A stretch of DNA of 32,000 nucleotides from Schaalia odontolytica. GTDB taxonomy: Bacteria > Actinomycetota > Actinomycetes > Actinomycetales > Actinomycetaceae. Below the pieces are notes generated by a model, which saw only the letters and a list, made by a program, of their open reading frames with translations, was not told the DNA's origin and did not search any database. Both the position numbers and the translations under genes were made by a program. Positions 1-32,000 of the stretch are shown here, piece by piece; position 1 is the first letter of the stretch; the number at the start of each line of letters is the position of its first letter. The stretch lies in NCBI RefSeq assembly GCF_005696695.1, contig NZ_CP040006.1, positions 60,001 to 92,000 on the forward strand. The letters run 5' to 3'.

Positions 1-260
1 TTGCGGGCCTGCGGCACGTAGGACAGGACGCGGCCCAGCGCCCGGGTCGACATCGACGAAATGGGGGTGCCGTCGATGAGCGTGCGCCCGCTGTCCCATT
101 TCTGCAGGCCGATCATGGTGCGCAGCAGCGTCGTCTTGCCGGCGCCGTTGGGCCCCAGGATCGCTAGGAGTGAGCGCTCGGGCACTTCGAAGGACACGTT
201 CGTCAGGATCGGGGAGGGTGCGCCCGGATAGGTGAAGGTCGCGTTTTCGACGCTGATCAT
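1..260 (-). CDS. ABC transporter ATP-binding subunit (iron-siderophore/cobalamin FecE/FepC type). Only the N-terminal ~86 codons are present; the gene continues past the left edge.
   Basis: Reverse translation from ATG 260-258 gives MISVENATFTYPGAPSPILTNVSFEVPERSLLAILGPNGAGKTTLLRTMIGLQKWDSGRTLIDG... with Walker A GPNGAGKT. There is an ATGA start/stop overlap with the permease gene (stop 259-257). It is absent from the ORF track because no stop lies in the window. Confidence 0.88.
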   Translation of the reverse strand, partial: MISVENATFTYPGAPSPILTNVSFEVPERSLLAILGPNGAGKTTLLRTMIGLQKWDSGRTLIDGTPISSMSTRALGRVLSYVPQAR

Positions 261-1285
261 CGCGCTCCCCCCGTCCGACGCAGCAGCACGATAAAGAAGG
301 GTGCACCGATGATGGCCGTCAGGATCGAAATGGGAATTTCCGAGGCCGACAGGGAGCGCGCGAGGGTGTCGATGACGATCATGAGCGCCGACCCGAGTAG
401 CAGCGAGACGGGGATGACCGCTCGGTTGTTCTGCCCGCACAGCATGCGCGCGCAGTGTGGCACGAGCAGGCCGACCCAGCCGACCTGGCCGCACATTGAA
501 ATGACCGAGGCCGTGATGACCGTCGAGGCGACGATGAGGATGGCGCGCATGAGGGAGACGTTGACGCCTGCTGAGCGGGCCTCGTCCTCAGACAGGGAGA
601 GGATGTTGAGCTGCCAGCGCAGTGCCACGATGACGACGACGCCCGCGATGATGAAGGGGGCGCCCAGCGCGATCTGGTGGTAGGTGACCGCGGCAAGGGA
701 GCCCATCAGCCAGTAGGTGATCTCGGGGAGCTGGCTCGTGGGGTCGGCGGTGAGCTTGAGGAGCGAGAGGACCGCGTTCGCCAGGGCGGATACGATGACG
801 CCGCCGAGCACGAGCGTGATGACGTTGAAAGAACCCGTGCGCGTGCGCGAAATCGCCGTCGTAAACGCCATCGTCCCCAGGCCTGCGACGAGCGCCGCAG
901 CCTGCACGCCGATCAGGTTCCAATCCAGCAGCAGGGCGATGACGGCGCCGACGCACGTGCCCGCCGCGACACCCAACGTGTCCGGAGTGGCCAGGGGATT
1001 GGAGAAGAGAGACTGGAACGAGGCGCCGGCAACCGACAGGCCACCGCCGATCAGGATTGCCACGATGATGCGCGGCGCCCGCAGGTCAAACACGACGGAG
1101 TTGACCCGCGGGGGCACCGCCGGGCCACCCCAGAACCTCGCGCGCAGCGCCGCAACCACGTCCTCCAGGGACACGGAAAAACGGCCGATCAGCATGGCTG
1201 CCGCCGCGCACACGACGATGAGGGCGATCAGCGTGGGGACCACCCACACGCGCAGCCGCCCGTTCCTGGTCAGTACAGACTTCAT
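257..1285 (-). CDS. FecCD/BtuC-family ABC permease (iron-siderophore/cobalamin type)
   Basis: ORF track 257..1324 (-). Polytopic membrane protein with FecCD-type stretches (..GGGLSVAGASFQSLFSNPLATPDTLGV.., C-terminal ..IIGAPFFIVLLRR). Start trimmed to ATG 1285 (MKSVLTRNG..), which is preceded by GGAGAGG. The stop overlaps the ATPase start. Confidence 0.88.
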   Translation of the reverse strand: MKSVLTRNGRLRVWVVPTLIALIVVCAAAAMLIGRFSVSLEDVVAALRARFWGGPAVPPRVNSVVFDLRAPRIIVAILIGGGLSVAGASFQSLFSNPLATPDTLGVAAGTCVGAVIALLLDWNLIGVQAAALVAGLGTMAFTTAISRTRTGSFNVITLVLGGVIVSALANAVLSLLKLTADPTSQLPEITYWLMGSLAAVTYHQIALGAPFIIAGVVVIVALRWQLNILSLSEDEARSAGVNVSLMRAILIVASTVITASVISMCGQVGWVGLLVPHCARMLCGQNNRAVIPVSLLLGSALMIVIDTLARSLSASEIPISILTAIIGAPFFIVLLRRTGGAR

Positions 1286-1330
1286 GATGTCCTCTCCCCG
1301 ACGCGCGCCGGGAGTAAAGCGCACAAGGGA

Positions 1331-1365
1331 CCCCGGCCTCGTCGATAGGGGAGACGAGGCCGGGG
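1331..1365. repeat. GC-rich palindromic (REP-like) hairpin between the binding-protein and permease genes
   Basis: CCCCGGCCTCGTC (1331-1343) pairs with GACGAGGCCGGGG (1353-1365): a perfect 13-bp stem with a 9-nt loop. Nearly the same arms and loop recur, inverted, at 29689-29726. Confidence 0.6.
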
Positions 1366-1372
1366 CCAGGTA

Positions 1373-2509
1373 TCAGGACGCGGAGTCCGGGTTGACGATG
1401 CGCTGGGCCTGCTCGTCCGTGAGCGTGAAGTTGTACATCTTCTGGTAGTAGTCCTTCGTCATCGACACGAGGTCAACGTCGGAGAACTGCTCCGGGTACA
1501 GGGACGCGCCGATCCAGTTCGCCACGATCGGGGAATCCGGGTTGGGGGTGAACCAGTTCCACATGCCCAGGCCGGTGGAGTAGACGCGGCCGGACTTCAC
1601 GGAGCTGAGGGTGGACAGGTCCACGCCCTCGACCGAGTTCGTCAGGACGGTGTTCGCCGTCATGTTCGACATGCCCTTGCCGGTGACGAGGAGGACCTGG
1701 GGGTCCCACGTGAGGACCTGCTCGAAGGTGACGGGCGTGTGCGAAGTGTCGGTGTCGCGCGTGACGTTCGTGTAGTTCAGCGAGTCGGCCCATTCGTTGG
1801 TGAACCAGCCGTCCTTGCCGCCCGCAACCGCGAGCTGGCCGTCGGCCGCGCCCATGAGGACCATCGTCGAGACCTTCTGGTCCTCGGGGACCTTCGCGGT
1901 GCGCGCGCGGGCGTCGGCGACCAGATCCTTGCCGAGCGCGATCTTGTCGGCCATGTGGCCATCCTCGTTGAAGACGTCCTCAAGGAGCTCCATCCACTCC
2001 GCGTAGGTCTCCGAGGGGTTGCCCAGGGTCGTGAAGCCGACGGCCGGGATGCCAGCCTTGCGGAACATTTCGCCGTGTTCCTTGTTGAAGGCGTTGTAGA
2101 AGACGACGTCGACGTTCAGGTTCAGGAGGGCCTCGGCGTTGAGCTCGCCCTTGTCGTAGTAGCTGGTGTCCACCTGCATCATTTCGGGCGCCATCTCGGC
2201 GGCGATCGTCTGGCTCATGGCCTTGACGCGGGCGGCGCTCATGCCCACCAGGTAGGGGGCCTTGCCGTCGAAGTAGGCCAGGTAAGTGGATTCGATCGGG
2301 ATCTGGTCGATGGCGACGCGGGTGATCTTCTCGGGCAGGACGACCTCGTTGCCTGCGTGGTCGGTGATCGTGCGCGTCGACGAGGCCGAGGCCTCCTGGG
2401 TGGTCGCCTCCGATTGGGTGGTGGTGGAGCCGGAGCTGCCCGCGCAGGCGGTGAGGGCCAGGGTGGCGGTGGCCAGGATCGCGGTCAGGGTGGCGAGGCG
2501 GGTTTTCAT
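1373..2509 (-). CDS. ABC substrate-binding lipoprotein, partner of the FecCD permease
   Basis: ORF track 1373..2554 (-). Start trimmed to ATG 2509 (GAGAGGA upstream), which gives a signal peptide plus lipobox MKTRLATLTAILATATLALTAC followed by a Ser/Thr-rich linker. It is on the same strand as the permease and 87 nt upstream of it. The ligand class is inferred from operon context only. Confidence 0.82.
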   Translation of the reverse strand: MKTRLATLTAILATATLALTACAGSSGSTTTQSEATTQEASASSTRTITDHAGNEVVLPEKITRVAIDQIPIESTYLAYFDGKAPYLVGMSAARVKAMSQTIAAEMAPEMMQVDTSYYDKGELNAEALLNLNVDVVFYNAFNKEHGEMFRKAGIPAVGFTTLGNPSETYAEWMELLEDVFNEDGHMADKIALGKDLVADARARTAKVPEDQKVSTMVLMGAADGQLAVAGGKDGWFTNEWADSLNYTNVTRDTDTSHTPVTFEQVLTWDPQVLLVTGKGMSNMTANTVLTNSVEGVDLSTLSSVKSGRVYSTGLGMWNWFTPNPDSPIVANWIGASLYPEQFSDVDLVSMTKDYYQKMYNFTLTDEQAQRIVNPDSAS

Positions 2510-2548
2510 TGGGTCCTCTCGTGTTTTTGGGATTACGAGGGAGATGCT

Positions 2549-2564
2549 ACACAAAATTAGGTGT
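2549..2564. promoter_or_regulatory. Weak candidate operator/promoter of the siderophore-type ABC operon (DtxR/IdeR-like half-site)
   Basis: ACACAAAATTAGGTGT is a partial palindrome containing TTAGGT. It lies 40-55 nt upstream of the binding-protein start, in the only AT-rich patch there. On the coding strand it abuts a TAGCAT -10-like hexamer (2544-2549). Judged by eye only. Confidence 0.25.
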
Positions 2565-2720
2565 TCCTCACAAGGCGGAGTGCGGCATTATGACACGGTG
2601 TATTTTCCTGGGGGTCGTGCAGAGGTTTTGGCGGCGTCGATGTGCGTGTTTCTCGGACGCAGATGAGCACGCTCGTTTTTATCCTGGCGTCGATAGGTTG
2701 AAGTGTGCGGAAGGAGCATC

Positions 2721-3653
2721 ATGGCTGTGGAGCTCGATCTGGAGCGCGCCCTCGTCATTGGGGTTGCGTCCAGTGCCCTGTTTGACCTGGAAGAGTCCGA
2801 CGCGGTGTTCCGCGAGCAGGGGGAGGAGCGGTATCGGGAGTATCAGCGCGAACATCTCGATGAGGTGCTCGAACCGGGTGTCGCGTTCCCCTTCATTCGG
2901 CGCCTCCTCGACCTGAATGACCTGTCGGATCGGGAGCGGCTGGTGGAGGTCGTCATCCTCTCACGTAATGACCCGGAGACCGGGATGCGGGTCATGCGTT
3001 CCGTCGCGAGTCACGGCTTGGACATCACGCGCGCGATCTTCATGCAGGGCCGTGCCCCGTATCGCTTCATGAAGCCACTGCGCATGTCGCTGTTCCTCTC
3101 CGCGAACGAGGCCGACGTGCGAGAGGCGATCAGCCTGGGATTTGCGGCGGGCCACGTCGTCGGGCACGCCGTACCGGACGATGGGGACACGGATCTGCGC
3201 ATCGCCTTCGACTTCGACGGTGTGCTGGCTGATGATTCGGCCGAGCGCGTGTTCCAGAGTGGGGGCCTCGAGGAGTATCAGGAGAATGAGAGTGCCCTGG
3301 CCGAGGTGCCTCTCGACCGCGGGCCGATGGCCGATTTTCTGGAGAAAATCAACAGAATTCAGGGTCTTGAGGACTCAAAAAGTGTGGATGATCCGCAGGG
3401 ATACCGGCGTCGGGTCCGCGTCGCCGTCGTGACGGCGCGCAGTGCCCCCGCCCATGAGCGTGCAATCAACTCGATCCGGCAGTGGGGCCTGCGCGTCAAC
3501 GATGCTTTCTTCCTGGGAGGCCTCCCGAAGGGGCCCATGCTGGAGGTGCTGCAGCCGCACATCTTCTTCGACGATCAGCGCCGCCATGTGGAAGGTGCTG
3601 CCCTCTCCACCCCGAGTGTCCATATCCCCTTCGGAGAAATCAACAGGGAGTAG
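2721..3653 (+). CDS. HAD-like 5'-nucleotidase family protein
   Basis: ORF track 2703..3653. ATG 2721 is preceded by GGAAGGAG. The sequence matches my recollection of the bacterial 5'-nucleotidase family: N-terminal ..IGVASSALFDLEESDAVF..YREYQ..PGVAFPF.., HAD motif I-like FDFDGVLADD, then ..VVTARSAPAHERAINSIRQWG.. and ..HIFFDDQ.. Confidence 0.7.
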   Translation: MAVELDLERALVIGVASSALFDLEESDAVFREQGEERYREYQREHLDEVLEPGVAFPFIRRLLDLNDLSDRERLVEVVILSRNDPETGMRVMRSVASHGLDITRAIFMQGRAPYRFMKPLRMSLFLSANEADVREAISLGFAAGHVVGHAVPDDGDTDLRIAFDFDGVLADDSAERVFQSGGLEEYQENESALAEVPLDRGPMADFLEKINRIQGLEDSKSVDDPQGYRRRVRVAVVTARSAPAHERAINSIRQWGLRVNDAFFLGGLPKGPMLEVLQPHIFFDDQRRHVEGAALSTPSVHIPFGEINRE

Positions 3654-3699
3654 GTGTTGGTGGTCGTTGTGGCTTCCATTGTTGAGGGTGCCGGTGAAA

Positions 3700-3739
3700 G
3701 TGGGGCGGGGGTTGCACGCACGTGCAACCCCCGCCCCAC
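3700..3739. terminator. Bidirectional hairpin terminator between convergent genes
   Basis: GTGGGGCGGGGGTTGCACG (3700-3718) and CGTGCAACCCCCGCCCCAC (3721-3739) are perfect 19-nt complementary arms. The hairpin sits between the stop at 3653 (+) and the stop at 3775 (-). Confidence 0.8.
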
Positions 3740-3774
3740 TTGTGTCTCAGATGTCTTGTTGCGGAAAATCCGAG

Positions 3775-4614
3775 TCAGTCGTCCAGGTGGGCGACCGCGT
3801 AGTCGGCCTCTTCCTGAGTGAACTTCTCGCCGTACTCGCTGACGAGCTGCTCGCGAATTGCCTCATCGGACATGTTGAGCGTCTTTTCGTATTCCTTGGC
3901 CTTGGCGAGGGCGTTCGCGTTCCAGTCGGCCTGGATGTTGTCGATCGCGTACTGGGCTGCCTCGGGGGAGAATCCCTCAAACTCGCTGGTGAGCTGGTCG
4001 TAGATTCCCTGCTTCGACATGTGAAGCGTCTTCGAGTAGTTCTCTGCGGACTTCAGCGCCTTGCGGTGGTCGCGCGGAACGTCGTCCTTCTTGGGATCGG
4101 TCGTCGATGGCGCTTCGGTCGTCGGATTGTCTGTCGGCTTGGCGTCGTCCGTGTCGTGGTGGACGAAAAGCGTGACCTTAGCGTCCTTGCTGAGAGTTGC
4201 TCCCGCCTCGGGGGTCTGAGAGGTGACGGTCCAGTTCGTCACGTCGAGTACCATCTTCTTGCCCGACTCATCCTTGAAGGAGATGTCGACCTTGCCGAGT
4301 GCTTCGAGCGTCGCACGGGCCTCGTCGCCGCGCATGCCGACGACGTTGGGCACGGTGATGTCCGCACTCGATTCGGTTGTCGTTGACGTTGTCGAGGGCT
4401 CGGCGTCCTTGGTGCTGTTCTTGCCCTTGGGGTTCGTCAGGCTGCCGATGAGGACAAGGCCGACGAGGACTGCAATGGCGATGAACCACCACTTTTTGTA
4501 AAACGGCTTGCTCTGAGGGGGTGTCACCTGCTGAAAAGGTGAGTGAGGGGCGCTCGGGGCGTTGCCTGTCGCGTTGTTTCCGAGGCCGTACTGCGGTGTT
4601 GGGCTTGTCATCAT
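3775..4614 (-). CDS. Membrane-anchored protein with a PASTA-like domain and two Ltp-type (host cell surface-exposed lipoprotein) repeats
   Basis: ORF track 3775..4614 (-), with AGGAG upstream of the ATG. It has a Pro/Gln-rich N-terminus and one TM (WWFIAIAVLVGLVLIGSL). A PASTA-like segment follows (ITVPNVVGMRGDEARATLEALG..TSQTPEAGATL..KVTLFV). Two repeats then fit the Ltp pattern (..ALKSAENYSKTLHMSKQGIYDQL..EGFSPEAAQYAIDNIQADWNANALAKAKEY..MSDEAIREQL..FTQEEADYAV). Confidence 0.72.
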   Translation of the reverse strand: MMTSPTPQYGLGNNATGNAPSAPHSPFQQVTPPQSKPFYKKWWFIAIAVLVGLVLIGSLTNPKGKNSTKDAEPSTTSTTTESSADITVPNVVGMRGDEARATLEALGKVDISFKDESGKKMVLDVTNWTVTSQTPEAGATLSKDAKVTLFVHHDTDDAKPTDNPTTEAPSTTDPKKDDVPRDHRKALKSAENYSKTLHMSKQGIYDQLTSEFEGFSPEAAQYAIDNIQADWNANALAKAKEYEKTLNMSDEAIREQLVSEYGEKFTQEEADYAVAHLDD

Positions 4615-4792
4615 GACTCCTGTGTCGAGTGGACTTAGTGAGTAAACCTAGTGATGTGGGACATGTTTGTCAACAACTAATTACTTTAAAATCTTGGACT
4701 TGTCAGGCATCAAGTGGGCTACCCGCTGCATTGTGGAGGGTGATACCGGCCCGGCGGTCGCAGATGTGGGCGGGGCCTGGGAGACTAGGCAC

Positions 4793-6928
4793 ATGAGCAC
4801 ATCCGCGCGCGATGCCCGCCGCCTCACCCCCGTTGAGGTGGCGACCGCTGGCGCGCTCTCGGGTCTGGCCGTCACCTTCGGCCTCATCGCCGCGGTCACC
4901 CCCGTCTTCCAGCTCTTCTTCCAGGTCGCCACGGCCGTCCCCCTCGCGATGGTCTCACTCAAGCTTCGGCCTCGGGCTGCCGTCGCGGCCTTCGCCTCGA
5001 CGATCCTCCTTGCCATCGCCGTCGGCGGCGTCGCCACCGCCGGCCGCTCCTTCCAGGCCGCCCTCGTCGGCCTCATCATTGGCTTCCTCCATAAGAAGCG
5101 CGCTTCCTGGCTACCCGTCGGCGGCGTCGCCGCCGGCCTCGGTGTCATCTGGGGCGTCGGCACGGGCGTCGCGTTCTGGGTCCTGTCCGACCTGCGCACC
5201 CTTGGCCTTGAGAGCATCCAAAAGACCCTCAATGGCTTTCTCAAGCTGATTGGAAACATCCCCTACTCCGGCGGCTTCGTCGACGCAGGGCATCAGCTCG
5301 GCCAATGGTTCGTCGACTGGTGGTGGATCTGGATCCCCATCACCCGCTTCATCGGCGTCGCCTTCCTGGTCCTCGCCGCACGGTGGCTCCTCGGTGCGAT
5401 CCTCAGCCGCATCTCCCTCGACGCGGGCTGGGACCCGCTCCTGGATGCGTCCGCCCGCTCGGTGGACCCGCGTGAAGGGGCCGAGGCCTCGTCCCACTTG
5501 CCCCTCACCCTCACCGACGTCGACTTCACCTACCCGGGCGCCGACCACCCCGCCCTGCGCGGCGTCACCCTCAGCTTCCAGCAGCCTGAATTCACGGTCA
5601 TCGTCGGACATAACGGCTCGGGCAAGTCCACCCTGGCCCTCCTCCTCGCGGGCGCCGAACCCGGCTCTGGCGTGCGTGAGGGTGGCGGCGTCCTCGGGGC
5701 TGTCGGCGGGACCGCGCTCGTGGGACAGCGCTCCGAACTCCTTGTTCTCGGACAGAGTGTCGCCGAAGATATCACCTGGGGCATGAGCGCGGAGCATATC
5801 GCCGGCCTCGACCTCGAGGAGCTGCTCGAGCGCGTCGGCCTCGCAGGCCTCGCCGACGCCGACCCGCGCTCGCTCTCCGGCGGGCAGCTTCAGCGCCTCG
5901 CGCTCGCGGGCGCGCTCGCGCGCTCCCCGCGCCTGCTCATCTCCGACGAATCCACCGCCATGATCGACCGGGCCGGCCGCGCCGAGATGCTCGACCTCCT
6001 CGCCTCCCTGCCCGCACGCGGCATCGCCGTCGTCCACATCACCCACGACCCCGCCGAAAGCGCGCGCGCCGACCGAGTCGTCACGATTCGTAGCGGGCGC
6101 ATCGTCTCGGACCGACGCGCGGGGGAGGGGAGCGCCGCCGCGGACGGGCTTCGCATCGACGAGGCCGGGGATCCTCTCGGTTCCCCCGCTCCCGGTGCGC
6201 CGACTGTGTCGTCTGTGTCGGGCGCGCCTGCGCTCATTAACGCCGCCCATCTGTGGGCCGACCGCGTCGCCCACACCTACGACCTCGGCACCCCCTGGGA
6301 GAAGCCTGTCCTGCGCGACGTCAGCCTGATCCTCGACCCCGGGCAGGCCATGCTCATCACCGGGGACAACGGATCGGGAAAGACGACACTCTCGCGCGTC
6401 CTCACCGGCCTGCTCGTTCCCACCTGGGGGCGGGTCACTCTCGGCGGGCGTCCCATGGAGCGCTGCGTCGGCGACGTCGCCCTCTCCATGCAATTCGCGC
6501 GCCTCCAGCTCCAGCGCCCCTCCGTGCGCTCCGACATCCTCGCCGCCGCCGGTCATGGGCCGCGCATTGGCACCGGATCTGTGCATCGCAAGGGTGCCAT
6601 CAGCCGCGAGGAAGGCGACCGCATCGTCGCCGAGGCCATGGAACTGGTCGGCCTTGACCCGGCCCTGGCGACGCGCGGCATCGATGACCTCTCCGGCGGC
6701 CAGATGCGCCGCGTCGCCCTCGCTGGGCTGCTCGCCTCCCACCCGAGCGTCCTCATCCTCGACGAGCCCATGGCCGGCCTCGACGCGGCCTCGCGCGACC
6801 TGCTCATCTCCGTCCTGGACGAGCGCCGGCGCGCCGGCCTGTCCATCCTCGTCATCTCCCACGACCTCGAGGGGATGGACGCCCTGTGCGACACCCACGG
6901 ACACCTCGCCGAGGGGGTGCTCTCATGA
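4793..6928 (+). CDS. Fused ECF-type transporter protein: N-terminal polytopic membrane domain plus two tandem EcfA/CbiO-type ATPase domains
   Basis: ORF track 4667..6928 begins at a TTG. ATG 4793 (MSTSARDARR..) with GGGAG upstream is the more plausible start. About 230 aa of hydrophobic helices come first. ATPase domain 1 has GHNGSGKST, LSGGQLQR, LLISDE and ITHD. ATPase domain 2 has GDNGSGKTT, LSGGQMRR, LILDEP and ISHD. Confidence 0.85.
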   Translation: MSTSARDARRLTPVEVATAGALSGLAVTFGLIAAVTPVFQLFFQVATAVPLAMVSLKLRPRAAVAAFASTILLAIAVGGVATAGRSFQAALVGLIIGFLHKKRASWLPVGGVAAGLGVIWGVGTGVAFWVLSDLRTLGLESIQKTLNGFLKLIGNIPYSGGFVDAGHQLGQWFVDWWWIWIPITRFIGVAFLVLAARWLLGAILSRISLDAGWDPLLDASARSVDPREGAEASSHLPLTLTDVDFTYPGADHPALRGVTLSFQQPEFTVIVGHNGSGKSTLALLLAGAEPGSGVREGGGVLGAVGGTALVGQRSELLVLGQSVAEDITWGMSAEHIAGLDLEELLERVGLAGLADADPRSLSGGQLQRLALAGALARSPRLLISDESTAMIDRAGRAEMLDLLASLPARGIAVVHITHDPAESARADRVVTIRSGRIVSDRRAGEGSAAADGLRIDEAGDPLGSPAPGAPTVSSVSGAPALINAAHLWADRVAHTYDLGTPWEKPVLRDVSLILDPGQAMLITGDNGSGKTTLSRVLTGLLVPTWGRVTLGGRPMERCVGDVALSMQFARLQLQRPSVRSDILAAAGHGPRIGTGSVHRKGAISREEGDRIVAEAMELVGLDPALATRGIDDLSGGQMRRVALAGLLASHPSVLILDEPMAGLDAASRDLLISVLDERRRAGLSILVISHDLEGMDALCDTHGHLAEGVLS

Positions 6929-7800
6929 TGGAACCCCACTCCGCCTGTGGGGCTACCGGCCCCGGCGGCGGTGCCACCGAGGGCCGCTTCTCAAGGACCC
7001 CTCCCGGCCTCGGCGAAGGGCCCCCGCGCCCCAAGCCGCGGCGCAGTGCGGGCTTCACCCTGCCTCGACCCCTGCCCTGGTCGACGCCACTGTCGCGCGC
7101 CTGGCCCGGCACACTTATCGCCTGCTGGACGGTGCTCACCACGTGCGTGATCCTGTCGCCGCGCTGGTCGACGCTCGCGATCGTGGGAGGCCTCCTCCTC
7201 GTTGCCTCGCTAGTCGTCCGTCTCCCCCTCGGTGTTGCACCGCGTCCGCCCATGTGGTTCGTCTCCGGCTTCATTGGCGGCTGTCTCGGTGCTTGGCTGG
7301 GGGATGGCCTCGAGCTCTTCCTACGCGTCTCCACCCTGGCGCTCGTCGTCCTGTGGGGATCCGGGCTCATCGCGTGGGTGACGCCGACCGCCTCGCTCGC
7401 GGCCGCTCTGCGTTTCTTCCTGCGGCCGCTGCGGCTCCTGGGGGCGCCGGTTGATCAGTGGTCGCTCGTCATGGCCTCCGCCCTGCGAGGCCTGCCGATG
7501 CTGCGAGACCAAGCGCAGGCGGTGCTCGACACCGCCAAGCTGCGCCTCGGTCAGGACATGGCGACACTGTCGCTGCGCGGGTATGCGCGCCTGAGTGTCG
7601 ACGTCATTACTGCGATCCTGTCGGCCACCTCGCGAGGTGCGGCCGAAACCGGGCGCGCCATGTCCATGCGCGGAGCCATCGAGTCCCAGGACGGTGCGAC
7701 TCGTGGGGCGCGCGTGCGGCTCGGATGGGTGGATGTCGCTGTGATCGCTGCAAGCCTGTTGGGTGTCGCTGGCATCGTTGCGTGCAGGTTGATGCTCTAG
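6925..7800 (+). CDS. ecfT: ECF transporter transmembrane (T) component, EcfT/CbiQ-like
   Basis: ORF track 6886..7800. ATG 6925 overlaps the upstream stop (ATGA at 6925-6928). The protein is hydrophobic with a Pro/Gly/Arg-rich N-terminus and sits immediately after the double ATPase, as in ECF modules. The exact start is uncertain. Confidence 0.75.
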   Translation: MMEPHSACGATGPGGGATEGRFSRTPPGLGEGPPRPKPRRSAGFTLPRPLPWSTPLSRAWPGTLIACWTVLTTCVILSPRWSTLAIVGGLLLVASLVVRLPLGVAPRPPMWFVSGFIGGCLGAWLGDGLELFLRVSTLALVVLWGSGLIAWVTPTASLAAALRFFLRPLRLLGAPVDQWSLVMASALRGLPMLRDQAQAVLDTAKLRLGQDMATLSLRGYARLSVDVITAILSATSRGAAETGRAMSMRGAIESQDGATRGARVRLGWVDVAVIAASLLGVAGIVACRLML

Positions 7801-7884
7801 TGTGCCGGTCGCATCTTTCTGCGAAATAGTGCGGTTTAATCGAGGTTGTACGGGATCTTGTGCCCTGGGTCATACGGCGCTGAT

Positions 7885-7914
7885 TTGACGCGGGGGGTGT
7901 GATGCCCCTATTCT
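7885..7914 (+). promoter_or_regulatory. Candidate promoter of tRNA-Leu
   Basis: TTGACG (7885-7890), an 18-nt spacer, then TATTCT (7909-7914). The tRNA 5' end lies 10 nt further on. Confidence 0.4.
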
Positions 7915-7924
7915 TTCTGGGTAC

Positions 7925-8008
7925 GCGCGAGTGGCGGAATAGGCAGACGCGCACGGTTCAGGTCCGTGTTCCAGTGATGGAGTGGGGGTTCAACTCCCCC
8001 CTCGCGCA
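7925..8008 (+). tRNA. tRNA-Leu, anticodon CAG (type II, long variable arm); CCA not encoded
   Basis: A cloverleaf can be folded by hand. Acceptor GCGCGAG/CTCGCGC with discriminator A. D arm GCG..CGC. Anticodon stem CACGG/CCGTG with loop TTCAGGT. Variable arm of 15 nt. T arm GGGGG-TTCAACT-CCCCC. Confidence 0.93.
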
Positions 8009-8013
8009 CGATG

Positions 8014-8046
8014 AAACCGCAGATCCTTTCGGGATCTGCGGTTTTT
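8014..8046 (+). terminator. Rho-independent terminator after tRNA-Leu
   Basis: AAACCGCAGATCC (8014-8026) pairs with GGATCTGCGGTTT (8032-8044), and the stem runs into a T tract (GGTTTTTG). Confidence 0.75.
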
Positions 8047-8298
8047 GTTTTCCCTGGTTGTGGCTTGTGGCCCCGCTGGTGTTCCGGGCGCCGGAGAGCC
8101 CGCCCGCGAGCCGTCCGCGCTGCGAGCTTCGCTCGGCGCGTCGCCTCGAAGCCCGCCCGTGCCCTCCGGTCCCTCCGGCACCCTCCATACCGGCGGCGCC
8201 TGCGTTGCTGGTGCGTCGCTTGGTGCGTTGTCTCGATGCCCGGCCAGACCCTGTCGCCGCCCACCGGCACCGCGGCCAGGCCCCGCCACCGCCCATCA

Positions 8299-8409
8299 AT
8301 TTCGCACGTAATTCCCCTGCGGCTTGTTCAAACATTGAATTTGCGTCGTTGGAATTGCAACGTTTTTGGGGTGTCTCGAAAAATGACCGCGATAAATTAC
8401 GTGCGAAAT
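8299..8409. repeat. Diverged copy of a MITE-like inverted-repeat element (copy E1)
   Basis: Perfect 15-bp inverted repeat: ATTTCGCACGTAATT (8299-8313) and AATTACGTGCGAAAT (8395-8409). The flanks (GCCAGGCCCCG upstream, GCGAAATATG downstream) resemble those of the 138-bp repeat at 8456-8593. Confidence 0.55.
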
Positions 8410-8455
8410 ATGGGTGGCGGTGATGTTCTTGCTCCCGTGGGCACCACAGCCAGGC

Positions 8456-8593
8456 CCCGTGCCTCGAAGCGTTCCCTGTCCTCAGTTTCGCATGCAATTC
8501 CCTGACACCTGCAGTTCGTCACTGAGTGAAAAGCCCGGAATTTCAACGATTATATTTCAAAGCATGAAGTGTGCGCGGGGGAATTGCATGCGA
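8456..8593. repeat. 138-bp repeat R1 (MITE-like; 16-bp terminal inverted repeats)
   Basis: Differs at 4 of 138 positions from 9822-9959 (hand count). Internal inverted repeat TTCGCATGCAATTCCC (8487-8502) / GGGAATTGCATGCGAA (8579-8594) encloses a 76-nt, relatively AT-rich core. Confidence 0.8.
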
Positions 8594-8701
8594 ATATGTG
8601 CCGATCGGGCCCGCGTGCGTGTGAAAAGTCCTCCATGTTGGCTCGGTGCCCACTGTTGGACCCTGGCAGCCCGCCTATCTCGCATCCCACACCCCATATA
8701 G

Positions 8702-8730
8702 TTGAAGATTCAACCGTAACCCCATAGGCT
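8702..8730 (+). promoter_or_regulatory. Candidate promoter giving a leaderless LLM transcript
   Basis: TTGAAG (8702-8707), a 17-nt spacer, then TAGGCT (8725-8730). The ATG at 8737 lies 6 nt after the -10 and has no Shine-Dalgarno sequence, as is typical of actinobacterial leaderless genes. Confidence 0.4.
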
Positions 8731-8736
8731 GAACCC

Positions 8737-9816
8737 ATGAAATACTTCGGATTCCTGAGCTTCGGCCACTACTCGAACGGCGGCCGCCACGGCATCACCG
8801 CCGCCGAGTCCCTTCACCAGGCGATCGACCTGTCCGTCGCCGACGACGAGCTCGGCGTCAACGGCGCCTTCTTCCGCGTCCACCACTTCGCCCCGCAGGC
8901 GGCCGCGCCCATGCCGCTCCTCTCAGCCATTGCCTCGCGCACGAAGGCCATCGAGGTCGGCACGGGCGTCATCGACATGCGCTACGAGAACCCCCTCTAC
9001 CTCGCAGAGGAGGCCGCCGCCCTGGACCTGATCGCGGACGGGCGCACGGCCCTCGGCGTCTCCCGCGGCGCCCCCGAAATCGCCTACAAGGGATGGGAAT
9101 CCTTCGGCTACCACTCCGAGCAGCGAAACGGTGCCGACCTCGCCCGCGCCCACTACGAGCGCTTCCTCGATGCCATCGACGGAAAGGCGATGGCCGAGGC
9201 CGCACCCCTGCACGAGCAGTACCCGACCCAGTTGAACCCGGGCACGCCTCTGCCGGTCCTCCCGCACTCGCCCGGTCTGCGATCACGCATCTGGTACGGT
9301 GCGGGATCCAACGCATCGGCGATCCAGGCGGCCCGCGACGGCGTGAACCTCATGAGTTCCACGCTGGTCTTCGAGCACGGTGACAAGCCTTTCGGTGACA
9401 TCCAGGCTGAGCAGCTGCGCGCCTACCGCCAGGCGTGGGCCGAGGCCGGCCACGGCTGGACGCCGCGTGTGTCCGTGTCCCGCTCGATCTTCCCGCTCCT
9501 GTCCGAGCGTGACCGCGGCCTGTATGGCCTGAGCGCCTCGGGAGACCAGGTCGGCCACCTCGACTCGGGAATCGCGACCTTCGGGCGCACCTACGCGGCC
9601 GACCCCTCGACGCTCATGAAGCAGCTGAGCCAGGACCGCGCCCTCGCGGAGGCCGACACCCTCCTCCTGACGATCCCCAACCAGCTCGGATTCGAGGAAA
9701 ACTGGTCGATTATCCGCAACTTCGCGGAGTACGTGGCCCCCGCGCTCGGGTGGGAGCCGGCGCGTCCGGGTGCCCTCCCGACGGGTTACGACATCGACGA
9801 GGTCGTGGCCGAGTAG
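8737..9816 (+). CDS. Luciferase-like (LLM class) flavin-dependent oxidoreductase, intact copy
   Basis: ORF track 8737..9816, 359 aa. LLM-type N-terminus: MKYFGFLSFGHY..LGVNGAFFRVHHF..PMPLLSAIASRTKAIEVGTGVIDMRYENPLYLAEEAAALDLIADGRTALGVSRG. Confidence 0.82.
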   Translation: MKYFGFLSFGHYSNGGRHGITAAESLHQAIDLSVADDELGVNGAFFRVHHFAPQAAAPMPLLSAIASRTKAIEVGTGVIDMRYENPLYLAEEAAALDLIADGRTALGVSRGAPEIAYKGWESFGYHSEQRNGADLARAHYERFLDAIDGKAMAEAAPLHEQYPTQLNPGTPLPVLPHSPGLRSRIWYGAGSNASAIQAARDGVNLMSSTLVFEHGDKPFGDIQAEQLRAYRQAWAEAGHGWTPRVSVSRSIFPLLSERDRGLYGLSASGDQVGHLDSGIATFGRTYAADPSTLMKQLSQDRALAEADTLLLTIPNQLGFEENWSIIRNFAEYVAPALGWEPARPGALPTGYDIDEVVAE

Positions 9817-9821
9817 CCGGT

Positions 9822-9959
9822 CCCGTGCCTCGACGTGTTCCCTATCCTCAGTTTCACATGCAATTCCCTGACACCTGCAGTTCGTCACTGAGTGAAAAGC
9901 CCGGAATTTCAACGATTATATTTCAAAGCATGAAGTGTGCGCGGGGGAATTGCATGCGA
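9822..9959. repeat. 138-bp repeat R2 (second copy of R1), starting 6 nt after the LLM stop
   Basis: Aligns with 8456-8593 at a constant offset of 1366 with 4 mismatches. The left inverted-repeat arm (9853-9868) carries one uncompensated mismatch (TTCACATG..). Confidence 0.8.
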
Positions 9960-10222
9960 GTTTTTGGGGTAGCGGGCACATTGATACCTGCTGGTCGCGC
10001 AGCTGGAACCCGCGAGCCAGGTTGGCCGGTTGTCTGAAACCGCCATCGCCTTTGCTCGCTCGTGCTCGTGTGGGATTGAATCCGTCATCGCCTTTGTGGG
10101 TGCGAAATGGGTGTTTTTGGTGCAGTTTTCGGGTGCAGAGGTGATGCCGGTTTCAATGGTTGCTGTTCAGGGGCGCGCAGTGGTGTTGTCGGTTTCAAAG
10201 TCGCCACGTTGTCGCTCCTCTT

Positions 10223-10382
10223 GCGCGAAAAAGTTCGCCCGGCGTGGCCTGATGTGTGCGTGAGCGCGAAAAAGTTCGCCCTGCGCGCTCACAATGGCTC
10301 AAAATTGGCGTTTTTACGCTTGCTGGGCGAACTTTTCGCGGAAATGCCGCTGAAGGGGCCGTGCTGGGCGATTTTTTCGCGC
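10223..10382. repeat. 160-bp nested palindrome built from four copies of GCGCGAAAAAGTTCGCCC
   Basis: Direct copies lie at 10223-10240 and 10264-10281. Inverted copies lie at 10325-10340 (GGGCGAACTTTTCGCG) and 10366-10382 (GGGCGATTTTTTCGCGC). Both pairs are symmetric about position ~10303. Confidence 0.65.
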
Positions 10383-10571
10383 CAATCGGCCCTGCGCCCA
10401 GGTCTTGTAGGCGACGTGGCGCACGAGGCTGGCTGCGGTGGGGGTTTTGCAGCATTAGAAGCTGGTTAGCGGCGTGTCGTACCTCTAATGACGCCATTTC
10501 CCCCGTTTGGTGACGGCCCGGCCGAGCCGAGCGCCGCAAGTGCGCGCAGCGCGTGCGGCAGCCGCGACAAC

Positions 10572-10619
10572 TGGACATTAGGTCAGCAGCTGCTGTATAG
10601 TTCAGTGCATGCTGACTAT
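10572..10619 (+). promoter_or_regulatory. Candidate leaderless cmtR promoter with an overlapping ArsR/SmtB-type imperfect inverted repeat
   Basis: TGGACA (10572-10577), an 18-nt spacer, TATAGT (10596-10601), then 7 nt to ATG 10609 with no SD. ATAGTTCAG-TGCATG-CTGACTAT (10597-10619) is an imperfect inverted repeat spanning the -10 and the start codon. Confidence 0.4.
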
Positions 10620-10977
10620 TGCTTCGCGCCTCGACGTCATGAACCGGCTCGGCCGGGCCATGGCCGACCCGACGCGTTCCCGGATCCTGATGTCCCTGCT
10701 TGACGGCCCGAGCCACCCCGCCGTGCTCTCGCGCGAGCTGGGGCTGACCCGCTCGAACGTGTCCAACCATCTGACCTGTCTGCGCGACTGCGGCATCGTG
10801 GTCGCTGAGCCCGAGGGCCGCCAGACTCGCTACGAGATCGCCGACCCGCACCTGGCCGCGGCGCTGACGGCACTGGTCGATGTGACCCTCGCCGTGGACG
10901 AGAGCGCGCCGTGCATCGACCCAGCCTGCTCGGTGCCAGGCTGCTGCGCCGCGAGCAGTTCGGGGGACGCCTCGTGA
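10609..10977 (+). CDS. cmtR: ArsR/SmtB-family metal-sensing repressor, CmtR-like (Cd/Pb sensor type)
   Basis: ORF track 10609..10977. It is close, along its length, to my recollection of M. tuberculosis CmtR: ..RLGRAMADPTRSRILMSLLDG..LGLTRSNVSNHLTCLRDCGIVVAEPEGRQTRYEIAD..LAVDESAPC... The Cys pair in LTCLRDCG and the C-terminal Cys residues are conserved. Confidence 0.85.
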   Translation: MLTIASRLDVMNRLGRAMADPTRSRILMSLLDGPSHPAVLSRELGLTRSNVSNHLTCLRDCGIVVAEPEGRQTRYEIADPHLAAALTALVDVTLAVDESAPCIDPACSVPGCCAASSSGDAS

Positions 10978-12878
10978 GCGCCGCCTGCGGCTGCGACGAG
11001 CCGACGACCAGTCCCGCGGACGAGGCAGAGGAGGTAGAGCGCCCGTGGTGGCGTGATCCCGGCCTGGTCGTGCCGATCCTCTCCGGCGTCGCGTTCGGCA
11101 CTGGCCTGGCGCTGGAGTGGTCGGGGCTGCACATCGCGGCGCTGGTCGCGTTCTGGGCGGGCCTGCTGCTGGGCGCGTACACGTTCGTGCCCGGTGCGAT
11201 TCGGAATCTCGTTGTGAAGCGCAAGCTCGGGATCGCGCTGCTGATGACGATCAGCGCCGTGGGCGCGGTGATCCTCGGCTACGTCGAGGAGGCGGCCGCG
11301 CTGGCGTTCCTCTTCTCGATCGCCGAGGCCCTGGAGGACAAGGCGATGGACCGCGCCCGCGGTGGGCTGCGCGCGCTGCTGAAGCTCGTGCCGGAGACCG
11401 CGACCGTGCTGCGCGACGGGACCTCCGCCTCGGTCCCGGCCAGGGAGATCGCCGTCGGCGACGTGCTGCTGGTCCGCCCTGGCGAGCGGGTCGCGACCGA
11501 TGGGCTGGTCCGCTCGGGCCGGTCGAGCCTGGACACTTCGGCGATCACGGGTGAATCGATCCCGGTCGAGGTCGCGCCCGGAGAAGCGGTGTCGGCGGGC
11601 GCGATCAACAGCGCCGGCGTGCTGGAGGTCGAGGCGACCGCCGCGGGTACCGACAACTCGCTGACCACGATCGTGGAGCTGGTAGAGCAGGCCCAGGCCG
11701 AGAAGGGCGACCGAGCCCGGATCGCTGACCGGATCGCCCGCCCGCTGGTACCCGGCGTGATGGTCCTCGCCGTCCTCGTCGGCGTGCTCGGGTCCCTGCT
11801 CGGCGACCCGGAGACCTGGATCACCCGCGCCCTGGTCGTCCTCGTTGCGGCCAGCCCCTGCGCGATGGCGATCGCGGTGCCCGTCACCGTGGTCTCCGCG
11901 ATCGGTGCGGCGACCAAGTTCGGCGTCGTCATCAAGAGCGGGGCCGCCTTCGAGCGCCTCGGCGGTATCCGGCACCTGGCCGTGGACAAGACCGGCACTC
12001 TGACCCGCAACCGGCCCGAGGTAACCGCCATCGTCGCCGCCCATGGGTTCGACGATGCGCAGGTGCTTGCTTGGGCTGCCGCAGTGGAGCAGCACTCGAC
12101 GCACCCACTCGCAGCCGCCATCGCCGCCGCGGGCTGGGGAACCCCCGCCGCGCAGGACGTGGCCGAGGAGGCCGGGCACGGCATCGGTGGCCTGGTCGAC
12201 GGCCGCAGGGTGGCGGTGGGCAGTCCGCGCTGGATTGACGCCGGTCCGCTCAAGGCCCGGGTCGAAGACCTGGAGGCCGAGGGGCAGACCTGCGTGCTCG
12301 TCACCGTCGACGGCTTCCTGGCCGGTGCGATCGGCGTCCGCGACGAGCTGCGCCCCGAGGTCCCCGAGGTCGTGCGGACCCTGCGCGACCAGGGCGTCGA
12401 GGTGAGCATGCTCACCGGCGACAACTCCCGCACCGCTGCTGCGCTGGCGAAGCTGGCCGGGATCGGCGACGTGCACGCCGAGCTGCGTCCCGAGGACAAG
12501 GCTCGTATCGTCGCCGGGTTCTCGGAGACGTCGCCGACCGCGATGATCGGCGATGGCATCAACGACGCGCCCGCCCTGGCCGGGGCGACCGTGGGCATCG
12601 CGATGGGCGCGACCGGCTCCGACGCCGCGATCGAGTCCGCCGACGTCGCCTTCACCGGCCACGACCTCGGCCTCATCCCGCAGGCTCTGCGCCACGCCCG
12701 CCGCGGCGGCAGGATCATCAACCAGAACATCGTTCTGTCCTTGGCGATCATCACTGTGCTGCTGCCGCTGGCGATCACCGGCGTGCTCGGCCTGGCAGCG
12801 GTCGTCCTCGTGCACGAGGTCGCCGAAGTCGTCGTCATCGCCAACGGACTGCGGGCTGCGCGTGCCCGCAAGCAATAG
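10974..12878 (+). CDS. Heavy-metal-translocating P1B-type ATPase (SPC motif); ion specificity not assignable
   Basis: ORF track 10911..12878. GTG 10974 overlaps the cmtR stop (GTGA) and is taken as the start, though this is uncertain. Motifs: AASPCAM in a TM helix, phosphorylation site DKTGTLT, HP (STHPLA), GDGINDAPAL hinge, late TM ..LVHEVAEVVVIANG... The N-terminus is short, with a CGC motif, and has no long metal-binding domain. Confidence 0.88.
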   Translation: MSAACGCDEPTTSPADEAEEVERPWWRDPGLVVPILSGVAFGTGLALEWSGLHIAALVAFWAGLLLGAYTFVPGAIRNLVVKRKLGIALLMTISAVGAVILGYVEEAAALAFLFSIAEALEDKAMDRARGGLRALLKLVPETATVLRDGTSASVPAREIAVGDVLLVRPGERVATDGLVRSGRSSLDTSAITGESIPVEVAPGEAVSAGAINSAGVLEVEATAAGTDNSLTTIVELVEQAQAEKGDRARIADRIARPLVPGVMVLAVLVGVLGSLLGDPETWITRALVVLVAASPCAMAIAVPVTVVSAIGAATKFGVVIKSGAAFERLGGIRHLAVDKTGTLTRNRPEVTAIVAAHGFDDAQVLAWAAAVEQHSTHPLAAAIAAAGWGTPAAQDVAEEAGHGIGGLVDGRRVAVGSPRWIDAGPLKARVEDLEAEGQTCVLVTVDGFLAGAIGVRDELRPEVPEVVRTLRDQGVEVSMLTGDNSRTAAALAKLAGIGDVHAELRPEDKARIVAGFSETSPTAMIGDGINDAPALAGATVGIAMGATGSDAAIESADVAFTGHDLGLIPQALRHARRGGRIINQNIVLSLAIITVLLPLAITGVLGLAAVVLVHEVAEVVVIANGLRAARARKQ

Positions 12879-12903
12879 GTGTTCCGTCCAACGCCATAAC
12901 TCA

Positions 12904-13192
12904 GACATGCGCTACGAGAACCCCCTCTATCTCGCCGAGGAGGCCGCAGCCCTGGACCTGATCGCCGACGGCCACACCGCCCTCGACGCTCATTAAGCAG
13001 CTGAGCCAGGACCGCGCCCTCGCGGAGGCCGACACCCTCCTCCTGACGATCCCTAACCAGCTCGGATTCGAGGAAAACTGGTCGATTATCCGCAACTTCG
13101 CGGAGTACGTGGCCCCCGCGCTCGGGTGGGAGCCGGCGCGTCCGGGTGCCCTCCCGACGGGCTACGACATCGACGAGGCCGGGGCCGAGTAG
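12904..13192 (+). pseudogene. 5'-truncated, internally deleted second copy of the LLM oxidoreductase gene
   Basis: 12904-12985 aligns with 8974-9055 (7 mismatches in 82). 12986-13192 aligns with 9610-9816, including the TAG stop (5 mismatches in 216 when the 9 nt after the stop are counted). The equivalent of 9056-9609 (554 bp) is missing, which shifts the frame; a TAA follows at 12994-12996. Confidence 0.88.
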
Positions 13193-13300
13193 CCGGTCCC
13201 GCGCGGTTCGGTGACTGGGAGTAGGCGACTCGGTTATCGCATCTTGCCGTCTGTGATCGGGAGAGAGGTGTCAAGCGTCGATCAGCGCCTCGTCATTAAG

Positions 13301-13343
13301 CCGGGGTGGGGCATTGGGATGCCCCACCCCGGTTTCCCTTTTT
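13301..13343 (+). terminator. Rho-independent terminator downstream of the LLM remnant
   Basis: CCGGGGTGGGGCAT (13301-13314), loop TGGG, ATGCCCCACCCCGG (13319-13332), followed by TTTCCCTTTTT. Confidence 0.78.
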
Positions 13344-13403
13344 GTGTGTGCTGGCATACACTGGTCGGACACTATCCATGCAAGACGATGAGGTCTTCTC
13401 ATA

Positions 13404-14870
13404 ATGGCTCGACGCTCCAAGGGCGCGGTGTCAATCAATCCGCGCTCCGCTCAGAATATGTCCACGCGACCGGCAGATTTTGCCAAGAAAAAGCAGGCGA
13501 TCAGCCCGGTCAAGGTATTCGGCGCCGTAGCGGCGCTGGCGTGTATCGTGACCTGCCTGTTCGTGCAGCTACCCGGCCTGGATGTGGCCGGCACGCGCAT
13601 GTTCGGCATCTTCCTGGCGGCGATTCTGCTGTGGGTGACGGAGGCGGTGCCGCTCGCGGGCACGGCGGTCCTCGTCATTTTCCTGGAGGTCCTGTTCATT
13701 TCGGACCACGCGCTGCTGAGCGTGGGTGAGGGCGCCCCGGCATACACGAAGTTCTTCGGTGCCCTGGCTAACCCGGTTATCATCCTGTTCCTGGGCGGCT
13801 TCATGGTGGCCGATGGCGCCGCCAAGTACAAGCTGGACCGTGCCCTGTCGGCCGTGCTCCTCAAGCCATTCATGGGCAAGCCGCGCCTGACCGTCATGGG
13901 CGTCATGCTGATCACCGCGATCATGAGTATGTTCATGTCGAACACGGCGACCACGGCGACGATGTTCGCCGTCATGATGCCCGTCATCATGGCCCTGCCC
14001 GAGGGCAAGGCACGCACCGGCATCGCCCTGTCGATCCCGGTCGCCGCGAACGTCGGCGGCATGGGCACGCCGGTCGGCACGCCCCCGAACGCGATCGCTC
14101 TGGGCGCCCTGGAGAACGCGGGTGTGAAGGTGACCTTCCTGCAGTGGATGCTCGCGGCTGTCCCGCTCATGCTGATCCTCCTGGCGCTGTCGTGGGCGTT
14201 CATCGCGTGGCGTTACATCCCCACCGACGCCAAGTTTGATATCGACACGTCGGCGCGCTTCGAGAAGTCGCGCAGCGCGATCATCTTCTACTCGGTCGCT
14301 GGCCTGACGATCCTCCTGTGGATGACGGAGTCCCTGCACCACATTTCCGCTAACGTCGTCGGCTTCCTGCCGGTCGTGGTCCTCCTGATGACGAAGGTGA
14401 TGAGCGGGGATGACCTGCGCGCCCTGGACTGGCCGGTCCTGTGGCTGGTCGCGGGCGGTATTGCGTTGGGCTCGGGCGTGGCCGCTACGGGCCTCGACAA
14501 GTGGATGCTCGGATCGATCCAGTGGGCCTCGATCCCCGGCATCCTCCTGATCTTCGTGCTGGCCCTCGTGGGCTGGGTGACCTCGAACGTCATTTCGCAC
14601 TCCGCGTCCGCGAACCTCCTGATCCCCATGGGCATGGGCCTGGCGACGACGGTCTCCACGAGCGCCGCCGAAATCGCCATCGTCATCGCCCTGGGCTGCT
14701 CGCTCGGCATGTGCCTGCCGATCTCGACTCCGCCGAACGCGATCGCGTACTCGACGGGCACGACTCCCACCCGCGAGATGGCGATCGTCGGCATCGTCGT
14801 GGGCGTCGTGGGCATCATCCTCCTGGCGTTCATCGCGCCGCTGACCTGGGGATTCATCGGGGTGATGTGA
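13404..14870 (+). CDS. DASS/SLC13-family anion:sodium symporter (di/tricarboxylate or sulfate type)
   Basis: ORF track 13404..14870. Polytopic protein with the family's paired hairpin motifs (..FMSNTATTATMFAV.. and ..GTPPNAIA.. / ..ISTPPNAIAYS..). An alternative start is ATG 13458. Confidence 0.8.
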   Translation: MARRSKGAVSINPRSAQNMSTRPADFAKKKQAISPVKVFGAVAALACIVTCLFVQLPGLDVAGTRMFGIFLAAILLWVTEAVPLAGTAVLVIFLEVLFISDHALLSVGEGAPAYTKFFGALANPVIILFLGGFMVADGAAKYKLDRALSAVLLKPFMGKPRLTVMGVMLITAIMSMFMSNTATTATMFAVMMPVIMALPEGKARTGIALSIPVAANVGGMGTPVGTPPNAIALGALENAGVKVTFLQWMLAAVPLMLILLALSWAFIAWRYIPTDAKFDIDTSARFEKSRSAIIFYSVAGLTILLWMTESLHHISANVVGFLPVVVLLMTKVMSGDDLRALDWPVLWLVAGGIALGSGVAATGLDKWMLGSIQWASIPGILLIFVLALVGWVTSNVISHSASANLLIPMGMGLATTVSTSAAEIAIVIALGCSLGMCLPISTPPNAIAYSTGTTPTREMAIVGIVVGVVGIILLAFIAPLTWGFIGVM

Positions 14871-14871
14871 C

Positions 14872-16977
14872 GTGTCCGGGGACGAGGCCATGGTCGGGTC
14901 GGGGGCGGTGCGCCCCCGGCCGGGGCTGGCCCACGGGTGGACGCAGGGGCCGGCGGCGGAGGACGCATCGGTGCTGGCCCGCACGGACGTGCGAAGCGGC
15001 GGGCACCGAGCCGGCTACCCGATTCACATGCTGGTCGTGGGCGACGACTCGCGCTCGATTGCCGCGCCCGTGACGAGGGATCTGGCGCATGCTTTCCCGG
15101 GCCTGTGTCTGGACCGTATCGATGGGATCGAGGACCTGGCCGGCTACGAGGCCAGCCTGAAGCCGGGCGACCACGTGCTGATGGGCCTGGTGACCTCCGA
15201 GGTCGATGACATCGATGCGCTCATTGACCGGGCGAGGACCTTCCCGGCGATGCAGCGCATGCAGTGGGTGGTGGTGACGGATAAGTCCGAGCATCGCGAC
15301 CTGGCTCGGTGCATGCAGTCCTGCGCGCTCGCGTCTGTCTTGAAGTCCCCGTGGACGGTGCCGCTGCTGTCGGGTCAGGCGTATTCGACGATGGTGCGCT
15401 ACCTGCAGGGGTGCGGCTATTCGGATAGGCAGATCCGCTCGCTCATCGCCGATCCGCCGCCTTTCGCCGTGCAGGGTCCGCTCTTGGAGGGCCTGGACCG
15501 CGACGAGCACGCGGTCGTCATGGAGCTCCTCGCCGGCGTCGAGCGCGTGCTCGGCCAGAGGCCTCGGCTGATTGTCCCCGAGGGGACGCAGCTGGTGACC
15601 CAGGGCGAGCCGGTGGGCGCCGTCTACCTGGTGCTCGACGGTCAAGTGTCGCTGAACAGGGATTCCCCGCAGGGCGAGGTCTTGGCGCACCTGGCGTCGT
15701 CGGGACCGCTCATCGGCCTCGTGTCGCTGGCCCGCGCGGAGGACGCGTTTTTCACGGGCGAGACGGCGACCGAGGCGACGCTGGTGCGCCTGACGACCGA
15801 GCAGCTCCAGATCGTCATCTCTGAGGACCCGTCGATCGGCGCGACCCTGACGGCGCTTGCGATCCGCTCGCTGACGCGCCGCCTCATGCGCGCCGAGGAC
15901 CTTCACCTGCAAAACGCGATGCTCGCCGAGGACCTCGAGGCCCAGAAGGAGGCCCTGGCCGCCACTCTTGAGGACCTGCGCGCCACCCGCGCCGAGCTGG
16001 TCGAACGCGCGCGCTTCGCGATGCTTGGCGAGCTGAGCGCCGGTATCGCCCACGAGCTCAACAACCCGGTGACCGCCCTCGTGCGTGCCGCCAAGCATCT
16101 GCACGAGGATGTCGATGCGGCGCTCGCGGCACCGGCCACGGCCTCGTCGAGGGAGGCGATGGCCCGCGCCCTCACCGCGCCCCCGCGCTCCACGTCGGTT
16201 GAGCGCGCCCTCATGAAGGAGCTCCTGCCCGTCGTCGGTGACCGCACGCTCGCGCGGCGCCTTGTGCGCGCGGGGGTCCAGGGGGCGGACGGCGCGCGTG
16301 CGCTCGCGCAGATCCCGGGCGGTATCGACGCGTACGAGGCCGGGGCGCGCCTGGGCGGATCCCTGCGTTCGGTGCTCGCCGCGGGCGACCGCGTCATTGA
16401 GCTGACCCAGTCCCTGAAGGGCTACGCGCGCCCGGATGCCGAGGACCTCAAGCCCGTGGACGTGCGCGAGGGCATCGACGACGTCCTGCGCCTGACCGCC
16501 CACAGGGTGCGCGGTATCCGCATCGACTGCGACTACGAGGACGTGCCGCCCGTGTGTGCGCACCCGGCTAAGTTGCAGCAGGTGTGGACGAACCTCATCA
16601 TCAACGCGGCCGAGGCCATCGAGGACGAGAACGCCGACCTGGTCGCGGCAGCCGAGGCCTCGGGCGGCGTGCCTGAGCTGCCCGCCCGCGGCGAGGCCGA
16701 GGCCCTCATCCGCATCACCGTGCGTCCCACGCCCGAGGGCGTGAGCGTCACTATCCACGACAACGGCCCGGGCATCGACCCGGGAATCGTCGACAAGATT
16801 ATGGAGCCCCACTTCACCACCAAGGCGGGGCGCGTCCGATTCGGCCTGGGCATGGGCATGTCCATCGTCCGAAGCATCATTGCCGATCATGGGGGCACCC
16901 TCACGATCGATTCTCACCCGGGATCCACGATCATGCGGATCTCGATGCCCGCCCAACCACACGAGGAGGAATCATGA
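14872..16977 (+). CDS. Soluble sensor histidine kinase: REC-like N-terminal region, cNMP-binding-like domain, HisKA and HATPase_c
   Basis: ORF track 14872..16977 (GTG start). Later starts at ATG 14890 or 15028 are possible. I saw no hydrophobic TM stretch. cNMP-like barrel: ..EGTQLVTQGEPVGAVYLVLDGQVSLN..GPLIGLVSL... H box AGIAHELNNPV. N box NLIINAAEA. G1 box HDNGPGI. G2 box GLGMGMS. Confidence 0.8.
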   Translation: MSGDEAMVGSGAVRPRPGLAHGWTQGPAAEDASVLARTDVRSGGHRAGYPIHMLVVGDDSRSIAAPVTRDLAHAFPGLCLDRIDGIEDLAGYEASLKPGDHVLMGLVTSEVDDIDALIDRARTFPAMQRMQWVVVTDKSEHRDLARCMQSCALASVLKSPWTVPLLSGQAYSTMVRYLQGCGYSDRQIRSLIADPPPFAVQGPLLEGLDRDEHAVVMELLAGVERVLGQRPRLIVPEGTQLVTQGEPVGAVYLVLDGQVSLNRDSPQGEVLAHLASSGPLIGLVSLARAEDAFFTGETATEATLVRLTTEQLQIVISEDPSIGATLTALAIRSLTRRLMRAEDLHLQNAMLAEDLEAQKEALAATLEDLRATRAELVERARFAMLGELSAGIAHELNNPVTALVRAAKHLHEDVDAALAAPATASSREAMARALTAPPRSTSVERALMKELLPVVGDRTLARRLVRAGVQGADGARALAQIPGGIDAYEAGARLGGSLRSVLAAGDRVIELTQSLKGYARPDAEDLKPVDVREGIDDVLRLTAHRVRGIRIDCDYEDVPPVCAHPAKLQQVWTNLIINAAEAIEDENADLVAAAEASGGVPELPARGEAEALIRITVRPTPEGVSVTIHDNGPGIDPGIVDKIMEPHFTTKAGRVRFGLGMGMSIVRSIIADHGGTLTIDSHPGSTIMRISMPAQPHEEES

Positions 16978-17444
16978 CCCTGACAATCCTGTCCCTTGAG
17001 GACGAAGCAGACGTGCGCGACGCACTCGAGCGCGATCTTGAACAGTTCTGGGACAAGATCCGGCTCGAAGTCGCCGAGGACGTTGACGACGCGTGGGCCG
17101 TCATCGACGAGATCGTCGAGGACGGGGACGAGCTCGCGCTGGTGCTGTCCGACCATCGCCTGCCCGGAAAGTCGGGCGTGGATTTCCTCGTGGAGCTCAT
17201 GAAGGACGAGCGCTTCGGCGCGACCCGCACGGTCCTGGTCACCGGGCAGGCCGACCAGTCTGACACGATCCGCGCGGTCAACCAGGCGGGCCTGGACTAC
17301 TACATCGGCAAGCCCTGGAACCCCGAGGAGCTGCGCACGGTCGTACGCGACCAGCTCACCGAGTATGTCCTGGAGACCGACGTGGACCCCCTGCCCTACG
17401 TGAGCGTGCTCGACGGCGTGCGCGTCATGGAGGCAATTCGCTAA
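16974..17444 (+). CDS. Stand-alone response-regulator receiver protein (no output domain)
   Basis: The ATG at 16974 overlaps the kinase stop (ATGA). REC hallmarks: acidic pair in SLEDE, phospho-acceptor context LVLSDHRLPGKSG, T in VLVTGQA, K in IGKPW. The C-terminal tail is ~35 aa. Confidence 0.85.
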   Translation: MTLTILSLEDEADVRDALERDLEQFWDKIRLEVAEDVDDAWAVIDEIVEDGDELALVLSDHRLPGKSGVDFLVELMKDERFGATRTVLVTGQADQSDTIRAVNQAGLDYYIGKPWNPEELRTVVRDQLTEYVLETDVDPLPYVSVLDGVRVMEAIR

Positions 17445-17455
17445 ACCCTTGACAA

Positions 17456-17497
17456 AAGGGCCGCCGCACAACCAACGACGGTTGCGCGGTGGCCCTT
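17456..17497. terminator. Bidirectional hairpin terminator between convergent genes
   Basis: AAGGGCCGCCGCACAACC (17456-17473), loop AACGAC, GGTTGCGCGGTGGCCCTT (17480-17497). The 18-bp stem includes two G-U pairs. It lies between the stops at 17444 (+) and 17508 (-). Confidence 0.7.
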
Positions 17498-17507
17498 GTT
17501 GTCTCTG

Positions 17508-18161
17508 TCAGCCCTGGGCCTGCTGGCCCGGGTCGTTGCACATGGTGATGCCTTCGAAACCGGCCGCGCCCAGCACCTGGAAGATCTCGTCGAGGAGGAC
17601 CATCGGCTCGGCCGTGCCCGCCGCGAACTCGGGGTGGCGGATCTCGATGGCGGCCATCCCGCGAGGATCCGTGACTGGCTCGGTGTCGAACTTCTGGGAC
17701 AGTAGGAGGTTCGCCTCCTCCAGGTCAGCGGGGGAGCCGAACGCCCAGGTCACGGCCTTGTTGCCAGCGCCCGTGGGGGTGCGCTGAATATACATGCGCG
17801 TCATGAGGATATGGCGGCCGTGGCGGGGGAACACGTCGCCCACGCGGGTGAACAGCGCGATGTCCGCCAGGTCCCCGCCCAGCGACGAATCCACGAGCGC
17901 GTAGGCGTAGGCGCCGATGCCGCGCAGGGTGAGGGCGTCCGCGAGGAGGCCCATGACCTCGTCGTCGAAGGGCTCGGGCTGGAAGTACACGCCCTCGCCG
18001 ACCTCCGGCACGTCAGGGCCGAGGAGCGTGATGTCGAAGCCGGCGTCCGCCAGCGCGTCCCGCACGAGCGCAACGTTGTGCTCCGGGAAAGGGTGCAGCG
18101 CGGCCGCGTTCGCGGCGATGCGCTCGATAAACACGTAGGTGGAAAAACCAAGCTCAGCCAT
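17508..18161 (-). CDS. Hypothetical cytoplasmic protein (217 aa); no family recognised
   Basis: ORF track 17508..18194 (-). It is a long ORF with the codon bias of its neighbours and no TM or signal peptide. The start is either ATG 18161 (MAELGFSTYVF..) or ATG 18194, and neither has a clear SD. Confidence 0.55.
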   Translation of the reverse strand: MAELGFSTYVFIERIAANAAALHPFPEHNVALVRDALADAGFDITLLGPDVPEVGEGVYFQPEPFDDEVMGLLADALTLRGIGAYAYALVDSSLGGDLADIALFTRVGDVFPRHGRHILMTRMYIQRTPTGAGNKAVTWAFGSPADLEEANLLLSQKFDTEPVTDPRGMAAIEIRHPEFAAGTAEPMVLLDEIFQVLGAAGFEGITMCNDPGQQAQG

Positions 18162-18196
18162 GCGCTCATTGTAAGCGCGCGACAAGCACAGCATGC

Positions 18197-18258
18197 GACG
18201 AGGCCGTGGCGCCCCGGGCGGTCGTCAGGTGACCACGAGGGGAGGCCACGGCCTCGTC
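18197..18258. terminator. Long inverted repeat / hairpin between the nitroreductase pseudogene and the hypothetical gene
   Basis: GACGAGGCCGTGGC (18197-18210) and GCCACGGCCTCGTC (18245-18258) are perfect 14-bp arms with a 34-nt GC-rich spacer. The repeat starts 13 nt after the stop at 18271 on the minus strand. Confidence 0.5.
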
Positions 18259-18270
18259 AAGGAAGGAGAG

Positions 18271-19007
18271 TCAGCGCAGGCACAGGCCCTGTTCGTTGAG
18301 GACCTCCATGATGGGGGAGACGTGCGCGCCGCCCACGCCGATGTTGGTGGCGACCAGGTGCGAGAAGGACTCGAGGCGCGAGCCCGAGCGCAGGTCGTAG
18401 TACTCGGTGACCTCGCGGTCGTAGTCGGCCAGAGTCTCGGTGTAGGACTCGACGCGCGGGTAGGTGTTCTTCGCGGTCATGATGGACAGGGGCATGCGCG
18501 GCTTCTGGCCCGGATCCTGGTCCGGGTGGCCGACGAGCAGGCCGACGATCGGGAAGGTCAGCTCCGGCAGCTCCAGCGCCTTTACGACGGGGCGCGGATC
18601 GGCGAGGATCGAGCCGAGGTAGACGGTGCCCAGGCCCATCGACTCGGCGGCCACGACCACGTTCTGCGCGGCCAGGAGCGCGTCCTCCAGCGCCGTGAGG
18701 AACAGGTTGATAGACCCCAGGGCCTCCGAGGAGACGCCCTGCTCGGCGCGGATGCGGCTGTTGCGGTACAGGTCAGCGACGAAGATGAACAGGTCGCCCT
18801 TCGTGCCGCCCACGTAGGGCTGGCCGGAGGCAGCACCGATCGCCTCGCGCTGATGTGTAGGACCGTGCAGGACTGCAGGAACGAGGAGGTGGCGGTGTGG
18901 CGCGCCACGTCCATCAGCGTGGTGACCTCTTCCTCGGTGAGGGGCTGGTCCTTGTAGGCGCGGATCGTCCGGTGGGCGAGCTGGCTCGCAATCGTCTCGT
19001 TCGTCAT
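18271..19007 (-). pseudogene. nfsA: NfsA-like oxygen-insensitive NAD(P)H nitroreductase, disrupted by a frameshift near 18847-18851
   Basis: Two overlapping ORFs (18582..19007 and 18271..18813, minus strand) carry the N- and C-terminal halves. The first reads MTNETIASQLAHRTIRAYKDQPLTEEEV..TSSFLQSCTVLHIS. In another frame the second reads REAIGAASGQPYVGGTKGDLFIFVADLYRN..AAESMGLGTVYLGS..KPRMP... Both halves are collinear with E. coli NfsA as I recall it. Confidence 0.8.
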
Positions 19008-19030
19008 GCGTTCATTCTACGATTGGGTGC

Positions 19031-19966
19031 GTGAAACAGATAGAGCCTTTCGGTCCTTTTGCGCTGGCAGCAAACGTCACCCCCGTCGCCGTCCCCTCCC
19101 CGGCCGGCGAGCTCAGTGGCCTGCTGACCGGCCCGAGCGCCCCCGCCCTCGTCGATGGCACGCCTGCGATCTCGGCGGTGTCGGCCCCGGGTGGCGCGGG
19201 GGAGAACCGCGCGCTCCTCGTCCCCGGCTACACGGGATCCAAGGAAGACTACTCGACCGTCCTGCCGTTCCTCGGGGAGGCGGGATGGGACGTCCTCGCG
19301 TACTCGCAACGAGGCCAGGGCGGGTCCGCCGCGCCCGCCGGCCTGGGCGCGTATGGGATGAGCGACTTTGTCGGTGACCTCATCGCCGTCGCCGAGGCCT
19401 GGGCCGGGACCACGGGTCGCGTGCACCTCGTGGGCCACTCCTTCGGCGGCATCGTCGCGCGCGCGGCCGTCGTCAAGCGCCCCGACCTCTTCGCCTCCGT
19501 CACCCTGTTCTGCTCGGGCCGGGCTGTCTACGACTGGATGAACACCCTGCCGATTCTCGACCCCCTGCCCACGGGCCCCGGCGCGCGCCAGCAGGTGCTG
19601 CGCACCTACTTCCCGGACATGAACTTTGACGAACCCGGCGTCGGATGGGCAGAATTTCAACGTATTCGCGCGCTGGACACGGCCTCGGAAAACCTGGTGG
19701 GCATCGCCCGCATCCTCTCCCAGCTGCGCCCCGACACCCCGGCGCTCGCGGCCACGGGCGTGCCCGTGCATGTGCTGTACGGGGACCAGGACGAGATCTG
19801 GCCGCCCTCGTGGTACGCCGAGGAGGCCGCCGACCTGGGGGCCCGCGAGAGCATCATTCGAGGGGGCACGCACAGCCCGCAGTTGCAGTTCCCGCAGCAG
19901 TGGGCGGAGTTAGCCAGCTCCTACTGGGCGGACGTGGAGTCGGGGGCGCTGGTCTGGTCCATGTGA
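19031..19966 (+). CDS. Alpha/beta-fold hydrolase
   Basis: ORF track 19031..19966 (GTG start). Nucleophile elbow VGHSFGG, oxyanion-region LVPGYTGSKEDY and a C-terminal His region (GGTHSP). Only 23 nt separate this start from the divergent nitroreductase start, so the true start may lie further downstream. Confidence 0.78.
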   Translation: MKQIEPFGPFALAANVTPVAVPSPAGELSGLLTGPSAPALVDGTPAISAVSAPGGAGENRALLVPGYTGSKEDYSTVLPFLGEAGWDVLAYSQRGQGGSAAPAGLGAYGMSDFVGDLIAVAEAWAGTTGRVHLVGHSFGGIVARAAVVKRPDLFASVTLFCSGRAVYDWMNTLPILDPLPTGPGARQQVLRTYFPDMNFDEPGVGWAEFQRIRALDTASENLVGIARILSQLRPDTPALAATGVPVHVLYGDQDEIWPPSWYAEEAADLGARESIIRGGTHSPQLQFPQQWAELASSYWADVESGALVWSM

Positions 19967-20025
19967 TGTGGGAGGGTGTGACATCGTCCCAAAACGGGCC
20001 TTGTGATGCATATCTGTGAGGATGG

Positions 20026-20445
20026 ATGCTTAGTATGGTGTTTATGAACAAGCGTTCCATCCTTACTGCAGTGCTGGCGCTCGGCCTGGGCATCTCCGCC
20101 CTGACCGGCTGCGCCACCGATTCCGATTCCGCTCACTCCTATGTGACCCCGAAGGACGTCAAGACGGTCGAGCGTCCCATCGCTCAGATCGACGAACACG
20201 GCATCAAGGTCCCCGAGAAGCGCGACCTGAAGATCAAGCTGGCCGACTCCGACAAGGCCGCCAAGTGGAAGATCGAGGTCTCTGACCCCACGGCCCTCGA
20301 GGTCGGCAAGTCCGAGAAGAACGTCGTCACCCTGCACCCGCTGCGTGCGCTGGGCGAGGACGACGACCCGGTCACCGTGAGCCTGACCGATCCGGACGGC
20401 ATCACGACCGACTTCAAGGTGACCATCACCCAGGGTGCCAACTGA
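20026..20445 (+). CDS. Small secreted lipoprotein, function unknown
   Basis: ORF track 20026..20445. Signal peptide plus lipobox ..MNKRSILTAVLALGLGISALTGC. GAGGA lies upstream of ATG 20026; an alternative start is ATG 20044. Confidence 0.65.
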   Translation: MLSMVFMNKRSILTAVLALGLGISALTGCATDSDSAHSYVTPKDVKTVERPIAQIDEHGIKVPEKRDLKIKLADSDKAAKWKIEVSDPTALEVGKSEKNVVTLHPLRALGEDDDPVTVSLTDPDGITTDFKVTITQGAN

Positions 20446-20465
20446 TTCCATACTGACAACGCTGT

Positions 20466-20496
20466 GGGCCCAGGATCTGCGGATCCTGGGCCCTTT
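20466..20496 (+). terminator. Rho-independent terminator of the lipoprotein gene
   Basis: GGGCCCAGGATC (20466-20477), loop TGCG, GATCCTGGGCCC (20482-20493), followed by TTT. Confidence 0.72.
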
Positions 20497-20522
20497 GCGT
20501 TGCCTCGTGCGGGAGACCGGAA

Positions 20523-20553
20523 GCGGGGCACCCGTGGTGTGTCGGTGCCCCGC
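20523..20553 (-). terminator. Hairpin terminator after the amino-acid ABC operon
   Basis: GCGGGGCACC (20523-20532) pairs with GGTGCCCCGC (20544-20553). The hairpin begins 8 nt beyond the stop at 20561-20563 on the minus strand. Confidence 0.55.
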
Positions 20554-20560
20554 CCGGTCG

Positions 20561-21340
20561 TTAGTGCAGAATGCGCGCCAGGAAGTCCCTGGTGGCTTGC
20601 TCGCGCGGGTTATCGATGACCTGCTCGGGCGGGCCCTGTTCGACGATCTGTCCGTTTCGCAGGAACACGACGCGGTCTGCCGCCTGGCGGGCGAAGCTGA
20701 TCTCGTGCGTCGCCATGAGGATGGTCGAGCCCTGCTCCTTGATCTCACGCACAAGGTCCAGGACCTCGCCGACGAGGACCGGGTCCAGTGCCGCCGTGAT
20801 CTCGTCCAGGAGGAGCAGCTCCGGGTTCGTGGCGAGCGCGCGTGCGATGGCGACGCGCTGCTGCTGGCCGCCCGAGAGGCGATCCGGGTACTCCTTCGCC
20901 TTGTCCTTCAAGCCGATGCGGTCCAGCAGCTCCATGCCGCGCTCGTGCGCGCGTTCCTTCTTCCAGCCGTGCACCTTGCGGGCCGCGAGCGTCACGTTGT
21001 CCAGCACCGACATGTGCGGGAACAGGTTGTAGTGCTGGAACACGACGCCAATGCGCGCGCGGATCTGATCCGCGTTCGCGCGCGGGTCCGTGATGTCCTC
21101 GCCAGCCAGGAAGATCTGGCCGTCGTCGACCCGCTCCAGCAGGTTCGCGCAGCGCAGCAGCGTCGACTTACCCGAGCCCGAAGCGCCCAGAAGGACCACG
21201 ACCTCGTGCGCTGCGACGTCCAGGTCCAGGCCGCGCAGGACGACGTTGTCGCCGAAGCGCTTGACGACGCCGACGGCGCGCAGAACCGGGGTGGTGTTGT
21301 CCGAGGCGGGGGAGGCCTCGTTCATCGTGGGGACCGACAT
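20561..21340 (-). CDS. Polar amino-acid ABC transporter ATP-binding protein (GlnQ/ArtP type)
   Basis: ORF track 20561..21340 (-). Motifs: GASGSGKST, ..VFQHYNLFPHMSVLDNV.., LSGGQQQRVAIARALA, LLLLDEITAALDP. Confidence 0.9.
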   Translation of the reverse strand: MSVPTMNEASPASDNTTPVLRAVGVVKRFGDNVVLRGLDLDVAAHEVVVLLGASGSGKSTLLRCANLLERVDDGQIFLAGEDITDPRANADQIRARIGVVFQHYNLFPHMSVLDNVTLAARKVHGWKKERAHERGMELLDRIGLKDKAKEYPDRLSGGQQQRVAIARALATNPELLLLDEITAALDPVLVGEVLDLVREIKEQGSTILMATHEISFARQAADRVVFLRNGQIVEQGPPEQVIDNPREQATRDFLARILH

Positions 21341-22212
21341 CAGACGGTGCCTCCCATCTGCTCGCGCTTACGCAGTCGGGCCGTGTACCAGTCCGACAGG
21401 CGAATGAAGGGGAACGACAAAATGATGAACAGCAGGCCGGCGACGACGTAGGACGTCATGTTGTAGGTCTTGGCCTGGACCATCTGCGCCGAACGGATCG
21501 CGTCGACCGCGCCCAGGACCGAGATTAGGCCGACGTCCTTCTGCATGGAAATGAAGTCGTTCATGAGGGCGGGCGTGACCTTGCGGATCGCCTGCGGCAC
21601 GATGATCATGCGCAGCGTCTGCCCGTGAGACAGGCCCAGCGAGCGTGCCGCGTAACGCTGGGAGGGGTGGACGGAGTCCAGGCCCGCGCGCAGCACCTCG
21701 GCGACGTACGAGGAGTACGTGAGGATCAGCGCGACCGTGCCCAGGAACGCGGTCGGGATGCGCGTCGTCGGGTTGAGCGCGGGAATGCCGAAGCCGATCA
21801 GATAGAGGACGACCAGGAAGGGGACGCCTCGGAAAATATCCGTGTACGCGGCCGCCAGGAAGCGGATCGGGAAGAACACGGGACCGGCCAGCGTGCGCGC
21901 GGCCGCGAGCAGAGTCGCGAAGACGGCGACGCCCAGCACCGAGATCAGCAGGATCCGGATGTTGAGCCACAGGCCGGACAGGACCTGGGGGAAGGCCTCG
22001 ACGAAGTACTTGCCGTTGAAGAAGGTGTTGCGGGTGGCCTCCCACCCGTCGGAGTTGACGACCACGGCGATGAGGACTCCCGCGACCACGATCGTGGAAG
22101 CCAGGGAGATGAGAATCGACCGGACCGTCTGCTTGCGTCGATAAGCGCGGCGGCCACGCTCCACCGCCGAAACGGTGAGCGTGGCCGCCGCGTTACTTGA
22201 GTAGTCACTCAT
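21340..22212 (-). CDS. Polar amino-acid ABC transporter permease (HisM/GlnP type)
   Basis: ORF track 21340..22212 (-). Membrane protein with an EAA-like loop region (..YAARSLGLSHGQTLRMIIVPQAIRKVTP..). The stop overlaps the ATPase start by 1 nt. Confidence 0.88.
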   Translation of the reverse strand: MSDYSSNAAATLTVSAVERGRRAYRRKQTVRSILISLASTIVVAGVLIAVVVNSDGWEATRNTFFNGKYFVEAFPQVLSGLWLNIRILLISVLGVAVFATLLAAARTLAGPVFFPIRFLAAAYTDIFRGVPFLVVLYLIGFGIPALNPTTRIPTAFLGTVALILTYSSYVAEVLRAGLDSVHPSQRYAARSLGLSHGQTLRMIIVPQAIRKVTPALMNDFISMQKDVGLISVLGAVDAIRSAQMVQAKTYNMTSYVVAGLLFIILSFPFIRLSDWYTARLRKREQMGGTV

Positions 22213-22224
22213 GAGTGTGGGGCC

Positions 22225-23088
22225 TCACTTGAGGGTGGGCACGTTCTGTGCCTCGTTCAGCCACTTTTCCTGCAGCTCGGCGAGCTTGCCGGATGAGGCC
22301 AGGCGATCGACAGCGGCGGAGACCGTGGGGGTGAGCTTGGAGCCCTTGGGCAGGACGATGCCGTACTCCTCGCCGCCCGTCGTGTCGTCGAACTGGCCGA
22401 TGATGACGCCGTCATCGATCTGCGCGGAGACCATGTAGAACGCGGTCGGCAGGTCGACGATGATCGCGTCCACGCGGCCCGTCTGCAGGGCCAGGACCGT
22501 GTCGTCGGAGGAGTTGAACATCTGCAGCTTCTGGCTGAGGCCGGACTCCAGGTGATCGGAGGCGAACTGCTGAGAGGTGGTGCCCGCCTGGACGCCGATG
22601 AGCACGTCCTTGAGGTCAGCGATGGACTTCGCGTCGGCGGCCGGGGTGCCGGCCTTCGTGATGATTGCCGAGGTGGTCGTGTAGTACGGGGACGTGAAGT
22701 CGACGGCGTTCTTACGCTCGTCGGTGATGGAGAACTGCTGAATGTTCAGGTCCCAGTCTTTGGCGCCGGGCGTGATCGACGCGTCGAAGGTGGCGCGCAC
22801 CCACTGGACGTTGTCGGCGGTGTAGCCGAGTTCCTCGGCCAGGGCGTAGATGACGGCGGACTCGTAGCCTTCGCCCGAGGCCGGGTCGTTGTCCAGGATC
22901 CACGGCGAGTAAGCGGGATCGGAGGTGGCGACGGTGAGCTTGCCTTCCGTCACGGTCGGCAGCGCGCCGGGGCCGTAGGTCTGCTCGGCGTCGGCGGAAG
23001 AAGAAGAGCTCGTGCCGCCCGTGCAGGCGGCCAGGCCGAGGGCCGCGATGGCGGCAACGGCAGCGAGGGAACGGACAGAGCGGCGCAT
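22225..23088 (-). CDS. Polar amino-acid ABC substrate-binding lipoprotein
   Basis: ORF track 22225..23178 (-). Start trimmed to ATG 23088 (GGGAGG upstream), giving MRRSVRSLAAVAAIAALGLAAC. The body is PBP type 2-like (..DWDLNIQQFSITDERKNAVDFTSPYY..). Confidence 0.85.
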   Translation of the reverse strand: MRRSVRSLAAVAAIAALGLAACTGGTSSSSSADAEQTYGPGALPTVTEGKLTVATSDPAYSPWILDNDPASGEGYESAVIYALAEELGYTADNVQWVRATFDASITPGAKDWDLNIQQFSITDERKNAVDFTSPYYTTTSAIITKAGTPAADAKSIADLKDVLIGVQAGTTSQQFASDHLESGLSQKLQMFNSSDDTVLALQTGRVDAIIVDLPTAFYMVSAQIDDGVIIGQFDDTTGGEEYGIVLPKGSKLTPTVSAAVDRLASSGKLAELQEKWLNEAQNVPTLK

Positions 23089-23285
23089 GGGGCCTCCCGG
23101 TGACGTGGGGGATTCCGCCTTGTGGGCGGGTCTGACTCGATGAGAGTATCGGTGCGCCGAAAAATGCGCTGGCGTCATTTCGCTGCACGAAACAATGGAA
23201 CGAGGTCTGGGCTGGGGAAACGTTGGAATCGTTGGGGTTTCGTGGGGTTGGGGGATGGGACACAGTGCCGCGTGGGTATGCGAAA

Positions 23286-23310
23286 GGGCCGGGCCGCGCC
23301 GGCCCGGCCC
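23286..23310 (-). terminator. Hairpin after the 50-codon gene
   Basis: GGGCCGGGCC (23286-23295) pairs with GGCCCGGCCC (23301-23310), a perfect 10-bp stem. It lies 10 nt beyond the stop at 23321-23323 on the minus strand. The flank (GGGTATGCGAAAGGG) resembles the one next to the paralog at 27045-27060. Confidence 0.55.
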
Positions 23311-23320
23311 TCCCGTCAGA

Positions 23321-23473
23321 TCACTTCTGGAACTTGTCCTTCAGATCGGAGACGACCTCGGTCGCCTTGTCCTTGGCAGCCTCGACGGCCTTCTCGACGT
23401 TCTCCTCGCCGAAGGTTTCCTTAGCCTTCTCGAGACCCTCTTCAGCCTGCTTCTTCAGATCTTCCAGACCCAT
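23321..23473 (-). CDS. Small Lys/Glu/Ala-rich helical protein (50 aa), paralog 1; family not assigned (LEA/CsbD-like composition)
   Basis: Not in the ORF track, presumably because it is too short. The ATG at 23473-23471 is preceded by AAGGAGGA. Translation: MGLEDLKKQAEEGLEKAKETFGEENVEKAVEAAKDKATEVVSDLKDKFQK*. The first 12 codons are nucleotide-identical to the gene at 27095-27331. Confidence 0.7.
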   Translation of the reverse strand: MGLEDLKKQAEEGLEKAKETFGEENVEKAVEAAKDKATEVVSDLKDKFQK

Positions 23474-23617
23474 GTTTCCTCCTTGGAACGAGCCGCCCAT
23501 ATGAGTCGAGCGGATGGTCTCACCCTATGCCCGAACCGGGGTGCTCGCGCGTTCAAGGCCTCCCGTGGCATGATCGTTCCCTGCGCGTCCGCGCCGTGGG
23601 ACATTGTGCCATCGCGA

Positions 23618-24067
23618 TCAGACGCCTTCGGCGAGCTTCCAGTCGTCGAAGGTGAACTCGGGGGAGACGACGCAGGTGGCCAGCGCGTAGTCGCCGCGGG
23701 CAAAGGTGCGCTGCCAGGTGCCGGCGGGCACGAGGACCTGCACGGGGTTGCTCGCATCGGAGGCCTCGGCGCCCGCCGGAGAGCCCAGCGTGACGATGCG
23801 CGGGTTGGCCTCGGGCGCGTTGCCGCTGCCTCCCAGGTGCACCTCGAGGGCGCCGGGCCCCGACCAGATCCACAGTTCGTCGGAGTGGACGAGGTGCCAG
23901 CGGGCCTCCTCGTCGCGGTTGAGGAGGAAGATGATCGCGGAGGCGCTGTGGCGGCTCCCGCGCGGCGTATCCACCTGCGCGGGCGCGGTCCACGTGCGGC
24001 GGTAGTGGCCGCCCTCGGGGTGGGGCGCGAGGCCCATGGCGTCAATCAGCGGGGACACGTCGGTCAT
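23618..24067 (-). CDS. Cupin-fold protein of the DUF985 type
   Basis: Only the last 149 codons of ORF 23618..24751 (-) are plausible. ATG 24067 (GGAG upstream) gives MTDVSPLIDAMGLAPHPEGGHYRRTW..IIFLLNRDEEARWHLVHSDELW.., which matches the HPEGG-type cupin pattern. Confidence 0.72.
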   Translation of the reverse strand: MTDVSPLIDAMGLAPHPEGGHYRRTWTAPAQVDTPRGSRHSASAIIFLLNRDEEARWHLVHSDELWIWSGPGALEVHLGGSGNAPEANPRIVTLGSPAGAEASDASNPVQVLVPAGTWQRTFARGDYALATCVVSPEFTFDDWKLAEGV

Positions 24068-24120
24068 GCGAAGCTCCAAACGAAGGGAAAGGGAGGCTGA
24101 GCGAAAGGGAAACGACAGAG

Positions 24121-25413
24121 TTAGCGCGAGGCCGAGTAGCGCACGCGCCCGGACACGACGGTTTCGACGACGCGGCCGGCGCCGTGGCGGGCGACGGTAT
24201 CGATGGTTTCCACGATCGAGGTGACGGGCACGTCGACGACGCACATGTCGGCGACCGCGCCCGACTGGAGCTGTCCCAGGCGATCGGGGCCGGTCGCCAG
24301 GCCCATCGCGGTGGCGCCGCCCAGGGTTGCGGCCTGCAGGAGGCGGCGCGCCAGGTCCTGATCCTCGTAGCCCTGAGCTCGTGCCAGGTCGAAGAGGAGG
24401 GCGACGTCCTCGAGCAGGTCGAGGGACGGGGAGGAGGACAGGGAGTCCGTGCCCACCGCGATCATGTTGCCCTCGGCGAGGTAGGCGCCGACGGGCGGCG
24501 CGTCCAGGCCGATCACACGGTTCGAGCGCGGGCACAGCGCCACGGCCGTCTGGCGGGCGCGCAGTCGTCGGCGGTCGTCGGAGCGCATGTACACGCCGTG
24601 GGCGACGTGGCAGTCGGGTCCGAGGACACCCAGCTGGTCGACGAACTGCGTGGAGGAGAAGCCGCCGCCGCGCGAGCGCATCGCCGTGAACGAGGAGGAG
24701 TGCTCGCTCTTCCACAGGTCCGCCAGGGCGGTTGTGCGCGTTTCGGACCATTCGGCCTCGGAGTGGGACTCACCCAGGTGGATGTGGATGCGCATGCCGC
24801 GACGCCTGGCCATGTCCGGCAGATCCAGCAGCGGCTCAGCGTCGAGGGAGTAGGGGGCGTGTGGGGAGATACCCACGGCCGGAGGGGTCGGCATGGCGTC
24901 CAGGGATGCGGAGACCTCGCGTTCTCCTCGGGCTCGCCACTCGTCGTTCGACCAGCTCATGACCTCCCAGTAGGCGACGCCGTGCAGGCCCGCGTCGTGC
25001 AGGGCCGAGGCCGCGGCTGCGTCCGTCACCACGTCGGCGGCGGCGGTCGTGCCGCTTTCCAGGAGCAGCCGGGCGCCGGCGGCCGCGTCGCCTCCCCAGT
25101 CCAGGCCGCCCGCGTCGTAGACCTCGTCGAAGGCGCGCGCCCAGTCGTCAAAACCTCGGTACTGCCCGGCACCCACGGACGCCATGCCCGTGTACTGCAG
25201 GTGCGTGTGCGCATTGACGAGGCCGGGGAGCAGCACGCCGTCAAAGTGGCGTTCGGTGAAGGAAAGGCCGCGCTGCGTGAGCGTTTCGACGACCCAGTCG
25301 CGCGCTCCCACGTGCTCGATGCGCCCGTCGCGCACGGCAACAGCGCCGTCGAGGATCGAGGGGGCGGTGATCGGGATGACCATGCCGGCGGACCAGACGA
25401 CCACGTCGCTCAT
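24121..25413 (-). CDS. Amidohydrolase-superfamily deaminase/chlorohydrolase-like protein
   Basis: ORF track 24121..25413 (-). The metal-binding HxH motif is in ..LPGLVNAHTHLQYTG... Later His and Asp residues occur in ..RIHIHLGES.., ..VAHGVYM.. and ..VGTDSLSS... The substrate cannot be deduced. Confidence 0.82.
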   Translation of the reverse strand: MSDVVVWSAGMVIPITAPSILDGAVAVRDGRIEHVGARDWVVETLTQRGLSFTERHFDGVLLPGLVNAHTHLQYTGMASVGAGQYRGFDDWARAFDEVYDAGGLDWGGDAAAGARLLLESGTTAAADVVTDAAAASALHDAGLHGVAYWEVMSWSNDEWRARGEREVSASLDAMPTPPAVGISPHAPYSLDAEPLLDLPDMARRRGMRIHIHLGESHSEAEWSETRTTALADLWKSEHSSSFTAMRSRGGGFSSTQFVDQLGVLGPDCHVAHGVYMRSDDRRRLRARQTAVALCPRSNRVIGLDAPPVGAYLAEGNMIAVGTDSLSSSPSLDLLEDVALLFDLARAQGYEDQDLARRLLQAATLGGATAMGLATGPDRLGQLQSGAVADMCVVDVPVTSIVETIDTVARHGAGRVVETVVSGRVRYSASR

Positions 25414-25454
25414 GGGGGACCTTTCAGTGGGGGACGCTGAGTAACAGTGTAGAA

Positions 25455-25477
25455 GTGGGGCGGGCGCACCCGCCCAC
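25455..25477 (-). terminator. Short GC hairpin between the SAH-hydrolase-like and amidohydrolase genes
   Basis: GTGGG-G-CGGG, loop CGCA, CCCG-CCCAC (25455-25477), with a one-base bulge. It lies 20 nt past the stop at 25497 on the minus strand. The T tract is weak. Confidence 0.4.
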
Positions 25478-25496
25478 CGGTGGACGTGACCTGCGA

Positions 25497-26963
25497 CTAC
25501 GACAGGGACAGGGCGCCCAGCGCAGCTGCGGCCACCGCGTCGTCCGCCTCGCGCGGCAGGTCGTGCAGGCCGGGGGATAGCTCGCCTTCGCGGGTGAGGA
25601 GTTCGCGCAGGGATGCCAGCTGCACGCCGAAGCTCATGTCCATGATCTCGATGGGGTTTCCCTCGCCCGCCGTGTAGTTGATGCCCTCCCCGCGCTCGAG
25701 GATGCGCAGCGTCTTGCCGGAGGGGCTGGTCAGGGTCTGCACGTGGGGATCGCCCGACTCGGCCATGACCCAGGAGGCGGCCACGGCCTCGTCGATGGAT
25801 ACCTCCCCGTCGACGCCGCCGGCGACCGTGACGATCGCGCCGCCCGGCGCCGCTTCCAGCGCGCTCAGCGGGATCGTCGCCCGCTCGCCCGTCGCGGAGA
25901 TCAACATGCCGGCGCTCGCGGCTGCCTGCTCCAGCGAGGCCACGGCGAACCCGTCCATCGACGCCTGCAGGGCGCGCACGGGGTCCAGCTCCACGACGGT
26001 CACGCGCGCCCCGAGCGCCGCGCCGAAACGCGCGCAGCCGCGACCCACGTCGCCGTAGCCGATGACGACGACGCTCATCCCCGCCACGGGCGCACCGACG
26101 CCGCGCGGGTCAATCAGGTCGAGGATCGTCGTCCAACACGACTGACCCGTCCCGTAGGCGTTGTCGAACAGGGTCTTCGACCGCGCATCGTTCGAGGCCA
26201 GGACCGGAATGCGTAGATCGAAAGAACGAAGGGGGCGCAGCCCCGAGGTGGTCTCCTCCGCCGCGCCGACCAGCGCGTCCAGGACGCCGGGGCAGCGCTG
26301 GGTATCGTGCGCCAGGCGGATCAGGTGGGAGCCGTCATCCAGCAGGAATTCGCTGCGCTGGGCCAAAAACTCGCGTGCGAGCTCCCACTCGCGCTCGCGG
26401 GAGGCGCGCGAGTCCGCGAACACGGGGATGCCGGCCTCGCGCAGGCGGGCAGCGACGTCCTCGCGTGTCTCGGATGCCCAGCCGAAGACGCTGATGCGCG
26501 CCCCGGCCTCGGAGAGCATGAGGGCCAGGGCGGCCGTTTTCGGCTCCAGGACGAGGGAGAGTCCCACGCTTCGGCCCGCCACCAGGGGAGCCAGGGCGCG
26601 TGCCGCCGCCTCGGTAACCGGCATGTGGGTGCGCGCCCACTCGATGCGCCCCTCGTCGCCGGGGCCCGTGATCGTGCGCCCGTCGGGGGCGATGACGGCA
26701 TGGAACGTGCCTCCGGGCGCCAGGCCCGTGATCGCCCCGGGCGTGGGGGCCGCATCTTCCTCGAGCGCGAAGACGACCGGGGGTGAGGCCGGGGTCCCCT
26801 CGGCCTCGGCAATTGGGCGCACGTGGGCGCCAAACGAGCGAAGCAGGGTGGCCAACGCCGGGTCGTCCGTCGCGAAGGAACGCCCCGCGATGAGCATGTT
26901 CGTGGCCCGCGCGTAGGCGCGTAGCAGCAGCTGGGCGGCGAGGGGATCCAGGGCTGGGGTCAT
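25497..26963 (-). CDS. S-adenosylhomocysteine-hydrolase-like NAD-binding protein with a ~100-aa N-terminal extension
   Basis: ORF track 25497..26963 (-). The core is collinear with SAHH as I recall it: ..RIEWARTHMPV.., ..AEETTSGLRPL.., ..VLASNDARSKTLFDNAYGTGQS.., Rossmann VVVIGYGDVGRGCARFGAALGARVTVVELDPVRALQASMDGF. Confidence 0.78.
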   Translation of the reverse strand: MTPALDPLAAQLLLRAYARATNMLIAGRSFATDDPALATLLRSFGAHVRPIAEAEGTPASPPVVFALEEDAAPTPGAITGLAPGGTFHAVIAPDGRTITGPGDEGRIEWARTHMPVTEAAARALAPLVAGRSVGLSLVLEPKTAALALMLSEAGARISVFGWASETREDVAARLREAGIPVFADSRASREREWELAREFLAQRSEFLLDDGSHLIRLAHDTQRCPGVLDALVGAAEETTSGLRPLRSFDLRIPVLASNDARSKTLFDNAYGTGQSCWTTILDLIDPRGVGAPVAGMSVVVIGYGDVGRGCARFGAALGARVTVVELDPVRALQASMDGFAVASLEQAAASAGMLISATGERATIPLSALEAAPGGAIVTVAGGVDGEVSIDEAVAASWVMAESGDPHVQTLTSPSGKTLRILERGEGINYTAGEGNPIEIMDMSFGVQLASLRELLTREGELSPGLHDLPREADDAVAAAALGALSLS

Positions 26964-27094
26964 GTGTCAAAAGTAGCAACTGGGTGCCTGCGCGTCCCCG
27001 CGAGGGTGCGTGCGGCCCGTTGAGGGGCCCTCGAGTACCTGCCCGCGGGTATGCAAAAGGGACCGGGCCCTGCGGCCCAGCCCCTTCTGTTGGT

Positions 27095-27331
27095 TCACTT
27101 GCCGAGCTTGTCCTTGGCCTCGTCGGCAACCTCGGTCGCCTTGTCCTGGGCGGCTTCCTTGGCTTCCTCAGCCTTGTCCTGGGCGGCGTGGGCGGCTTCC
27201 TTGGCCTTGTCCTTGGCCTCGCCAGCCAGCTCGGTGAGCTTGTCCTTGGCTTCCTCAGCCTTCTCCTTGGCCGCGTCGACGACCTTCTCGATGCTCTCTT
27301 CAGCCTGCTTCTTCAGATCTTCCAGACCCAT
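27095..27331 (-). CDS. Small Lys/Glu/Ala-rich helical protein (78 aa), paralog 2
   Basis: ORF track 27095..27379 (-). Start trimmed to ATG 27331, which is preceded by AAGGAGAA. Translation: MGLEDLKKQAEESIEKVVDAAKEKAEEAKDKLTELAGEAKDKAKEAAHAAQDKAEEAKEAAQDKATEVADEAKDKLGK*. The KDKA/EEAK units are internally repetitive. Confidence 0.72.
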   Translation of the reverse strand: MGLEDLKKQAEESIEKVVDAAKEKAEEAKDKLTELAGEAKDKAKEAAHAAQDKAEEAKEAAQDKATEVADEAKDKLGK

Positions 27332-27572
27332 GGTGTTCTCCTTGGCGTAGTGCCGTTCCGACAACCGGAACGGATACAACCGATCCTACCGGCCGTTTGT
27401 CTAGGTGGCCTGGGGTGTGGGAACACAGTCCCGCATGCTGGTGTAAGGGTTAGACGAAGGCCGTTAGAATCGGTGATTTCCGCCATCTCGGTCAATGATT
27501 GGGGGGCTTTCAGGGGCCAACCAGGGCACTCCCTCATGGAGGTGAGATGCGCCTCGGGAATAACGTGGAGAC

Positions 27573-28298
27573 ATGACAGAGAACAACGCGGGTCTGGTGA
27601 CCCGAGCACTGACGAAGACATACATGCGCGGGCACACGCCCGTCCACGCCCTGGCGGGCGTCGACCTGACCCTCCCGCAGGGTACGCAGGTGGCGATCAT
27701 GGGCCCCTCGGGCTCCGGTAAGACGACGCTCCTGCACTGCCTGGCGGGTGTCCTGCGCCCCAGCTCCGGATCGATCACGCTCGATGGTGAAGAGATGACG
27801 ACTATGTCGGAGCGGGTGCTCTCCGACCTGCGCCTGCGCCGCTTCGGCTTCGTGTTCCAGGATGGCCAGCTCCTGCCCGAGCTACCCACGGAAGAGAACA
27901 TTGCGATGCCCCTCATGCTGGCGGGCACGCCCAAATCGCAGGCTATTTCCCGCGCCCGCGAAATCCTCGCGAACCTCGGGCTCGACGGCGCTGGCCCCTA
28001 CCGCCCCGGCCAGCTGTCGGGAGGACAGGCACAGCGCGTCGCGATCGGCCGTGCGCTCGCCACCGATCCCTCGGTGATCTTCGCGGATGAGCCCACGGGG
28101 GCCCTCGACCAGGCCACCGGCGGTGAGGTCATGTCCCTGCTGACGAGCGCCTGCGCCTCCACGGGGGCATCCCTTGTCCTCGTCACCCACGACCCCGCCG
28201 TCGCCGCGCGCCTGCCGCACACTATCCACGTGCGCGATGGCCGCATCTCCCTCGAGGCACGAGGCAGTGGAACCCCCAACCAGGGGGTGGCCCGATGA
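27573..28298 (+). CDS. ABC transporter ATP-binding protein (MacB/LolD/FtsE-like subfamily)
   Basis: ORF track 27573..28298. Motifs: GPSGSGKTTLL, ..FVFQDGQLLPELPTEENI.., LSGGQAQRVAIGRALA, IFADEPTGALD, LVLVTHD. Confidence 0.9.
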   Translation: MTENNAGLVTRALTKTYMRGHTPVHALAGVDLTLPQGTQVAIMGPSGSGKTTLLHCLAGVLRPSSGSITLDGEEMTTMSERVLSDLRLRRFGFVFQDGQLLPELPTEENIAMPLMLAGTPKSQAISRAREILANLGLDGAGPYRPGQLSGGQAQRVAIGRALATDPSVIFADEPTGALDQATGGEVMSLLTSACASTGASLVLVTHDPAVAARLPHTIHVRDGRISLEARGSGTPNQGVAR

Positions 28299-29662
28299 GC
28301 GCGGTACGCACCGCCGCCGGGGCGCTCCTGCGGTCGCGTGACCGGGCAACGTCCGTCCTCACGGTCGCGGCCTTTGCCCTGCCGCACGCGTTCCTGCTCG
28401 CGGTCACGGGCGGCGTCATGGCCTTCGGGGCGAGGGCTGCCGTCGCCGCTGCGTCCGCCACGGCCGACGACCCCTCAAGCCTCGACGGGATGGCCTCGTT
28501 CTACGTGATGCTTGCGTACTTCGCGGCCACCCTGCTCATCGTCCCCATCATTTCGATGGGGGCAGCGGCTGCGCGCCTGGGCATGAGTCGGCGCGAGCGC
28601 GACCTCGCGGTCCTGCGCCTCGTCGGCCTCGCGCCGGGCAAGACGAAGCTCGCCTGCATCCTCGAAACCTGTGTGTTTGCGGTTGTCGGCGTCGTCGTCG
28701 GCTCGATCCTGTACGCCGTGACGCTGCCCGCGTGGGGTGCGCTGTCCTTCCAGGGCCGCCCGATGGGGGCCGGCGAGATGTGGGTGGGGGTTGTGGCCCT
28801 CCTCGTCGAGGGACTTGCCATGATCGTCCTGGCCGCCCTGTCCTCGTGGCTGGCCATGCGCAAGGTTGCGATCACCCCCCTGGGCGTCGCGCGTCGCACG
28901 CAGGCGGGCCGCGTGAGCGCGGTCGGCCCCGTCCTCGGCCTGGTTCTCCTCGTGGTGTGGCTGAGCGTCGGCACCCTCGCGATGAACCTGGGAACTGCTA
29001 TCGGCATGGCCGTATTCCTGGGCTTCATGGGCGCGATCTTCCTGATCGTCAACCTGGTGGGCATCTGGTCGATCAGTCTCATGGGGCGCATCATGGCTCG
29101 GGCCTCGCGCAGTCCCCAGATGATGGTGGCCGGGCGTCGCATGGCCGACGACCCGCGCGCTGTGTGGCGCTCCTTCGGGGCGGTGGCCCTCGTTGGGTTC
29201 CTCGTGGGCATCATGTATCCGGCGAGTGATTCGATCTCGATGAGCGGGGACAGGACCGATGAGGTCGCGCTTATCGTCATCGGCGACATCAACAGAGGCA
29301 TGTTGCTGACCTTCGCGATCACCCTCGCGCTGGGCGCCGTGTCGACCGCGGTCAACCAGGCGATCCGCGTCCTCGACTCCGCCGACCAGGTACGAGCCCT
29401 GTCCTACATGGGGTCCCCGCGCGGCTTTATGGACCGCAGCCGTCGCCTCGAGGTCGCGATTCCCGCGTTCGTCATGATCGTTGGCTCGATGCTGCTCGGC
29501 ATGGTGTTCATGTCGCCGATGCTTGCGGCGGGTGCCGGAAAGGGTGTCCTCATTGCGCTCGCCTCATCGATTGCGGGCGTCATGCTCATCGTCGTTGCCT
29601 CCGAGGCGACCGTCCCGCTGCGCCGCCGCATCCTGTCGGGCGTGCGCGAGGGGCGCGAGTAG
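28295..29662 (+). CDS. FtsX-like ABC transporter permease
   Basis: ORF track 28295..29662. The ATG overlaps the ATPase stop (ATGA). Polytopic protein with an FtsX-type helix cluster (..RRERDLAVLRLVGLAPGKTKLACILETCVFAVVG..) and a second hydrophobic half. There is no large extracytoplasmic domain. Confidence 0.78.
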   Translation: MSAVRTAAGALLRSRDRATSVLTVAAFALPHAFLLAVTGGVMAFGARAAVAAASATADDPSSLDGMASFYVMLAYFAATLLIVPIISMGAAAARLGMSRRERDLAVLRLVGLAPGKTKLACILETCVFAVVGVVVGSILYAVTLPAWGALSFQGRPMGAGEMWVGVVALLVEGLAMIVLAALSSWLAMRKVAITPLGVARRTQAGRVSAVGPVLGLVLLVVWLSVGTLAMNLGTAIGMAVFLGFMGAIFLIVNLVGIWSISLMGRIMARASRSPQMMVAGRRMADDPRAVWRSFGAVALVGFLVGIMYPASDSISMSGDRTDEVALIVIGDINRGMLLTFAITLALGAVSTAVNQAIRVLDSADQVRALSYMGSPRGFMDRSRRLEVAIPAFVMIVGSMLLGMVFMSPMLAAGAGKGVLIALASSIAGVMLIVVASEATVPLRRRILSGVREGRE

Positions 29663-29688
29663 TCCTCTCCAGCGTTTACGCATGTCGT

Positions 29689-29726
29689 GGCCCCGGCCTC
29701 GTCCCCCTATCGACGAGGCCGGGGCC
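29689..29726. repeat. GC-rich palindromic (REP-like) hairpin after the ABC exporter operon
   Basis: GGCCCCGGCCTCGTC (29689-29703), loop CCCCTATC, GACGAGGCCGGGGCC (29712-29726): a perfect 15-bp stem with no T tract. It is the inverted counterpart of 1331-1365. Confidence 0.62.
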
Positions 29727-29732
29727 GAGTCG

Positions 29733-29747
29733 CGCTCAAATTGAGCG
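29733..29747. promoter_or_regulatory. Perfect 7-1-7 palindrome upstream of the tail-anchored protein gene (possible operator)
   Basis: CGCTCAA-A-TTGAGCG lies at the start of an AT-rich stretch. A possible promoter follows: GTGACG 29770-29775, a 16-nt spacer, then TAGGAT 29792-29797. Function is untested. Confidence 0.3.
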
Positions 29748-29833
29748 ATATTGAAGAAATCAAACGTATGTGACGCGCGCCTCATGAGTGCTAGGATTGC
29801 GCCATTCACACCGCAATAGTCGATGGAGACATC

Positions 29834-30121
29834 GTGTACCGCTCGCCTTCCCAGTACTCGCACGCGGAGGGGGTCGGTGGGGCCGCGCGAGGAGCGCAGG
29901 TCACCAGGCCAGCCGCGCGTCGCCGGCGTCCCGCGCCGCCCTCGTATCCGCCCGCCGTGCGCCCGAGCGTGCGCGCGCGAGCCGACCTCGACGAGGAGAT
30001 CTTCTCCTTATCCGACTCGACCCAATGCCCGCTGTCAGTGGGTGCGCGGCGCTTTTCGCGCCTCGGGGCCTTCGTGGCTGCCGTGCTGCTCGCTGCGGCT
30101 GTTGCCTTCTGGTGGTTCTAG
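29834..30121 (+). CDS. Small tail-anchored membrane protein (95 aa): Arg/Pro/Ala-rich N-terminus and a C-terminal TM
   Basis: ORF track 29834..30121 (GTG start, GGAG 5 nt upstream). It ends ..RFSRLGAFVAAVLLAAAVAFWWF*. The frame is supported by the relic at 30695-30757, where differences are mostly third-position and the stop is conserved. Two other frames are also open, so the N-terminal part is less certain. Confidence 0.55.
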   Translation: MYRSPSQYSHAEGVGGAARGAQVTRPAARRRRPAPPSYPPAVRPSVRARADLDEEIFSLSDSTQCPLSVGARRFSRLGAFVAAVLLAAAVAFWWF

Positions 30122-30155
30122 TTAGATTCATTCACATCGCGAACGAGGAGGTTTG

Positions 30156-30662
30156 ATGATGAGTGGAAAAGATGAGGCAGCGATACCTGTGGGGGTTGCT
30201 CCTAGCAGTCCAGCGAGGGCTCGGGTGTCTGAGGGCATCTCTCCTGCATCGCCGCAGTGGCAACAGGGAACGGCTGCGCGGATCCTGCCCGCGAAGCCCA
30301 TCGTGAAGAAGCCGCGGGTTCCCAAAATTTGGATCATCTTTGCCGTCGTCGGCCTGCTGCTGCTTCTCGCGCCGAGCATCGTCACATTCCTGATTAATTT
30401 AGGGCCTGGGGATCACTCGGATAATGGCGATGGTCAGTACTGGCTTCCGGGTCTTCTCCTCGTCCCATGCATGATTTTTGGTTTACTCACCGTATTTCTT
30501 GCTTTCTGCGTGGGAATTGGCGAGTGGGTCGCATGGGTGTGGACTGCACGTCAACAAAACGCGCTGTCGGCGCGCATGTTCATCATTCCCCCGGTGGTCA
30601 TAGTCGCCTTTTACTTCGTTACCAGATTCTGTGGGGCTACTCTGTTCAATCTTGGCATCTAG
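30156..30662 (+). CDS. Small membrane protein, array member X1 (168 aa, about 3 TM)
   Basis: The ORF track starts at 30153. ATG 30156 or 30159 follows GAGGAGG (30145-30151). Layout: disordered N-terminus, basic patch KKPRVPK, TM (IWIIFAVVGLLLLLAPSIVTFLI), Gly/Asp/Asn loop ..GDHSDNGDGQYW, then two further hydrophobic helices. Confidence 0.65.
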   Translation: MMSGKDEAAIPVGVAPSSPARARVSEGISPASPQWQQGTAARILPAKPIVKKPRVPKIWIIFAVVGLLLLLAPSIVTFLINLGPGDHSDNGDGQYWLPGLLLVPCMIFGLLTVFLAFCVGIGEWVAWVWTARQQNALSARMFIIPPVVIVAFYFVTRFCGATLFNLGI

Positions 30663-30694
30663 CGAAACTACCCGATGCAGCGAGCGAGCGTAGG

Positions 30695-30793
30695 CTCGTC
30701 GGGGCCTTCGTGGCTGCCGTGCTGCTCGCCGCGGCCGTTGCGCTATGGTGGTGGTAGTCATTACCCCAGCGACGGGCAGTGAAAGGACCAGGC
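30695..30793 (+). repeat. Junction block B: relic of the tail-anchored gene 3' end plus a conserved leader
   Basis: 30695-30757 matches 30062-30121 (..GGGGCCTTCGTGGCTGCCGTGCTGCTCGC..TGGTGG..TAG) and would encode ..LVGAFVAAVLLAAAVALWWW*. 30728-30808 also matches 31739-31819 at roughly 90 percent by hand count. Confidence 0.8.
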
Positions 30794-31174
30794 ATGAACG
30801 AGAGTAACGACGTGACGATGCGCGGCGAGAATGTCCCCGAGGCCATGGTTGCATCCGCTGTCGTGGCGCAGCCCGTCGCGCCTGGCGGATCGACCGCGGC
30901 AATCACTGGCGCACCTGTTACTCCCCCGCGGCGTCGGGGCTCAAAGCTGGCGCGCTTCTTCGTCATCTTGGGGATCGTGCTGCTCTCAAGCGTGTTCGTT
31001 TTGCCCCTGCTAGCTGAAGCGATGGATAGCGGCAGTAATCCCTCCGGTGTCGCGAGCGGCTGGACCTTCTTCTTCGCCGTGTTTTATGTTGCCCCCTTCG
31101 GTCTTATTTCGTTCCTGCTCGCGATCTTCGCCAAGCTCGCGCAGAAGCTTGATGAGAAGGAACAGGGCCTCTGA
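30794..31174 (+). CDS. Small two-TM membrane protein, array member X2 (126 aa)
   Basis: ORF track 30779..31174. ATG 30794 follows GAAAGGA. Layout: disordered N-terminus, RRRGSK patch, TM1 FFVILGIVLLSSVFVLPLLA, loop EAMDSGSNPSGVASGW, TM2 TFFFAVFYVAPFGLISFLLAIFA, charged tail. Confidence 0.7.
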   Translation: MNESNDVTMRGENVPEAMVASAVVAQPVAPGGSTAAITGAPVTPPRRRGSKLARFFVILGIVLLSSVFVLPLLAEAMDSGSNPSGVASGWTFFFAVFYVAPFGLISFLLAIFAKLAQKLDEKEQGL

Positions 31175-31189
31175 GGGTTTCAACCGCGC

Positions 31190-31212
31190 GCCGCGGCCGT
31201 TGCGCTATGGTG
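31190..31212 (+). repeat. Junction block C: short relic of the same 3' end
   Basis: GCCGCGGCCGTTGCGCTATGGTG is identical to the corresponding part of blocks B and D. It starts 15 nt after the X2 stop. Confidence 0.7.
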
Positions 31213-31272
31213 CTGGTTCTGGGGTACCCCGGTGTCTTCCCGAATGGAATAGAAGGCCGTTAAGGCGGCTTC

Positions 31273-31722
31273 ATGATCTGGAGGTTGCTTCAGTTGGATA
31301 GCGTGCTGTTACTTGTCGCCCCCATCCTCATTATTTTCCTTATCGCGCTGGCAATCGATGCTGGGGTAACGAAGAGGCGCGAGAGGAAGGCCGCCGAAGC
31401 GGCGGCGTGGGCCGCACAGGCCTACGGAGCTGCTTGGGATCCTCAAGGCGCACTGAGCGTCCAGAAACCACGCCGCGGCTCAAAGGTGGTGCGCTCCTGC
31501 GTCATTTTGGGATTCGTTATCCTGGGAAGCGTCGTCTATTGGCCGCTGTTGGTGCTCCTGGTAGACCCTATTGTTTCGGGTGGCAATGCATCAGAAGCTG
31601 ATGCTGGCCTTATGTTCCTGTTGTGCCTTATCTTCGTGGCTCTGTTCAGCCTTCTTGCCTTCCTGTTCGCCTTCATTGCACATCTCGCCGTCAAGGGTGC
31701 GGAGCGGAATCAGGGGTACTAA
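31273..31722 (+). CDS. Small membrane protein, array member X3 (149 aa; an extra N-terminal TM plus the two-TM core)
   Basis: ORF track 31273..31722. Core: ..QKPRRGSKVVRSCVILGFVILGSVVYWPLLVLLV, loop DPIVSGGNASEADAG, then LMFLLCLIFVALFSLLAFLFAFIAHLAV, then a charged tail. Confidence 0.65.
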   Translation: MIWRLLQLDSVLLLVAPILIIFLIALAIDAGVTKRRERKAAEAAAWAAQAYGAAWDPQGALSVQKPRRGSKVVRSCVILGFVILGSVVYWPLLVLLVDPIVSGGNASEADAGLMFLLCLIFVALFSLLAFLFAFIAHLAVKGAERNQGY

Positions 31723-31738
31723 GACCGTCCACGCGTAC

Positions 31739-31804
31739 GCCGCGGCCGTTGCGCTATGGTGGTGCAAGACATCACCCCAGCGGCGGGCAGTGAAAGGATC
31801 AGGC
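31739..31804 (+). repeat. Junction block D: relic plus a conserved leader
   Basis: GCCGCGGCCGTTGCGCTATGGTGGTG..CACCCCAGCGGCGGGCAGTGAAAGGATCAGGC matches block B. It starts 16 nt after the X3 stop. Unlike block B, it has no stop codon in the relic frame before the next ATG. Confidence 0.75.
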
Positions 31805-32000
31805 ATGAGCGAGAGCACGAGTGGAGTGTCCCCTTCGACGAAGAAGAGTGGAAACTACAAGATTCCGCTCATTCTTGGTGCTATTGGGCTTCTGCTGATG
31901 ATTAGCCCGTTCTTCTATTCGGCGTACGTCGACGCAACCGTCGGTCGGGGTGATCCCAATAGCGTTTCGTCGGGTTGGGCCTTCGTGTGGGCCTTCTATC
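31805..32000 (+). CDS. Small membrane protein, array member X4 (partial; runs off the right edge)
   Basis: Not in the ORF track because there is no stop in the window. Hand translation: MSESTSGVSPSTKKSGNYKIPLILGAIGLLLMISPFFYSAYVDATVGRGDPNSVSSGWAFVWAFY.. It has the same plan as X2, and it also shares the leader and first codons with X2. Confidence 0.65.
   Translation, partial: MSESTSGVSPSTKKSGNYKIPLILGAIGLLLMISPFFYSAYVDATVGRGDPNSVSSGWAFVWAFY

Follow-up and report, generated by a model that had tools for sequence, protein, structure and literature searches.

The locus and its genes

The window, by which we mean the whole 32,000-nt stretch of DNA that was analysed, is sequence of Schaalia odontolytica XH001 (LLVT01000001.1), the host of the epibiont TM7x. 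At its right-hand end lies a lineage-specific operon in which a lead gene, here called A, is followed by tandem paralogues, X1-X4, for small membrane proteins of two or three helices built on a helical hairpin. These five genes correspond to APY09_02995-03015 and are all annotated as "hypothetical". The locus comprises the following features:

27573-28298, + strand: gene for a MacB/LolD-type ABC ATPase, APY09_02985 (Pfam ABC_tran, 5e-33; NCBIfam LolD/MacB-like)
28295-29662, + strand: gene for an FtsX-like permease, APY09_02990 (FtsX at 25.3 bits, slightly below the 25.5-bit cut-off)
29689-29726, + strand: terminator-type hairpin 3' of the permease gene (inverted repeat I4, 100% complementary)
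29770-29797, + strand: predicted promoter of the A-X operon, read off the sequence
29834-30121, + strand: gene A, APY09_02995 (95 aa; GTG start, GGAG RBS 5 nt upstream)
30156-30662, + strand: X1, APY09_03000 (168 aa; hairpin core and further C-terminal hydrophobic helices)
30694-30793, + strand: junction B (65-nt relic of the A tail at 30694-30758, core at 30728-30750, then leader I with a GAAAGGA RBS)
30794-31174, + strand: X2, APY09_03005 (126 aa; disordered N-terminus, basic patch, helical hairpin)
31186-31272, + strand: junction C (core at 31190-31212, then leader II; repeat D1)
31273-31722, + strand: X3, APY09_03010 (149 aa; hairpin core and an additional N-terminal TM helix)
31735-31804, + strand: junction D (core at 31739-31761, then leader I; repeats D1 and D2)
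31805-32092, + strand: X4, APY09_03015 (95 aa; the window stops at 32000; 11012-11299 in L001)

According to the initial annotation, the array continues beyond the window. This is true of X4, which stops 92 nt past the edge, but a gene for a Cof-type HAD hydrolase then closes the array; behind it lies another array of genes for small membrane proteins, different from the first and with its own 85-nt leader repeat (96% identity). The reported drop in G+C content is real, with 0.58-0.63 in the array against 0.65-0.72 upstream.

The A protein consists of an Arg/Pro-rich cytoplasmic N-terminal part and a single C-terminal TM helix with a WWF end. Compared with locus L011, its annotated frame holds 11 synonymous and 7 non-synonymous changes, against 4:14 and 3:16 in the other frames, and the first 58 codons hold five synonymous changes and no non-synonymous one. 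Tail types of A differ in their last 4-5 residues only, the N-terminal 58 codons being invariant, and dN/dS of the gene is 0.18-0.33. There are 126 homologues, none of them named, and about 110 of the 120 listed are 90-100 aa long. A stands without any X gene in L044, and X5, a paralogue absent from XH001, lies behind a 5'-deleted A in L027 and L031.

The X genes had been described as having almost no sequence identity, which does not hold: X2 and X3 share 41% of residues over 122 aa (E 4e-17), X3 and X5 48% (E 3e-34), and X2 and X4 27.5% (E 3e-10), while X1 is 29% identical to g134, a paralogue beyond the window. They are thus related, as diverged paralogues within a single family, and align on a common plan, RRxxK - ILG - loop - W - YVAPFGL; the RRGSK and SGW motifs noted earlier are present. 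An AlphaFold2 model of X2 places helices at residues 49-77 and 86-123 and leaves residues 1-43 disordered, and the 59 alleles compared vary most in the extracytoplasmic loop. Every X gene is intact as an ORF and has an RBS and start codon. Between strains, dN/dS of X2-X4 lies at 0.13-0.8 in all well-powered comparisons, with about 0.3 for X2 and, in comparisons across diverged lineages, 0.64-0.79 for X3. With dN/dS of 0.2-0.8 and published RNA-seq ratios, A and the X sequences qualify as real genes under selection. The two families are very small and restricted to this lineage. The initial annotation could not place the proteins in a named family, and neither A nor X1-X5 gave a Pfam or NCBIfam match reaching the cut-off, and searches of PADLOC, PHROG and PDB returned no relatives.

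The predicted promoter comprises a -35 element GTGACG, a 16-nt spacer and an extended -10 element TGC-TAGGAT. This block is almost invariant between lineages with 8-10% divergence, the -10 element being TAGGAT or TAGAAT. A single main promoter probably drives the A-X operon. Published RNA-seq log2 ratios, available for all of X1-X4, fade from A to X4 (-1.27, -1.13, -0.59, -0.55 and -0.41), with FDR <0.01 for A, X1, X2 and X3 (PMC10768705 Table S1); these small ORFs are transcribed. None of 203 putatively essential genes carries a tag of the form APY09_029xx or APY09_030xx (PMC12369343), and natural deletions exist, which together show that the array genes are dispensable.

The ABC exporter next door had been taken as a hint of antimicrobial-peptide immunity. 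However, this link is positional only, and the exporter, although it lies next to the array, forms a transcription unit of its own. The hairpin behind the permease gene has a perfect 15-bp stem and an 8-nt loop and is conserved in L016, L044 and L046; its left arm, GCCCCGGCCTCGTCCC, recurs immediately upstream of the HAD gene. It is very unlikely that the A and X proteins are accessory or regulatory membrane subunits of the exporter. The ABC and permease genes do lie directly upstream of A throughout the lineage, and the permease is reportedly raised in stable TM7x co-culture. Nevertheless, both the perfect terminator hairpin and a separate predicted promoter stand between exporter and A, and X genes, and even A, have been lost where the exporter was kept. 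Moreover, neither A nor X genes adjoin the exporter homologues (47-59% identity) of other Schaalia and of Kocuria, and the RNA-seq ratios of the ABC genes are opposite in sign to those of the array (PMC10768705 Table S1). Unlike BceAB and Lcn972-type modules, the array thus has no conserved coupling to an FtsX-type transporter.

Junction repeats and strain variation

Relics of the 3' end of A, 23-90 nt long, precede X2-X5. In XH001 the A tail (30058-30122) recurs at 30694-30758 over 65 nt with 86% identity and the stop codon in the same position, just as initially described. A 23-nt core, GCCGCGGCCGTTGCGCTATGGTG, is the remnant of the A 3' end that sits before X2, X3 and X4, in three exact copies at 30728, 31190 and 31739; its claimed recurrence at the latter two positions is firm, since the exact 23-mer found no match in 100 shuffles. 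The core includes an 8-nt palindrome, GCCGCGGC, and belongs to a 32-nt family with four copies, at 30088, 30724, 31186 and 31735. Relic C is present at the claimed core but is longer than first noted, extending through TGGTTCTGG, and its former stop codon is mutated to TGG. Repeats D1, D2 and D4 map to junction B. Overall, the blocks shared between units measure 23-78 nt at 86-100% identity, and the identity profile runs at 77-93% before it collapses. The longest of them, common to junctions B and D (30727-30804 and 31738-31815, 91% identity over 78 nt), takes in the leader, the GAAAGGA RBS and the first five codons, the extent originally proposed, and identity collapses beyond it. Leader I remains B-type or D-type across lineages and is far better conserved than the gene bodies: its identity stays at about 90%, both between the units of X2 and X4 and across lineages, against 27% aa identity for the bodies. 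Such strong conservation points to purifying selection on leader I, perhaps as a promoter or regulatory element, and not to repeat history alone.

Among about 45 related loci there are at least 12 architectures, which range from A on its own to A with four X genes and have an order of cassettes that varies between strains (L015, L018), while the junctions are conserved. Turnover of the array is shown to be fast, with three architectures among strains whose HAD genes differ by 0.7% or less. A single exception aside, all breakpoints of deletions and reassortments fall within a junction repeat. Deletion of X1 (636 nt), found in L006 and the L011 lineage, has its crossover at junction B, in 54 nt of identity between the A tail and B; that of X3 (549 nt) in L002 has it within the 24-nt identity of the C and D cores; loss of X3-X4 has a C/E hybrid core as its breakpoint; and X5 was deleted between two copies of a 22-nt repeat, the one found upstream of the HAD gene. 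A deletion in L013 and L021, however, has only 4-6 nt of microhomology, located at the core's edge; homologous recombination thus does not account for every event.

The 91 junction sites fall into 52 distinct sequences, in which the contexts of the A tail, the X2 stop and the X3 stop are each joined, exactly at the core, to several of the X2-X5 leaders. In particular, junction C occurs as a hybrid with the X4 leader in L032, L034, L002 and L018, and with the X5 leader in L004. Mosaicism is seen in L026, whose X3 is 98.9% identical to that of XH001 between flanks of 91%. A, X1 and the HAD gene stand alone in L016, L046 and L048, and it is X1 that accompanies A in the lineages that have diverged most. 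These events are inferred by comparison of assembled genomes and metagenome contigs, in some of which the repeats could have led to assembly errors, but identical hybrid junctions recur in independent samples, which argues against mis-assembly. The initial description of a cassette-like array whose conserved junctions come from the 3' end of A is upheld, as is the polymorphism in cassette number and order that it led one to expect among strains.

Reshuffling of the array

We consider it likely, from comparison of the sequences, that the locus is a strain-variable operon reshuffled by homologous recombination at the A-derived relics. Each unit after the first would consist of a relic of the last 23-90 nt of A, a leader with an RBS and an X gene, a layout that most likely arose by tandem duplication of segments starting inside the A 3' end. 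As direct repeats, the relics would serve as substrates for homologous recombination, and unequal crossover or slipped-strand deletion at them would remove or reassort cassettes. The relics and the conserved boundary before the HAD gene would also act as homology anchors for cassette exchange between strains. Each strain would thereby end up with its own set of 0-5 X genes, all following a single lead gene that is itself conserved. The pathway is probably of RecA type or slippage, not site-specific.

One may argue that the 23-nt core is instead an attachment site at which a dedicated recombinase moves units of core, leader and X gene, as in integrons. Precise joining at a single short core, with left and right contexts combined in many ways, the varying cassette order and the palindrome within the core would all fit, and the array resembles integrons in its compact same-strand cassettes, short conserved junction, apparent single main promoter and variable content and order. 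Yet the 32-kb window and the 20 kb downstream of it yielded no recombinase or integrase domain, there is no attI in the window or the downstream loci, and the junctions have none of the 57-141-nt imperfect inverted repeats of attC, the core offering only its 8-nt palindrome. Each Schaalia cassette also has its own RBS, unlike those of integrons. Moreover, the 54-nt A-tail identity, the 22-nt repeat before the HAD gene and microhomology were used as well, and events at such different repeats are in keeping with an exchange driven by homology, not by a specific site. We regard a site-specific system as highly improbable.

A less remote but still doubtful alternative is that the junction is conserved mainly as an expression signal, with TATGGT in the core as a TANNNT-type -10 element and leader I as a regulatory 5' UTR; each cassette would then have its own promoter, and recombination at junctions would be a by-product. 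All core variants (TATGGT, TAGGGT, TATCGT) retain T-A-N-N-N-T, whereas the A tail before X1, which starts 34 nt after A, has TTCTGG. The RNA-seq response drops stepwise between X1 and X2, leader I is conserved as described above, and the second array has a leader repeat too. However, TANNNT is expected by chance about once per 64 nt, the core has neither a -35 nor an extended -10 element, and a consensus scan found no promoter in any junction. Nor does any RNA structure at the junctions have covariation support or an Rfam match, and in one lineage the 5' half of the core drifts about neutrally (at junction D of L011, 3 of its 23 nt are changed).

The initial annotation had also pointed to silent-cassette recombination. 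As in Mycoplasma vsa/vsp and Neisseria pilE/pilS, a conserved leader and first codons precede divergent bodies, and different bodies can come to lie behind the same conserved upstream "expression" region. But the Schaalia cassettes are complete genes, each with an RBS and a start codon of its own, which rules out a silent-cassette system. They are expressed and in direct orientation, with no silent incomplete copies of the kind found with pilE/pilS, vlsE and vsa; the changes are deletions and reassortments rather than reversible inversion or gene conversion from silent copies, and there is no recombinase at the array.

Possible function and relation to known arrays

Tentatively, the array may encode a variable set of envelope proteins that either shield the cell from some membrane-acting agent, for example a toxin or bacteriocin, a phage or an epibiont, or modulate its contact with that agent. 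Of these proteins, only the short Gly/Ser/Asp/Asn loop would be exposed and fast-varying. An immunity or exclusion role is plausible, although no link of the array to a toxin, phage or receptor was found.

That the locus is an orphan immunity array, as had been proposed, with X proteins for immunity, relics as remains of lost toxin-gene copies and A as the surviving toxin or toxin-like lead, seems unlikely to us. Its form is that of the 3' tspA fragment inside the tsaI array of S. aureus (PMC9484751), copy number varies between strains, the genes evolve fast, and the exposed loop varies most; longer, diverged relics of the A tail further show that diverged A paralogues existed in the past. On the other hand, A is only 95 aa long and has no domain of the toxin, LXG, WXG, Rhs or CdiA kinds, and neither A nor the X proteins match any immunity or defence family. 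The variation of A is confined to its last residues, which speaks against a polymorphic toxin, and A occurs alone, or 5'-deleted before X5, in the loci named above. A toxin, bacteriocin or secretion-system gene, which the initial annotation proposed to look for in the flanks, was absent from the 32-kb window and the 20 kb downstream, where the tandem S8 peptidases reach 143.7 bits against a mycosin cut-off of 278.75 bits.

It would be a long shot, less probable still than an immunity array, that the conserved end of a tail-anchored gene is a movable anchor of homology, by which strains capture, shuffle and exchange, with no dedicated recombinase, a set of exposed-loop proteins that determine their susceptibility to a surface-acting partner. 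If it were true, candidates for that partner would be TM7x (Saccharibacteria), phage LC001 and contact-dependent killing by other Schaalia.

Whatever its function, the locus is a new, lineage-specific case of a tandem paralogue array that recombines at conserved junction blocks, as do esaG and tipC. The esaG (DUF600), tipC and S. aureus lpl arrays consist of same-strand, non-identical paralogues whose high-similarity blocks include the gene end and the intergenic region, and recombination at these blocks yields expansions, deletions, mosaics and strain-variable copy number (Garrett et al. 2022, PMC9484751). The XH001 array likewise has same-strand paralogues, shared blocks, breakpoints within them and strain-variable content. 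However, A and the X proteins are unrelated to those families in sequence and in fold, neither A nor any of X1-X5 is placed in EsaG/DUF600, TipC, TsaI/DUF443 or Lpl/DUF576 at Pfam and NCBIfam cut-offs, and there is no type VII locus or toxin at the array, unlike at esaG and tipC. The X bodies are also much more diverged (27-48% aa identity), and the recombining block is a relic (23-90 nt) of a different, upstream gene together with a leader.

In its layout of a lead gene, small membrane or immunity genes and 3' fragments of the lead gene between them, the array also resembles tspA-tsaI, orphan cdiA-CT/cdiI and rhs loci. Unlike the large secreted TspA, CDI and Rhs toxins with variable C-terminal domains, A is small and tail-anchored with a C-terminus that barely varies, and no type V, VI or VII secretion system of the kind that goes with polymorphic-toxin loci lies in the window or about 20 kb downstream. 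For the tspA fragment, no recombination was found by the authors (PMC9484751), whereas at the Schaalia A relics it is frequent. Recombination between a lead gene and such a fragment would delete the intervening genes, and this is the outcome seen in L006.

Junction relics and the two unit types

XH001 (formerly Actinomyces, now Schaalia odontolytica; draft genome LLVT) is the host of the Saccharibacteria epibiont TM7x (PMC4742689). Its assembly GCA_001462375.1 carries the X2 protein on contig LLVT01000001.1, with which the final 11,207 bases of the window agree exactly. The literature search found that papers on XH001 never discuss the genes APY09_02995-03015, which constitute the A-X locus and carry the following names.

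Genes of the A-X locus in XH001 and its neighbours (published annotation tables)
ABC ATPase, left-hand neighbour: APY09_02985
FtsX-type permease, left-hand neighbour: APY09_02990
A, 95-aa tail-anchored protein gene, window 29834-30121, 'hypothetical protein': APY09_02995
X1, X2, X3 and X4, small membrane-protein genes 3' of A, each 'hypothetical protein': APY09_03000, 03005, 03010 and 03015
HAD hydrolase, right-hand neighbour: APY09_03020

The repeats noted by the initial annotation were recovered by a repeat finder: the last 65 nt of A (30058-30122) are repeated at 30694-30758 with 86% identity, a 32-nt core occurs in four copies (30088, 30724, 31186 and 31735), and blocks B and D, the A relics and leaders before X2 and X4, have 78 nt in common at 91% identity. 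The 23-mer GCCGCGGCCGTTGCGCTATGGTG has three exact copies in the window, and none of 100 dinucleotide-preserving shuffles gave a match at three or fewer mismatches. The lower G+C noticed for the array region is likewise real, reaching down to 0.58-0.63.

Two unit types alternate: leader I precedes the two-helix genes X2 and X4, and leader II precedes X3 and X5 (a related gene in other strains), both of which carry an extra N-terminal helix. The leader I copies of the X2 and X4 units share ~90% identity, yet across lineages each remains recognizably B-type or D-type, and because this distinction persists, leader I is not being homogenized. Its conservation probably reflects selection for a role as an expression signal. 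The TATGGT of the core could be a TANNNT-type -10 element, and the TANNNT pattern is kept in every core variant seen; a sigma-70 scan found a promoter in none of the junctions. Rfam gave no match, and consensus folds of leaders I and II revealed no convincing covariation; in these folds only a hairpin of 3-4 bp, located behind the old stop codon, retains its pairing despite changes in both arms. The X2 TGA is in frame with relic C (window 31172-31260), and read-through would add ~25 residues including AAAVALWCWFW. Read-through or frameshifting into the relics was considered and rejected: the X3 stop is out of frame with relic D and a slippery site is absent, so the frame match at X2 is probably a coincidence.

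The left arm of the permease terminator, GCCCCGGCCTCGTCCC (window 29690-29705), recurs just upstream of the HAD gene (11336-11351 on L001, the XH001 locus on LLVT01000001.1), such that the whole A-X module is bracketed by its copies. These are exact in the related loci L002 and L016, and the HAD-side copy of XH001 has two mismatches. Since the arm is also found at other hairpins of this genome (L011 17895, L014 13163), it may be a dispersed palindromic element.

Strain comparison and probable recombination at the cores

Related loci were gathered in three ways, by exact-protein look-ups, one genome scan with A (at least three loci) and a single scan of metagenomes for the core pattern, and A, X1-X5 and the cores were mapped on each collected locus. 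The strain polymorphism with conserved junctions that had been predicted is indeed present, in the architectures that follow.

Architectures of the A-X locus among the compared loci
A-X1-X2-X3-X4 (XH001 and others)
A-X1-X2-X4-X5
A-X1-X2-X5
A-X2-X3-X4
A-X2-X4
A-X2
A-X2-X4-X3'-X5
A-X2'-X3-X4'
A-X2'-X3-X5'-X4'
5'-deleted A, then X5'
A-X1 alone
A alone
truncated A, without an X gene

In pairwise alignments to XH001, the breakpoint of a 636-nt X1 deletion falls within the 54 identical nt that the A tail shares with junction B, that of a 549-nt X3 deletion within the 24 nt over which cores C and D are identical, and that of an X3-X4 deletion at a hybrid between core C and the X5 relic. XH001 itself has an X5 deletion, bounded by two 22-nt repeat copies upstream of the HAD gene, and one further deletion (L013, L021) has a mere 4-6 nt of microhomology at the core edge. 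Across 52 distinct junction sequences, every left context occurs with several right contexts, the joint being exactly the core. Turnover of the array is fast: three architectures exist among strains whose HAD gene differs by no more than 0.7% from that of XH001. Cassettes also move from lineage to lineage: X3 of L026 is 98.9% identical to X3 of XH001 and the adjacent permease only 91%. L033 (BNJV01001598.1), a candidate distant species with an FtsX 51% identical and an exact core, was rejected as a frameshift-ridden metagenome contig of L027 type: many single-base indels make its proteins appear just 50-68% identical, and low protein identities from the BNJV assembly are thus not trustworthy.

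The pair A-X1 is likely ancestral, as it is the arrangement of the most diverged lineages, in which A is 63-76% identical. A segment starting inside the A 3' end would then have been duplicated in tandem, which would leave an intact A followed by a headless A-tail copy before the next X gene, exactly as observed. Longer, more diverged relics, such as MLPVAARESTPPARVAALMVVMLASVAAALWWWF-stop before X5, indicate that diverged A-type tails once existed. In E. coli, RecA-dependent exchange needs a minimum of ~23-27 bp; the identity stretches at the junctions (23-54 nt) are at or above that length and could be substrates for it. Slipped-strand deletion, for which direct repeats 0.5 kb apart are a classic substrate, could act as well. 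Recombination at the junctions as the genetic mechanism has good support from the comparative evidence. A relic of just 23 nt from the end of a neighbouring gene can organize such an array.

The X family, its selection and its expression

The initial annotation took the gene bodies between the junctions to be unrelated, but BLASTP shows that they are paralogues: X2-X3 41% over 122 aa (E 4e-17), X2-X5 42%, X3-X5 48% (E 3e-34) and X2-X4 27.5% (E 3e-10), with X1 29% identical to paralogues beyond the HAD gene. A common plan emerges in one alignment, consisting of a basic patch, an ILG-type helix, a Gly/Ser/Asp/Asn loop that closes with W, and a YVAPFGL helix. Searching 5.8 billion proteins with the X-family profile returned 195, none with a Pfam domain or a credible functional name; where a source is named, it is Schaalia, Pauljensenia or an oral Actinomyces. 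HMMER, run exhaustively against 1.84 billion cluster representatives, gave 54 matches. A has 126 relatives, nearly all of 90-100 aa. Searches of Pfam, NCBIfam, PADLOC and PHROGs with A, X1-X5 and the downstream paralogues returned nothing above threshold, and nor did a sequence and profile search of the PDB return anything significant. The AlphaFold2 model of X2 is a helical hairpin only (disordered 1-43, helices 49-77 and 86-123, pLDDT 59.5), for which Foldseek against the PDB gave just generic hairpins and nothing at E <= 0.001. By the positive-inside rule, only the loop of 8-16 residues would face outward in X proteins, and in X2 this loop is the most variable segment among 59 alleles (0.53 bits vs 0.15-0.22 in the helices).

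In its own frame, A shows 11 synonymous and 7 non-synonymous changes between lineages ~7% diverged, against 4:14 and 3:16 in the other frames, and its first 58 codons have 5 synonymous changes and no replacements. By the Nei-Gojobori method, A has a dN/dS of 0.18-0.33, X2 and X4 have mostly 0.3-0.37, and X3 has 0.64-0.79 in comparisons of diverged lineages; the flanking ABC, permease and HAD genes have 0.05-0.12 when well covered and up to 0.16 on a short permease fragment. By these ratios the array genes are under constraint, yet faster-evolving than their neighbours.

A, X1, X2 and X3 are transcribed, as they have log2 ratios at FDR <0.01 in a published RNA-seq table (PMC10768705). At 6-h recovery vs initial TM7x encounter, the log2 values along A-X1-X2-X3-X4 are -1.27, -1.13, -0.59, -0.55 and -0.41, and those of the ABC ATPase and permease genes are +0.47 and +0.01 (PMC10768705). 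This fading response fits a perfect 15-bp hairpin after the permease gene, a conserved predicted extended -10 promoter upstream of A (GTGACG, 16 nt, TGC-TAGGAT; 29770-29797) and an X1 start 34 nt past A. Tn-seq of XH001 lists 203 putatively essential genes, none of them in the tag range of the array (PMC12369343).

Known systems and genomic surroundings

Among described systems, the esaG and tipC immunity-gene strings and the lpl array behave most similarly: recombination between their conserved blocks, which include a gene end and intergenic region, causes genes to be gained, lost or made mosaic. The tsaI membrane-immunity array also contains a 3' fragment of the tspA toxin gene (PMC9484751). 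The A-X locus works alike, but it has no sequence relationship to esaG/tipC, lpl or tspA-tsaI, no toxin or secretion system was found with it, and its recombining block, unlike that of esaG/tipC/lpl, is a relic of a different gene; it belongs to none of them. Integrons need an integrase and attC sites, and the locus fails both: an inverted-repeat search found no attC-like repeats at the junctions, and the window and 20 kb downstream hold no recombinase genes. Silent-cassette variation systems do not fit in their defining features either: the cassettes here are whole genes and are expressed. The array is real and more dynamic than had been apparent from the sequence alone. The immunity or toxin reading of the initial annotation may hold, but finds no support here. 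The recombination dynamics known from Firmicute type VII immunity arrays operate in an Actinomycete too, without a visible toxin system.

The first cultured Saccharibacteria epibiont has XH001 as its model host, a setting in which strain-level host range and resistance are of interest. Between close strains, few parts of the chromosome change as fast as the A-X locus, and all its products are uncharacterized membrane proteins, each with a tiny variable loop that is probably exposed. Being fast-changing, transcribed, non-essential and loop-variable, it is a cheap and concrete candidate for functional tests, and more useful for study since its host is a tractable model organism.

The association with the ABC exporter is positional only, since permease homologues in other Schaalia and Kocuria (47-59% identity) have no A or X genes 3' of them. 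The remainder of the window holds transport and metabolism genes, and past the HAD gene a second array, also variable among strains, encodes small membrane proteins of other families, with N-termini rich in Pro/Gln.

Features beyond the HAD gene
L001 12256-18930 (XH001 APY09_03025-03075): second array, 11 small membrane-protein genes of at least three families (Pro/Gln-rich N-terminus with 3-4 helices; ~270-aa polytopic proteins; X-type hairpins)
L001 18926-20381 and L011 10545-15800, minus strand: S8 (subtilisin) peptidase genes, two or three in tandem, number strain-dependent

An 85-nt leader repeat of 96% identity (L001 12269-12353 and 13897-13981) precedes diverged gene bodies in the second array, whose gene content varies among L008, L011 and L044. 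The S8 peptidases are mycosin-like, although their 144 bits fall well short of the 279 bits required for that family. Upstream of them, in the same orientation, is a 553-aa ORFan without a family match, followed by a PPIase, rhomboid, crgA and sortase neighbourhood. A type VII context, suspected from these peptidases, was rejected because Ecc and Esx genes are absent from the region beyond them; the window and the surroundings examined showed no genes of type VII or other secretion systems.

A putative 692-aa ORF (window 10830-12908, minus strand; 71-73% G+C) lies where long ORFs overlap on both strands, and has no Pfam match at E <= 1e-5. The last X-type paralogue (L001 18402-18860) has alleles (P0040, P0049, P0065, P0106) with nearly identical N- and C-terminal parts and two unrelated versions of the first helix and loop, GRATNGFQHNSDTLF vs LIPGDHGDSGDGLLW, a mosaic within one gene. 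In XH001, a gene for a small LEA/YtxH-like, Lys/Glu/Ala-rich protein (APY09_02980; window 27095-27379, minus strand) is found upstream of the ABC genes; the L011-L013 lineage has it instead in an insert of ~440 nt that separates the permease gene from the A promoter (L011 3994-4206, minus strand). The APY09_02980 transcript shifts markedly in the TM7x RNA-seq (log2 -1.2 to -1.8).
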